Origin: Gemmatales bacterium
GTDB taxonomy: Bacteria > Planctomycetota > Planctomycetia > Gemmatales > HRBIN36
Direction: 5' to 3'
Assembly: GCA_041640595.1 (NCBI GenBank)
Contig: JBEPZY010000006.1
Span: forward strand, 64,001-128,000
Length of the DNA: 64,000 nucleotides
Part shown: positions 1-64,000 of the stretch, in pieces
How positions within the stretch are numbered: the stretch's first letter is position 1
How the letters are laid out: each line of letters opens with the position of its first letter
Position numbers and translations under genes: made by a program
Notes under the pieces: generated by a model
Databases searched by the model: none
What the model saw: the letters and a program-made list of their open reading frames with translations, nothing else
What the model was told of the DNA's origin: nothing

Positions 1-3000
1 CGCAAGCACGCACGTATCTCCTCTTCGCTGGCACCGTCGAAAACCGGGCTGATAGCACGGAATCCCAATTTCGCCGCCGCCCAGCCCAGGTGCGTCTCCA
101 GAATCTGCCCAACGTTCATACGCGACGGCACGCCCAGAGGGTTGAGGATGATATCTACCGGTGTTCCGTCTTCCAGAAACGGCATATCCTCGATAGGCAG
201 GATTTTGGCGATAACCCCCTTATTGCCGTGCCGGCCTGCCATTTTATCGCCCACAGAAATACGCCGTTTCGTGGCCACCCACACTTTCACCATTTGCTGC
301 ACGCCGGGTTGCAGTTCGTCGCCCCGTTTCAGGTAATTGATCTGCCGCTCTTTCTCGTCCAGGATCTGGCGAATGCGCTCGACTGCGTACCGGTAAGCAT
401 CCTCCACCTGCTTCTTGCGCTCCGGACTGCGCAACGGTTCCAGCAGTGCCTGCAGGAATTTTTCCTCGGGATCAGCAGTAGCTAGCTTGACCGCCTGCTC
501 GTATTGCAACTTTTCGCTGCCTTCGCGGCCGAGAATTTTATCGTCCGGCCCGCGAATGTCCTTCTTTTCGAGAATGCGTTGCAGGTTTTCGACGAACTGG
601 CGATATTCTTGAACGACCGCCCTGGTCGCTTGCTGTTCAATTTCCTTTTCCTGGCGGTCGAGTTCCTTCCGCTCCTCCTCGCTGAGACTGGCCCGACGGC
701 TGTACCTCTCGGCATGGATGACAATGCCTTCCACACCCGGAGGCACTTCGAGGCTTACGTTCTTTACATCCTCACCAGCCCGGCCAAAGATCGCGTGCAG
801 CAGCTTCTCTTCGGGCGTGAGTTCCGCTTTCGATTTCGGAGCAATCTTGCCCACCAGGATATCGCCGGGCCTCACATAAGTCCCGACACGGACTACACCG
901 TGCTGATCCAGGTTGGCCAGCTGCTTGGTGCTTACGTTGGGGATATCGTTGGTAAACTCCTCTTTGCCCAGCTTGGTTTCCCGGATTTCCGTTTCGAACT
1001 CCTCGATGTGAATGGAAGTGTAAATATCCTCCTGCACCAGTCGCTCGCTGATGATGATGGCGTCCTCGAAGTTATAACCTTCCCAGGACATGAAGGCGAC
1101 CAGGACATTGCGACCCAGAGCCAGTTCCCCCTTGTACGTGGCTGGGCCGTCGGCGATCACCTGTCCTTTTTTGACCCGCTGGCCGATACGAACTATGGGT
1201 TTCTGGTTGAGACAGGTTTTCTCGTTGAGCCCGAGGAACTTTCGCAAGACGTATTCGCGAGCCCCTGGTTGGGAACGTGCCAGTTTCAATAGCGCCTGCG
1301 GACCGCGGGCTTTGTCCATCTCCTCCTGGCTGAGCGGCGCGTCGCCCGTGATAATGCGCTCCCCGTCCACATACAGGACATAGCCGTCCTTGGCGGCACG
1401 CAACACCATGCCGGAGTACTTTGGCACCTCGGTTTCCATGCCGGTCGCCACCAGAGGTGGTTCGGTTTCCAGCAACGGTACGGCCTGGCGCTGCATGTTG
1501 GCGCCCATCAAGGCACGGTTAGCGTCGTCGTGTTCGAGGAACGGAATCAGCCCGGCCGAAACGCCGACGATTTGTTTCGGCGAAACGTCAATAAATTCCA
1601 CTTCCTTCGGGGAAACCTGCACCAGTTCACCGCCGCGACGGACTTGAATGCGGTCGCCCAGCAACTTACCGTCCTGGCGGGGTGTATCGGCAGGCGCCAG
1701 GGCATGTTCCGCCTCTTCATCGGCCCGCAACCAGACCACCTCGTCGGTAACTTTGCCATCCTTGACCCGGCGGTACGGCGTGATCAGGAAGCCGTGTTCA
1801 TTCACGCGGGCGTAGATGCCCATGCTGGAAATCAAACCAATGTTGGTTCCTTCAGGCGTTTCTATCGGGCAGATGCGACCATAGTGGGAGATGTGCACGT
1901 CGCGAGCTTCGAAGCCAGCACGCTTCCGATTCAATCCGCCGGGACCCAGCGCACTGAGCCGACGCTCATGCGTCAGCTGCGACAGCGGATTGGTCTGGTC
2001 CACGACCTGGCTCAGTTCGCCACGACCAAAGAAGTATTCGACCGCCGCCGACACATGCTTCGGGTTGATCAGGGTTCGCGGAGTCATCTCCGACGGGTCT
2101 TTCATCTGCATGCGTTCCCGAACGGTGCGTTGCAACTTGAGCAAACCCTTGCGAATTTCGTCGGCAGCCAGCTCGTCTATGGTGCGAACACGGCGATTGC
2201 CGAGATGGTCAATATCGTCCACCTGTGCCTGACCGTCCGGATCGCGCAACCGCAAGATGTAACGGATGCACTCCACCAGATCCTCGGCCCTTAAGGTCAT
2301 TTCATCTTCGGGGACGTTCAGGCCGAACTTGCGATTCATGCGGAATCGGCCGACACGCCCCAGGCGATAGCGGGCGGGATCGAAAAAACGTTCCCGGAAC
2401 AGCTCGATGGCTTTATCCAGTTGCGGCGGATTGCCAGGACGCAAGCGCCCGTAAATTCGCAATAAAGCTTCCTCGTGCGTTTTCGCCTTGTCTTCAGCGA
2501 GCGTGTTCAGGATAAGCGGATCGCGAACATCCCCCAGCACTTCGATTTCTTGCAAATTGCTGACGATGATTTGATCCACATGCTTGGCCGTCAACTCGCT
2601 GCCAGATTCCAGGAAAATTTCTCCCGTCTTGGGATCCACAACATCGCCAACCACACGCCGACCCACCAGTTTGTTGGCACTTTGCGGAGTAACTTTGATT
2701 CGCTCCGTGGGGTAAAAGGTCCGCAGAATATCAGCGTCGGTGGAATACTTGGGCGACATAGCCCGCAGCAGCGTCGTGGCCGTGAACTTGCCGCTCTGGT
2801 CAATGCGGACCGCCAGCACGTCTTTCTTGGTAACATTCATCTCGATCCAGCTGCCGCGCTCAGGAATGATACGGCAGCCGTGAAACTTACGATCACCCTC
2901 TGTTTCCACCGTGAAATCTACGCCGGGACTCCGATGTAGTTGGCTAACCACAACCCGCTCGGCACCGTTGATGATAAACTCTCCACCCCCAGTCATGATG

Positions 3001-3374
3001 GGGATGTCGCCGAGATAAACGTCTTCATCTATCACCTCGTCCCCGCGGTGCAGCCTCAGGAAAACGCGGAACGGTCGCCCATACGTCAACTTCAACTGTC
3101 GGCATATATCGGGATCAAAGCGCGGTTTGCCCAGCTCGTAGTAAAGGTACTCCAGGCGCACGCTTTTGTCGTAATTTTCGATAGGAAATGTCTCACGAAG
3201 AATGGCCTCCAGTCCAATGTTCTTGCGCTCTTTCGGCGGAACATCCGCCTGCAGGAATTGCTCGTAAGAGCGAATTTGCACTTCTACCAGGTTGGGTACA
3301 GGAATGGCATCGCCATAGCGGCCAAAATTGCGGGTCTGTTTTGGGATGATTGTCCGCTGGGTTGGAATCGGCAT
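1..3374 (-). CDS. rpoB: RNA polymerase beta subunit (3' end runs off the window)
   Basis: Manual minus-strand translation from ATG 3374: [19 protein letters not shown]...; contains the RpoB motifs [34 protein letters not shown] and ETPEGTNIG. Lies downstream of rplL. Absent from the ORF track because no stop codon falls in the window. Confidence 0.98.
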
Positions 3375-3744
3375 ACGACAGGCTCCTCGTTAGGCAAAGC
3401 CGTGCAAAGGTCAGACCGTCCAGGACGGTCGCGACCTGAGCTGTGTGGAAATTGCGTTCCCCAGGTAACAAAGATTCTCCGCCACCGGTCCAGCAACACC
3501 GGCGCAAACAGCTAGTACGCCACCGAGTATTCCTCGGCCAAAAAGCAAAATTTCCCTGCTCAACTGCCAGGACACCAGACTTTCTTGCCTCACCACGACC
3601 TGGGACGCCGAACTGCTCCGAGTAAGATGATCGGCAAGCGCACCATGAGCATGCCAGCACCGTACCCGGAGAGATTCCGCGGACCGGACGGTTCCAGTCC
3701 AACCGTCCGATCGCCGCCGGGTTGACAAGCCCTGCTCCCTGCAA

Positions 3745-4161
3745 TTATTCCAGGACGACTTCCGCACCGACCTTTTCCAGGCGCTCCTTGATTTTTTCTG
3801 CTTCTTCCTTGGAAACGCCCTGCTTGATCGGCTTGGGGGCTCCCTCGACAAGGTCTTTGGCTTCTTTCAGCCCCAGACCGGTAATTTCCCGGACCTCCTT
3901 GATGACCTGAACCTTCTGGGCACCAAAGCTCTTGAGAATGACGTTGAACTCCGTTTTCTCGGCCTTCTTTTCCGCGGGGGCAGCACCCGGTGCCGCTACG
4001 CCAGCAACCGGCATAACTGCTGCCGCAGCCGCCGCCTTGATGCCATGCACTTTTTCGAGGTATTCCGAAAGCTGCACGCACTGAGCGACGGTGAGCGCGA
4101 CAATGCGGTCGCCGAGTTCACGAATTTCTGGTGCCCAGACTTGACCGTTGCCTTCTGCCAT
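3745..4161 (-). CDS. rplL: 50S ribosomal protein L7/L12
   Basis: KTEFNVIL...[21 protein letters not shown] motif; operon position. Confidence 0.98.
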
Positions 4162-4274
4162 AGCGCTGTTCCTTTCTTCCCTGGATGATTGTTTTCAGCA
4201 AATCTTGCTGTGTCAAGCCCGATCACGGCTGCTAGCTGGCCCCATGTCGCCGCCAGCAGCTGCACGATGGATTT

Positions 4275-4814
4275 TTAGGCAGGAGGTGAAGAAGGTGATT
4301 GTTCGGGGCGTGCCTTGATCTGGCCAGCCAGTCGGGCGCCAGGACCTCGAAGTTGGGCTACCAAATTGGCCGCCGGCCCCAGAATCAAGCTGACCAAGCG
4401 ACCCAAGGCTTCTTCCCGAGTCGGGAACCGCTTCGCCTCTTCGAACGAAACGCTCCGTTTCTCAACGATGGCCACCTTGGGTTCAAAAATTACCTGAGGC
4501 TTTTCGCTTTTGATTCGCTCGGCCCATTGTTCGATTTCGCGAGCTAATTGAGCGATACTGGTTGAACCCCAGGCAACGATGGTCGGCCCTACCCAGCATT
4601 GCTCAGGCACTTCCAGCCCCAGTTCCTTGAACACACGCGAGGCCAGAGTGTTTTTGACCATGTGCAAGCGAATGTTTTTCTTACGCAAATCGAGGCGCAT
4701 CTGCGTGGTTGTGCGGGCGTCCAACCGCTGCACATTCAGCAGCACCATATCCTGCACGCCGCTGAACGTCCGCCGCAGTGCTTCCATCTGCAGTTGCTTG
4801 ACCAGCTTGCTCAT
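4275..4814 (-). CDS. rplJ: 50S ribosomal protein L10
   Basis: VKNTLA motif and PTREEAL; between rplA and rplL; start taken at MSKLVKQ (ATG 4814). Confidence 0.95.
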   Translation of the reverse strand: MSKLVKQLQMEALRRTFSGVQDMVLLNVQRLDARTTTQMRLDLRKKNIRLHMVKNTLASRVFKELGLEVPEQCWVGPTIVAWGSTSIAQLAREIEQWAERIKSEKPQVIFEPKVAIVEKRSVSFEEAKRFPTREEALGRLVSLILGPAANLVAQLRGPGARLAGQIKARPEQSPSSPPA

Positions 4815-4963
4815 GGCCCAATCCTGAAATCTATCCCTTGCAATAATTCCTATTGCGACTGCCGCGCCTTCACCAGTCCCGTCCGGGGAACAGAAATTTG
4901 TACGCGAATCATCGGCCAGTGGCAAGGGCTGCGAAATTTTTTCGCGGTTTCATCGGTCCTCAA

Positions 4964-5881
4964 TTAGACGGCGATGCGAATACCCGGGCCCATGGTGGAG
5001 CTCAAAGTAACGGATTTGATGTATTGCCCTTTGACTGCCGCAGGCCGAGCTGCTCGCACGGCTTCGATAAATGCCTGGGCATTTTCCACCAGTTTGTCGG
5101 TTTCGAAACTGAGCTTGCCAATGGGAGCGTGGACATTGCCAGTCTGGTCAACGCGATACTCCACCTTGCCCATCTTGAATTCGCGGACGGCTTGCCCAAT
5201 GTCGCCTGTGATCACCGTACCGGCCTTGGGCGAAGGCATCAATCCCCGCGGGCCGAGCAGTTTTCCAAGCCGACCGACAATACCCATCATATCCGGAGTG
5301 GCCAGGGCAACATCAAAATCAAACCAGCCCCCCTGAATCTTTTTAGCCAGATCATCTGCGCCGACGTAATCCGCTCCGGCTTCTTTAGCCCGCGTGGCAT
5401 TCTCGCCGGCCGCGAAAACCAGCACCCGTACCGGTTTACCGATACCGTGCGGCAAAGCTACCGCTCCCCGCACTACCTGGTCGCTCTGTTTCGGGTCCAC
5501 GTTCAGGTGCATGTGAATCTCTACGGTTTCATCGAATTCAGCACGGCGGTGTTGTTTGAGGAAGTCAATTGCCTGCCGCAGAGACATCGGCTCCAGCTGG
5601 CGGATTTTTTCCTTGAGTTGCTTGAGCTCGTTGCGTTTCTTCCTGCCCAGCGATGGCGCCTGACCGGGCTTACGCTTCTTTTCTTTAGCCGGTGCCTGAA
5701 CGGCAGTTTTGCTCTCGGCCTCCTTTGCAACCTCAGGCGGTTTGGGTGGCGGTGCGGGTTCCGGCTTCGCTTGCTCTTTCACAGCTGCTTTAGCTTTAGC
5801 CGGCGCTTCTTTTTTTTCAGCAGTAGTTTTTTCTTCCGCCGGTGCTGGCGTGGCTGCTTCAGCGGTTTTCTTTCTTCCCAT
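4964..5881 (-). CDS. rplA: 50S ribosomal protein L1 with ~75-aa K/A/E/P-rich N-terminal extension
   Basis: [28 protein letters not shown] and STMGPG motifs. Confidence 0.97.
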
Positions 5882-6028
5882 TGGTGGTCTCGCTTCTGGT
5901 AAAGAGTCGCTTCCGTTTTTGCCTTTCCCGCAGCTTCAGCACAGTAGCTGCGTTTGATGGCGTAAGTGCTCAGAAATTAAAAACCAATCGGGCCAGATAA
6001 GCGGATTCCTGTCCGAAATCGAATCGGA

Positions 6029-6508
6029 TTAGACGATGCGTAGCCCCATACTGCGAGCGGTGCCTTCAATGATGCGAATAGCGTGTTCCAAATCGCGAGC
6101 GTTGAGGTCGGCCATTTTCCGCTCGGCGATCTGCCGCAGCTGGTCGCGGGTCACGGAAAAATTCGAATATTTACCCGTGCGTTTGGCTTTTTCCTCTGGC
6201 GGCAGGACTTCGCCGCCTTTCTTCTTTTCGATGGGGATGCCGGCTGCCTGCTTCAACAGCACGGCCGCCGGTGGGCTTTTGACCACAAATTCGAAGCTGC
6301 GATCGCTATAGACCGTGATCTCCACCGGCAGCATCAGGCCACGCTGATCCTTGGTGCGTTCGTTGAATTCCTGAACGAACTTACCGATATTGACACCATG
6401 CTGGCCCAGCGCTGGCCCTACAGGGGGCGCCGGTGTCGCCATACCGCCAGGACACTGCAGTTTGATTTTCGCTTTTACTTCTTTTTTTCCCTTAGCCGGA
6501 GGTGGCAT
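6029..6508 (-). CDS. rplK: 50S ribosomal protein L11
   Basis: [18 protein letters not shown] and GTARSMG motifs; start at MPPPAKGKK. Confidence 0.97.
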
Positions 6509-6649
6509 GGTGACATCACTCCCTAGCACACCGCAAGGCAATATCCGCCCGGTGTTGAAATCCCATCAGCGCCGCAGATTTACCCACGTGGGAATGGGAA
6601 TGTAGGATTGTAGCAATTACGTCAAGGCACCGACAAGGGGCAAGGTTAT

Positions 6650-7273
6650 TTAGACCGCTTCCAGCTGCCAGGATTCGACTTCCACAGGCACATCGCGACC
6701 GAATATTTTGAGCATGACGCGGACGGTGCCCTTCTGTTCGAGAATTTCCGCGACCTCCCCTTCCATGCCTGCAAAAGAACCTTCCCGGATTTTGACGAGG
6801 TCGCCTTTGCTGAAGCGAATCCGCGTCGTCGGTGCCCGCTGGTCTATCGTTTCCGGACGCAAACCGAGAATCTGTTGCACTTCATGTTCGGGCAGTGGCT
6901 GCGGTGGTCGGCCCGGCCCAGCCCCGACAAAATCAATGACCCCCGGGGTGCTGCGAATCAAATAGTGCAACTTGTCGTTGAACTCCAGCTCGACAAAAAT
7001 GTAGCCGGGGTACAGCTTGGTTTTGCGTGTGACGCGTTTTCCCCGCACCATCTCCGTGACCTTCTCCATGGGGATAACCACCTGGCCGAACGACTGCTCG
7101 AGACCCTCGATTTTGACACGGCGTTCAATGGCCTTTTTGATGGTCTCTTCCTGGCCCGCGGTAACCTTGACCGTGTACCACTTCTTGCCCCCCGTCGTCG
7201 CCGATGCGGCGGCGGGTTGGTTGGCGCTGCCACCAGCTTCTGTTTGGCTTTCCGCCCCGTCCGGCAGGCTCAT
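6650..7273 (-). CDS. nusG: Transcription termination/antitermination factor NusG
   Basis: KWYTV..., YPGYIFV and KOW motif GDLVKIREGSFAGMEG; IFGRDVPVE. Confidence 0.96.
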   Translation of the reverse strand: MSLPDGAESQTEAGGSANQPAAASATTGGKKWYTVKVTAGQEETIKKAIERRVKIEGLEQSFGQVVIPMEKVTEMVRGKRVTRKTKLYPGYIFVELEFNDKLHYLIRSTPGVIDFVGAGPGRPPQPLPEHEVQQILGLRPETIDQRAPTTRIRFSKGDLVKIREGSFAGMEGEVAEILEQKGTVRVMLKIFGRDVPVEVESWQLEAV

Positions 7274-7396
7274 AGCTGAGTCTCCACAGTGCTTCGGCAA
7301 CCAGATTTTCTACAGCTGGCCTCGCCAGCTCTCCCCATTGAATGTCGTCCGCTTACCGTGTCGCTTCTTGGTGCCTGATTCCAGGAAATCCTCCCA

Positions 7397-8356
7397 TTAT
7401 CCTCCCAAAACTCCCAAAAAGCGACCCAAAATCAGCGTCCACAAGATGTCCATCAGGTACAGGAAAATCGCCAGCAACACCATACTCACCAGAACCACCG
7501 CAGTATCACGCCATAAACTCCGCCAACTTGGCCAGTACACTTTCACCATTTCATTCTCAGCAGAAACCAGAAAGTCGGTGAAACGAGGATAGTTCACCAA
7601 CCGCCAGGCAAACCAGCTTCCCAACCCCAGCACGACCAGACTCAGCGTCAGCCTCGGCATGCGCACTACCGTAAAGGCCGTACCGGTAAACGGCAGAACG
7701 AGAGTCCATTCGCCGCTACCGCCCAGATGAAAATGCGTGTAATACCATATCCCGGCGACAAATATCAGAATCACGCCGATCATGGTGCCTCGCCGGAGCC
7801 AGATGCCCTGTCCCTTCTTATACAGCCGAAACGACACCCAGCCCTGCTCTTCTATAGCCAAACTCCAATCCCGGAAACGCGGCGATTTGGCCCAGCGGTA
7901 AAGCCAGACGATTTCCCCGACGGCCAGCGCCGCCAATAATCCCAGCCCCAGGTATTGCCCGGTCTGGCCCAAGTGCCACCAGCTGAACAGCCATTCCAGC
8001 AACCGGCCGCTGACCCACCAGATCGCGCCAGCCGCGAGCCAGCCCGCGGTCATTAACGTTACACCGCCCGATAAGCCGTCCATGCGGGGAAATACTTTCG
8101 GCCAGGCATACACCAGCCCAGCAGTCACCAGCGCCAGAACCCCCAATTTCAAAGTGCCGCCAAGAAACATGTTTCCTTCAAACCACTGCGCCACGTAGAT
8201 ATTCCACAACTCAGGCAACAAGTGATGGACTAACACAACGCCCATCCAGACATATAGACCCCCGATCAAACTGGCGAGCGGGAACGTCCAGGTCCAGACG
8301 GACGGTTTCTTGGTTTCGGCTTTGCTTTCGACTTTGTTCTGGACGGCATAGGCCAT
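7397..8356 (-). CDS. secE: Preprotein translocase SecE, extended multi-TM form (319 aa)
   Basis: C-terminal SecE motif FLVSAENEMVKVYWPS followed by a TM helix; located between tRNA-Trp and nusG. Confidence 0.9.
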   Translation of the reverse strand: MAYAVQNKVESKAETKKPSVWTWTFPLASLIGGLYVWMGVVLVHHLLPELWNIYVAQWFEGNMFLGGTLKLGVLALVTAGLVYAWPKVFPRMDGLSGGVTLMTAGWLAAGAIWWVSGRLLEWLFSWWHLGQTGQYLGLGLLAALAVGEIVWLYRWAKSPRFRDWSLAIEEQGWVSFRLYKKGQGIWLRRGTMIGVILIFVAGIWYYTHFHLGGSGEWTLVLPFTGTAFTVVRMPRLTLSLVVLGLGSWFAWRLVNYPRFTDFLVSAENEMVKVYWPSWRSLWRDTAVVLVSMVLLAIFLYLMDILWTLILGRFLGVLGG

Positions 8357-8602
8357 AGGGAAAATCCTTCGCGGCGTTTGCCAGCCGATCGGCTTTGCGG
8401 TTAGTGGCGACCAGCAGCGAGTCTTATTGTAGCAGAAAGCAATTGACCCTTACACCCCCATTGTGCCAGAGCAGATGCGTGGTCCTGGTTGATAGACGAA
8501 GAGAAATAGACTATCGCAAAACTTACGCCCGGCTTCGCAGTTCCTCGCGGCAGAGGAACAGTATATGGGCCAAAATCCCTGAGGAATAGCTTCCGATGTC
8601 AG

Positions 8603-8675
8603 CAGGGGCAGAGGGATTCGAACCCCCAACCTGCGGTTTTGGAGACCGCTGCTCTACCAGTTGAGCTATGCCCCT
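8603..8675 (-). tRNA. tRNA-Trp(CCA)
   Basis: AGGGGCA...TGCCCCT acceptor stem, anticodon loop CTCCAAA, GGTTCGAATCC T-arm. Confidence 0.97.
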
Positions 8676-8730
8676 GGGCGAACGAGTTTGTTTCGCCGAC
8701 GGTACTGGTCACGGCGTAGCTGCGCAGGGA

Positions 8731-8895
8731 CTATTTCTTCCGCGACTCTTTATGCACAGTGTGCTTGCGCTCGCGTGGGCAGAATTTTCGCAGTTCCAGC
8801 TTATCAGTGCTGCGGAGGTTTTTCTCGGTACGATAATTTCTCTCACCGCAGCTGGTACACTCCAGCCAGACGTAATCGCGTTTCTTTTCCGCCAT
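8731..8895 (-). CDS. rpmG: 50S ribosomal protein L33 (54 aa, below the ORF-track cutoff)
   Basis: Manual translation [54 protein letters not shown]; canonical tuf-rpmG-tRNATrp-secE position. Confidence 0.96.
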
Positions 8896-9004
8896 TGTCA
8901 GCCTCGAATGCTGGCTAGCTTACACTCACGAAAAAGGTCACGGGGAGCGGACACTCCCCGTTGCTGTTGCTCCATTTATTCACAGATACCGCTGGCGATT
9001 CTGT

Positions 9005-10219
<1,215 letters not shown>

Positions 10220-10497
10220 GATGACTCCCGTTCCTTTCCCGTTAGGGGCAAAGCCAATTTGCCCCGATCCTTGATGCTCCGGGCCGCCCCAGTTGGCTGA
10301 CCCACTTTCTTCTAGGTAGCAACGCCCCTGCCTCGTCGCGGAAAGCACAAATGGCCGGGCCTGCTACCTGCACCTGGCCATATCCATTGTACCGATCCGC
10401 CGCTGGTTAGCCATTCGCTCGCGGAATCGGTAGGCCCACGCGTACGGCTGGCAGACCACAGCCAGTTTTGCTCTCAGCTGTTTCCGCCAGCCAGCAG

Positions 10498-10570
10498 AGC
10501 TGCTGATGGGACTCGAACCCATGACCTCGTCCTTACCAAGGACGTGCTCTACCAGCTGAGCTACAGCAGC
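10498..10570 (-). tRNA. tRNA-Thr(GGT)
   Basis: GCTGCTG acceptor stem; anticodon arm CGTCC-TTGGTAA-GGACG. Confidence 0.96.
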
Positions 10571-10579
10571 AAGTTCGAG

Positions 10580-10650
10580 AGCGGGTGATGGGAATCGAAC
10601 CCACATCACCGGCTTGGAAGGCCGGGGCTCTGCCATTGAGCTACACCCGC
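10580..10650 (-). tRNA. tRNA-Gly(TCC)
   Basis: GCGGGTG acceptor stem; anticodon arm CCGGC-CTTCCAA-GCCGG. Confidence 0.96.
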
Positions 10651-10706
10651 ATTTTCGCACCTGAGCCGAGGCTGCTCCCCTCGTCTATCGTACGTCCTAG
10701 CGGTAA

Positions 10707-10791
10707 TGGGCAGGGAGGGATTCGAACCCCCGTAGGCCGTAAGGCCACCAGATTTACAGTCTGGCCCCTTTAGCCACTCGGGCACCTGCCC
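10707..10791 (-). tRNA. tRNA-Tyr(GTA)
   Basis: GGGCAGG acceptor stem; anticodon loop CTGTAAA; long variable arm. Confidence 0.96.
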
Positions 10792-11094
10792 TGGTGCATC
10801 ATGTCCAAGTGTAGTCAGGCGAGCAAAATATTTTCGCAGCACTCAGCCAGAACGTCCAGTCCCGCAGGACAAAAGTTTGCAGTTGTTCGCCTGATAATAC
10901 AGGGCAACAGATATTTTACCGACCAACCTGCGACTCTGCAAGATGGGCAACTTTCAGGCTGAGTTGAGCCCTTCAGAGTCTTCACGAGCTTTTCCGGCCC
11001 TCCCCAGGCCGAAATATGTTGCCCACCCTTAGAGCGGGGTTTGTGCAGAAAAACCTGACGCTGGTGCTTCCACTTCCCTGCACCGTTGTTTTAG

Positions 11095-11184
11095 CGGAGA
11101 GGGCGGGATTCGAACCCGCGGTATCCCTTTTGGGGATACACGGCATTTCCAGTGCCGCGCCTTCGGCCACTCGGCCACCTCTCC
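11095..11184 (-). tRNA. tRNA-Ser(GGA)
   Basis: GGAGAGG acceptor stem; anticodon arm CGGCA-CTGGAAA-TGCCG; long variable arm. Confidence 0.95.
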
Positions 11185-11461
11185 CAGGCTCACTCGTACA
11201 GTCGCGGAATAGGTCGTTCCACCACGCGACCAATCCCATTTTACACGCCATCCGACCAACCGGGCAGATTCTTCTGCACAACCCTGTTCCTTTCGACCTG
11301 CATTTTCCCACCACCGTGAGTTGACGAATTGACCCTGCAAATCGTTACAATCCGAATCGGCTTGCACGGACGCTGCGTCAATCTCTTGCCCGCACCACTA
11401 TGAAAGCTCGCAGCTTTGCCCTCGTGAAATGCGGTTCCTGCCAGCGTATAATTGGAGCGAA

Positions 11462-13651
11462 ATGAAGGATTTGACAGAAACGATTCTGCAATACGTCCGA
11501 CGTCCCAATTATCAGCCCGTAAAGGTCAAGGCGTTGGCCCGGCGTTTGGGAATCGCTGCCGAAGATTATGCCGAGTTTCGTCGCACGGTGAAAAACCTGA
11601 TTCGGCAGGGACAACTCAGCTGGGGCCGCAATCACGTTGTGCGCCCGGCCGACCAGCAGGCCAGCGAGGGTAGCACCGTTGTGGGTATCTTTCACAAGAC
11701 CGCGGGCGGCTTTGGTTTCGTTCGCCCCCACGGCGTGGAAAAATATAGCCCCCGCGAAATCTTCGTCCCCGCTCATGCAGTCGGAGACGCCGCCACCGGC
11801 GATGAAGTGCTGGTGCGACTGACACGGCGACCCACAGGCAGTGACCGTGGGCCAGTTGGTCGCATCGTCCGTGTCGTGGAGCGTGCCTCCCACCATTTCG
11901 TTGGCACCTACGTGGAACGCGGTGGGGAAGGTTTTGTCATCGTGGACGGCACACAATTCAACGAACCGATCTGGGTCGGTGACGCCGGCGCCAAAGACGT
12001 TCGCCCGCAGGACAAAGTGGTCGTGGAAATTGTGCGTTTTCCCTCCCCTGGTTTACCTGGCGAGGGTGTCATTACAGAGGTTCTGGGACCGCGCGGCGCC
12101 CCAGGTGTGGACACCCTTTCGGTTATCCGTGCCTTCAATTTGCCGGTGGCTTTTTCCGCAGAAGCGCTCGCAGAAGCTCGCCAGCAAGCCGAACGATTCC
12201 GCGAAGACGATCTCCAGGGACGCGAGGATTTTACTTCCTGGCTCACTATTACTATTGACCCGGAAGATGCCCGCGATTTCGATGACGCCGTTTCGCTCAG
12301 TTATGATTCCCATCGCCGCCACTGGCATCTGGGCGTGCATATTGCCGACGTGTCGCATTTCGTTCCGCCGGGCAGTGCCCTGGATCGTGAGGCACGCGAG
12401 CGAGGCAACAGCGTTTACCTGCCGCAACGGGTTCTGCCCATGCTGCCCGAGGTGCTGTCAAATCACCTGGCCAGTTTGCAACAGGGCCGCGTGCGCTATG
12501 TCAAGAGCGTGCTGATGGAGTTCACCCAGCACGGCCAGCGGGTGCACACACGCTTTACCGAAGCAGCCATTCGTGTGGCTCGGCGATTTACTTACACCCA
12601 GGTCCAGCAAATTCTCGATGCTGCCGGTGACCAGCACCAGCTCGCCAAGCTCCAGCAAAGCCTGCAACTATCGCCGCAATTGTTGGACCTCTTGTTCCGT
12701 ATGCGCGACTTCGCCATGATTCTGCGCGAGCGGCGCAAAAAACGAGGCGCTCTGGAGCTTTACATACCGGAAGTCGAACTGGAATACGATGCCGAGGGCC
12801 GGGTTTGCGGTGCGCATTACGTTCCCCATGACATCAGCCATCAGATTATCGAGGAATTCATGCTGGCAGCGAATGAAGCGGTTGCCGAACATCTGCAATC
12901 GCTCGGTGTGCCCTTTTTACGCCGCATCCACGCTCCTCCAACACCGCACAAACTCCGGGAGTTCGCGGAATTCGCACGGGAGCTCGGATATGACATTGAC
13001 CCCCGCTATGCTACCGATCGCTTCCAGTTGCAGCGCGTGCTTGAACAATCGCGGCATCGCCCGGAGGTTCACGCTGTTCATTACGCCTTACTACGCAGCC
13101 TCAAACAGGCCGAATACAGCCCCGTGGAAGAAGGCCATTACGCCCTGGCCAGCGAGCATTACTGCCACTTCACTTCTCCCATTCGCCGGTATCCCGATTT
13201 GACAGTGCATCGCTTGCTCAGCCGCTGGCTGCACACCGGCAAAGTCAGCGCTGACGAACAGGAACTGCTGGCTCTGGGAGCGCATTGCAGTTTCACGGAG
13301 CGCCGCGCTGATGAAGCCGAACGTCAGCTCATCCGCATGAAACTCCTCGCTTACTTGAGCGAACGAGTCGGCATGGAGCTGGAGGCGGTTATTACTGGAG
13401 TTGAGCCATTTGGGTTCTTTGCTCAGTCCCCTTTGCTCCCGGTGGATGGTCTGGTTCATGTGAGCAGCCTGACCGACGATTACTACTACCACGACGAAAC
13501 TACGCACAGCCTGATCGGTCGCCGGACGAAACGGCGCTTCCGTCTCGGTGATCGCGTCCGGGTCAAAGTCGTCCACGTGGACCAATACCGCCACGAACTG
13601 GATTTCCGCGTCGCCGACCTGGATAAACGCCACGAACCACGAGGCCGTTAG
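11462..13651 (+). CDS. rnr: Ribonuclease R
   Basis: TIDPEDARDFDDA catalytic motif, HFTSPIRRYPDL, N-terminal cold-shock domains and C-terminal S1. Confidence 0.96.
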   Translation: MKDLTETILQYVRRPNYQPVKVKALARRLGIAAEDYAEFRRTVKNLIRQGQLSWGRNHVVRPADQQASEGSTVVGIFHKTAGGFGFVRPHGVEKYSPREIFVPAHAVGDAATGDEVLVRLTRRPTGSDRGPVGRIVRVVERASHHFVGTYVERGGEGFVIVDGTQFNEPIWVGDAGAKDVRPQDKVVVEIVRFPSPGLPGEGVITEVLGPRGAPGVDTLSVIRAFNLPVAFSAEALAEARQQAERFREDDLQGREDFTSWLTITIDPEDARDFDDAVSLSYDSHRRHWHLGVHIADVSHFVPPGSALDREARERGNSVYLPQRVLPMLPEVLSNHLASLQQGRVRYVKSVLMEFTQHGQRVHTRFTEAAIRVARRFTYTQVQQILDAAGDQHQLAKLQQSLQLSPQLLDLLFRMRDFAMILRERRKKRGALELYIPEVELEYDAEGRVCGAHYVPHDISHQIIEEFMLAANEAVAEHLQSLGVPFLRRIHAPPTPHKLREFAEFARELGYDIDPRYATDRFQLQRVLEQSRHRPEVHAVHYALLRSLKQAEYSPVEEGHYALASEHYCHFTSPIRRYPDLTVHRLLSRWLHTGKVSADEQELLALGAHCSFTERRADEAERQLIRMKLLAYLSERVGMELEAVITGVEPFGFFAQSPLLPVDGLVHVSSLTDDYYYHDETTHSLIGRRTKRRFRLGDRVRVKVVHVDQYRHELDFRVADLDKRHEPRGR

Positions 13652-13793
13652 GCGTTTTCCTGGCTATTCCGGGTTCCAATACCTCGGAACTGGTCATCGT
13701 GTAATCGTTTTCCCATCTGCCGTTGACCGTTTGACTACCACCAGAGCCAGGCCGCCCACCGACCACTACCCGTGTTGTTTCAGCACAAACATG

Positions 13794-13814
13794 TGGTAAG
13801 CGGGGTACTTACCA
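13794..13814. promoter_or_regulatory. Perfect 7-7-7 inverted repeat TGGTAAG-N7-CTTACCA (operator or hairpin candidate)
   Basis: Seen directly in the rnr / TM-SAVED intergenic region; function unknown. Confidence 0.3.
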
Positions 13815-13897
13815 GCTTACAGATTCCCCCATACCGAACACTAAACGCTTCCGCCCATGCCCTGCTCCGCCCTGCATAGCGCGAAAGCAGTCGCACT

Positions 13898-13991
13898 GTC
13901 AGAACGCACCTCGGAACGGTTTCAAACGTGTCACCCCTTTTGTTTTTCTCGCCTCATCCTCGTCAGAACGCGTCTCGGGACGGGTTCCAAC
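13898..13991 (+). repeat. Two imperfect 30-nt direct repeats separated by a 34-nt unique spacer (degenerate CRISPR-like mini-array or REP-like doublet)
   Basis: GTCAGAACGCACCTCGGAACGGTTTCAAAC (13898-13927) vs GTCAGAACGCGTCTCGGGACGGGTTCCAAC (13962-13991), 25/30 identical. Confidence 0.7.
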
Positions 13992-14130
13992 CCGTGAACG
14001 CCTTAGCGGTGAGGAGGGGCTGAAACTGTAGCAAACGACTGAACGCGGATAGCAAAGGGGTGCCTGATCATCAAATACGCAAGCGGGCTGGGGTTTCGCA
14101 ATGTTTGACCCGCCTGGAAGCGGCTACTAA

Positions 14131-14212
14131 GGACTGCTAGCCAGGCACCTTGTCTCACCGAAATACCGGCGGGACTGCTAACCAGGCGATTTTGTGTCAC
14201 TAATAGCGGGAG
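14131..14212 (+). repeat. Imperfect ~41-nt tandem duplication
   Basis: GGACTGCTAGCCAGGC at 14131 and GGACTGCTAACCAGGC at 14172 (15/16), with further gapped similarity (TTGTcTCAC..AATAcCGG vs TTGTgTCAC..AATAgCGG). Confidence 0.7.
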
Positions 14213-14292
14213 GCTTTCGTTAATCCATCAGGGGAAATGGCGGTGTAAGGCAGCGCATCGCCAGGACAATTTCCCTGTTGCAGGGAGATGCC

Positions 14293-14793
14293 ATGCTGGA
14301 GTGGCTTGGGCAAATCGCCTGGAGTGCTGTCACTGGCGGGGTAGGTGTGGTCGCAGGATGGCTACTCAACGAATGGCGGAACAAATACCGTCTGCATGTC
14401 ATGCGCAAACGCCTGGATGAATTGAGCCGTGAACGCGGATGCGCAGAAGCGGTTCTCATTGTTTCCAACCGCGAGGATATCCGCCCCAGTGTGGAACGTT
14501 ACTTGCGGGAACAGCAAAAACCGCACTTACCCACGTTCCACGTTCATCGCCCGGAGCTATTCAGCGATGACGAGACCGAATGGCACGGATTTATCGAATC
14601 CGTACGCAGGGAAGCGCAAAATCTACGCCAGCATGGGCCGACACGAATTTTGTTGTTCACCAACGTCCCTGTCGCCATGGGCATCTGTTTGGGAGCCTTA
14701 CTGGATAACGGCCCGGAGGTCGTGGTGCATCACTACTTCAACGGCATGTATCGCCCCGTAAGCCGGTTAGCCTCGGAGGTCGCTAAACTTTGA
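14293..14793 (+). CDS. N-terminal TM helix + SAVED/CARF-like (single half) domain protein, 166 aa
   Basis: Hydrophobic N-terminus (IAWSAVTGGVGVVAGWLL) followed by a basic stretch; AVLIVSNREDI..V..YL and RILLFTNVPVAMGICLGALL..VVVHHYFNGMY resemble the C-terminal half of SAVED; GGGAG RBS before ATG 14293. Confidence 0.7.
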   Translation: MLEWLGQIAWSAVTGGVGVVAGWLLNEWRNKYRLHVMRKRLDELSRERGCAEAVLIVSNREDIRPSVERYLREQQKPHLPTFHVHRPELFSDDETEWHGFIESVRREAQNLRQHGPTRILLFTNVPVAMGICLGALLDNGPEVVVHHYFNGMYRPVSRLASEVAKL

Positions 14794-14813
14794 CCGACTC
14801 AAGAGGGCAAACC

Positions 14814-16178
14814 ATGAACAAGGACCTACCACCCGATCAACTAATTGGCGAATGGCTGAGCGATTTTGTGCCCGAAGCTGAGCGCCTGCAACCTGAAGCG
14901 AGCGCTGACAAAGAGGCCAGTCCTGATTCCGCGACTTCGGACTCAGAAAGCAGGAATCTGTCGCCCGCTTCTGATACCGCGAATACGAACCGCGTCGTTC
15001 CTGCTCGCAATCGCACTGATTCCGAAACGGAACCCCACTCCTTTTCGGAAGCCCAGCTGAGCCACGTGGATGTGGGGCGTATGGTTTTCAGTTTCTACTG
15101 CATTGCTCCGGATAGCGAATCTGCTAAAGCTCGAGTCGAGGCGGTTTATCAGCGGCTGCTCCAACTGGTCGAACAGTCCTCGGATTTCCCGCAACCGGAA
15201 CGAGGTAACTTTGGCACTCCTACTGTGCGCTGGCTGGATTGGTCTCTGCAAGCGCCTCAGACCAACTTGAGCTGGTGCGGAGTTTGTGAGCTGATTCTGG
15301 AAGCCGAGCATCTCCAGCAGGGTCAGGGGTGTCTCTGGCGGCTGGAGCAGTATAAACGGTTCGCCCGCTGGCTTGACCGGCTGTTGGGGCAGGCAATTAC
15401 CGAAACAGCCGCCGAGTTTCCTTCGGTGCGACTTGACGATAAACCGTTCCTGTGGACGCTGGCTCTCGATCTCACGCCGCGCGTGGTTTGGACTGACCAG
15501 GCACTGCAGCAATATCGCCGTTCGCTCACCGACTTGCTCCGGGTTCGCTCCGAAGATTCCCATATTTACACCGACCGTGCCATGCAAGAATTACTGCGCA
15601 GCAACCTGGCCTATACGACCGAAGAGTTGCAGCTATTGCATTACAATACCGGCCTCATCTACGTGGCTCATGAGCGATTCTGTAGCCGCGACGGTTTCGG
15701 TTACGTGCAACAGGCCCTGGTGGATAGCAACGCCCTGATTCGCGCCGTTCGGGCATGCTTACTGCTATTCCGGAAGGAATTGAACGACCGGCTCCACAAA
15801 TGGCTGCAGGAACGATTACGCGGACGGCGACTGCGACGTGTCCTGCGGGAAACATTCAGCTATGCCAGCCTCGCTTCCCAGCTACTTCGGCAATTAGATG
15901 AGCAAGCCTTCTGTGCGACCCGCCAGGTCGGCCACCAGCAGACAGTCTTTCGTGCCTTGCTGCACCGTTATCACGTCCCGGAACTGGTCGCCGGTTTACA
16001 GCAACAGGTAACCGAGCTGCATCATCGTATTGCCGACTTGCAGAATCAGTTTCAGGCGAGCCAGCTGCGTTTGATTAATGTGCTGGTGGTAATTCCGGCT
16101 CTGTATTACCTCTGGCGTTTCGTGCATGAATTCTGGCCCGTTTTGCAGCCCCTTTTTGACGCATGGCTGGGCCTCTGA
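14814..16178 (+). CDS. CorA/RMD1-like membrane protein (454 aa) with low-complexity N-terminus and C-terminal TM segment
   Basis: By-eye alignment to the convergent 16251-17327 protein; long C-terminal helix then a hydrophobic segment; AGAGGG RBS; starts 20 nt after the upstream stop. Confidence 0.65.
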   Translation: MNKDLPPDQLIGEWLSDFVPEAERLQPEASADKEASPDSATSDSESRNLSPASDTANTNRVVPARNRTDSETEPHSFSEAQLSHVDVGRMVFSFYCIAPDSESAKARVEAVYQRLLQLVEQSSDFPQPERGNFGTPTVRWLDWSLQAPQTNLSWCGVCELILEAEHLQQGQGCLWRLEQYKRFARWLDRLLGQAITETAAEFPSVRLDDKPFLWTLALDLTPRVVWTDQALQQYRRSLTDLLRVRSEDSHIYTDRAMQELLRSNLAYTTEELQLLHYNTGLIYVAHERFCSRDGFGYVQQALVDSNALIRAVRACLLLFRKELNDRLHKWLQERLRGRRLRRVLRETFSYASLASQLLRQLDEQAFCATRQVGHQQTVFRALLHRYHVPELVAGLQQQVTELHHRIADLQNQFQASQLRLINVLVVIPALYYLWRFVHEFWPVLQPLFDAWLGL

Positions 16179-16250
16179 GCCGGAATAGACGCAACCCAGG
16201 CACCAGGAGCACCTGCAAAATCAGACACAGGCAGATCGAAGGTTTTACGA

Positions 16251-17327
16251 TCAATGCCGGAACAAAAATAGCGCCACCAGGTCAATGATAAACAGCAGTA
16301 CGATGGCCGCTTCCATCCAGAGCATGCGCCGCTCATAAATCTCGCTCTGGAAAATCTGGTACAGGTGGTCGAGCTGGCTCAGACGTTGCTGCACACTTTG
16401 CCGCCAGTCGTCCAGATGGAAGCGTTCTTTAGCGCCAAGATAAACCCGGGCCAGATACCAGTCGCCGAGGAATTTGGTAATGTGCGTTACCTCATCGGCA
16501 ATGCGGGTCACATCCACGCGGAAACGTCGCAGCTTCGATAAAGTTCGCCGTAACCCGAACAGGAACGCCCAGCGCATTCGCTCCAGGTCTTCGTAGGCAC
16601 GGTCGAGATACTTATCGAGCCGGTGATCCATCATGCGAAACTCTTCCAGCTGCAAATTGGCCAGCTCCAGCACGTAGAGCACATCTTCCATGTACCCTTT
16701 GGTGTCCACCACCAATGCAGCATCCCAGTCAATGACGACCAGATCGGTTCTTTCGTAGGCCCGGCGAATGCGCAAAGTCTCCTGAATCTGGTCTTCGCTC
16801 AGGGTTTCGGGCGAAGTTTGCGTGAGCAAGCCGGCAATTTCGCGGCGATTCTTCACGAACCACTCCGAAGCGTCGCCCTCCGCACCCAGGTCGGTAATGC
16901 AGAAAACGGTATAGGCTTCCGGTTCGATGATCCGGGAGCTGCGTATCAGCACAGGTCGCAAACCCTCGTACACCTCATCGCAAATCCGCCGGGCAAAACG
17001 ATCCAGCGTATCGCCGGAATCCAGTCGTGGGTCATGCAGAGCCATCAACGAACGCAGACTGTCCCCTTCCCAGGGGACGCGAAAGGTAACCGAAATCACC
17101 CCCACACCGTAAACCCGCACCAGCACTCCAACCGGACGCTCGCCAATCGTGGCGGTGACCAGAGGTTCCACTGCCAGCGGCTGATACAGCGGCAATTCGC
17201 GCGGAATCTGGCTGGACAAGCGGACAACGAAAGGCACCGCCTTTTTGGAAAGTATCTCGGTGACCAGTCCGAGGGCGATTTCGTCGGCCACGTCGAATGC
17301 GTACAGGTAAACCACCTCGCCTTTCAT
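16251..17327 (-). CDS. RMD1/DUF155-like (CorA-like fold) protein with one C-terminal TM helix
   Basis: DLVVIDWDAALV, LELANLQLEEFR, GDWYLARVY and LWMEAAIVLLFIIDL motifs typical of this family. Confidence 0.75.
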   Translation of the reverse strand: MKGEVVYLYAFDVADEIALGLVTEILSKKAVPFVVRLSSQIPRELPLYQPLAVEPLVTATIGERPVGVLVRVYGVGVISVTFRVPWEGDSLRSLMALHDPRLDSGDTLDRFARRICDEVYEGLRPVLIRSSRIIEPEAYTVFCITDLGAEGDASEWFVKNRREIAGLLTQTSPETLSEDQIQETLRIRRAYERTDLVVIDWDAALVVDTKGYMEDVLYVLELANLQLEEFRMMDHRLDKYLDRAYEDLERMRWAFLFGLRRTLSKLRRFRVDVTRIADEVTHITKFLGDWYLARVYLGAKERFHLDDWRQSVQQRLSQLDHLYQIFQSEIYERRMLWMEAAIVLLFIIDLVALFLFRH

Positions 17328-17525
17328 AATGTATCAGCATAATGCCGCAGGAACCGGACTGCCAGAGTACGATCCGAACAGTTTCACCTTGCCTGGCATC
17401 GCTGCCGTAACGCGGGTAAAATATAGCAGGCAGAGTCAGGACAAATCCAGCCCGCAAAAGCTTTTCCGGGTAAGGGGCATTCTCGATCGGCCCAGGTCTC
17501 ATAATGGCATAAGCGGAGAAGGCAG

Positions 17526-18182
17526 GTGACCGCAGGCGAACGGGATCGCGAGTTAGTTGCACGCTGCCTGCGACGGGAACCGGCGGCATGGCGCGAGTTT
17601 GTTGACCGGTATCTGCCGCTGTTGTACTACGTCATCCAGCACACTTCCACGCAGTTGAGTGTGCCTGTATCGCCCGAAGAAACCGAGGATTTAGCTGCGG
17701 ATGTGCTGACGCAGCTTATTCAGGATAATTTTCGCGCTTTACGGCAGTTTGAGGGGAAGTCGCGCTTGAGCACCTATCTGGTGGTGATCGCCCGCCGACT
17801 GGTCCTGCGTCAGTTGCGAAAAAAGCTGACCGGTCCGGTGGTTAAACCTTTGCCAGATGGCCAGGCCCTTGGCGATGAAGGCCAGGATTGGCGACGCCAG
17901 AGCACTCGCCCGGAGATTATCGAGGAAATACACGAACTGCTTCGCCGCTTGCCTCGCCGCCTTCGCCAGATTGTGCGCATGTACTACCTCGAAGGTCGCA
18001 GCTACGAAGAGATCAGCACCGCCCTGAACATTCCCGTCAACAGCATCGGTCCCGTACTTACGCGGGCCCGACGGTTGTTGCTGACTCGGCTGCGTGAACG
18101 GGAGCAAGCGGGCGGCTCTGCTTCCGAAAATTCCGCAACCCAGCACACTTCAGCCGATAAACAACCGCCGGAGCCGAGTTGA
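17526..18182 (+). CDS. ECF sigma-70 factor
   Basis: Region 2 (AWREFVDRY...EDLAADV...LSTYL) and region 4 (SYEEISTALNIPVNSIGPVLTRAR). Confidence 0.92.
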   Translation: MTAGERDRELVARCLRREPAAWREFVDRYLPLLYYVIQHTSTQLSVPVSPEETEDLAADVLTQLIQDNFRALRQFEGKSRLSTYLVVIARRLVLRQLRKKLTGPVVKPLPDGQALGDEGQDWRRQSTRPEIIEEIHELLRRLPRRLRQIVRMYYLEGRSYEEISTALNIPVNSIGPVLTRARRLLLTRLREREQAGGSASENSATQHTSADKQPPEPS

Positions 18183-18274
18183 GCCGAACTCCCTGCAAAC
18201 CCCTTTACCGTCCTGGTATCTGCATGGGTCCCCAATGGGGCGTGTTCCGGTTCCTTCCGTTACAGGTAGCCAGT

Positions 18275-19741
18275 TCAAGCGAGGATGTCGTACACCACCC
18301 GGCCGTGCACATCGGTGAGACGAACGTCGCGGCCTTCAAAGCGGAAAGTTAGCTTTTCGTGGTCGAGCCCAAGCAGGTGCAGGATGGTTGCCTGAAGGTC
18401 GTGCACGTGAACAGGATTTTCGACCGCGAAGTAGCCGAGTTCGTCGGTGGCACCGTAGCTGAAACCGGCTTTGACACCGCCACCGGCCAGCCAGATAGTG
18501 AAGGCGTGCTGATGGTGGTCACGGCCCAGCCACTTGGAGCCGTTGCGTTCCTCGTTCATCGGGGTTCGGCCAAACTCGCCGCCCCAGATCACCAGCGTGG
18601 TGTCGAGCAAGCCCCGCTGTTTGAGGTCGCGGATAAGAGCAGCGCAGGCCTGGTCAGTTTCCCGGCACCGCTGCACCAGCCCATAGCGCAGATCGTTGCC
18701 CATGTGGTCGCCGTGCTGATCCCACCCCCAGTGATACAGTTGCACAAACCGCACACCTGCCTCCACCAGTCGCCGAGCCAGTAAACAATTGTTGGCGAAC
18801 GAACGCTGACCGGGCGTGGTGCCGTAAAGCCGGTGGATGTACTCGGGCTCCCTGGAGATGTCCATGACCTCCGGCACGCTGGTCTGCATACGGTAGGCCA
18901 TCTCGTACTGATTGATCCGGGTCAGAATCTCCGGATCGCCGACCGCCTGTAACTGCAATTCGTTGAGCCGACGCAATGCATCTAGCGACTGGCGCCGCAG
19001 GTCACGATCCAGACCAGGCGGGTTATTGAGGAACAACACCGGTTCGCCATCGGAACGCAGACGAACGCCCTGATGAACAGTGGGCAGGCAACCGCTGCTC
19101 CACAGCGCCGCCCCGCCATCCGGTGCAGCCGTCCCAGAAATCAACACCACGAAGCTCGGTAGATTGCGATTCTCCGTCCCCAGGCCATACGATACCCACG
19201 AACCCATACTCGGCCGACCGGGCCGCGGAAAACCGGTGTGCACAAACAACTGGGCCGGCGCGTGGTTGAATTGATCCGTTTTCATCGAACGAACCACGCA
19301 CAGTTCGTCGGCAACCGTGGCCAGATGCGGCAGAATGTCGGACATCATCTGCCCGCACTTCCCGCGCGGGGCAAACTTGTGCGGCGTGCCCAGCAATTTC
19401 GGTACGCCACGGATAAACGCAAACTGCTGCCCCTTGTAATACGATTCCGGGCACGGCTGGCCATTCAGTTCCAGCAGTTTCGGTTTGTAATCGAACAAAT
19501 CGAGCTGGGAAGGAGCGCCAGCCATGTGCAGATAAATCACGCTGCGGGCACGTGGACGAAAATGGGGCGGTTTGGCTGCCAGCGGATCGGCTGCTGCACC
19601 CCGCTCGCTCTGGGCAAACGCCTCCGGACACAGTAACGACGCCAGGGCCAACGTCCCTAATCCCACGCCACAATCCCGGAAAAACTGCCGACGCGTCCGA
19701 TACTTCAGATATTCCAGGCGTACCAGTTCTTGCAGATTCAT
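18275..19741 (-). CDS. DUF1501 planctomycete sulfatase-like protein (Tat-type signal)
   Basis: RRQFF signal; [27 protein letters not shown] and VHVHDLQAT motifs. Confidence 0.93.
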
Positions 19742-20030
19742 GCGGGCTCTCCCTGACAGCTCAGCCTGCTATTTATGATGCACCTCCGACCAGAAAAAGC
19801 AAGTGGCCGAACCGGTTTGAAAACGAGTCTGCTGTTGGCGCAGCCAACCGCAAGATATGGCGAAATCGGGCTTGTCTGGACTGGCTCGACAAACACTTCC
19901 TGCGTCGCCTTATCCCACTGACTTGCGCGAAACCCGCCTGGACTTGCCACCCTGTGCCCCGCGGCTAGTGTAACTGCAAGCGGGGAAACTTCACCGAATC
20001 CACGGGCCTTGTTCCGAAAGGAGGTCAACC

Positions 20031-20984
20031 ATGCACAGGGTTCGACGGCACCGGGGCATGCACGGCTTCACGCTGATCGAGTTGCTGGTGGTCATCGCCA
20101 TTATTGGGCTGCTGATGGCGCTATTGCTACCGGCAATTCAGCGTGTCCGCGAGGCAGCCAACCGAATGCGCTGCAGTAACAATCTCAAGCAAATCGGCAT
20201 CGCCCTGCACAATTACCACAACGATTACAACTCCTTCCCGCCGGGTGGTGTAACCGAAGGATGTTGTTGCAGCACCCGGAGTGGTATCACCTGGACAATA
20301 GCCATCCTACCCTACATGGAACAGGATGCCCTGTACAAGCAGTACAATCAAAACGCGTTCAATGAGGACACTGTTAATGCACCAGTAGTGCAGGCGCTGG
20401 TCAAACCGTATTACACCTGCCCCTCCGATATCGAAACCGACCGGCTGGACTTTCCGGAAAGCGGGCCAGGTTCCGGGTTACTTTATCGTCGGGGTTCGTA
20501 CCGTGCAGTTTCCGGAGGTAGCGATGGATTGGCCTGGTTCGACGATTGCTGCAACAACCTGCCGGTGAATTGGCGCGGTGCGATGCACTCTACCTGCCAG
20601 ATGCGCAATCTGACTACCGAACGGCTCGACGATATCCAGGATGGGACATCGAACACCATCATTGTGGGCGAATATACCAACCGCGATCGCCCTCGTCGCC
20701 GCACTTTCTGGGCTTACACCTACACTTCGTACAATCAATCTTCCATCACCCAGAATCAATCTCGCATGTTGATGAACGAATATAACCGTTGCGCTGCGGT
20801 AGGCGGCACCGGCGGTGACAATCCCTGCAAGCGCGGTTTTGCCAGCATGCACGCGGGTGGAGTCATCAATTTCCTGTTCGGCGACGGTCGCGTCTTGCCC
20901 ATCCGCACCACAGTGGACATCAACTTGCTGTTCGCCCTGGCCACCATCCAGAACGGGGAAATGATCAACCTGGGCGGACTCTAA
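20031..20984 (+). CDS. DUF1559 prepilin-type protein
   Basis: [15 protein letters not shown]-methylation motif, [15 protein letters not shown] and C-terminal H-X9/10-DG. Confidence 0.95.
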
Positions 20985-21038
20985 ACCAGCGGACGCAGTG
21001 CGTCGCGGATTATACGGCTGCTTTGGGGAGAACAAGTC

Positions 21039-21455
21039 ATGCGCAGGGCAGTGATATTGCTGGCTGGTGGCGCGGCGCTCATCCTGGCCGGTTGCGGCAA
21101 GGCATCCAACATTGTGCCGGTTTCCGGTCGCGTCACTATGGACGGCCAACCGCTCGCCGAGGCACGCGTGACATTCCAGCCTATCGGCGATTGGCAGAAC
21201 CCGTACCCCGGCCCGGCTTCCTATGGCGTAACGGACAGCAATGGCTATTTCACGCTGAGTCTGATGGATTCGGGGCAGTCGGGAGCGATGGTCGGCAAAC
21301 ATCGGGTCACCATTACGCCCAAGGAATCCGCGGTAACCAGTTCCGACGCCGGTTATTACAACGCCTTGCCCCCAGCGCAGCAGCCGCAAACCGTGGAATT
21401 CGAGGTTCCGCCGGGAGGTACCCAGAGCGCCAATTTTGACCTCAAAAGTCAGTGA
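21039..21455 (+). CDS. Planctomycete lipoprotein (carboxypeptidase-regulatory-like beta sandwich), usual DUF1559 partner
   Basis: Lipobox LAGC; VSGRVT.DG.PL; TDSNG.F.L; GA.VG.HRV. Confidence 0.85.
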   Translation: MRRAVILLAGGAALILAGCGKASNIVPVSGRVTMDGQPLAEARVTFQPIGDWQNPYPGPASYGVTDSNGYFTLSLMDSGQSGAMVGKHRVTITPKESAVTSSDAGYYNALPPAQQPQTVEFEVPPGGTQSANFDLKSQ

Positions 21456-21694
21456 TTCGACCAACAGCTTGGAAAGGGCTTGTGTAACAGCGATCGGCTG
21501 GTCGCCCTCGCAATAAGTCGCGGCCTCACCGCGCCAGAGCCCTAGCCGATACCAGTAGCGGGCTGATGGGCAACGGCTGATGCGATTCGTTTATCGGCCT
21601 AAATCACATGGTCCGCGCGTTGCCACTCAATTGCCTGGCTCGCGTGTTTTCATTGCCACGGCGAGCTGACATCGGCCGCTGAACAAGCACGAAT

Positions 21695-23533
21695 TTATCG
21701 AAGTTCGGCCTGCAACTTGACTTTCTTTTCGCCGCGTTCCACCGTGATCTCGATTTTGTCGCCGGCTTTGAAACTGGCCATCACCGCCATGTACGCGGTC
21801 AGGTTCGGCACCGGTTTGCCAGCAATTTCCACGATACGATCGCCGCGCTGCAAGCCTGCTTTGGCTGCCGGCGTATCCGGCACAACATCTTCAACGAGCA
21901 CGCCCGGTTTATTGTCGTCGTAATTGGGCATGATTCCCAGACGTGGCCCGCGTAACGGCGTAGCACCCGGCTTCGCCGGGGCTGCCACGGCAACATATTC
22001 CGGACGGGGCTGCATAGTGCTCAGCGTGGCAATCAATTCTTCCCCCATATCCACAATGCGACGAATGCCAGCTACGTTGATCGTATCCACGGTATCGGTG
22101 GGACGATGGTACTGGGCATGTGTCCCGGTGAAGAAATGGAATACCGGAATTTTGCGACTGTAAAAGGAAGCGTGGTCGCTCGGCCCGAAGCCGCTTGGTA
22201 CCTTGCCGATCTGGAAACCGTGCTTTTTCCCCAGCTCATCAATCAGCTTATCGAAACCCTTGGCAGTGCCGGTACCGTACACTGTCAACTTGTCGTCGCG
22301 CAATCGGCCTACCATGTCGAAATTAACCATGACCGCGGTCTTTTCGAGCGGGAAGATGGGATTGTTGCAGTAGTGGCGTGAGCCGAGCAATCCCTGCTCC
22401 TCGCCGGAAAAGAAAATGAAGACCAGCCGTCGGCCCTGTCGGTCGCGCATCTCGGCAAATCGGCGGGCCAGCTCCAGAACCGCTACTGTTCCGGAGGCAT
22501 TGTCGTCAGCGCCATAGTGAATCGCTTTGACTCCGCGGGCCAGACTGGCACGCTCTCCGTAACCGAGGTGATCGTAATGGGCCCCGATGACCACCGTTTC
22601 GTCGGCGAGTGGCCCTTTGCCTTCCAGAACGCCAATGACGTTTTTCAAAGTGATGTATTCGCGTTCCACTTCCGTTTGCAATTCCACCTGCCAACCGCGG
22701 ATAGGAAACGACTGCGGTCGTGCTTCGCGGCTCATGGCCGCTTCGAGGTCGCCAAGACGGTGACCGACACTGGCGAGCAGTCGATCTACCACCTCACGTT
22801 TGACATGGAGTACGGGCAACGAGGCAGGTTCGCGGCTCTGGGAGGTGTATTCAAAAGGCATCAGCTCATCCTTGTTCTGCGCTGCCAGAGGTGCGTCGTT
22901 GACAAACAGTACCGCAGCCGCTTTTCGCAGCGCTGCGTTGGCTGCTTTCGTCTGCAATGCTGCTGCCGGGTGATTGTTTCCGCCTGGGAAGATAGCCGCT
23001 TCCCCGTGGTCAACACGAGGCAACCGGCGCAGGATAACGACCACTTTGCCAGTCACGTCCACTCCTGCGAAATCGTCCCAGGCTGGCTGATTCGAAACCA
23101 CGCCGAATCCCGCAAACACGACTTCACCTTTTACATGCCCGGAACTGCCGAAACCGACAACCTGATAATGCTTGCCACGTTCCAGGATAAACCGCTGACC
23201 TTGCGGCCCGTGCAAAAGCAAACGTTGCGTCGGCCCAAGCTTTGCCTGACCAACCACGCGGAAGGGTTGGAAGTAGCCGGTCTCCTGGCTGATCGGTTTC
23301 AGTCCCAGGCGTTGCAGTTCGGCGGCAAGATAATCCGCAGCGCGATTAATGCCCTTGGTGAAAATGCCGCGGCCTTCACATTCGTCCCCGGCCAGGAATT
23401 TCAGGTCGGCGAGAATGCGACTTTCGACCGTCGCAGCATCCCGTCCTGATACCAGCGCCAGCCAGCACAACACTGCCAGTGCAGCCATGCTCAGTTGCCA
23501 GATACGGCCGGGTCGTTTAGTTTCCTCTCGCAT
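21695..23533 (-). CDS. M28-family aminopeptidase with PA and PDZ domains
   Basis: GAHYDH, GADDNASG, GEEQGLLGS, SDH and YH.P.D motifs; C-terminal PDZ (LGIMP). Confidence 0.93.
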   Translation of the reverse strand: MREETKRPGRIWQLSMAALAVLCWLALVSGRDAATVESRILADLKFLAGDECEGRGIFTKGINRAADYLAAELQRLGLKPISQETGYFQPFRVVGQAKLGPTQRLLLHGPQGQRFILERGKHYQVVGFGSSGHVKGEVVFAGFGVVSNQPAWDDFAGVDVTGKVVVILRRLPRVDHGEAAIFPGGNNHPAAALQTKAANAALRKAAAVLFVNDAPLAAQNKDELMPFEYTSQSREPASLPVLHVKREVVDRLLASVGHRLGDLEAAMSREARPQSFPIRGWQVELQTEVEREYITLKNVIGVLEGKGPLADETVVIGAHYDHLGYGERASLARGVKAIHYGADDNASGTVAVLELARRFAEMRDRQGRRLVFIFFSGEEQGLLGSRHYCNNPIFPLEKTAVMVNFDMVGRLRDDKLTVYGTGTAKGFDKLIDELGKKHGFQIGKVPSGFGPSDHASFYSRKIPVFHFFTGTHAQYHRPTDTVDTINVAGIRRIVDMGEELIATLSTMQPRPEYVAVAAPAKPGATPLRGPRLGIMPNYDDNKPGVLVEDVVPDTPAAKAGLQRGDRIVEIAGKPVPNLTAYMAVMASFKAGDKIEITVERGEKKVKLQAELR

Positions 23534-23722
23534 AGGCGCCTCCGGAAGTTTGGGAAATTAGCTTGCCAATTTGTCAGGGCCGCGCGTTTACTGCCGGGCT
23601 ACCGTTGCCGCTGGAAACAGGCAACCGGTGCTCCAGGACGCAGGCATTGTATCTTAGTGGAAAGACGACTGACTCAGGTGTGGCCAACAAAACCGCGACA
23701 GGTTCACACTCGAAAAGGCCGC

Positions 23723-24898
23723 TCACATCTGACACCAATCCGGATGGGGCTGGGAGTGGATCGTAGGTGGGGATGATTGCAGCCGATGAATTTCCGTCAG
23801 CACCGAACGGATAGCATCGCGATTTTCGAGAACCTCGATACGCAACCAGGTGCGATACCGACCATGCGGTGGTAGCTGGATCACGCGACCGTGCTGGCGT
23901 TCAAAACTTTTGAAATTGGGAAAATTCGTCGCCGGTTCCAGCCCCGTGACATAGCCATCTTCGACCGCCGCTGTGTTTTTCCAGACAATGAAGCGAGGCA
24001 GCTGGGCGATACGAAACCGTAAGACCACTCCCCGCTCCTCGCTGCAATTGTGCAATAATGCGAGTGTGCCGCCGTCGGAATCGGCAAACAGCTCAGTGAA
24101 GTAAACCTGCTCAACAAAACCAGCGGTTGGCCCGGTATAGCTATCCCAGCTGGCGATGCCCTCCGCAGCACGAACATTGCGCGGGGCGAGTTCCCGCACG
24201 GGGGCAATAATCCGACTACCGTTCTCCAAAAAAGGCGGGCCAAAATTGCAATGGTATAACAACTCCAGTTCGGCTGGTTTGGGGCTCAGGTTGACTATTT
24301 CGTCCTCAATTTCCAACCAGTTGGCGGCCACCGCAGTGCGAATGGTGCTGCGTAACTCCAGATGCGTGAAAAATAATGTCGCCTCCTGAACCCGACCATG
24401 CACTTCCAGCCAGTACGGTGGCTGGGAACTCACCTGTACCGCAAGATAATGGGCGGGCTGGTTGGCGATCCGTCCGTGCAACGGGAGAAACTCCCCGGTC
24501 TGCGGATCGTGTCCTGGTGGGCCATTCGAATGCAGTCCGCAGCGACAAATCCATTCATCGAAACCGTCCAGCCAGCCCAGACCACCCCGGTCGAGTAAGT
24601 TCACCCACTGCGGATGTACTGGTCCGCGAATGGGAGCCTGCCAGCCCAAACGCAGACCGCGATACTCACCCCGCCACAGACCCATTCCGCGTGTCGGTAA
24701 GATGCACACCGTCAAAGCGCCATTGTGTACCTCAACAAGTTCCACGCCATCGCGCCGACCGCCACGCAACGTGCGTTTGTTCACAAACCACGAAGCCGGG
24801 AACGGCGTCGTGGGAAAATCGCCCGAACTCACATGAAAGCGCTCCGTCCACAAATCGGCCGAGACATCCGTCAGCAACCAGCGTTGCGTATCTGCCAT
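23723..24898 (-). CDS. DUF4432 / aldose-1-epimerase-like protein
   Basis: LPTRGMG, LPLHGRI, LYHCNFG and YVTGLEP motifs; start taken at MADTQRW. Confidence 0.85.
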   Translation of the reverse strand: MADTQRWLLTDVSADLWTERFHVSSGDFPTTPFPASWFVNKRTLRGGRRDGVELVEVHNGALTVCILPTRGMGLWRGEYRGLRLGWQAPIRGPVHPQWVNLLDRGGLGWLDGFDEWICRCGLHSNGPPGHDPQTGEFLPLHGRIANQPAHYLAVQVSSQPPYWLEVHGRVQEATLFFTHLELRSTIRTAVAANWLEIEDEIVNLSPKPAELELLYHCNFGPPFLENGSRIIAPVRELAPRNVRAAEGIASWDSYTGPTAGFVEQVYFTELFADSDGGTLALLHNCSEERGVVLRFRIAQLPRFIVWKNTAAVEDGYVTGLEPATNFPNFKSFERQHGRVIQLPPHGRYRTWLRIEVLENRDAIRSVLTEIHRLQSSPPTIHSQPHPDWCQM

Positions 24899-24944
24899 GC
24901 CGGGCTCCCCATCAGTGATAGCGAATCGCTCGATCGTTGCCGCC

Positions 24945-25886
24945 TCAAACGGCGTTCTCGGTCTCAAAGACGCCTCGCACCAGTTCCAGATCGCGAGCAA
25001 TCTGGTGGCAAAGTGCTTCCGCGGAGTCAAAGCGTTGCACATCGCGAAGGCGTTGCAGAAATTGTACCGTTAACGAAGCACCGTACAATTCGCCGCGGAA
25101 ACCGACCAGGAACACCTCCAGCTTGCGTTCCTGCGTGTCGAAGGTAGGATTAGGACCAACGTGGACAGCGGCCGGGTAACGCTGACCACGCCAGCAAACC
25201 GCCCCAGCATACACGCCTTCGCCCGGTATCAGTGTGCTCACTTCCATCAGATTGGCGGTGGGAAACCCCAGATCGCGACCACGACCGGCACCCGAACCCA
25301 CTTTACCGGAGACGGCGTATGGCCTGCCCAGCCAGCGTCGAGCACCGACCACATCTCCCGATAACAGAGCCCGGCGGATACGACTGCTACAGACTATTTC
25401 CCCATCGTCAACCACGGGAGGTACCACGTCGGCCAGCAAACTGTGCCGAACACACCAGCGAACCAGCAGTTCCGCATTGCCCCGGCGACCTCGCCCAAAA
25501 GTGAAACTCGGACCCTCCACCAGGCCCCGTGCGGCGAAGCGGTTCCGCACCACTTCCTGCAAGAATTGCTCCGGCTCTAACTCCAGCAGCGACCAGTCGG
25601 TCTGGAGCACCACGACATGGTCAATCTCCAGCGCGATCATCCGCCTGACACGCTCGGCCACCGTGGTCAGTAGCGGTTCTGCTGTTTGTGGCCGAAGCAA
25701 GGTCCGCGGATGGGGATCGAATGTAATCACCGTGGCGGGAACCCGCTGCCGCTGTGCATGTGCCCGCAATCGTCGCAACAGACTCTGATGACCTCGATGG
25801 ACACCGTCAAAGTTTCCGATGCTGATGATGCTATCATGCACCGCGGTCGGAATTTCCTCACGCCAGTGCAGATGCCAGGTAGCCAT
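24945..25886 (-). CDS. ribF: Bifunctional riboflavin kinase / FAD synthetase
   Basis: GNFDGVHRGH, SSRIR, GR.LGFPTAN and GVYA motifs. Confidence 0.96.
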   Translation of the reverse strand: MATWHLHWREEIPTAVHDSIISIGNFDGVHRGHQSLLRRLRAHAQRQRVPATVITFDPHPRTLLRPQTAEPLLTTVAERVRRMIALEIDHVVVLQTDWSLLELEPEQFLQEVVRNRFAARGLVEGPSFTFGRGRRGNAELLVRWCVRHSLLADVVPPVVDDGEIVCSSRIRRALLSGDVVGARRWLGRPYAVSGKVGSGAGRGRDLGFPTANLMEVSTLIPGEGVYAGAVCWRGQRYPAAVHVGPNPTFDTQERKLEVFLVGFRGELYGASLTVQFLQRLRDVQRFDSAEALCHQIARDLELVRGVFETENAV

Positions 25887-26036
25887 AGTCTCCCTCGGTA
25901 CTCAGGCTCAGGAAAAAGCACGGGCGACCGCTCTCGGTCGCCCGACATTGCTGGCACATTCAATGTAGCAGAACAACCGAAGACCGGCTTGCCGAACAAT
26001 TCCAGGTTCGCAACAGGTTGCCAGCAGTTCGCTCGG

Positions 26037-26780
26037 CTACCAGGAGTTCGCCCGTCGGTAGTAAGAGCGATAATCCGAACGCTGGCCGAACACAAAAACC
26101 AATCCCGCACCTGCCAGAAAACCACCGATATGGGCACCGTATGCCACACCGCCGCCCATATCGATCCCGGCCATGATGAGCTGATAAATAAACCACACTC
26201 CTAACGCCACCCAGGCCGGTAGTGTTACCACTGCCCGGAAAAGGATTCCTGTAACCTGGCTATTCGGAAACAATACCATATACCCTCCCAGCACGCCCGA
26301 TATCGCCCCGCTGGCACCTAGAGTCGGTATATAGCGATACGGAGCCTCGGTATTCAAAAGTATGTGGACCACATCAGCAAGAATGCCACAAGTTAGATAG
26401 TAGAACAGATACCTTACCCGCCCCATGGCATCTTCCAAGTTATCACCGAATATCCACAAAAAGAGCATATTCCCTAATAGATGCAGCCAGTTGCCGTGCA
26501 GGAACATACTTGTCAAGAGCGTAAGGTAAATGGGCTTCGGTCCAGGCTCATGCGGAATGGTGATCCGCTCGCCCCAAGGACCGCCTCTTTCAGAAACTAC
26601 GACAGGATGAACTAAATCCTTACCGGTTAGAATCTCATGCGGTACCATGCTTAGACTATAGGTAATTGCGGAGGAAGTAAGTTGCAGCAGGAACATCAAA
26701 ACGTTGATAATAATTAGCGACCAGTTTACCACCGGAAATAAAGCACCGGGACGGTTTTCGTCGCGCAAAGGGATGAACAT
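26037..26780 (-). CDS. Rhomboid intramembrane serine protease
   Basis: HL.GNM, GASGA and AHIGG motifs. Confidence 0.94.
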   Translation of the reverse strand: MFIPLRDENRPGALFPVVNWSLIIINVLMFLLQLTSSAITYSLSMVPHEILTGKDLVHPVVVSERGGPWGERITIPHEPGPKPIYLTLLTSMFLHGNWLHLLGNMLFLWIFGDNLEDAMGRVRYLFYYLTCGILADVVHILLNTEAPYRYIPTLGASGAISGVLGGYMVLFPNSQVTGILFRAVVTLPAWVALGVWFIYQLIMAGIDMGGGVAYGAHIGGFLAGAGLVFVFGQRSDYRSYYRRANSW

Positions 26781-26851
26781 GGCGAATCTCCCTAAAGCGT
26801 TTATCGCGCCAGTGGCTGATTTGTAGGGCTCAGCACTTGATACTCTTTCTC

Positions 26852-27979
26852 CTAAATGATAAGCATAGCGTCGCCGTAACTATAAAAGCGATAGCGCTGG
26901 CGGATGGCCTCTTGATAAGCTCGCTGGATCAGCTCTAAGCCTGCGAAAGCGCTGACCAGAACTAATAACGAGCTGCGTGGTAGATGGAAATTGGTCATCA
27001 GGACATCTACCGCACGGAAAGTGAAAGGTGGGCGAATATAGAGGTGGGTTTCGCCGCACCAGGCGCGGATCGGCCCGGTTTGGGCTACGGTTTCTAAGGT
27101 TCGCACCGTGGTGGTACCCACTGCTACTACCCGTCCGCCGCGTTGCCGGCATTGTTGTATTTGCTGGGCTGTCTCTTCGCTTATCTGACACCATTCCGCG
27201 TGCATCTGGTGGCGGGCTGCATCGGTGACTGTGATCGGTTGAAAGGTGCCAACACCAACATGAAGGGTCACATAAGCAATGTCAATACCCCGTTCCTTCA
27301 GGCGATCGAATAAGCGTGGGGTAAAATGCAATCCCGCCGTCGGCGCTGCCACTGAACCAGGCTGCTGAGCGTAGATGGTTTGATAACGCTCACGGTCTTC
27401 CGGGCGATCACGCCCCTGGCGAATATATGGAGGCAAAGGGACATGCCCATAGATGGCCAGCAATTCTTCAGGCGGAGCATCTAAGTTCGGTCGGCAGAGC
27501 CAGTGCCCGTCTGGAGTGCGACCCTCTAATGTCAGAATCAAGGGTTCACGCTTGTCTTCGGCTAAGCAGGGCGCGATCACGAATTGCTCGCCAACTTGTG
27601 GTTTGCCACGGGTTTGTGCTAAGAGTTCCCATCGGCCATCCGGATAGCGACGCAGGAATAGTCCCTCCCAACGCCCGCCGGTCTTGCCCCGAACACCGTA
27701 CAGGCGAGCCGGGATCACTTTGGTGTTGTTCAACACTAATAAATCTCCCGGACGTAAAATGTTCGGCAGTTCATAAACATGGCGATGTTCCCAGGTACCG
27801 GTTCGACGATCCAGCACCAGCAAGCGAGCCTGGTCGCGCTCAGGTAATGGCTCCTGAGCGATTAGTTCCTGTGGCAAATCGTAATCGAACCACTCCAGAG
27901 GCAGGCTTTCCCCTGATTCGGAGCGATCGGTAAAGGCTGAGCGCGACTCAGCCGCCGTTACTTGAAACCCTTCAACCAT
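26852..27979 (-). CDS. queA: SAM:tRNA ribosyltransferase-isomerase (start uncertain)
   Basis: FDYDLP..LIAQ, LPPYI, AAPTAGLHF and YRFYSYGDAM motifs. Confidence 0.96.
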   Translation of the reverse strand: MVEGFQVTAAESRSAFTDRSESGESLPLEWFDYDLPQELIAQEPLPERDQARLLVLDRRTGTWEHRHVYELPNILRPGDLLVLNNTKVIPARLYGVRGKTGGRWEGLFLRRYPDGRWELLAQTRGKPQVGEQFVIAPCLAEDKREPLILTLEGRTPDGHWLCRPNLDAPPEELLAIYGHVPLPPYIRQGRDRPEDRERYQTIYAQQPGSVAAPTAGLHFTPRLFDRLKERGIDIAYVTLHVGVGTFQPITVTDAARHQMHAEWCQISEETAQQIQQCRQRGGRVVAVGTTTVRTLETVAQTGPIRAWCGETHLYIRPPFTFRAVDVLMTNFHLPRSSLLVLVSAFAGLELIQRAYQEAIRQRYRFYSYGDAMLII

Positions 27980-28554
27980 TCGTCGAACCCCTTTTGATGC
28001 TTCGTTACGGTTACTTCTGGCCCGACCAGGCGAATAAAATAAGGCCCTTTTGGCGAGCGGAAAATGACACTAATCATGCGATGGTCTTTGCGTGGCTCGG
28101 CTTTAGGCGCAGCCGGGAAAGGACGGAACAAATACGTACCACGGATGTCCACATACACCACCGGCACTTCACCGACTTTAAATTCCGTGACCTTAGTAAC
28201 CTCGTCTATAGTTTTGCCTTCCGGAGGCTGAAACATGTTTTTCCAGCGCTTGATATTTTCGTCCACGCCCCCACCGCCGCCTTCTCCGAAATAAAAAATG
28301 ACCAGTTCAGCCTCTAAATCAGGTTTCTCGCCTGGCAGGCGAAACACCTTGTAACGGAATTGCTGATTAGTAGGCACCTCTTTCCAGTCGGCGGGGGTGC
28401 GGGATTGCAAGCCGTCCAGTTCGACGACTGTTCCAGCATTTTGTCCATGCCCTGCGGAGACGGCCGGCTTCCCTTCCATGCAGCCGGACGTGCCCAAGGC
28501 AATGATCGCAACGACTGCCGCCAGAAAGTGTCCACGCCAATATCCCGCTTGCAT
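27958..28554 (-). CDS. Conserved hypothetical lipoprotein
   Basis: Signal ending TSGC; GGGVDENIKRW..QF-like motif seen in planctomycete exported proteins. Confidence 0.7.
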   Translation of the reverse strand: MQAGYWRGHFLAAVVAIIALGTSGCMEGKPAVSAGHGQNAGTVVELDGLQSRTPADWKEVPTNQQFRYKVFRLPGEKPDLEAELVIFYFGEGGGGGVDENIKRWKNMFQPPEGKTIDEVTKVTEFKVGEVPVVYVDIRGTYLFRPFPAAPKAEPRKDHRMISVIFRSPKGPYFIRLVGPEVTVTKHQKGFDEWLKGFK

Positions 28555-28644
28555 AGTTTTTCTCCTCTAAGATTTGGGAAACCCGCTCCAGCAAGCCACT
28601 CGTTGCTATTTTAGACGCTTTTGCCGTGGTTCGACCTTTGAAAA

Positions 28645-29802
28645 TCACGCTGGCCGACTGGCCTGGCGTTTTTGCCAGTCCTCGACAAAGAGATTGAAAT
28701 GGCCATAGTTCGGCGGATGAGCCTGGATGACGTCCAGGTTCAGGGTCACGCCCAGACCGGGCCCATTCGGTAACGGGAAATAACCATCCACGACTGGCGG
28801 ACAACCGCTGGCACATTGCCGCGTGTGCGGTTCGGTGAAATCGTTGAAGTGTTCCTGAATCTTGAAGTTGGTGGTGCAGGCAGCGAAATGCAGAGCGGTC
28901 GCTGTTGCAACCGGGCCGGCCACGTTATGAGGGGCGACGGTCATGTAATACATATCAGCCATAGCCGCGATCTTTTTCGTTTCCAGCAAGCCGCAGCATT
29001 CGGTGATGTCCGGCTGAATAATATCGCAGGCCTGGCGTTCGAACAGTTCGCGGAATTCATACTTATGATGCAGTCGTTCTCCCGTGGCCACCGGAATGCG
29101 AACCTGCTGAGCGACTTTGGCCAGGGCAGCGATGTTATCCGCAGGCACCGGTTCTTCGATCCAGGTTGGATCGAAAGGTTCCAGCTCCCGAGCGATGCGG
29201 ATCGCTGTCGCCGGGCTAAATCGCCCATGCATTTCGATCAGCAATTCAACGTCTGGCCCAACCGCGGCCCGTACTGCTTCCACCAGGCTGATGCTCAGTA
29301 ACCTCTCTTTCCGCTCCAGTTCGTACCAGCCCGGACCAAACGGATCGAATTTCAGTGCGCGATATCCTTTAGCAACCGCAGCTTTCGCAGCTTCGGCAAA
29401 AGCGTCGGGAGTACGCGGCACCTGATACCAGCCATTGGCGTAGGCTTTGATGCGGTCGCGCACGGCACCACCGAGCAATTCGTAAACGGCTCGATTCGTC
29501 GCTTTGCCGATGATGTCCCAACAGGCAATTTCTACCAGCGCAATGGCCGTCGCCACTATTTGCCCGACGCGGCCATAATCATCGCGAAACATCCGCAGCA
29601 CGGTCTGTTCGATGCGAAACGGATCGTTGCCGAGAATGTAACGATTCTTTGCTTCCTCCAAGTAGCCCAGCAGCGCCTGGGTACGGTTAGAAATTCGAGC
29701 TTCGCTCACCCCCACCAACCCCTCGTCGGTGGTTAGTTGCAGGAAAGTGAGGTTTCTCCAGGCGCTGCCCATGACCCACACCTGCATCTGGCTGATGCGC
29801 AT
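28645..29802 (-). CDS. Mandelate racemase / enolase-superfamily dehydratase (DgoD-like)
   Basis: WDI.GK, YANGW, K.DPFG, IEEP, GER, QPD and APHN motifs. Confidence 0.9.
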   Translation of the reverse strand: MRISQMQVWVMGSAWRNLTFLQLTTDEGLVGVSEARISNRTQALLGYLEEAKNRYILGNDPFRIEQTVLRMFRDDYGRVGQIVATAIALVEIACWDIIGKATNRAVYELLGGAVRDRIKAYANGWYQVPRTPDAFAEAAKAAVAKGYRALKFDPFGPGWYELERKERLLSISLVEAVRAAVGPDVELLIEMHGRFSPATAIRIARELEPFDPTWIEEPVPADNIAALAKVAQQVRIPVATGERLHHKYEFRELFERQACDIIQPDITECCGLLETKKIAAMADMYYMTVAPHNVAGPVATATALHFAACTTNFKIQEHFNDFTEPHTRQCASGCPPVVDGYFPLPNGPGLGVTLNLDVIQAHPPNYGHFNLFVEDWQKRQASRPA

Positions 29803-29930
29803 GATCCTTCCTCTCCTGGTAGCGACCTGACGGCAGGCAGCTTTTCCGATATCCTGACCGGTGCTCGCAAGAAGCTCCGCTTGTTTTATGACTACCCTTA
29901 CGAACTGACGAGTCGGTCCGGGCTAATGCT

Positions 29931-30617
29931 ATGCCAGCCCCGCTTACTGTGGAACCGCTTGGCGACCAGGGCGTGCTTTTAGTTTTCGCTGCCGAAGGGC
30001 ACGCTCAAGGATTTGCTCGCACGTTACTTCAACGCCGCCCGGATTGGTTGACCGACCTGGTCGTGGCTTATCACAGCGTCGCCGTGTTCTACAATCTGGA
30101 AAAAGTCAGTTACCAAACCGTTGCCGATACATTGCGCTTCTGGCCCGCCGAATCCGCAGAAACTCGCGGTCGGCTGTACGAAATTCCGTGCTGTTATGAC
30201 CTCGGGCCGGACCTGGCACGGGTCGCGGAATTATGTCAGCGCAGTGTCAGCGAATTCGTGGCTCTGCATAGCGGCCCGATCTACACGGTTTATGCGATAG
30301 GCTTTGTGCCGGGCTTCCCTTACCTGGGCTATTTGCCAGAGCGCATAGCCGGAGTGCCACGGTTGGCCTCACCACGCCCACGAGTAGAACCCGGAAGCGT
30401 AGGCGTTGCTGGTCGGCAAACCGGAATTTATCCCTCAGCGGTGCCCGGTGGCTGGCATTTGATTGGCCGCACACCACTCGTCATTGCCGACCTGGAGGGC
30501 GAGTTTTTCCCCTTGCAAGTCGGCGACCGTGTTCGCTTTCGGCCGATCTCCGTCGAAGAATTTCGCCATCTCTCCGGCCAGCGACTGGATGAACGCTGGC
30601 TCGTCGTCGGCGAGTAA
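29931..30617 (+). CDS. pxpB: 5-oxoprolinase subunit B / KipI family
   Basis: PLGD, GFVPGFPYL and TGIYP...PGGW.LIGRT motifs. Confidence 0.9.
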   Translation: MPAPLTVEPLGDQGVLLVFAAEGHAQGFARTLLQRRPDWLTDLVVAYHSVAVFYNLEKVSYQTVADTLRFWPAESAETRGRLYEIPCCYDLGPDLARVAELCQRSVSEFVALHSGPIYTVYAIGFVPGFPYLGYLPERIAGVPRLASPRPRVEPGSVGVAGRQTGIYPSAVPGGWHLIGRTPLVIADLEGEFFPLQVGDRVRFRPISVEEFRHLSGQRLDERWLVVGE

Positions 30618-30649
30618 TCTGCCGCTATCCCCCGGGTAATAAGGAAAAC

Positions 30650-31375
30650 CTACCGGCTCACCAGCGGCCGAATTCGCACGTAAACCTGTGTCCCCTCTTT
30701 GGGAGCCTTGCTGAGATCAAACTTGACCAGGGGTTTTGGATCATATACGGGATAGCGATTGTCAGCAATGATCCCGCCGGCACAATCGCACGGACAGGCG
30801 ATGCACCCCGTGCCCGATTTATGAATCACGCCGGAGCCGTGAAAGACGAAGTGTGGCGTCCAGGGTTTCTCCGTTGGCTTGCCCTCCACCAAGACCCGCT
30901 CAGTTACGAAATCCTGATAAGGACGCTCGACCCAACGCTCTCCTTCCTGCCAGAAAATGGAAATCTGCACCGGGTCGCCCTGCAAATAATCCTCGGGAGT
31001 TGTGGTCGGCTTCAAGCCGCTGCGTTTGCGGCCTTCCTGGATACTGTAATGCACACGCGGTTTGCAACCGAGTTGTATGAGCGCCTCGTACACCTCTTCG
31101 GTTGGGACATCCACCAGAAACACGAAATACTCGGCCATCTTCGCTTCGCCTCCCGCAGCACGAGCACACCCGACGAAGGCCTGCACCCGCTCGCCAAATT
31201 CGTCAATGCAGGGTTTGCCTTTCGGGTGTTGCACACGCGCCGAGAGAATCACTTCGCCTCGCAGCCGGTCGATCACCACCGTTCCCGGCTTGGGAAGTTT
31301 TTCCACCGGAGCCTGTGCTGGCGTAACTATGGGTAATGCCAGCACACCCGCCAGAATCCACAGTCCTCGCTTCAT
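30650..31375 (-). CDS. Exported YdjY-like protein with a Cys cluster
   Basis: Signal peptide; TGCIACPCDCAGGI resembles the YdjY TGCxxCxxxC motif. Confidence 0.6.
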   Translation of the reverse strand: MKRGLWILAGVLALPIVTPAQAPVEKLPKPGTVVIDRLRGEVILSARVQHPKGKPCIDEFGERVQAFVGCARAAGGEAKMAEYFVFLVDVPTEEVYEALIQLGCKPRVHYSIQEGRKRSGLKPTTTPEDYLQGDPVQISIFWQEGERWVERPYQDFVTERVLVEGKPTEKPWTPHFVFHGSGVIHKSGTGCIACPCDCAGGIIADNRYPVYDPKPLVKFDLSKAPKEGTQVYVRIRPLVSR

Positions 31376-31822
31376 AGTTCTACCCTCCCTTCTTTCTGAT
31401 TCTGCCACTGCAAAGCAGATTCGGGGGAACAGCGTAAGGCTCTATCCACGTGGTTCGGCTAGCACGGCAGAAATTCCGTGGAGATGACGGTTCGCCACCA
31501 GCTCTCGCTGCGCGCAACGGACACGCCGGCCTAACCGGCCCCAACTCAGGTAAAGCCCGTCCCTGGTTTCACGGGCATATCGAGGTTGAGCAACTGGGAA
31601 ATGATCGCAGACGGCTTGCGTTCCATCATAAGGTTCGACTTTACTAAGCCAGCGGCCAGCGTCAAGTGGATGAAAAACTTTAGCGCAGGTAGCGGGATTT
31701 CCTCTGTGCACTTTCCGTTTAGAGAACCGCCGCAAGCAATATGAAGATAGCGTTCCGACCGCGTGTGCCGATGTTTCGGCTGACGAGCTTCTCTCTCGCC
31801 AGGAGCATAGGAGACGCGAATC

Positions 31823-33517
31823 ATGTCCACCGCTACCGGGAAAGGGCTGCCGAACTGGTCAGTTCTCGTGGCCGGGATGCTTGTGCTCGCACATGCCGCA
31901 AGCCAACCCGATGTTAGTTTCGCTGAAGAAAAGCCTTCGACTCAGCCGGCACTCTCGTCTGATATCCTGGGCCCCAGACCTAATGCACTGGAAGAGGTCT
32001 GCTTCGATGGCACCGGTAACGGCTTGCTCAGCCGCTTGCTTTACTCCGACCTGCCCGTGGACTGGAGCCGAGTTCCTCCCGTGCGTGTCTATCCACGTAC
32101 TGGAGATTTCCCTGTGCCCCCGACCGGGCCAGGCTATTATTCCCTTTCCGACTGGTTGACTGGCAACTATCGTCAGGCTCCACCGAGGTTCCCCTATTTT
32201 CGATTTGCTCTGATGCCACCTTCGTTTTTTGATGCTGATTTCCGCTATTTAGACGATCCGAATAACACGGATTACGACTGGTCGGATTTTCTCCACCGCA
32301 TCTATATTGGAGATAACTGGCTGTTTGCCACGGGCGGTCAATTCTGGAGCCGCTATATGCACGAAGTAAACAGCCGGCTCAGCGGATTTAACAATGATTA
32401 TACCTTGATTCGCACACGTGTTTGGGCTGACCTGTGGTATCGAGACTTAGTACGTGTCTATGCAGAGTTTCTCGATGCTCATTCTTTAGACCCTGATTTG
32501 CCACCGCTACGTATAGACGTCAACCGTTCTGATTTTCTGAACGCTTTCGTGGAAATCAAGGCGGGGGAATGGGAGGACTATCCCATTTATATACGGCTGG
32601 GTCGGCAGGAAATGTTGCTCGGCTCGCAGCGACTCATTTCGACACTGGATTGGGCTAATACCCGCCGTACCTTTGACGGTATCCGGGCCTATCGGCAGGG
32701 AGAGAAATGGGATGTAGATATCTTCTGGTTACAGCCGGTTATACCCGATCCATCGCGGCTGGACTCGAAAGATAATAACCAGAACTTCGCCGGTATCTGG
32801 ACGACTTACCGTCCTCGTCGCGGCACTTTTTGGGATATGTATTATCTGTTCCTTGATAACACTAATAATACGACCCTGCGTGGACTCAACCTGGCCCCTT
32901 ATAACGTACATACCCTGGGCACACGCTATGCTGGTGACATCCAAAATCGCTGGCTCTGGGATTTCGAGGCGGCTTTGCAGTTGGGAGAACGTGGCAACCA
33001 GGATATTGTAGCCGGGATGGCTACCGTCGGACTCGGTTATGCCCGCACCGACTGGTTCTGGAGTCCGACCTTCTGGATTTATTATGATTTTGCCTCAGGC
33101 GATCGAACTCCGAACAGTGGCGATTTCAATACGTTCAATCAGCTATTCCCATTCGGACATTACTACTTAGGTTGGCTAGACTTAGTAGGTCGCCAGAACA
33201 TTCACGACTTCAACATGCACCTATTCCTTTACCCGATGAAATGGATCACCATCTGGGTGCAATACCATCGTTTCTGGCTGGTGAGTCCAAAGGATGCCCT
33301 GTACAATGCGGCTGGCGTACCAATCCGCGCCGACCTCACCGGTGCCGCTGGCAACGATGTCGGACATGAGCTGGATTTAGTTTTCAACTTCCACCTCAGC
33401 AATCATTCTGACATTTTGGTAGGTTGGTCGAAACTCTATGCTGGCGACTTTATCAAGGCGACCGGGCCGGGACAATCGCCGGAACTATTCTATCTCATGT
33501 ATAGCTTCCGCTGGTAG
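31823..33517 (+). CDS. Alginate-export (AlgE-like) outer-membrane beta-barrel
   Basis: GRQE...G.QRLI...DW.N.RR.FDG, YDFASGD and F.QLFP..H.Y.G motifs; C-terminal aromatic residue (YSFRW). Confidence 0.85.
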   Translation: MSTATGKGLPNWSVLVAGMLVLAHAASQPDVSFAEEKPSTQPALSSDILGPRPNALEEVCFDGTGNGLLSRLLYSDLPVDWSRVPPVRVYPRTGDFPVPPTGPGYYSLSDWLTGNYRQAPPRFPYFRFALMPPSFFDADFRYLDDPNNTDYDWSDFLHRIYIGDNWLFATGGQFWSRYMHEVNSRLSGFNNDYTLIRTRVWADLWYRDLVRVYAEFLDAHSLDPDLPPLRIDVNRSDFLNAFVEIKAGEWEDYPIYIRLGRQEMLLGSQRLISTLDWANTRRTFDGIRAYRQGEKWDVDIFWLQPVIPDPSRLDSKDNNQNFAGIWTTYRPRRGTFWDMYYLFLDNTNNTTLRGLNLAPYNVHTLGTRYAGDIQNRWLWDFEAALQLGERGNQDIVAGMATVGLGYARTDWFWSPTFWIYYDFASGDRTPNSGDFNTFNQLFPFGHYYLGWLDLVGRQNIHDFNMHLFLYPMKWITIWVQYHRFWLVSPKDALYNAAGVPIRADLTGAAGNDVGHELDLVFNFHLSNHSDILVGWSKLYAGDFIKATGPGQSPELFYLMYSFRW

Positions 33518-33538
33518 AGGTCGGTGCGGCGTCTCAAT

Positions 33539-34345
33539 CTAAGTAACAGGACTGTGCCAACCGCCACATTGACGTAAAACCTCTAACATTGCGTGGTGAA
33601 TCCAGCCATTGCTCGCCACGAAATCGCAGTGCTCTAAAGTATAAGGCCGGCCGTCGGGAGCTGAAACTCGACCGCCGGCCTCTTCCACTAAACAGATACC
33701 GGCACAGACGTCCCAGGGGTGAATCTCATAGCTCCAGCAACCATCGGCGCGACCAGCAGCGAGCCAGGCGAGGTTAAGGCTGGTACAACCGACTCGCCGA
33801 ACGGCCTGGCTGCGCAGAGCGAAAGCTCGCCAGGCAGCGAATACGTACTCCTTGCCGCGACAATCCGTCGGAAAGCCGGTTACTAACAACGCCTCCTGCA
33901 AGTGCTGGCAGGTGCTGACACGAATGGGTGTGTCATTGAGCCAGGCTCCCTGTCCACGCGCGGCACAAAACATTTCTCGCCGCAGCGGATCGTACACGAC
34001 ACCTGCTACCGGCACCCGCTGAGCAACCAGACCGATGGAAATCGCGTAGCAGGGTAAACCATGCACGTAGTTTGTGGTGCCATCCAGGGGGTCAACCACC
34101 CAGCATAGGTCAACCGCTTCCGCTACCTCGCCTGCCGATTCTTCTCCAAGAAAAGCAACGCCGGGCCAGCGGTTATGCAAAGTGCGACGAATAGTCTCCT
34201 GCGCGGCCAGGTCGGCTTCGGTGACCAGGTCATTACACCCTTTTTCCCGCACCGAAAAGCGAAGCCGCCACTGTTCCAGCACATCCGCGGCCTGCTGAGC
34301 CGCTTCTCTGGCTGCCTCCAGGTAAAGTTTCCAATCAGCGGTCAT
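33539..34345 (-). CDS. suhB: Inositol monophosphatase family
   Basis: LVTEAD, GEE, WVVDPLDGTTNY and WDVCAG motifs. Confidence 0.9.
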   Translation of the reverse strand: MTADWKLYLEAAREAAQQAADVLEQWRLRFSVREKGCNDLVTEADLAAQETIRRTLHNRWPGVAFLGEESAGEVAEAVDLCWVVDPLDGTTNYVHGLPCYAISIGLVAQRVPVAGVVYDPLRREMFCAARGQGAWLNDTPIRVSTCQHLQEALLVTGFPTDCRGKEYVFAAWRAFALRSQAVRRVGCTSLNLAWLAAGRADGCWSYEIHPWDVCAGICLVEEAGGRVSAPDGRPYTLEHCDFVASNGWIHHAMLEVLRQCGGWHSPVT

Positions 34346-34642
34346 GGCTTATTACAATAGCAATTGCAATGACGGCTTGTCCACGTCGCCTGGGTCACGG
34401 TTAGCTGATAGGCCGTGGCAAGCGCAAGTGGGCGGAATGCGCCGGCTGGAATTTGATTTCGTCGCCTAAGTCGTTTCTCTGAAGCGGCTTATAATTCAGC
34501 AAATGGCCAAGTCCTGGGAATCGTCTCGCAGCGGCAAGGTGCCCGCCCGTTGCCAGATACATCCACGGTGTGCGATGCTGGTAAAAAAGCTATCCTATCT
34601 AGTGGGAAGCGAGGTAACACGTAGCCATTTCCGGGGGCGAAG

Positions 34643-37600
34643 ATGAACAGCCAGGCCGTGAGACTGCTGGCGGGCTGGGCGCTGCTGGTAAGCGCGGGGC
34701 TTTGTGTTTGGGCGCAGGAAAACGCGTCCAAACCGGAAGCTCTGCCGGTGGCGCCAAAACCTGCCGTTACCTTACCGGAGTTACCGCTCCCGAAAGATCA
34801 GATTGTGGTGGTCGTGGAGGACTTAAAGCAGGCGTTAGAGCGCAGCCCGGTGCGCTGGGTGTTGCTTTCGCCGGAAGCGTATCAGAAGCTTTTGCAACAA
34901 ATGCAAGCTGGCCGGGCTACCACCGAACCATCCGTCATGCTGGCGGAATGCCACTACCGGGGACAGGTTGTTCAACCGGAAGGCAGCGTTGGCCGAGCGG
35001 TATTGCTCTTGCAAATGCGGCTGGTGTTTGCCACGACTCGTTCCGAGCAGCAGGTGATGGTCGGTCTCAAGGGAGCACGGTTAACACGAGCGGAGTTAGA
35101 CGGGGCAGCGGTGCGCTGGGTCGCAAGCGATGGGCGTCTAGCCGCGCTTGTGCCGTCGGCGGGTCGGCATGAATTGCTGCTGGAGACTGCGTTGCCGGTC
35201 TCGTATGATGCGGGCCAACGGCAATACACGGCCGTACTCGATGACACGCCTGCTGCGGTGGTTACCACTCTGGACGTGATCATCCCCGGCAAGGTGGAAA
35301 CTGCCGCAGTGAGAAACGGCGGGGGACTGCGACTTGAATTTGGCGATTGGCCCGCGCTGAACCATCGCGAAACCGCAGTCAGCAAAATCACAGGCACACG
35401 GTTACGCAGCGATGCTCTGGGCCCCATTAGCCGCCTGGAATTGGGCTGGCGTGTGTCAGAAGGCCAGCCTTCAGGCCCGGCCGGGACACTTACCGGCAGC
35501 TTGCAGGTAACCTTGCGGGGAGGAGTGGTAGAAACCGAAGCGCGTATGACCATGACCGTGCGCCAGGGGCAGGTGAACCAGATTCGGTTACGGCTGCCGC
35601 TAAGGAGCACGCAGGTTTCCTGGACTGAAGAAAGCGGCAATCTCTGGAATCCCCTTGAGCCAGACAGCCAGGCAATCGTGACGATTCGTTTTCCGACGGC
35701 GTTGAACCCGGCCAATCCTTCGCGGTCGTGGCTGCTTCGCTGGCAGCAACAAGTTCCGGAGAAAGGACCGATGCGAATCCCTATCGGTCGGTTGGAACTG
35801 GTTGATCCCGCGGGATATGAGCAGACTGGCACCATCGAGGTGTCTAACCCGGAAAACCGTCCCCTGAGCGTCATTGGCCAGCTTCAGGCCATCGAGGCAA
35901 ATCGCTTCCGTTATTTGGCTCAGCCCGCCCAGCTTGAGCTACGTCTGGACGAAAGCAGCGCTTTGCCGCCTCTCGTCGAAGTCCAGGCACAATATCGCGT
36001 GAGCGTTACCCCGAAAGTGATCCATGTCCGCAGCGACTGGCAGATCACCAGAGTGGTTCGCCTGACTCTACGCCAATTGGAAATAGATTGGCCAGAAGGA
36101 TTTGAGCTGGATCGGCGTGGTTTACCAGCCAGCTGGATCATCGAGCAGCCTCAGCCGCAAAAAGTGCACATTCGCTTCACCAATGATCAAGCCCTGCCCA
36201 ATCACGTATCGCTAGAAGGATGGTACCCACTGGAAAACGCGGACGCAGTTCCGGGCAGCAATCGCCGTGGACAGACAGACGTCGCTTCCCACTTGCCGAC
36301 CGGGAACGGGTTGCCTTTAGTGGTAAGAAAACCATTCGCCCTGCCCTGGCTGGCTCGCGCACACGGCGAACAGTACGGTCGCACTGTCCAGACCCAGGTG
36401 CAGCTACTGGAAGCAAAAGTACGTTTTCCCGAGCCTGAAGGTCCGCACCGTCTGGTTCCGTACCAGCTGGCACTTGGACCCGAAACACGCGGTTTGCTGG
36501 CGGGGTCAGGGAGGCGGTTTTACACACAGTTGCCCGTCGATTTGCCGGCCGAGTTGCAGTGGGATCGTCATAATCAGGAAGAGAAAATCGTGCTGGACCT
36601 TGTTTGGCGACGGCAACTACCCATCGTGCAATGGGAAGGAAAACTGTGCGTAACCCGCCAGAGCTGGCATCTCGAGCAGGTTTTGCGCTGGCAAGGGAAA
36701 AACATTCCGACGACCTTGAGTTTGCAAGTTCCGCCGGAACTTAAGGCCTTGAAGCAGGTGGAAGTTCGCGTGGCGGTCACCGATGGCAAGACTACCCGCT
36801 GGCAAGAAGAAAAGTTACGGCTGGAGGAAGTGAGCAACCAATCTGAGGAAGAAGCCGCTCTCCGCCGCGTGGTTCTGCCACAATCCCTGGTGGCTGGTGA
36901 TGACAAAAGCGGCTGGCGCGGATTGTCCGCCTGTGAGATTTCCGTGAGTCATACGGCGACGCTCGCTTTGGGTGAAGGTGCCGGTTCCACCCTGTCAGTA
37001 CCGATGGTGCTACCGGTTCCAACCGAGGCGGAGTTACAACGGCTGCGGTTGCGGTGCTGGCATACCACCGACCTGAGCGTCGCCCCTTTGCCAGGTTCAC
37101 TCTGGCAACCCGACGTGTCGCCCCGTCAGGTGAGCGAGCTTCCTCCCAACCTGTCGGTGACTACTACGAGCACGGATGCCCCGCTGGTGCTGCGCCTTGA
37201 TCCAGTGCAAGCCCGCCCCTTTTTGGCCGATCGTATGCTGGTACTGCTTCGACCGGTGCACGATCGAACCGGCCAGCTTGACGTTCAGGTCAAGTACTGG
37301 TTGAGTCAGCTGGGCAGTGGGAACTTGACGCTGCAACTTCCACCGGACGCTGCTTTGACAAAGGTGCTATGCAATGGCATGCAACTTTCCGCGAGTCTGG
37401 AAAGTGTTGATGCGGGAACATCGCGTCTGCGACTGGAGCTGGAGCCGCAATTCCTGTCCCGCCCTGTGCTGCTCGAGCTTGACTATCGCCTCAATCCATC
37501 ACGAGCGCAGGGCTGGTCATGGCTGGGCGGTTTGATACGCTGGCCGACGCGGTGTCGTATGCCTGTAAGCGAGCCACCGATCGAACCCGGTCTGGTACGC

Positions 37601-38287
37601 TGGGGACTGGCAGCAGAGCCATCGTTGCGACCGGCCTTCATAGCCACCTCCGCCTGGCCTGAAGAAAACTGGCGGTGGCGTTTCGACACGTGGGCCATCT
37701 GGAATTGGCTGCAATTTCCTGCCAGCACACAGACGTTGCAGAATTTAGACCAGTGGCTCACCTCGGGACAGGACGCAGCACAAGATGCCGGCACGCCGGT
37801 TTATCTCTGGAGGCAATACGGAGCTGCGGACGAGATGCAGGTATGGCTGGTGAGCAGCCACGCCTGGACTCTCGGCTGCTCGGTATTGGTGGTGATCCTG
37901 AGCGCGATTTGGATCTATGGCCCGGGCTGGCTTCGTCTCCCGATGCTGACGGTGAGTCTGCTCGCATTGCTCATTCTGGCCTGGCACAGCACCTGGAGTT
38001 TGGTTGCCGTACTGGCGGGGGCTTTACCGGGAATCCTCGTGGCAACGGTTTTGATTGCCGGTATTGAACTGCAACGCTGGTGGTGGGAGAAACGACTGGA
38101 ATGGCAGGCCGGGTTTGCACCGGCACCGTTCGGTTCCACGATACAACCGATTCCAATTGGCTCGAAAAGCCCGCCACCCGCTCAACCGCGCTCTACCGTG
38201 GAAGCTCCGGCTGGTCAGCTGCCGCAACCTCTCCCCACCAGCACCGGTCAAACCGGAAGCAAACAGTCGCCCGCACCGGCATCGTGA
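34643..38287 (+). CDS. Large exported, C-terminally membrane-anchored hypothetical protein (1214 aa)
   Basis: Signal peptide (VWA-QE), long open frame, about 3 TM helices near the C-terminus, Pro/Ser-rich tail. Confidence 0.8.
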   Translation: MNSQAVRLLAGWALLVSAGLCVWAQENASKPEALPVAPKPAVTLPELPLPKDQIVVVVEDLKQALERSPVRWVLLSPEAYQKLLQQMQAGRATTEPSVMLAECHYRGQVVQPEGSVGRAVLLLQMRLVFATTRSEQQVMVGLKGARLTRAELDGAAVRWVASDGRLAALVPSAGRHELLLETALPVSYDAGQRQYTAVLDDTPAAVVTTLDVIIPGKVETAAVRNGGGLRLEFGDWPALNHRETAVSKITGTRLRSDALGPISRLELGWRVSEGQPSGPAGTLTGSLQVTLRGGVVETEARMTMTVRQGQVNQIRLRLPLRSTQVSWTEESGNLWNPLEPDSQAIVTIRFPTALNPANPSRSWLLRWQQQVPEKGPMRIPIGRLELVDPAGYEQTGTIEVSNPENRPLSVIGQLQAIEANRFRYLAQPAQLELRLDESSALPPLVEVQAQYRVSVTPKVIHVRSDWQITRVVRLTLRQLEIDWPEGFELDRRGLPASWIIEQPQPQKVHIRFTNDQALPNHVSLEGWYPLENADAVPGSNRRGQTDVASHLPTGNGLPLVVRKPFALPWLARAHGEQYGRTVQTQVQLLEAKVRFPEPEGPHRLVPYQLALGPETRGLLAGSGRRFYTQLPVDLPAELQWDRHNQEEKIVLDLVWRRQLPIVQWEGKLCVTRQSWHLEQVLRWQGKNIPTTLSLQVPPELKALKQVEVRVAVTDGKTTRWQEEKLRLEEVSNQSEEEAALRRVVLPQSLVAGDDKSGWRGLSACEISVSHTATLALGEGAGSTLSVPMVLPVPTEAELQRLRLRCWHTTDLSVAPLPGSLWQPDVSPRQVSELPPNLSVTTTSTDAPLVLRLDPVQARPFLADRMLVLLRPVHDRTGQLDVQVKYWLSQLGSGNLTLQLPPDAALTKVLCNGMQLSASLESVDAGTSRLRLELEPQFLSRPVLLELDYRLNPSRAQGWSWLGGLIRWPTRCRMPVSEPPIEPGLVRWGLAAEPSLRPAFIATSAWPEENWRWRFDTWAIWNWLQFPASTQTLQNLDQWLTSGQDAAQDAGTPVYLWRQYGAADEMQVWLVSSHAWTLGCSVLVVILSAIWIYGPGWLRLPMLTVSLLALLILAWHSTWSLVAVLAGALPGILVATVLIAGIELQRWWWEKRLEWQAGFAPAPFGSTIQPIPIGSKSPPPAQPRSTVEAPAGQLPQPLPTSTGQTGSKQSPAPAS

Positions 38288-38314
38288 TCTTCGGCGCCGC
38301 TTTTTACCGTCGCT

Positions 38315-41300
38315 ATGCCGCGAATCCATTGGGCTTACCACGCTGTCGCAATCTGCTCGGCCCTGGTGGCCGGACTGTTTTTCAGTCCTGGCTACGGGCA
38401 GGAGCCGGAAATTCGCCATGTGGAACTGGACGCGAAAGCGGCAGAAGCACAATTGCGCCGCCAGCCCGGTTGGGTGCGGATCAGTCGCGACGAACTGGAA
38501 CGAACTCTGGCGGCGATCCGTCAGCGTCAGCAGACGGTCACTCCGCAGATCGTTCATGCCGAATATCAAGCGCGATGGGAAGACCGAGCGTTAGTCGGCG
38601 AAACACGGTGGCAGGTGTGGGTAGCTGAGGCGGAAAAAACTGCCTCGCCGAACCAGGTGGAGCCTTCCCGCGACGATACCAGTACACGCCCCGTCTGGTG
38701 GCAGTGGCAACCGTTTTCGCTGGCCCTTCGCTTGCCGGTCCGGGTCAACGGTCAACCCACACTCGCTGGTGGCACGGGTAGCGGGGAGGTAGGCATCTGG
38801 CTGCCCGATAAGCCAAACGCTACGCCTGCTGGCACAGATTCCCGTCAGGATAACGCCAACCCGGTCGCTGCGGCATTTGCTCCATCTAATTCCCTTGGTC
38901 GCTATTATGACGTGGCTTTCAGCTGGTCCGCGCGTCTGGAGGCAAGGGGCGAGGAAGAGTTCGTCGTTCTGGAATTTCCACCAGCGCCGCTGGCAAACTT
39001 TCACGTGGAATTGCCCGCCCACATCCGGCCTGTTTTACGCGATAAGGAAACCGCACTATGGAGCGTAACTCCTGTAGCCAATCGTCCCCAATGGCGGCGT
39101 TATTCCTGGGCCTTGTCTCCGGGTCAAACGCGACTGGCATTGAATTTTCGTCGCCACGTGAGCAAGCCCGGCGCGGCTCTATTACATGTCCACCAGCAAG
39201 TCGAACATTCGCTGACTGCTGACCACTGGCAAGCGCGTTACCAGCTCGCACTGGAAAGCTCTCAAGAACGCCTCGATCGGGTGATGATTCATCTCCCCGC
39301 CGGAACCGAGGTGCTAAGCGTGCAGGAGCGATTGCGGGGTTTGTCTGCGGAAAGCTGGAAACAACAAGTTACGCCGCAAGCATGTTTGCTGGAAGTGATT
39401 CTCCCCGCACTGGGTGAACGGCGTGTGGAACTGGATATCCTTTGTCGGCCTGTGCCGTTGCGGCCAGGGCAATCGCTAGCGTTTCCGCTGGCGCGGGTCA
39501 ATGGGTCGGCTTCGATGACCAGCGTCATCAGCATCCGCTGGAGTCCCGAGCTCACGTTGCGAGCCTGGCAATTCGGCGACTTTCAGCCGCAACACCCGCC
39601 GCAATTAGTACAGGAAAAAGTCTGGCAACTGACTCTCGAGCAAGCCACTTTGCCCCTGCTGCCGATTGTTTCCCTGCCCCGCGCTCAGGTGGCACGTCAT
39701 ACGGCTGACCTTTCTGTGCAAGCCGAATTTCAGTGCCACCTTGGTGTCACCGAGAGCGAACTTCGGGCCCAGCTGATTTGGTCCGTGCGCTCCGGTTCGG
39801 CTTTCAGTTTTCCGGTGCGATTGCCTGAAGGCTGGCAGGTGACCGATGTGCACCTGCTCGCCGACCACGAGAAAGCAAGCCAGGAGGAAGCAAACTGGCT
39901 GGTGCGACAGCAAGGTCAGCGGTTGATTGCGGAATTACAAAAAGGTGTGCTGACTGCTCCCGCTACTGTCCGCATGTTACTCCGGATGCGTGCAACCTCT
40001 GCCCAACCAGATTTCACTCGACGTCAGGAATGGCCCTTGCCCGAAATTGTGCCGGAACAAGTCGGTTGGGCCCAGGCCAAATGGTACATCTGGCTGGAAC
40101 GCATCCGCTATGAGACTGAGACCGAAAGACGGAGACTGGCGGGAGTGCTCCTTCCAGGACCGGCCTGGTCCATGCGTCCCGAAGACCCCGGCCCTGGTCA
40201 GGGTGGAAAATCACCTCCGGACTACGTTTTTCTGGGCCCATTGCCCAGCGGAAGCAGGATGCGAATCGAGCCGCTGACTGCCGACTATCGCACTTCGGTG
40301 GAGACTCATCTCGAAATTGCCAGCGATTTGCGACCGTCGTCGGATGCCAGTTCAAGACCGGCTCAGGATTGGCCGGGGCAGCTCTATGTGCGGTGGTCCG
40401 TACTGATCAAACCCGCCTCAGGCTTAGTCCGCTCGGCCCAGGTGCGTTTTCCAGGTGAGGTACCCGATTTGACATGGAAAGTCGTCACCGGAGAGAATCG
40501 GGTTCAGAGCACTCAGAAGCGCCTGATCAAGGAAAAATCTTCCCTCTCGGCCGGCTCTGATGAGCTTGCAGACAACCAGACTCAAGAAGCAACCTGGACC
40601 ATCTACGAATGGACATTTGACCGACCGTCACTCGCACCGATCCGCCTGGAAGCAGACTGGCTCTTTCCCTGTTTGACCGAGGCGGGCACCGTTACCGCAG
40701 AATCTTCCCGTCAAGACATGGGACGTCCACCGATCCATCGCCCGCTGTGGCGAATTCCCCTGGTATGCGGCTTGGCGAAACAGTGGTGGGAAGGAATAAT
40801 TACGGTTGGTGACTCGTTTCCGGCCAACCTGGATTTGATGGTGCTACCCGTGGCTACTGAATCCCAGTTGCCTGCCGGGTTGGTTGATGCAAATAACGAA
40901 GGCCTGCAGGAGCGCAGGCTTCATCCGCCCGAAAGGTACTACCAACCCGCCCTCGTAGTCGTCGGAGCCCGACCGCTATCGCCACCCCAACCAGTCATCC
41001 AGGGAGCGTTGCTTGGGATTTCCTGGGACGGCAGCCGGGAACTTATCTGCGACTATTACGCCTGGCTCAGGGCGGCTCCCCAGGTTGCACCCGCAGCTGA
41101 ATTGCAATTGCGCTTACCGACCAATGCAGACCTTCGGTTCGTTCGGATATTCCGTGTCCGCAACGGTCAGGCGATTCCGGCTGAGACGCTCAGCAAAGCT
41201 CTTGCCGAAGCACAGACCGGCATGCTTACATTGCCTGTATTATCCGGTGGCACGGTCTTATACCACCTTCGCTACACACTTCCGGCAACTGGTCGGCTAG

Positions 41301-44300
41301 GTGTCAGGCGATTGTCTTTTGCGGCCCCCGAGTGGCAGACTCCAACGGTTTGTCTGGGAGAACGTATCCTGGTTCGGTTGCCGGCCAGCTGGCATCCGTT
41401 GACGCAGGCTGAAAAGTTATGTTACGCTGCCGACCGCCAATCCGCCTTAGTCGCCAGTATCGAAGAGGCCGGTGAAGAGGCTAAGCTCGTCTGGCGACTA
41501 TGGCTTGGTGAATCCCCCGCGCCAAACGATTCTCTCGTTTCGCACTCGCCCGGTTTCCCTGTGCCCGGCTCGTGGGCCATCTGGGAAATCTTTCCGTCAG
41601 CTACTTCGACCAGCTTCTGGGTGGATACCGAGCGTGCCCAGGCGTTATCGGCAGCGATAACGGCTGCCCTGATGGTTCTGGGCACGGTTGCATTACGCTG
41701 GATACCGCGAACGACCATTACGGTGTCCATGGCGGTGCTCTTCGTGTGTCTGTTGGCGCTTATCTGGTTACCAGAAGGGTTGACCCCGGTGATTTTGTGG
41801 CCTTGCGTGGCATGTGCTTTTGTGGGCGTCCTCTGGCTACGCAGGCAGCACGTGCAGGAAACTGCGACCGCAGAAGCAGCTGGCACCACCGACTGGTTCC
41901 AGGGAGTGAGCAGCGCTGTCGTGCTGGGTATGATGATTTCGTGCTGGGCAGGGTTGACGCTGGCCCAGGAAAATGCGGAATCCACCAGCGACATCGCTGC
42001 CGCTCCTCCCCCCGAGAACAAGGCCAAGTCGGTGGTGGTTTTACTGCACTACCGTGAAAGCGAGGGAGCAAGTTTGCGAGAATGGGTGCTGGTGCCGGAA
42101 CCAGTGTGGCAAGGCTGGCAGAAAACGTTGCGAGCATCCACACCGCAACCGGCCTGGTGCATTACTGCCAGTCGCTGGAAGATTCGAATACCGGCTTCTC
42201 CTACTGGTCATGCGAACAGCCTTCCGGAGGGAAGCCGTGCTTCTCGGCCAGAGCAGGACAGCGTTGCTCAGGTGGTTTGGGAGCTGGAAGTGCATGTGCT
42301 CGACAAGGAGGCCCGACTTAAACTCGCTGTAGCCGGGGTGCGCTGGCAACAGATTGAGGGAATTCACTCGGGCCAGAAGCGAACCGTTGAAGTTACCCCG
42401 CTCGATCAGCCAGGTGGCTTGCTGATTCGTTTGCCCGAGCCGGGCGAACATCGTCTCGAACTAACCGGGCAAGTGGAGATTCAGCGCAACGGGCAGGAAT
42501 CCCGACTTGCCTGGGAAGTACCTCCCATTCCGACGACTCAAGTGTTGGCGGAATTTCCAGCCGGCGTTCTGTATGCCGATTGCCCGACGGCTCGTGGTTG
42601 GCGGCGACTCCATTCTGACGCCAAACCAATGCCCCCGGCGAATATCCCCGTATCCCTGCAAGCGGAACTCGGATCGGCCTCGCAGATTCTCCTCAGCTGG
42701 CAAATCCCCGACGATAGTAAACGCACCTGGAAGGTGGATGAAGCCCATCTGCTGCGATTCGGAACCAGAGAAATGCGTCTGCAAACGCAGGCCCGTTATG
42801 ACATTTCCCAGGGTTTGGTCAACGAACTGCGATGGTCGGTGCCGGAGTTTTGCGACGTGCAATCGGTTGAAATGCGGCCGCTTGGGCAGACAACTCCCGT
42901 TTCGATTAGCTGGCGAACTGTTTCCAGCCCGACGGGGCGCATCCTGATAGTGCAACCGCAGCGGCCAATTGGTGGCAGCTGGCAGATAACTATTGACACC
43001 GCGATCGTCCCAGCCAGTGCTTCGGTGTGGAGGAAATGGCAAACCGCTTTCCTGGCTGGCTACATTGTTACCCCGCAATTCCCTTTACGATTAGCGCTGG
43101 CGCAATTGGAAGGTCTGGAAACCTGGACACACCGTCGGCTCGCGCTGGAGCTAAGCCTGCCTCGTGCACTGGCCCCAGGCGCTACTCGTCGGGCATTGCT
43201 CGCCTGTCAGGCCGACGATGGTCTGACCGTTGAGGTTACGGCAACCTCTCAGGCAACTCTCACCAACTGGGATACCGCCGTCGCTCAGGGCTGGTCAATT
43301 CTTCTGCCCCAGCCAGGGTCGGACAAAGGTGCAAGCACGGATTCTCGCCAGCGGTTGTTTCGGATCACCGGCATCAATCCGCGCTTCTGGATCACTGTCT
43401 ATCGCAAACCGGCGGAACCTGTGGTAGAGTCCAGCGTGGTCCTGGAACTGGACTGGTTCCAGCCGACGGCAACGTTCCGGCTGAAACTACATAATTCGCA
43501 TCAGAATTTGCCCGTGTCAGCCGTATGTCAATTACCCAGTGGCCTGCGTATTCAGGAAGTATCCGGAGACCAGCTGAGTGGCTGGCAGCAGGAAGGAAAC
43601 ACGTTGCGGCTGTGGTGGCGGCAGCGTTTGCCTGGCACGTTAGTGCAAATTCGCGGCATCATCCTGCCGTCCGCAGAAGCTGGTCGCCGCTGGTTAGCCT
43701 TGCCCAATCTGCAGATGATCGGTTTTCAGCAAACAGTTACCGTCTTTGAGATCAATGCCGCCAGCGGATTGGAGTTCCGGGTCAACAAAGCGCAGGGTTT
43801 GAAAGCGCGGACACAGTCACCGTCTTGGGCTGTCTATGAAGCTCAGGGTGCGAAATTCGCTGGCATCGTGGAAATCCTGCCGCTTGCTGGCAGTTTGCAG
43901 GTGCAAATGAACGCAACGTTACTGGCGGAGCCGCTCTGGTGGGAAAACCTCGTGGAGTGCCGCACCAGCAGCGGCTCGATGCGGAAAATCGAACTGACTA
44001 TCGAACCCTGGTCGGGTTCTGCCCCGCTGGTCATCAGCGAGGAGTTACATCGAACCGAAGTCGTCCCGCTACCGGATGGTCGCGGTTATCGTATTCATCT
44101 GGAGTTTCCCGATACGGCATCGTTATTCGACAAAACCGTTCGCTTTCTGCTCGCCGGGCGCCCACCGCTCACCAGCGAAGGTGCCGTAATCCTGCCGACA
44201 GTGAAAGTGTCCGAAGCGGCGAACGTGCGGCATCTCTTAACGACCTGGCCACGCCATGCCGAGATTGCAGGCGCCACTCCCGAAAAAGACGCCCGGCTTT

Positions 44301-45502
44301 TACCGATCGAACCGCGAGAAAAACCGCCCACCGTTCGCTTGCGAGCCAGGCGGGCCAAGCATATCGATCTACTGCATCAAGCTGCTGACTGCTGGTATGG
44401 CCAGGCTGGCCGAGTTTATATGCGTTACTCCTGCTGGCTGGTACATCCGTCGCGAGCGACGCTGTGCTTTCGGCCCCCGACGACCGTCCAGCTTGTTCAA
44501 GTTTATGTCAACGACCTGCCGGTACCGTGGTGGCAACAGCAAGACTGGCTCTGTGTCGCTCTCCATTCTCCTTCCGGGATTTCGCAAGTACAAATGTTCT
44601 TCGTCTCGCAGAATGAATCTACCTGGCCGGTGCTGGCAGTGGATAGTTCGTCGGAAAAAGACATCTGGGTGCGGTTAATTCGGCCGGCCTACGCAGATGC
44701 GATTGCTGCAGCCAATCCAGCCGGTCCATCGCCAGCACTGATTACCGGTTCGGAGCCGGTGCAGATAAAACTGGCCCAAGTCGAAGACTGTCTCGATTGG
44801 CTGAAACGCACGTTGCCAGCAGCAAAGAGCGATTTGCTTCCAACTTTAGCCAGGGTCGTTCAGGTCGCCGGACAATTGCTGACTACCTTGGAACAACAGC
44901 CTGTTCCGGAACAGCTATCGCAGAAAGTGAAAACCATGCAGCAAAGGTGGGCAAGTGTCGCCGACCAATTGCTGACTGCCCTGAAACAACAGCCCGCTCC
45001 GGAACAGCTATCGCAGGAAGTGAAAGCCATGCTGCAAAGGCGGGTACGTGTGGCGGAATCACCACAATTGGCACCTTCAGGCCTGTCGGAGAGCAGCAGG
45101 ACGACGTTTCCGCCCCAAGGCAACGCCAGACCATTCGTCGCCGGCGAACCGGTCTGGCAACCCTGGCCGGCTCGCCAGCCTTTGGTAGTGCCCGCTTCTT
45201 CATCTGGCACGCTCCCGGTTAACCCTGCTGCCTGGCTGGCCACTGCTATTCTCGCACTGGTCTGGGTGGCGGTGAGTTTGATCGCGCGATCGCACACGCT
45301 TTCTCGTTATGCCCGCCGACTGGCTCCAGAGTTGCTGCTGCTGGCAGCGGTTTACTGGTGGGTGTTCCTTAAACCTTCCTGGCCGGCTGCTATCCTGGCC
45401 GGCTGTGCGGTCATCTGGCGGTTGCTACGCTGGTTTCGACCTCGCAGCGTGGCTTTAGATGATGCCAGTTTTGTGCTTTCCCGATCCCAACCAGCTCCCT
45501 GA
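38315..45502 (+). CDS. Giant two-module membrane-anchored hypothetical protein (2395 aa)
   Basis: Signal peptide (GYG-QE), central TM cluster plus an internal signal-like segment, C-terminal TM cluster. Confidence 0.8.
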   Translation: MPRIHWAYHAVAICSALVAGLFFSPGYGQEPEIRHVELDAKAAEAQLRRQPGWVRISRDELERTLAAIRQRQQTVTPQIVHAEYQARWEDRALVGETRWQVWVAEAEKTASPNQVEPSRDDTSTRPVWWQWQPFSLALRLPVRVNGQPTLAGGTGSGEVGIWLPDKPNATPAGTDSRQDNANPVAAAFAPSNSLGRYYDVAFSWSARLEARGEEEFVVLEFPPAPLANFHVELPAHIRPVLRDKETALWSVTPVANRPQWRRYSWALSPGQTRLALNFRRHVSKPGAALLHVHQQVEHSLTADHWQARYQLALESSQERLDRVMIHLPAGTEVLSVQERLRGLSAESWKQQVTPQACLLEVILPALGERRVELDILCRPVPLRPGQSLAFPLARVNGSASMTSVISIRWSPELTLRAWQFGDFQPQHPPQLVQEKVWQLTLEQATLPLLPIVSLPRAQVARHTADLSVQAEFQCHLGVTESELRAQLIWSVRSGSAFSFPVRLPEGWQVTDVHLLADHEKASQEEANWLVRQQGQRLIAELQKGVLTAPATVRMLLRMRATSAQPDFTRRQEWPLPEIVPEQVGWAQAKWYIWLERIRYETETERRRLAGVLLPGPAWSMRPEDPGPGQGGKSPPDYVFLGPLPSGSRMRIEPLTADYRTSVETHLEIASDLRPSSDASSRPAQDWPGQLYVRWSVLIKPASGLVRSAQVRFPGEVPDLTWKVVTGENRVQSTQKRLIKEKSSLSAGSDELADNQTQEATWTIYEWTFDRPSLAPIRLEADWLFPCLTEAGTVTAESSRQDMGRPPIHRPLWRIPLVCGLAKQWWEGIITVGDSFPANLDLMVLPVATESQLPAGLVDANNEGLQERRLHPPERYYQPALVVVGARPLSPPQPVIQGALLGISWDGSRELICDYYAWLRAAPQVAPAAELQLRLPTNADLRFVRIFRVRNGQAIPAETLSKALAEAQTGMLTLPVLSGGTVLYHLRYTLPATGRLGVRRLSFAAPEWQTPTVCLGERILVRLPASWHPLTQAEKLCYAADRQSALVASIEEAGEEAKLVWRLWLGESPAPNDSLVSHSPGFPVPGSWAIWEIFPSATSTSFWVDTERAQALSAAITAALMVLGTVALRWIPRTTITVSMAVLFVCLLALIWLPEGLTPVILWPCVACAFVGVLWLRRQHVQETATAEAAGTTDWFQGVSSAVVLGMMISCWAGLTLAQENAESTSDIAAAPPPENKAKSVVVLLHYRESEGASLREWVLVPEPVWQGWQKTLRASTPQPAWCITASRWKIRIPASPTGHANSLPEGSRASRPEQDSVAQVVWELEVHVLDKEARLKLAVAGVRWQQIEGIHSGQKRTVEVTPLDQPGGLLIRLPEPGEHRLELTGQVEIQRNGQESRLAWEVPPIPTTQVLAEFPAGVLYADCPTARGWRRLHSDAKPMPPANIPVSLQAELGSASQILLSWQIPDDSKRTWKVDEAHLLRFGTREMRLQTQARYDISQGLVNELRWSVPEFCDVQSVEMRPLGQTTPVSISWRTVSSPTGRILIVQPQRPIGGSWQITIDTAIVPASASVWRKWQTAFLAGYIVTPQFPLRLALAQLEGLETWTHRRLALELSLPRALAPGATRRALLACQADDGLTVEVTATSQATLTNWDTAVAQGWSILLPQPGSDKGASTDSRQRLFRITGINPRFWITVYRKPAEPVVESSVVLELDWFQPTATFRLKLHNSHQNLPVSAVCQLPSGLRIQEVSGDQLSGWQQEGNTLRLWWRQRLPGTLVQIRGIILPSAEAGRRWLALPNLQMIGFQQTVTVFEINAASGLEFRVNKAQGLKARTQSPSWAVYEAQGAKFAGIVEILPLAGSLQVQMNATLLAEPLWWENLVECRTSSGSMRKIELTIEPWSGSAPLVISEELHRTEVVPLPDGRGYRIHLEFPDTASLFDKTVRFLLAGRPPLTSEGAVILPTVKVSEAANVRHLLTTWPRHAEIAGATPEKDARLLPIEPREKPPTVRLRARRAKHIDLLHQAADCWYGQAGRVYMRYSCWLVHPSRATLCFRPPTTVQLVQVYVNDLPVPWWQQQDWLCVALHSPSGISQVQMFFVSQNESTWPVLAVDSSSEKDIWVRLIRPAYADAIAAANPAGPSPALITGSEPVQIKLAQVEDCLDWLKRTLPAAKSDLLPTLARVVQVAGQLLTTLEQQPVPEQLSQKVKTMQQRWASVADQLLTALKQQPAPEQLSQEVKAMLQRRVRVAESPQLAPSGLSESSRTTFPPQGNARPFVAGEPVWQPWPARQPLVVPASSSGTLPVNPAAWLATAILALVWVAVSLIARSHTLSRYARRLAPELLLLAAVYWWVFLKPSWPAAILAGCAVIWRLLRWFRPRSVALDDASFVLSRSQPAP
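44864..45049 (+). repeat. In-frame 93-nt (31-aa) tandem duplication
   Basis: VAGQLLTTLEQQPVPEQLSQKVKTMQQRWAS / VADQLLTALKQQPAPEQLSQEVKAMLQRRVR; copies start at 44864 and 44957. Confidence 0.9.
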
Positions 45503-45573
45503 GCAGGCACGGAAGCGGTTTGCGCCGTATGATGGAACAGGAAGATCGCAGAGTGATTTCAGGAGAGGTTTCC

Positions 45574-46014
45574 ATGCCACGCACTTTTGAAGGACACGGC
45601 ATCCGCTTCCAGTACCCCGACGACTGGGAACTGGAAGAAACGGAAATGGAACCGGGCTGGATGGTCTCCGTCCAGAGTCCGAATACAGCGTTTATGCTAT
45701 TGAGCATGCATCCGCCGGAATTGAGTGTGGATGACGTGCTCGAGGCAACGCTGGCGGCTTTGCGCGACGATTACCGCGACCTCGAATGCGAACCGGTGCG
45801 GCAAAAGATTTGTCGTCGCCAGGCCAAGGGCTACGACGTCCAGTTCGTCAGCATGGACTTCACCAACACCTGCTGGATCCGCAGTTTCCGCATTCCTGAG
45901 CGCACCGTGCTGATCATGTGCCAGGCGACGGACATGGAAATGGATGAGGCAGAATCCGCACTGCGGGACATTCTCGCTTCGTTGCAATTGACCCATGACG
46001 TCGCGCAATCCTGA
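45574..46014 (+). CDS. Mog1/PsbP-like hypothetical protein
   Basis: GIRFQYPDDW N-terminal motif and ILASLQL C-terminus; GGAGAGG RBS. Confidence 0.6.
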   Translation: MPRTFEGHGIRFQYPDDWELEETEMEPGWMVSVQSPNTAFMLLSMHPPELSVDDVLEATLAALRDDYRDLECEPVRQKICRRQAKGYDVQFVSMDFTNTCWIRSFRIPERTVLIMCQATDMEMDEAESALRDILASLQLTHDVAQS

Positions 46015-48250
46015 TTGCCTGTCGCACGCCGCTGCCGGCGCGGGAAACATGGCCTCGACCGTTTCCACTCCCGACGCGTCACGACCCAGCGCCACCGTGT
46101 CCGAGGAGCTCGGTTACCACCCCAAACCGGCCCGCGAGGTTTTCGGGCAAGCCCTGCCCACGCCGCTGATGCGACACCTGCACCGGGCGCGAATCCTGTT
46201 TGAGGCCATCCGCCCTGCTGTTGATCAGGGGCGATATCCTATCAAGCGTGAACTCGGCGAGGTGTTGACGGTCGAAGCGGATGTATTCCGCGAAGGGCAC
46301 GATGTGCTTTCGGTACGCCTGCTTTACCGCCACGAACATGACCGCGTCTGGCACGAGGTGCCCATGCGCCCTCTGGGTAACGACCGCTGGACAGGCGAAT
46401 TTCGGCTGGAGAAGCTCGGCGAATACTATTACACCCTGGCTGCCTGGACCGATACCTTTGCATCCTGGCTCGACGGTGTACGGCGAAAAGTCGCTGATGG
46501 TCAGGACGTTCGGAGCGACCTGTTAGAAGGAGCGGCGTGGTTACGGCAAACGGCGGCTGTACTGTCGGCGAACCAGTCAACTTCCCCTTCCCATGTCCCC
46601 GGCAATATGACACAGGACGGTACCCAGGCAGCACCGTCTGTGCACACGTTTCCCTTGTTTTCCACCGCCCTGGCGAACGAAATCACTACCACTGCACCTG
46701 CCGATGCTGCTCGGGAATTGCAGCGAATCGCCGATGAGCTGGAGCGTCTGCCTCAGGAAGAAGCGATGGCGCTGGTGCAACAACCGCAGCTGTTGGACTG
46801 GCTACAGCGCTGGCAGCCGCGTTTGCATTACTGCGTGCATGAGCCTGCGTTGCGGGTCATTGTGGATCGTCGGCTGGCGTGTTTTGCTGCCTGGTACGAA
46901 TTATTTCCTCGCTCCGCCTCGCCAGTACCTGGTCGGCACGGAACGTTCCGGGATGTGCAGGCGTTGCTGCCGGAACTGCATGACCTGGGTTTCGACGTCC
47001 TGTATTTTCCGCCCATTCACCCCATTGGTCGGACCCACCGCAAGGGTAAGAATAATAGCCCCGTTGCCGGTCCAGACGATCCCGGTTCACCCTGGGCAAT
47101 TGGAAACGAGTACGGCGGGCACACGGCTATCGAACCCCAGCTGGGTACGCTGGACGATTTTCGAGAACTAGTTCGTGCAGCCGCCAGTTACGGCATTGAG
47201 ATCGCCCTGGATTTCGCCATTCAATGTTCTCCCGACCATCCCTACGTTCGCCAGCATCCGGAATGGTTCCGCCACCGTCCGGATGGCACCATCAAATATG
47301 CGGAAAACCCGCCCAAGAAATACCAGGACATTTACCCTCTGGATTTCGATAGCCCTGCCTGGGCGGAGTTGTGGTATGAGTGGCGGCGAGTGTTACGGTT
47401 CTGGATTATGCAGGGCGTCCGGATTTTCCGCGTGGACAATCCTCACACCAAGCCCATCCGTTTCTGGGAATGGTTGCTGCGCGAGATCAAGCGGGAGTTT
47501 CCGGAGGTAATTTTCCTCTCGGAAGCCTTCACTCGACCGAAAATCATGAAGGCCCTGGCGAAAGCAGGGTTTACGCAGTCCTACACCTATTTCGCCTGGC
47601 GCAACACTCGCCGCGAGCTGGTCGAGTACCTCACCGAGCTCACGCAGACGGAAATGGCCGAATACTTCCGCCCCTCCTTCTGGCCGAATACCCCGGACAT
47701 TCTGACGGAGTATTTGCAAACCGGAGGTCGGCCGGCCTTCAAGATTCGGCTGGTGCTGGCGGCTACTCTTTCGCCGCTCTACGGAATCTATAGTGGCTAC
47801 GAGTTCTGTGAAAACGTTCCGCTTCGCCCGGGCAGTGAGGAATATCTCCACTCCGAAAAATACGAAATCAAACATCGCGATCGCAACGCTCCAGGCAACA
47901 TCAAGGATTTCATTCGCCGGATCAATCACTTTCGCCGACAACACCCCGCCCTGCAACAGCTACGCAATCTACGTTTCCACGAGACCACCAACGACCAGTT
48001 GCTCTGCTACAGCAAGGCAACCGCCGATTTTCGGGATGTGGTGCTGGTGGTCGTCAACCTCGACCCACACCGACCGCAGGAGGGTGTAACGCGATTGCAG
48101 TTGGCCGAGCTTGGTTTACCCCACGGCGCGCATTTTCTGGTGGAAGACGCCCTGACAGGTTCCGTCTGGCACTGGCATGGTGCCGAAAATTACGTTCGAC
48201 TCGACCCGCAGCAGGAACCGGCTCACCTTTTCGTGGTGCGACCTGCCTGA
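45995..48250 (+). CDS. glgE: Alpha-1,4-glucan:maltose-1-phosphate maltosyltransferase (start uncertain)
   Basis: WYELFPRS, PPIHPIG, YAENPPKKYQDIYP, FRVDNPHTKP and NTPDIL motifs. Confidence 0.95.
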   Translation: MTSRNPDCLSHAAAGAGNMASTVSTPDASRPSATVSEELGYHPKPAREVFGQALPTPLMRHLHRARILFEAIRPAVDQGRYPIKRELGEVLTVEADVFREGHDVLSVRLLYRHEHDRVWHEVPMRPLGNDRWTGEFRLEKLGEYYYTLAAWTDTFASWLDGVRRKVADGQDVRSDLLEGAAWLRQTAAVLSANQSTSPSHVPGNMTQDGTQAAPSVHTFPLFSTALANEITTTAPADAARELQRIADELERLPQEEAMALVQQPQLLDWLQRWQPRLHYCVHEPALRVIVDRRLACFAAWYELFPRSASPVPGRHGTFRDVQALLPELHDLGFDVLYFPPIHPIGRTHRKGKNNSPVAGPDDPGSPWAIGNEYGGHTAIEPQLGTLDDFRELVRAAASYGIEIALDFAIQCSPDHPYVRQHPEWFRHRPDGTIKYAENPPKKYQDIYPLDFDSPAWAELWYEWRRVLRFWIMQGVRIFRVDNPHTKPIRFWEWLLREIKREFPEVIFLSEAFTRPKIMKALAKAGFTQSYTYFAWRNTRRELVEYLTELTQTEMAEYFRPSFWPNTPDILTEYLQTGGRPAFKIRLVLAATLSPLYGIYSGYEFCENVPLRPGSEEYLHSEKYEIKHRDRNAPGNIKDFIRRINHFRRQHPALQQLRNLRFHETTNDQLLCYSKATADFRDVVLVVVNLDPHRPQEGVTRLQLAELGLPHGAHFLVEDALTGSVWHWHGAENYVRLDPQQEPAHLFVVRPA

Positions 48251-48262
48251 ACCGTGAGCGAG

Positions 48263-48730
48263 CTACCAGGATTCATAATCGGCCAGATCTTTCCTTGGTT
48301 TCTTCTGCTGGTCCTCATCCTCCCACCAGGCTTCTTCCTCTTCGGGGGTGCGAGTAAGCCCGGCTCGTTCCAGGAGCGACTGAGAGAAAATCTCCTCTTC
48401 CTCGACTTCTTCCATAGCCCGACGCGGACCAACTATCTCGTATTCGATACGGAATTTCCGCTTGGCGATTTCCAGCTCATCCCCGGGTCGGAGGATTTTC
48501 TGGCCGATGATCCTGTGGCCGTTGATCTTGGTGCCGTTGGTGCTGTTGAGGTCTTTCACCCACCAGTAACCTTCCTTGTACGTCAACTCGGCGTGCATGG
48601 CCGAAACATTGGGAAACTTCAAGCAGATGTCGCACGAATCGCGGCGACCAATGATCATGCGGTCGCGCACCAACGGAATCTCGTCCCCACCGCCCAGCGG
48701 TATCAACTTCCCCTTGACATTGGCTGCCAT
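48263..48730 (-). CDS. FHA domain protein with acidic C-terminal tail
   Basis: IGRR, VS..HA and DL.STNGT.ING motifs. Confidence 0.9.
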   Translation of the reverse strand: MAANVKGKLIPLGGGDEIPLVRDRMIIGRRDSCDICLKFPNVSAMHAELTYKEGYWWVKDLNSTNGTKINGHRIIGQKILRPGDELEIAKRKFRIEYEIVGPRRAMEEVEEEEIFSQSLLERAGLTRTPEEEEAWWEDEDQQKKPRKDLADYESW

Positions 48731-48881
48731 GACCAGGGCCTCCTTCGCTTTGCGGAAAATGAAGTGAAAAGGACTTCCCAATTAATCTAGGTTCCCCGCC
48801 ACTCGGAAAGCAAGAGGATTGTACAATGCTAATAAAAAGCCGCCAATGGCACCGGCGGGCATGGATGGAACGAGGCAGGTT

Positions 48882-50333
48882 ATGTTCGAAACGATTCAAA
48901 AAGCTCTAGGCAATGCTTTGCAGAAGTTAACCACTCGCGGTCGGCTGACAGAAGCCAATATCCGCGAAGGTCTGGAAGAGGTACGCCGTGCGCTTCTGGA
49001 GGCCGACGTCAACTACCACGTTGCCCAGGCCTTCATCGAGCGTGTCACCCAGAAGGCCGTCGGTCAGCAGATCATTCGCAGCATCAATCCCAGCCATCAA
49101 ATCGTCAAGATCGTCTATGACGAGCTGGTGCAGTTGATGGGGCCGGTGGACCACCGTATCCCGTTCGCCAAAGATCGGCCCACGGTGATTATGCTGTGTG
49201 GCTTACAGGGAAGCGGAAAGACAACAACGGCTGCGAAACTGGCCCTGATGCTCCGGGAGCAATGGCAGCGCCGTCCCTTACTGGTAGCTGCGGACCTGCA
49301 ACGACCGGCAGCCGTGGAACAACTGGTGCAGCTGGGCCAGCAGATCGGCGTGCCTGTTTACCATGAGCAGAACGGCCAGCCTCTGAAAGTTTGCCAGCAC
49401 GCGGTAGATTACGCACGTAAGAATGGCCTGGACACTGTGATCCTGGACACGGCAGGTCGGTTGCACATCGCCGAAATGCCTATGGAAGAGTTGCGGCAAA
49501 TCGATCGCGCCGTCAAACCAGACCAGATTTACCTGGTTTGCGACGCCCTGACCGGCCAGGATGCCGTCAACAGCGCTAAAGCGTTCCACGAGGCTCTGGA
49601 ACTGAACGGCGTGATTCTGACCAAGCTGGACGGAGACGCCCGAGGCGGAGCCGCCCTCTCCATCAAAGAAGTAACCCAGGTGCCGATCAAATGGGTCGGC
49701 ATGGGCGAAAAAATCGAGCCACTCGAACCCTTTTATCCTGACCGCATGGCTCAGCGAATTCTTGGTCAGGGCGACCTGATGTCGCTGGTGGAGATGGTGG
49801 CCCGGGCCCAGCAACAGCTCGACCAGGAAGAGATACGCAAGCAGCAGGAAAAACTGGCGCAGGGCGACTTCACCCTCGACGATTTCCGCAAGCAAATGGT
49901 GCAACTGGAACGCCTCGGTATTCGCAAGATGGTCAGCATGTTGCCAGGCATGGAAGAGTTGTTGCACGAGGTGGGAGAAGACCCGGAACAAGCGCTGCGG
50001 CGAGTGCGCGGCATGATTGACTCCATGACCCCCGAGGAACGCCGCAAACCGGAAATCATCGATCTCAGCCGCCGGCGCCGTATCGCACTCGGTTCCGGCA
50101 CCGAACCGCATGAGGTGAAAAAGTTCCTCGAACAGTTCGACTTCATGCGGCAGATGATGCGGCAACTGAGCAAGATGAGTCTGTGGGATCGCCTCAAAGC
50201 CCTGATGGGACTGACCAACGTGGCTGCCTTGAATCCGGCGGCGTTGCAAAAACCGAAAATCGGCACAGGACACCGCAAGACTGCCAAAGAGCGTGCCAAA
50301 GAACGCAAGAAAAAACGCCGCCGACGGGGCTAA
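48882..50333 (+). CDS. ffh: Signal recognition particle protein
   Basis: GLQGSGKTT, DTAGR, TKLDGDARGG and SMTPEER motifs; M domain. Confidence 0.97.
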   Translation: MFETIQKALGNALQKLTTRGRLTEANIREGLEEVRRALLEADVNYHVAQAFIERVTQKAVGQQIIRSINPSHQIVKIVYDELVQLMGPVDHRIPFAKDRPTVIMLCGLQGSGKTTTAAKLALMLREQWQRRPLLVAADLQRPAAVEQLVQLGQQIGVPVYHEQNGQPLKVCQHAVDYARKNGLDTVILDTAGRLHIAEMPMEELRQIDRAVKPDQIYLVCDALTGQDAVNSAKAFHEALELNGVILTKLDGDARGGAALSIKEVTQVPIKWVGMGEKIEPLEPFYPDRMAQRILGQGDLMSLVEMVARAQQQLDQEEIRKQQEKLAQGDFTLDDFRKQMVQLERLGIRKMVSMLPGMEELLHEVGEDPEQALRRVRGMIDSMTPEERRKPEIIDLSRRRRIALGSGTEPHEVKKFLEQFDFMRQMMRQLSKMSLWDRLKALMGLTNVAALNPAALQKPKIGTGHRKTAKERAKERKKKRRRRG

Positions 50334-50484
50334 TCCATGGCCAGACCGTAACCACGCTGCACTGGCTACCGACTGACCAGCAAAACTCTCCGCACATGGG
50401 TCCGACGCGCGCCATTTCCTCCCCCGCTCGGCAACACCAGGTTGTTTCCCTATACTGAGGAAGCGCCGCTCAAGGCGAGGATGT

Positions 50485-51366
50485 ATGGTTTGCGAAAACG
50501 TAGCGATCATTGGCGTGGGACTGATAGGCGGCTCGATCGCTCTGGCTCTGCGCCAGCGCGGTCTGGCACGGCGCATTGTGGGTATAGTTCGCCGACGGGA
50601 ATCCGTGGATGACCTCCTGCAACGAGGCGTGGTAACCGACGCCACGACTGATCTGTCGTCGGGAGTCTCTGCCGCCGAGTTTATCGTTGTCTGCACGCCA
50701 GTGGACAGCATTTCCCGATACGTGCTGGAAGCGGCTCGATGGTGTCCAGAGCACGCAGTGATCACGGACGCCGGGAGCACCAAAGGACGCATTGTAGCGG
50801 AAGTCGAGTCGGGCTGGGTCGAATTGCACAGCCGGACGCAGGCAGCCGCAGCGTCGGACAGTCCACCTTGCCGGTTCGTGGGAAGTCATCCCCTGGCTGG
50901 ATCGGAAAAAAGCGGCTACCAATATGCCGATCCGCAATTGCTGGCCGGACGCTGGGTAGTGGTAACGCCTACGGCTCGGAGTGATGCCCAGGCCACGGAA
51001 CGTACCGTCGCTTTCTGGCAAGCACTGGGCGCCCGCGTATGCCTCATGGCTCCCGAAGATCACGACCGGGCCCTGGCTTTGACGAGCCATTTGCCGCACC
51101 TGGTGGCTTCGGCGTTAGCGGGAATCCTCCCGCCCAAATGGGCTGACCTCGCCGCCTCGGGATTCCGTGACACTACACGCATCGCCGCCGGTCCCTCCGA
51201 AATCTGGACGCCTATCTTCCTTCACAACCGTTCCGCTCTCCTCGAAGCGCTGGGACAGTTTGAGCAACAACTGCACCGATTCCGTCAGGCGTTGGAAACC
51301 GAAAATGCCGAAATGCTCTCTGCACTGCTCACCCAGGGCAAATCCCGCCGCGATTCCTTAGCCTGA
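50485..51366 (+). CDS. tyrA: Prephenate/arogenate dehydrogenase
   Basis: GVGLIGGS, D.GSTK, HPLAGSE, SHLPH and GFRDTTRIA motifs. Confidence 0.92.
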   Translation: MVCENVAIIGVGLIGGSIALALRQRGLARRIVGIVRRRESVDDLLQRGVVTDATTDLSSGVSAAEFIVVCTPVDSISRYVLEAARWCPEHAVITDAGSTKGRIVAEVESGWVELHSRTQAAAASDSPPCRFVGSHPLAGSEKSGYQYADPQLLAGRWVVVTPTARSDAQATERTVAFWQALGARVCLMAPEDHDRALALTSHLPHLVASALAGILPPKWADLAASGFRDTTRIAAGPSEIWTPIFLHNRSALLEALGQFEQQLHRFRQALETENAEMLSALLTQGKSRRDSLA

Positions 51367-51572
51367 AGCTCAGCACCGATTCGGTCTTATTGTGAATAGC
51401 AGCCAGGAATTGCAAATAGCAGGAGCGACAGGAATCACTGTCCGCCTGGCAAAAGTATCCTCGGGAATGCAGCGTCTGTGCTGGCGATCCCGGTCAACGC
51501 ACGCACTAAGGGGGAGTGCGGTCGCAACTTCAGCCTCCGGCACTAAACCGGGCAGCAAAAGGAGTCGCACGT

Positions 51573-52799
51573 ATGACGATCCCGGCGAAGGCATCCGAAT
51601 GGAGCAAGGTGGGTGTGATTTGCGTGGCCAGCGTGCTGGTTCTGGCTATGGCAGTCCTATCGCAGAGCATATTTTCGGGAGTTTCCGGTCCGATTCTGGC
51701 GCAGAGCCAGGATACTGAAGGCGAAAAAGAGGATCCTCTGGGTCCGCCACCGGCAAAGCTGGCTCAGTTTTTCCGTCCCCCACCGGATGTTTCACTCACA
51801 CCCCAGAAGTATCGCTCGCCATTGTTATTTGACGACGGCACGCCTGTACGAAATGCCATGGATTGGGCCAGACGCCGTGAGGAAATTCTTCGCTATTGGT
51901 GGAAGCTGCTCGGCGAAACTCCGCCGCTGCTGGATCGGCCCGAAGTCGAGTACCTTCGACACGACAAGAAGCAAGGTTATGTGCAATACCAGCTGCGTTT
52001 GCAGACGGCACCTGATCGGCGAACAGAGGACGCCTACCTGCTGGTGCCGGATGGTAACGGGCCATTTCCAGCGGTGCTCGTTGTCTTCTACGATGGCAAA
52101 ACGGGTATCGGCGAAGGCAAGGGGCCGCATCTGGATTTCGCCCGGCTCCTGGTGCAACGGGGATTTGTTACCCTTTCGCTGGGTAGCAGTCCGTACACGT
52201 ACTATCCGAATCCAGAGCAATGCCGATTGCAGCCTTTAGCGTTCCACGCCTACGAAGCAGCCAATGCCCATCGCGCCCTGAGTCGGCTGGAAAAGGTGGA
52301 CGGGAAACGAATCGGGATTGTCGGCCATTCTTACGGAGGCAAGTGGGCGATGTTCGCGTCGTGCCTGTACGATTGCTTCGCCGCCGCGGTCTGGTCGGAT
52401 CCCGGAATCGTTTTCGACGAGAGCCGGCCCAACGTCAATTACTGGGAGCCCTGGTATCTCGGCTTCGAGCCGGGTCGGAAGGAGCAACGTCCTCGTGGTG
52501 TGCCGAATGCAAAAAATCCCCGCACCGGGCCTTACAAGCTCCTCATCGAACAACAACGCGACCTGCACGAACTGCACGCCTTGATGGCGCCACGACCATT
52601 TCTGGTCTCCGGCGGTTCGGAAGATCCACCGCAACGCTGGTCGGCGCTGCACCATACCGTGGCTGTCAATCGCCTCCTGGGATACAGGAACCGCGTGGCC
52701 ATGACCAATCGCCCGACCCACCAGCCGACGGCCGAGTCAAACGAGCAGTTGGCGATGTTCCTGGAGTGGGCCTTGCAAGTTCCCAAGTCGTCGCGCTAG
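51573..52799 (+). CDS. Exported alpha/beta hydrolase (dienelactone-hydrolase / esterase-like)
   Basis: N-terminal hydrophobic segment; GHSYG nucleophile motif; LMAPRPFL. Confidence 0.8.
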   Translation: MTIPAKASEWSKVGVICVASVLVLAMAVLSQSIFSGVSGPILAQSQDTEGEKEDPLGPPPAKLAQFFRPPPDVSLTPQKYRSPLLFDDGTPVRNAMDWARRREEILRYWWKLLGETPPLLDRPEVEYLRHDKKQGYVQYQLRLQTAPDRRTEDAYLLVPDGNGPFPAVLVVFYDGKTGIGEGKGPHLDFARLLVQRGFVTLSLGSSPYTYYPNPEQCRLQPLAFHAYEAANAHRALSRLEKVDGKRIGIVGHSYGGKWAMFASCLYDCFAAAVWSDPGIVFDESRPNVNYWEPWYLGFEPGRKEQRPRGVPNAKNPRTGPYKLLIEQQRDLHELHALMAPRPFLVSGGSEDPPQRWSALHHTVAVNRLLGYRNRVAMTNRPTHQPTAESNEQLAMFLEWALQVPKSSR

Positions 52800-52971
52800 C
52801 CAGAGCCGCCGTGCATGTTTCGGGATTCTCTGGCTCCTTGGCGGCGTTGCCAGGCCGTGCTACAAAATGGAGTGGTTTCTGGTTAGTGGCCAGCGCTGGC
52901 CCCATGTACTACCAGCTTTGCACCTTGCGGATAACTATCCGACGACAGGCTCCCGCAATCTACATCAGCTC

Positions 52972-55900
52972 ATGCTCTGGGAAATTGATATTTTTCCGGT
53001 CGCCGAAGACGCTGAACATCGCCGCATTGTCCAGGAATTGCGTGAACGCAAACTGAATGCGACGCTGTTACGGACGGCACGAGTGTATCTGGTGGCCGGC
53101 AACGTATCCGCGGCCGACATGGAACGATTGGCACTGGCCCTGCTGACGGATGCGGTGTGTGAACGCTATGCTGTGTTTGCCGCCGGGCGTATGCCGCCGA
53201 TGTCGGAACTGGTGGCCCGGTTGAATCTCCACACGAATCAATCAGCAGGCACTATCGTAACGGTGCTGCCTCGACCCGAGGTAATGGACCCGGTAATCGA
53301 GAGCGTAACGCTGGCTGCCCGCGACCTCGGTTTGCATAACCTGGAGGTGCTTCGAACAGGTCGCCGATATTTGTTCGCGGAGGAAATGTCGCCCGGCTTC
53401 TTGCAGCAACTCGCCCGGAAGGCTCTCGCCAATGAGGTGATAGAAGAAGTCCACATCGGGACGTTGCCGGTTTCCTGCTGGCGTGCCCTGGGTCGAACGT
53501 ATCAGTTCCGCCGGATTGAGATCCCTCTCCGGAATGCCAGCCCTGATGAGCTGGTGCGACTCAGTCAAGAGCGGCAACTGGCCCTGTCGCTGGAAGAAAT
53601 GCTGGCGATTCAGAAGCATTACCGCGACCTGGGCCGCGAACCCACAGACATCGAACTGGAAACCATCGCCCAGACCTGGTCGGAACACTGCTCGCACAAA
53701 ACTTTCAAAAGCCCGGTCGTTTACCGTGGGCCGGACGGTGAACGTCGTTACGACAATCTGCTGCGAGAAACGATTTTTGCAGCTACCGAGACGGTTCGGC
53801 AACGACTCGGCAATGAGGATTGGTGCGTGAGTGTCTTCCGCGACAACGCCGGCATTGTCCGTTTCGATGACCGCTACCATGTTTGCTTCAAGGTTGAAAC
53901 GCATAACCATCCCTCAGCGATTGAACCGTATGGCGGAGCGAACACGGGCCTGGGTGGAGTGATTCGCGATGTGCTCGGCACAGGGCTGGGCGGCAAGCCT
54001 ATCTGTAATACCGACGTTTTCTGTTTCGCTCCCCCTGACTGGCCGGAGGAAGATTTACCCCCGGGGGTTTTTCATCCGCGGCGGGTGATGCGCGGAGTGG
54101 TAGCCGGTGTGCGCGACTACGGAAACCGCATGGGCATTCCCACTGTGGCCGGTGCTGTGTGTTTCGACCCCCGTTACCTGGCTAATCCGCTGGTGTTTTG
54201 CGGTACGGTTGGATTGATCCCGGTCGGCAAGGAACATAAGCAGCCTCAAGCCGGCGATTACATCGTGGTCGTGGGCGGCCGGACCGGTCGCGATGGCATC
54301 CACGGAGCCACCTTTTCCTCTTTGCATCTGACGGAAGAATCGGAAACGGTCTCGGCCAGCGCCGTGCAGATCGGCAACGCCATCACCCAGAAGAAAATGC
54401 TGGACGTGTTGCTGGCCGCGCGAGACCGCGGACTTTACCACGCTATCACGGATTGCGGGGCGGGCGGGTTCTCCAGCGCGATCGGGGAAATGGCTGCCGG
54501 GCTCGGAGCCATCGTTTATCTCGACCAGGCGCCGCTCAAATACCAGGGACTGAGTTACACGGAAATCTGGATCAGCGAGTCCCAGGAACGGATGATCCTG
54601 GCCGTACCGCCTCAGTCCTGGCCGGACCTGGAGCAACTGTGTGCATCGGAAGGCGTGGAAGCGGCAGTGCTGGGCCAGTTTGAACGAACGGGTCGGCTCC
54701 GACTTTATTATCAAGGCCAGCCGGTCGGCGACCTCGATCTCCATTTTCTCCACGAAGGCAGACCGCGTTTCGTGCGGGAAGCGGTCTGGCAAGACCCGGC
54801 AAAGAAATCTCCGTTTCTCGGACCGCGGCCCGGCCAGCGCTCAACGTCCACCCGCGTTTCGTCAGCCGGACCTGATTACACGCCTGTTCTCCTGGCCATC
54901 CTCAGTAACTACAACGTTGCCAGCAAGGAATGGATCATCCGCCAGTATGACCACGAAGTGCAGGGAACCAGTGTGCTCAAACCCCTGGTCGGCGTGGCCA
55001 ATGATGGGCCGGGCGATGCAGCGGTAATTGCGCCGGTGCCGGGTTCGTATCACGGCCTGGCTGTCGCATGCGGGATCAACCCGCGGTACAGTGATTACGA
55101 CACCTACTGGATGGCCGCCAGCGCAGTGGACGAAGCGTTGCGCAACGTCGTAGCTGTCGGGGCCGATCCGAGTCGTGTGGCTTTGCTCGACAATTTTTGC
55201 TGGGGCAACACTAATCGTCCGGAAGTGCTTGGTGCCCTGGTGCGTGCTGCGGAAGGATGTCGGGATGCTGCCGTCGCTTTTACCGTGCCGTTCATCAGCG
55301 GCAAAGACAGTCTGCACAATGAATTCCATTCCGGAAACACGCACCTGGTCATTCCTGGTACGCTGCTGGTCAGTGCGCTTGGACGGGTGCCTGATGTGCG
55401 GCAATGCGTGAGCATGGATTTCAAGCGACCGTGGAATCTGATTGTGCTGGTGGGCACCACACGGCCGGAACTGGCTGGCTCCCATCTGCAATGGGCCCTG
55501 TACGAAAGCAATGTACTCGATGACACGGTAAGGCAAATGGTTCTGGACTCGGCTACGGTCGGTTTGTCCGAATCTGCCTGGGAACAAGTGCCGCGGGTTG
55601 ATTTTGCCCGCGCTCCTCAATTATTGCGTGCCGTGCATGCATCCATCCGGCGAGGTTTAGTGCGGGCGTGTCATGACTTGAGTGAGGGTGGCCTGGCAGT
55701 AGCTCTGGCGGAAATGGCTTTTGCGGGTGGTTATGGTGCGGAAATCGCTTTACCGGAAGACTTGCCTCCCCTGGTGGCCTTATTTTCCGAAAGTAACACT
55801 CGTTTTCTCCTGGAAGTGCCACCGGAGGCCGAGCCGGAACTGCGTGAGGTATTCGCAGGGTTACCCTGGCAAATCTTGGGCACGGTCTGCGACGCCCCGC

Positions 55901-56004
55901 GCCTGACCATCTTCGACAGCCAACGCCGTTATCGCCTGGTGGACGCTTCCCTGGACGAACTCAAAACTGCTTGGAAAAACGCATTCGCGGAGAAATTGCC
56001 ATGA
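52972..56004 (+). CDS. purL: FGAM synthase PurL with N-terminal PurS-like region; no glutaminase domain
   Basis: WSEHCSHK, ETHNHPS, DCGAGG, ESQERM, SGKDS and HDLSEGG motifs. Confidence 0.95.
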   Translation: MLWEIDIFPVAEDAEHRRIVQELRERKLNATLLRTARVYLVAGNVSAADMERLALALLTDAVCERYAVFAAGRMPPMSELVARLNLHTNQSAGTIVTVLPRPEVMDPVIESVTLAARDLGLHNLEVLRTGRRYLFAEEMSPGFLQQLARKALANEVIEEVHIGTLPVSCWRALGRTYQFRRIEIPLRNASPDELVRLSQERQLALSLEEMLAIQKHYRDLGREPTDIELETIAQTWSEHCSHKTFKSPVVYRGPDGERRYDNLLRETIFAATETVRQRLGNEDWCVSVFRDNAGIVRFDDRYHVCFKVETHNHPSAIEPYGGANTGLGGVIRDVLGTGLGGKPICNTDVFCFAPPDWPEEDLPPGVFHPRRVMRGVVAGVRDYGNRMGIPTVAGAVCFDPRYLANPLVFCGTVGLIPVGKEHKQPQAGDYIVVVGGRTGRDGIHGATFSSLHLTEESETVSASAVQIGNAITQKKMLDVLLAARDRGLYHAITDCGAGGFSSAIGEMAAGLGAIVYLDQAPLKYQGLSYTEIWISESQERMILAVPPQSWPDLEQLCASEGVEAAVLGQFERTGRLRLYYQGQPVGDLDLHFLHEGRPRFVREAVWQDPAKKSPFLGPRPGQRSTSTRVSSAGPDYTPVLLAILSNYNVASKEWIIRQYDHEVQGTSVLKPLVGVANDGPGDAAVIAPVPGSYHGLAVACGINPRYSDYDTYWMAASAVDEALRNVVAVGADPSRVALLDNFCWGNTNRPEVLGALVRAAEGCRDAAVAFTVPFISGKDSLHNEFHSGNTHLVIPGTLLVSALGRVPDVRQCVSMDFKRPWNLIVLVGTTRPELAGSHLQWALYESNVLDDTVRQMVLDSATVGLSESAWEQVPRVDFARAPQLLRAVHASIRRGLVRACHDLSEGGLAVALAEMAFAGGYGAEIALPEDLPPLVALFSESNTRFLLEVPPEAEPELREVFAGLPWQILGTVCDAPRLTIFDSQRRYRLVDASLDELKTAWKNAFAEKLP

Positions 56005-56771
56005 ACCTGGTGAATCGGCTTTTCGATTTGCGTGGCAAGGTGGCACTGGTAACCGGTGGCAGCAAGGGCCTGGGTAAAGCGATGGCCAAGGGCCTCGCCG
56101 ATGCCGGCGCCGATATCATCATCAGCAGTCGGCACGAAGACGAATTGCGTCGTGCCCTGGACGAAATCCTGGCTGGGAAAGGTAATCGCGGACTGGCCGT
56201 GGTCGCGGACATGACTCGCCGCGAAGATGTGGACCGGCTGGCAGCGCGCGCCCTTCAGGAAATGGGGCATGTGGATATCCTCATCAACAATGCCGGTTCC
56301 AACATTCCCCAGCCGGTGGAAGAAATCCGCGATGCTGACTGGGATTATCTGCTGGAACTCAACCTCACCTCGATCATGCGTTTGACACGGGCTCTGGTGC
56401 CGCAAATGAAACAGCGCCGCTGGGGACGCATCATTCATATCTCGAGCATTCTCGGTCTGATCTCGCTGCCTGGACGAAGCGCTTACTCTTCGACGAAGTT
56501 TGCACTACATGGTTTGTGCCGGGCTCAGGCGGCTGAACTCGGAACATTCGGGATTACCGTCAATTGCATCGCTCCGGGACCGTTTCTGACAGAACTGCCA
56601 GCCCGGTTGTTGACGGAAGAACAAAAACGCAAGTTTACTGAGCGAACCAGTCTGGGACGCTGGGGCGATCCCGACGAGTTGATTGGACCGGTATTGCTGC
56701 TGGCAAGCGATGCCGGCAGTTATATCACGGGCCACATCCTCGTCGTGGACGGCGGCTTCACTGCACGATGA
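56001..56771 (+). CDS. Short-chain dehydrogenase/reductase
   Basis: TGGSKGLG, NNAG and YSSTK motifs; ATGA overlap with purL. Confidence 0.93.
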   Translation: MNLVNRLFDLRGKVALVTGGSKGLGKAMAKGLADAGADIIISSRHEDELRRALDEILAGKGNRGLAVVADMTRREDVDRLAARALQEMGHVDILINNAGSNIPQPVEEIRDADWDYLLELNLTSIMRLTRALVPQMKQRRWGRIIHISSILGLISLPGRSAYSSTKFALHGLCRAQAAELGTFGITVNCIAPGPFLTELPARLLTEEQKRKFTERTSLGRWGDPDELIGPVLLLASDAGSYITGHILVVDGGFTAR

Positions 56772-56963
56772 TTGCCGCGAGTGCGTCCTGAACCTTCCCA
56801 ACCGGGCCAACAGAAACTTGCCCTTTTGCCGCGGGTGAGACCGTCTATAGACAGGCAATAGCTGCCAGGGACGTCACCCATTTCCTCGCTCAGCCAGCGA
56901 GTCGGATCGCCGCATTTGCTTCGCTGCCAGAAGGCTTTGATGGCCTCGAATCGGCTTCTGCTC

Positions 56964-57686
56964 ATGGCCAGCAAAATCCTGGTGGGAACCTGTGGATTTT
57001 GTTGCAGTCAGAAACGATATTTTGAGACGTTTCCGGTGATCGAAATCCAGCAGATTTTTTATCAGCCACCGGAAGAGCGCATTGTTGCGCGGTGGCGGGA
57101 ACTGGCACCGGCTGGGTTTGAATTTACCCTGAAGGCCTTTCAAGCGATCACCCACCCGGCCAGCAGTCCGACCTGGCGGCGGAGTCGCTTCCCCGCTGAC
57201 CAGCGAGCCGAGGCGGGATTTTTCCGCGACACGCCTGTGGTACGTCAGGCGTGGGAAACGACGCGCCGACTGGCAGCCATCTTGCGGGCCAGCATTGTCG
57301 TCTTTCAGTGCCCGCCCAGGTTCGATCCACGTCCGGAACATCTGGCCAACCTCCGCTGGTTTTTCCGCTGGGCCGAACGAGACCATCTGCGTTTCGGCCT
57401 GGAAGTTCGTCATGCCGACTGGAACGACGATCTGCTTCGCCTTCTGTGCCGGGAACTCGATCTACTGCATGTCGTTGACCCGTTTGTTCGCCCAACGGTA
57501 ACCAGAACACTTCGATACTTTCGCCTGCACGGGATTGGCGGATATGATTATGCATACCGCGACACTGACCTGCAGCAGCTACTCAGCTGGTGCGGGGGTC
57601 GCCGGACCTATTGCATGTTCAACAATACGCACATGCTCGAAGATGCGATGCGTTTTCAGAGCTTGCTGTCGGAATCCGCACCATGA
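56964..57686 (+). CDS. DUF72 family protein
   Basis: VGTCGF, FY.PP, F.LKA...ITH, FQCPP.F, E.RH..W and YFRLHG motifs. Confidence 0.9.
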   Translation: MASKILVGTCGFCCSQKRYFETFPVIEIQQIFYQPPEERIVARWRELAPAGFEFTLKAFQAITHPASSPTWRRSRFPADQRAEAGFFRDTPVVRQAWETTRRLAAILRASIVVFQCPPRFDPRPEHLANLRWFFRWAERDHLRFGLEVRHADWNDDLLRLLCRELDLLHVVDPFVRPTVTRTLRYFRLHGIGGYDYAYRDTDLQQLLSWCGGRRTYCMFNNTHMLEDAMRFQSLLSESAP

Positions 57687-59314
57687 CGCGCTGGCGATGG
57701 CTGGTATTGGCACTCTGCTTTGCCGGGCCGGTTCTGGTGCTGGCTGTGCTTGGGGCAATCTGGCTATGGCAGCAACCCTGGGGTAGTTACCTGACCTGGG
57801 GACTCTTTGCCTTGTTGGCTCTGGGTTATGTGCTGGCGTGGCACTGGCAACGACGAAAGTTGCTGCTCGGTTCTCCGCAGCCGCAAACGCTTCCCACCTA
57901 CTGGCAGAAAGTGGATCACCAGGCCTGGGAAGTGGTGCGTCGCTATGCCGAAGCAGTGGAGCGAACCTCGCCGCAGGAACTCAAGTCGCTTCAGTGGTAT
58001 TACGAAACCGGCCGGCAACTTGCTCAGGAGGTGGCTCGCGTTTACCATCCGGAAACCGATGACCCTATAGCGGCACTGCGTGTACCCGAAATTTTGACGG
58101 CTATTGAGCTGGCCGCTCACGACCTGTACCACCTGGTCATCAACTATGTACCGGGAAGCCACCTGTTGACCATACAGCACTGGCGACGGGCAGCGGAAGC
58201 GGTGCAATGGTACGGACGGCTGTCCAGGGTCTATTGGGGAGTGTCCGCATTGTTTTCGCCCGTGCAAACCGCGGCCCGGTATCTGGCCAGCCGATTCGGT
58301 CTGGCACCGATACAGGAGCAGTTACTGCAACAATTGCTGGGATGGTTTGCCCAGGCTTACGTTTATCGTTTGGGCTGGTATCTCATCGAATTGAACAGCG
58401 GCCGGCTTCAGTTAGGTGCGGATCGCTATCGGCAGGCACTGGCTCAGGGCCGCATCCCCACTCCGTGGTCCTGGGAACCTGCCGTCCCGACCGCCGACGC
58501 CATCTCTGTATCCCGTACCGAGCCAATTCCGCCGCTTCAGGTGCGAATCCTGGTCGTGGGCCAGACGAAAGCAGGCAAATCCAGCCTGATTAACGCCCTG
58601 CTCGGTGAACGTCTGGCCGAGACCGATGTCGTGCCGACCACTCAAGGCTTCGCGGAGTATCGGCTAAGACTGCCGCAATCCGTGCCGACAGATGCCGGAG
58701 CTTCGGCGGAATCATCTCCGTCCACCAGCAGCGCTGCGACGGAGCAAGCGGCTCAACTCGTGCTGGTGGATACGCCAGGTTATGCTCAGCCGGACAAGCA
58801 TGAGGCGATTCTGGAAGCCACTTTACAGGAAGCAGAGCGTGCCCAGGTGATTTTGCTAGTCGTCCATGCCCGGGAAGCTGGCAGGCGCCCGGATCGCGAA
58901 TGGCTGGAAGCTTGTCAGCAACGCCTGCAAAAGCGGAACGCGACGCAGGGTTTGCCCTTGATCCTGGGCGTGGTTACCCATGTGGACCTGCTGCCGCCTG
59001 TGCAGGAATGGCAACCGCCGTATCAATGGCGGCAGCCGACACGTCGAAAAGAACAAACAATCGCCGAGCTGGTGCAAGCAATACGCGAGCAATTGGGACT
59101 GGAGACCGTCCTGCCGGTTTGCACAGCCAGCGAACGGTTGTGGGGAATTGACGAACTGGTAGCGGAACTGGCAGCTCGACTGCCACAGGCTCAGGGCTTG
59201 GCCGTGCTGGCAGCGTTAACCCAGGAAGCGCAGCAGCAAAAATGGCGACACTTATGGCGGCAAACGGGTTCCCTCCTACGGCAAGCCTGGAAAGTGCTGC
59301 GCAGCCGACTGTAG
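57683..59314 (+). CDS. Membrane-anchored TRAFAC GTPase (Era/YcjF-associated type)
   Basis: Two N-terminal TM helices; G1 GQTKAGKS, G3 DTPG, G4 THVD; ATGA overlap with DUF72. Confidence 0.8.
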   Translation: MTRWRWLVLALCFAGPVLVLAVLGAIWLWQQPWGSYLTWGLFALLALGYVLAWHWQRRKLLLGSPQPQTLPTYWQKVDHQAWEVVRRYAEAVERTSPQELKSLQWYYETGRQLAQEVARVYHPETDDPIAALRVPEILTAIELAAHDLYHLVINYVPGSHLLTIQHWRRAAEAVQWYGRLSRVYWGVSALFSPVQTAARYLASRFGLAPIQEQLLQQLLGWFAQAYVYRLGWYLIELNSGRLQLGADRYRQALAQGRIPTPWSWEPAVPTADAISVSRTEPIPPLQVRILVVGQTKAGKSSLINALLGERLAETDVVPTTQGFAEYRLRLPQSVPTDAGASAESSPSTSSAATEQAAQLVLVDTPGYAQPDKHEAILEATLQEAERAQVILLVVHAREAGRRPDREWLEACQQRLQKRNATQGLPLILGVVTHVDLLPPVQEWQPPYQWRQPTRRKEQTIAELVQAIREQLGLETVLPVCTASERLWGIDELVAELAARLPQAQGLAVLAALTQEAQQQKWRHLWRQTGSLLRQAWKVLRSRL

Positions 59315-59738
59315 TTTCCAGAGCGCCAGGTTAATTTTCCCGATCACCTCGGCGGACAACGATTGCCGTCCTGTATATGCTAAAAGCAAGGAGGGTTATT
59401 CGGGAGAGAAAAACTGGCCGGACGTACCGTATTCCCGTAGGTCGGGGACACCCCCTCACAATGGCGGACCTGATAGTGAGCTGACCGGCTGAAACCATCA
59501 ATGGGTATCTATGAGATCACGTCCGCTTTCGTGACTAACTACCACGGGCGCACATCGGTCGGCTCATTTATGACGCAATCGTTTAGCGGCAAGCGCTAAT
59601 GTGCTCTTGGAACTCACCCTTAGCCCGAGGCAAGGAATTAGCGACTCTATTTGCTATAATTAAGGTCTCCGACTAGCTGCAACTGTTTGGTAGAAAATAC
59701 GCAGCCTCATACGGAAAACACCTTACTGCCCCGCGTAT

Positions 59739-60908
59739 ATGCCCCGACTGACCAAAGCTCAATTGCAGGCTGAGTTACAAACGCTTCATAACCGCGTACA
59801 GGAGCTCGAGCAGACTCTGGAGCGATCGCGCAAGCTCCACGAGATAATGTTAGAGGCGTTCTCCGGGGCATTGCTGATACTTGGCGAAAATGATGTAATC
59901 GTAGAGGCCGAGTTGGCGGGCGAATGGCAACAACGCTGGCAACCTGCTCAACTTGTGGGGCGGCCGATTTCTGCCTTGCTTCCGCCAACTGCTTACGAAT
60001 CGCTCCGCCCGATACTGGAGCGTGTACGCACGGAAAAACGGTCGCTGGTCTTCAATCATAAGGGGCTCGGCGATGATGTTCGCGGAACTTACGAATGGCG
60101 GCTAGCTTACGATCCGGGCAGGGGCACTCTGGCTTTGATTCGCCGCATCGAGTCCCCTGTCCGGTCTGGTTCGGGACATCGTTCGCCGGAGGCTTTGCAA
60201 CAACTTCAGCGCTCGAATCGCCTGATGCGGCTGGGCGAATCAATCGCGGGATTGGCCCACGAGCTCAACCAGCCCATGACGGCCATTCGCCATTATGGTC
60301 AGGGTTGTTTGCGGCGACTGGAATCTGGCACTTTTGATGCCGGTGAGTTCCGACATGCTATTCAGCAGATCGTTCAGCAGGCAGAACGTGCTTTGCAGAT
60401 ATTAGAACGTGTCCGGCGTTTTCTGCGAGGCCAGGATGTGCCTTTCGCACCAGTAAACCTCAATACTGTCGTTCACGAAACCCTGTCGCTTATGGCACCA
60501 GAAATTGAAGAACTGGGCGTTGAGCTGCGGTTGCACCTTGAGCCCGGTTTGCCTGATATTCCTGGCGATGCAGTGCAATTGAGCCAGGTGCTGGCGAACT
60601 TGCTGCGCAATGCGCTGGAAGCGTTGGCTGACCAGCCCCGCAAGCAAATAACTATTGCCACGCGAAGACTGACTAAGGCAGTGGAATTGTGCGTGAGCGA
60701 CAACGGCCCCGGATTGCCCGCCGAGGTGCAATCCCACCTGTTCGAACCGTTCTTCACAACCAAGCCAGAGGGGCTTGGCCTGGGACTAGCTATTTCGCGT
60801 TCGCTGGTAGAGGCGCATGGCGGACAGTTGCTGGCAGAAAACGCTCCTGAAGGCACCTGCTTTCGTGTGCGCTTGCCTGTGCCGACCAGTCAGGCTCCAG
60901 GTGCGTAG
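59739..60908 (+). CDS. Cytoplasmic PAS sensor histidine kinase (FixL-like)
   Basis: LAHELNQP H-box, NLLRNA, DNGPG, FEPFFTTK and GLGLGL motifs. Confidence 0.93.
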   Translation: MPRLTKAQLQAELQTLHNRVQELEQTLERSRKLHEIMLEAFSGALLILGENDVIVEAELAGEWQQRWQPAQLVGRPISALLPPTAYESLRPILERVRTEKRSLVFNHKGLGDDVRGTYEWRLAYDPGRGTLALIRRIESPVRSGSGHRSPEALQQLQRSNRLMRLGESIAGLAHELNQPMTAIRHYGQGCLRRLESGTFDAGEFRHAIQQIVQQAERALQILERVRRFLRGQDVPFAPVNLNTVVHETLSLMAPEIEELGVELRLHLEPGLPDIPGDAVQLSQVLANLLRNALEALADQPRKQITIATRRLTKAVELCVSDNGPGLPAEVQSHLFEPFFTTKPEGLGLGLAISRSLVEAHGGQLLAENAPEGTCFRVRLPVPTSQAPGA

Positions 60909-61112
60909 CTCTCCAGCCGGCAAGCAATCCTGTATCTGGGTCAGACGGCGTCTGCCTTACGCTGACAGGGATTTGGCAACGCGAGCATGAGCAAGAATCG
61001 GCCAGCAGGGCTTGCCAGGTGAGCAAGCAATTCAGATAATTTCTCTCTGAAATTGTGTACCGTTCGCCGGTACGGAATTGCCGACGCGGGAGTAAACGGG
61101 AGGTTTTTCGCC

Positions 61113-61760
61113 ATGGCACCAACTGCTAAGGTCTATGTTGTGGACGACGATCCGGCAGTCGGAGACTCTTTGCGATTTTTGCTCAAATCTGTGGGACTCG
61201 AGGCAGATGTATTTGCCAGTGCTGAGCAGTTCCTCGCTCATTACGATCCGGAGCGGAGCGGATGCCTGGTTCTGGACGTTCGTATGCCAGGAATGAGTGG
61301 GCTGGAGTTGCAGGAAGAATTGCAGCGTCGCGGCTGGATTTTGCCTATCGTGATCCTGACCGCTCATGGGGACGTGCCAGCAGTCGCACGCGCTTTCAAA
61401 AACGGGGCCTCCGAAGTCCTGCAAAAACCCTGCAGCGACCAGCAACTGCTCGATGCCGTCAACAAAGCCCTCCGCTACGATCTGAAGTCTCGGCAAGAGC
61501 GAACCCGGCTACAGGCCATCGCCAGTCGGCTTGAAACCCTCAGTCGGCGGGAACTGGAGGTGCTTCGACTGATCGTCGCCGGATTATCCAGCCGGGAAAT
61601 CGCCCAGCGGTTGCGTATCCAGAGTAAAACCGTGGAGTCGCACCGAATGAAAATTATGCATAAGCTCCAGGCCAAAAACGTTGCCGATCTGGTTCGGCAA
61701 GTCACCGAACTGGCTCACAGTCCGTGGTTCGCACAGTGGCGGTCCCTGCTTACGGAATAA
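61113..61760 (+). CDS. FixJ/LuxR-family response regulator
   Basis: VVDDD, LDVRMPGMSG, LTAHGD and KP; LuxR HTH (LSRRE.EVL...KTVE.HR). Confidence 0.94.
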   Translation: MAPTAKVYVVDDDPAVGDSLRFLLKSVGLEADVFASAEQFLAHYDPERSGCLVLDVRMPGMSGLELQEELQRRGWILPIVILTAHGDVPAVARAFKNGASEVLQKPCSDQQLLDAVNKALRYDLKSRQERTRLQAIASRLETLSRRELEVLRLIVAGLSSREIAQRLRIQSKTVESHRMKIMHKLQAKNVADLVRQVTELAHSPWFAQWRSLLTE

Positions 61761-61801
61761 GCAGCCGTTTACTTGCAGACACCCTGATCGGAACGCCCGG
61801 T

Positions 61802-62110
61802 TCATGGATTCGCAGCCCCACCTAGCTCCCGGCGGAGTTGAGTCTCCAGGTCGCGCAATCGTACCAGTTGAACATCACGAACGTTAGGTTCAAACCGATA
61901 AACCGCCGGCTCGCCGAGGTATTCCCCAGGAGCGAGGCGGCATCGCTTCTGGCTCTGCAATGCCCGCTGGTACCAGACACGCAAGTGCTCTGCGCAGGTC
62001 AGTCCGTAGGTTTTGAGTTCGTGGGTTATTCCATCGCTCCACTCGGCGGCGATCTTATACACCGCCGGTTGACCGCAACCGGGTTGGTAGCAAAGCACCG
62101 GATACCGCAT
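61802..62110 (-). CDS. Small conserved hypothetical protein with putative Zn ligands
   Basis: CYQPGC...CAEH pattern; start MRYPVLC. Confidence 0.7.
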   Translation of the reverse strand: MRYPVLCYQPGCGQPAVYKIAAEWSDGITHELKTYGLTCAEHLRVWYQRALQSQKRCRLAPGEYLGEPAVYRFEPNVRDVQLVRLRDLETQLRRELGGAANP

Positions 62111-62118
62111 CGGGTGGG

Positions 62119-62256
62119 TAGTGACCAGCGACCAGTGGTCAGTCATCGCGATATTCCCCGCCTGCTATTTATGCAATGGAATCGCCATTCCGGCGACAAG
62201 ATGCCTTATCAGGTGGCCGGTCGTCAGGGGTCAGTGATCAGTGGCCAGTGGTCAGG
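62119..62256 (+). repeat. Two tracts of degenerate heptanucleotide repeats (consensus CAGTGGT)
   Basis: TAGTGAC CAGCGAC CAGTGGT CAGTCAT (62119-62146) and AGGTGGC CGGTCGT CAGGGGT CAGTGAT CAGTGGC CAGTGGT (62211-62252). Confidence 0.75.
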
Positions 62257-62416
62257 TATGGGGACGGGTTCAAGACGAAGTTGGCACTGGTCGCGTTTCA
62301 CCGGGCCGATGCCCGTGCGATTACTCGCAGAGTGGGAGACTAAGCACGATTTGCGTGCGCCCTGATCGGTAAAAAGTTGCCAGGTTGGTTGCCGATGCTA
62401 TCCCTGCCCTACCCAT

Positions 62417-63187
62417 TCAGGGCTTTTCAGGCGGACATCCACCAGAACCCTGGTCAGGATAGGGTAACGGTTCTTTGCGTAATTGGGCGAGTGCATTAGC
62501 GGCGGCTTTCTGTTCCGCATCTTTCTTGCTGCGCCCCCAGGCAGGAGCGAAACGCTCCTTCCCCACCACAGCCACTACCTGGAAACATTTGCAATGGTCC
62601 GGGCCTTTTTCGTCCAGGACCTGGTACACGGGCGTCACGCCAAATTGTTTTTGTGCTAATTGCTGCAAGAGCGATTTGGCATTCTCATACTGTGCAGTGC
62701 TGGCCAGGCGTTCCAGGAATGGCCCGACATGTTGCAGCACCCACGAACGTGCTACCTCCAGCCCACCGTCCAGGTAAATTGCTCCGATCAGCGACTCGAA
62801 AACATCGCCCAGCAGATTCCTGGGTAACGGACCAGCCCGACCAATACCGGGCCCAACACGCAAAAACCGATCCAGACCGAGTTGCTGTGCCAGCTGAGCA
62901 CACGTTTGCCGACTTACCACAACCGATTTCAGCTTGGTCAGTTCCCCCACCATGTACTGCGGGTATCTGTGAAACAATTGTTCACAAACCACCAAGCCGA
63001 GTACCGCGTCGCCAAGGAATTCCAGCCGTTCGTTCGAGGCGAGCCGGTCGGTTGCGCCTGACGCATGGGTCAAGGCTGCCTGCAACAACTCCGGCTGGCG
63101 GAAACGGTAACCGATCACCTCCTGGCACTGCTCTAAAAACTCGCTCTGGACGCCCGTCGCATCAGCCAGCGGTGTTTCGTCTGCCAT
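62417..63187 (-). CDS. rnc: Ribonuclease III
   Basis: [12 protein letters not shown] and [12 protein letters not shown] motifs; dsRBD (GPDH, G.SKK.AEQ.AA). Confidence 0.97.
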
Positions 63188-63684
63188 GGCAAATTAGTGT
63201 TATGGTAGCGCTCCCGGCAAGCCTACCGGCAGGGCTAAGCGCTATCGCTGCGTGCCTGGACAATACTTTCCCGTGGCTGCAAACGAGGTGCCTTCTCCTA
63301 GCCGCTAACAGGCTCCATGCCCTTGAGGCTGGTTCACCGTAGCAGCTATTTCAACACCGAAGCCATCATCCGCCGCACTCCGTTCTCAGGGCGCGGTTGA
63401 CGGCTGCAGGAGCAATGAGCGGGAGAAAACACCTCACCTTGCAGAGGGTCCCCGCAGCCGTCAGGCAGACGGTTTGCCCTGCATTCACCGGCTGCCTGAC
63501 CACTGCACTCAAAGGCATTATTGTCGCCCCTACCTCCCCGGTCAACCCTGTCCGTAATACGGATGCAGGCCCGGTTCAGGAATGTGGCAAGGTGTGCACC
63601 ACGAAATGCCACCGCTGGCAGCGGTCACCAATTCGTCCAGATGAGCTGTCCCAGAGGCTAACAAGCTCTTTGCGGCATTCGCCT

Positions 63685-63768
63685 TTACTCTCGTTTACGC
63701 ACGAACAGGTAATACAGAGCAGCAATGGCAAGAATAGCAGCAATGGCGACAAGGATTTCCGTGCTCAC
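63685..63768 (-). CDS. Putative 27-aa single-TM small protein
   Basis: GAGGGG RBS then GTG: MSTEILVAIAAILAIAALYYLFVRKRE*. Confidence 0.5.
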   Translation of the reverse strand: MSTEILVAIAAILAIAALYYLFVRKRE

Positions 63769-64000
63769 AGGTCCCCTCAAGGCTAAAAGGGAATTTTCAT
63801 CAGCGGTACCGGTTTCCTTTTTCACGCAGCACGCCGAAACAGAGCGTGCAACATCCGTCGCTGAATTCATGACAATTTCGGGTGGCGTCAGGGATTTATC
63901 GCAGACGTTATATTGGATTTCCTGGCACCGGCCAGCATACGTGCTTGCCGAAAGGCAAACAACGATCCTTAGCCCTTCTCCGGCAATGACTTACAACAAC

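Follow-up and report, generated by a model that had tools for sequence, protein, structure and literature searches.

A short predicted membrane protein with a single SAVED lobe in a Gemmatales genome, and the link of its family to type III CRISPR

The window studied here, a stretch of 64,000 nucleotides from one contig of a Gemmatales bacterium, holds on its forward strand a short gene (14293..14793; P0001) for a protein of 166 amino acids with a transmembrane (TM) helix and a single SAVED lobe, referred to in the following as the half-SAVED protein. Its frame of 166 codons is intact, begins with an ATG ahead of which, roughly at -12 to -8, stands the purine tract GGGAG, and its translation contains all three motifs that a first-pass annotation had quoted from the sequence. 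The gene lies between an RNase R gene (11429-13651) and a gene for a protein of 454 amino acids (14814..16178, forward strand, with the open frame starting at 14790), and resembles the neighbouring genes in GC and GC3. The reverse strand of 14293-14793 has many stops, an Rfam scan of 13600-16300 gave no match, a sigma-70 promoter scan returned 0 sites, and no defence genes lie beside the gene in the window. The 640-nt spacer 5' of the gene contains two imperfect direct repeats (13898-14004 and 14131-14187), one of 43 nt with 74% identity and a spacing of 64, the other of 16 nt with 94% identity and a spacing of 41; with two copies each, they may be operator sites or have arisen by chance.

The 19-kDa half-SAVED protein is built from three parts, all encoded on the forward strand. 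A predicted TM helix (residues 7-25; 14311..14367), rich in Gly, Ala and Ser and with a core that lacks acidic residues, was recognised by a hydropathy scan and falls within a helix of the AlphaFold2 model; its hydropathy is modest (Kyte-Doolittle 1.36 over residues 7-25). Next comes a basic stalk helix (residues 26-48; 14368..14436), which runs from the TM helix to the first strand of the protein's one SAVED lobe (residues 49-166; 14437..14790), the landmarks of which are the beta1-alpha1 loop (S58-E61), a predicted dimer helix (127-137) with G134, H147 and Y153. The AlphaFold2 model, computed from a 26-row alignment (pLDDT 84.6), consists of a single helix spanning 2-47, followed by an alpha/beta lobe of five strands at 52-159. 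A second hydrophobic stretch at 119-137 corresponds to a buried strand and the dimer helix, and may explain the '2 TMs' label of a PADLOC profile that matches the protein.

The lobe is recognised by the Pfam SAVED model PF18145 (residues 37-156 on model positions 65-187 of 190; 41.7 bits, cut-off 26.2) and by NCBIfam NF033611, of which residues 42-158 cover the C-terminal half only (138-258 of 261; 34.4 bits, cut-off 33). When the AlphaFold2 model was compared with 48,161 solved chains by VIA-align, the first 11 of the best 50 matches were all SAVED proteins, each matched over one lobe (Z 9.2-12.0), and Foldseek was concordant. Among them are Cap5 (8ysq 285-401; Z 12.0, rmsd 2.5, 109 residues aligned), AcrIII-2 (9r8s 116-235; Z 11.3) and CalpL (9eyi 383-505; Z 10.2). 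The best CARF protein, Cad1 (Z 8.5), ranks below the SAVED lobes, and chains of Csx15, Csx3 and Cam1 are not among the best 50 matches in the fold searches. A PDB search with the single sequence returned nothing relevant; the family profile gave 18 matches, 16 of them SAVED, led by AcrIII-2 9r8s (E 1.6e-13) and CalpL (E 9e-13). The first-pass annotation had described a TM helix, a basic helix and one SAVED half-domain within 166 aa, a description borne out by Pfam, NCBIfam, AlphaFold2 and the fold search, and the relation of the fold to CARF/SAVED, on which its proposal had depended, holds as well. The two tandem lobes that canonical SAVED proteins carry in one chain are absent, and no second SAVED lobe was found elsewhere in the genome, in which this gene is the sole match. 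A heterodimer with a second half-SAVED gene is therefore unlikely and was dropped as a candidate.

Homologues numbered 27 in a word-based search and 59 representatives in an exhaustive one. We kept 60 short homologues with a median length of 174.5 aa, after removal of 7 fragments, a near-identical copy and a read-through (P0057); an 885-aa repeat protein (P0060) was judged a chance match and likewise dropped. The short length is kept down to ~25% identity within the family, and the TM helix and the lobe are equally spaced throughout. The nearest cluster in the ESM Atlas has a length of 182 aa, 928 members and a score of 0.92. The longer matches (n=8) are two-lobed SAVED4-type proteins, and in 8/8 of them the profile built on the short family recognises the N as well as the C lobe, at 26-77 bits. 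Since the N and C lobes of these relatives are scored about equally, the specifically C-terminal character that had been ascribed to the lobe does not stand. Two SAVED4-type proteins with two lobes deserve mention for their N-terminal parts, which include a CHAT-like match in P0070 and, in P0077, a start that by eye resembles the end of a kinase domain. Longer fused forms (365-2000 aa) were absent at E 1e-5 among 7999 candidates, which is weak evidence, and searches for viral, phage and plasmid copies, one of them made with the distant member P0059, found none. A narrow alignment (A1) matched 0/400 other genomes of a phylum-wide sample, and the distribution of the family is patchy. All 56 members of the family alignment match the PADLOC profiles PDLC02011 (SAVED4--SAVED_TM) and PDLC01160 ('CARF, 2 TMs') at E up to 0.001, no curated cut-off being given by PADLOC, with P0061 covering positions 12-170 of the 172 in the latter, and the family is thus already catalogued.

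This alignment (A3, 56 rows) is the source of all residue and TM counts given here. Near the N-terminus, 50/56 members have a hydrophobic stretch of 19 residues that scores 1.3 or more on the Kyte-Doolittle scale. Small residues abound in the TM helix, with a small-xxx-small motif in 42/56 members; an acid in its core occurs in 9/56 and is not conserved. Positive charge is greater after the helix than before it in 54/56 members, and the median net charge across the 20 residues that follow is +5. By the positive-inside rule, positive charge flanks the cytoplasmic side of a TM helix, and the lobe is therefore predicted to be cytoplasmic. The predicted layout of the family is thus of the Cam1 type, with an N-terminal TM helix and a cytoplasmic C-terminal sensor.

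An apo homodimer model of the half-SAVED protein reached an ipSAE of 0.80, as against 0.00 for the best of 3 controls; the mark applied to this score is reached by 20/30 homodimers and 1/23 monomers of solved structure, and the score may be raised by the protein's resemblance to known SAVED/CARF structures. The runs share at least 98% of their contacts, with a pLDDT of at least 82. The modelled interface is formed by helix 127-137, with G134 packed against G134, a residue that is invariant in the family (56/56, A3), and the TM helices lie outside the confident interface. In the model, two lobes pair through helix 127-137 and would so recreate a SAVED domain with two-fold symmetry. Self-pairing of an unfused SAVED lobe, as had been proposed from the sequence, is supported by the length of the family members, the matches to both SAVED lobes and the passing homodimer model, the pairing itself being a prediction.

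The residues of the lobe bear on what such a dimer might bind and whether it might cleave. Y153 is present in all 56 members and H147 in 51/56; by count on the HMMER alignment, the latter aligns with two residues of SsCalpL, H345 of its N lobe and H474 of its C lobe, and the H345A exchange in SsCalpL is described to weaken cA4 binding and oligomerisation (PMC11417357). In SAVED ring nucleases and Csx15, the catalytic His is placed in the beta1-alpha1 loop (PMC11417357, PMC13148439, PMC12751052, bioRxiv 10.64898/2026.10.26.761840). The half-SAVED family keeps the Ser of this loop in 45/56 members, and has a His there in only 5/56. The protein of the window has none, its Glu61 occupying, within one residue, the position of the catalytic His (H392/H396/H128 in CalpL, AcrIII-2/Crn5); CalpL H392E is described as nuclease-dead while oligomerising as the wild type does (PMC11417357). 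The tail Arg of SAVED ring nucleases (R361/R358/R96) is likewise not conserved, the position of AcrIII-2 R96 / CalpL R361 falling near E162-K165, where a basic residue stands in 25/56 members at most. Natural homologues with the His do exist (P0008, P0015). Given that the loop His is mostly absent, that no tail Arg is conserved and that H147 is kept, it looks from the residues as if the binding cleft has been kept and the nuclease chemistry mostly lost. A membrane-bound ring nuclease of Csx3-like fold, which had been named as an alternative, is not favoured by these data: the fold ranks with SAVED lobes, and the catalytic His is mostly missing. PF09620 (Csx3) does not match the protein at E up to 0.1, while it matches a neighbour of a homologue (L056:1463-1813) at E 1.2e-20.

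The view of SAVED as two fused CARF domains is disputed, and Csx15 has been proposed as the SAVED ancestor (bioRxiv 10.64898/2026.10.26.761840). We computed a tree of 66 lobes over 114 columns (LG+G4), comprising 46 single lobes, 7 N lobes, 11 C lobes and 2 Csx15 sequences, with one incomplete N lobe and 10 near-duplicate single lobes left out. In it, 45/46 single lobes are separated from every fused lobe (95/89). In an AU test, a grouping of the single lobes with the C lobes was not rejected (p 0.52), the constrained tree being 1.18 lnL better, and for this reason we make no claim as to whether the single lobe is ancestral or derived.

For the genomic context, 17 genomes with strong matches were taken as carriers, 13 from the sample of the order (the host genome included) plus G402, G405, G736 and G763. 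Weak matches within the order (G537 and G653, E ~3e-6) were left out, as were nine weak matches from Armatimonadota (E 6e-13 or weaker), of which those inspected are longer SAVED proteins. In 7/17 carriers the half-SAVED gene lies beside cas, CARF or csx3 genes. It stands between cas6 and a row of cas2, RT, cas1 and array in G506, and at the end of a row of array, cas1, RT and cas2 in G607, where cas10 and cmr3 follow within ~7 kb. Similarly, it precedes cas6 and a CARF nuclease gene in G408, is placed between a CARF effector gene and cas10, csm2 and csm3 in G736, follows cas6 in G763 and a CARF-HEPN-type gene in G405, and has csx3 directly downstream in G407. Going by ORF lists and by Pfam scans of a selection of neighbours, the gene is an orphan in 9/17 carriers, including the host genome, and in G564 it sits too near a contig end to be classified. 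Orphan copies keep the same conserved residues as those embedded in CRISPR loci, and no nucleotidyltransferase (CD-NTase) gene was found beside the half-SAVED gene of the window or strong members among the neighbours inspected or scanned. Among the 11 metagenome loci, L017 alone has the gene within a III-A operon, where it follows a Schlafen-Csx15 fusion and a stand-alone Csx15 in tandem (L017:8552-9834, +); the remaining 10 are short, look like orphans or coincide with the gene of the window. Dedicated ring nucleases thus adjoin the half-SAVED gene in L017 (Csx15) and in L056 (Csx3).

The family is linked to type III CRISPR beyond such adjacency. Among 251 genomes, the Cas10 palm domain (E 1e-10) was found in 11/13 carriers and 43/238 non-carriers (Fisher p 1e-6; by genus about 8/9 against 29/83, p 0.003), p values that overstate the association, since related genomes are not independent and habitat is a possible confounder. 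The two carrier exceptions are G417, in which Cas10 is cut by a contig end, and G407, which is 94% complete and in which neither Cas10 nor RAMP genes were found; the latter counts against a strict dependence on Cas10, though its csx3 neighbour points to type III. Cas10 was not found in G763 either. In the host genome itself, four GGDD-containing Cas10 genes (III-A, III-B and two III-D-like) lie in other regions or on other contigs, and it has Csm6-like and Card1-like CARF genes as well.

Several other features came to light in these genomes. By a simple k-mer scan, the host genome holds very long CRISPR arrays, one of ~247 units (C1:359748-377914) and one of more than 300 (C8:1-21060). Its 16S rRNA gene (L084:11945-14498, -; about 23944-26497 of contig C1) measures 2554 nt as against the 1533 positions of the model, and contains an ORF for a LAGLIDADG_2 homing endonuclease (L084:12751-13521, E 3e-35), an intron-like insertion in a bacterial 16S gene. 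In G607 (L054:5775-9353, +), a sigma-factor-like gene (weak NCBIfam matches), an uncharacterised gene and a gene with a CARF_m2-Lon match (E 2e-93) lie directly upstream of the III-B cas10, an arrangement similar to CalpL/T/S with a different sensor. In G405, the contig start truncates the gene upstream (L006:3-896, +), an unusual fusion in which an HD_4 domain is combined with what matches the C-terminal end of CARF-HEPN-CARF.

The 454-aa gene downstream in the window encodes a protein with a C-terminal hydrophobic helix and without any match in Pfam, NCBIfam or PADLOC, the PADLOC CorA models included. It abuts the half-SAVED gene in 4/4 genomes of the genus, while the outer neighbours differ, and occurs in 0/247 genomes beyond that genus, the 9 other strong carriers of the sample among them; because it is missing from these carriers, the family does not need it as a partner. 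The model of the 454-aa protein (pLDDT 72) is largely helical and weakly resembles the CorA-family structure 4ev6 (Z 7.1, rmsd 5.7, 210 residues aligned), a likeness within the background range. Seven CorA/ZntB/Mrs2 chains are among its top 17 structural matches, Foldseek gave no match at E 0.001, and ESM Atlas features place the protein near unnamed clusters and MJ0711_N (0.93-0.94). Within the genus it is a possible partner of the half-SAVED protein. A gene downstream of the half-SAVED gene in L018 was considered as a homologue of this partner and proved to be a kinase instead. Converging on the 454-aa gene, a 358-aa ORF of the window (16251-17327, -) ends in a hydrophobic helix too and has no Pfam or PADLOC match; it is reminiscent of RMD1/CorA-like proteins, to which it may be related.

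Taken together, we consider it somewhat likely that the half-SAVED protein is an ancillary membrane effector of type III CRISPR, which would sense cA4 as a homodimer of single lobes and, in this genome, act in trans. The sensor would be a pair of single SAVED lobes packed through helix 127-137, and the cleft over the dimer interface (S58, N124-P126, H147) would bind a cyclic oligoadenylate made by Cas10. The ligand is probably cA4, since the predicted dimer is two-fold symmetric and the neighbouring proteins (Csx15, Csx3, Card1-like and CARF7) are known as cA4-type. A symmetric cA4-like ligand, as had been proposed from the sequence, would fit Csx15 in L017, Csx3 in L056 and the Card1-like and Csm6-like CARF genes of the host genome. 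Binding might then stack or rearrange the dimers into a higher oligomer, as in the filaments of SAVED and Csx15 proteins or the dimer of dimers of Cam1. Such an oligomer could cluster the TM helices, depolarise the membrane and arrest the infected cell, by analogy with Cam1, Cap1, Csx23 and the TM-SAVED filaments, and separate ring nucleases would serve as the off-switch. In the host genome the gene would have left its cas operon and work in trans with one or more of the four Cas10 complexes. Several observations speak against an effector: the TM helices lie outside the confident interface and there is no conserved pore-lining acid, unlike D17 of Cam1; in 9/17 carriers the gene is away from cas genes, and no Cas10 was found in G407 or G763; and single lobes of the Csx15 type are described as nucleases or sponges (bioRxiv 10.64898/2026.10.26.761840; PMC13148439).

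This last point leads to an alternative which we regard as unlikely yet of some weight, namely that the dimer dampens the signal at the membrane by sponging up cA4 or cleaving it slowly, like Csx15 and AcrIII-2, with the helix as a mere anchor. The closest solved relatives by sequence, AcrIII-2 (9r8s) and CalpL, are indeed ring nucleases; Csx15 homodimers are SAVED-like, some being described only to sponge, and TMH-Csx15 fusions are reported (see above for sources). An orphan position would suit a regulator acting in trans, and the half-SAVED gene is often found beside other effectors (L057, L063, L006). Cleavage is argued against by the rarity of the loop His (5/56), by the Glu aligned there in this protein, which in CalpL H392E goes with a dead nuclease, and by a tail-Arg position that is basic in 25/56 members at most. 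Moreover, separate ring nucleases already adjoin the gene in 2 loci, and a conserved TM helix would be superfluous for a sponge. Orphan copies might instead have been recruited to another nucleotide signal, be it CBASS-type or a housekeeping cyclic dinucleotide, or be membrane proteins that need no ligand. The 9/17 orphan carriers with the gene among housekeeping genes, the Cap4/Cap5 lobes of CBASS among the top fold matches and G407 with its lack of detectable Cas10 would agree with this; it is made quite improbable by the absence of nucleotidyltransferase genes beside the strong members among the neighbours inspected or scanned, by conserved residues that are the same in orphan and CRISPR-embedded copies, and by the fact that nearly all orphan carriers have Cas10 elsewhere.

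Two further explanations concern the gene pair and the origin of the short frame. In the host genus, the half-SAVED protein could gate the CorA-like protein encoded downstream, the channel then being a separate polypeptide. That the genes abut in all four genomes of the genus while their flanks differ, that CorA-family channels are the top structural matches of the partner model and that CorA-like proteins are described as type III effectors (PMC12669027) speak for such a two-gene module. We nevertheless give it a very low probability, given a partner found in 0/247 genomes outside the genus, a Z of ~7 that for a helical model of pLDDT 72 is in the background range, and the lack of a PADLOC CorA match. 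As for the concern of the first-pass annotation that the gene might be the dead, truncated remnant of a longer two-lobed SAVED gene, coverage of half of the NCBIfam model and a tree compatible with an ancient loss of the N lobe would be expected from it. The homologues tell otherwise, as there are 60 short ones of median length 174.5 aa with the same spacing of TM helix and lobe. The frame is intact, the genome has no second lobe, and GC and GC3 are like those of the neighbours. Recent truncation is refuted by the family data, and we hold the remnant explanation to be extremely improbable.

The effector reading can be widened into a more tentative one, which we think possible but would rather doubt as a whole. 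The half-SAVED protein would then represent an extant version of the CalpL/AcrIII-2-type SAVED sensor with just one lobe, more similar than Csx15 to true SAVED lobes and nearest to the SAVED ancestor before duplication; it would act as a homodimeric membrane effector gated by cyclic oligoadenylate (cOA) and serving Cas10 from outside the cas operon, and in the host genus it may also gate a separate CorA-like channel. If the effector reading is true, type III CRISPR would gain a very small (19 kDa) membrane effector, and no earlier TM effector would have a homodimeric SAVED lobe as its basis. To judge from the orphan copies, part of the effectors is overlooked when only cas operons are counted. 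The family also bears on the origin of SAVED, from fused CARFs or from Csx15. Because its profile matches both SAVED lobes but not the Csx15 chains, it lends itself to a direct test of whether ligands are recognised symmetrically or asymmetrically, and equally of the timing of ring-nuclease gain or loss.

Much of this has precedents, as TM-sensor effectors (Cam1, Csx23, Cap1, Cap14), single-lobe SAVED-like dimers (Csx15) and PADLOC profiles for the family are already known, and TM-SAVED effectors in general were predicted in a review (PMC9704534). In our search of the main texts of mostly open papers, we found no description of a TM protein with a single SAVED lobe; nor is the family described in the available parts of PMC12669027, 10.64898/2026.09.16.751991, PMC12751052 and PMC6546367. 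By sequence and fold, it is closest to the SAVED4 clade (CalpL Lon-SAVED, AcrIII-2/Crn5), which is likewise associated with type III. It differs from CalpL and AcrIII-2 in having one lobe per chain instead of two, no protease, a mostly absent catalytic His and a single N-terminal TM helix; with only one lobe per chain, its sensor must be a true homodimer. Among CBASS effectors, Cap14 (2TM-SAVED) and the 3TM-SAVED proteins (PDB 9om7, 9wq2/9wq3) also have TM helices fused to SAVED and match in fold and sequence, and such effectors are reported to form filaments in the membrane (PDB titles of 9om7 and 9wq2/9wq3; bioRxiv 10.64898/2026.10.26.761840). Unlike the half-SAVED family, they own a two-lobed SAVED, 2-3 TM helices, a CBASS context and 2'3'-cGAMP as ligand.

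Csx15 resembles the half-SAVED protein as a single, SAVED-like lobe that is homodimeric (for the half-SAVED protein, in the model) and associated with type III; its homodimer is described as structurally analogous to a SAVED monomer, with some members only acting as sponges (bioRxiv 10.64898/2026.10.26.761840; PMC13148439). In contrast to the half-SAVED family, it has the catalytic loop His. The half-SAVED protein does not match the PADLOC Csx15 models at E up to 1, nor does the family profile match the Csx15 chains 9teu, 9tet and 9ylu at the same threshold, while a true Csx15 used as positive control (L017:9457-9834) matches PDLC01376 at E 4.5e-39. By sequence, the half-SAVED family thus appears distinct from Csx15, although the TMH-Csx15 fusions reported in the Csx15 preprint (bioRxiv 10.64898/2026.10.26.761840) could overlap with it. 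Csx23, Cap1, Cam2 and Cam3 are small membrane-associated ancillary proteins of type III systems as well; their soluble domains, described as a distinctive fold, a CARF-like tetramer, a REC domain and a helical domain, respectively, include no SAVED lobe in these descriptions (PMC12642688, PMC11229360), and those of Cam2 and Cam3 do not fit the half-SAVED protein, for which both identities were rejected (PMC11229360). Cam1 differs in its sensor, which is a canonical CARF and not a SAVED lobe, and in its TM aspartate, which the half-SAVED family does not conserve, and no Cam1 chain is among the PDB matches of the half-SAVED profile. Cam1 is reported to be a tetramer of two dimers that responds to cA4 with depolarisation, with D17 in its TM helix (PMC10808066). 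Like the half-SAVED protein, it combines an N-terminal TM helix with a dimeric nucleotide sensor in ~200 aa and is associated with type III, and it may serve as the best working analogy for the half-SAVED protein.
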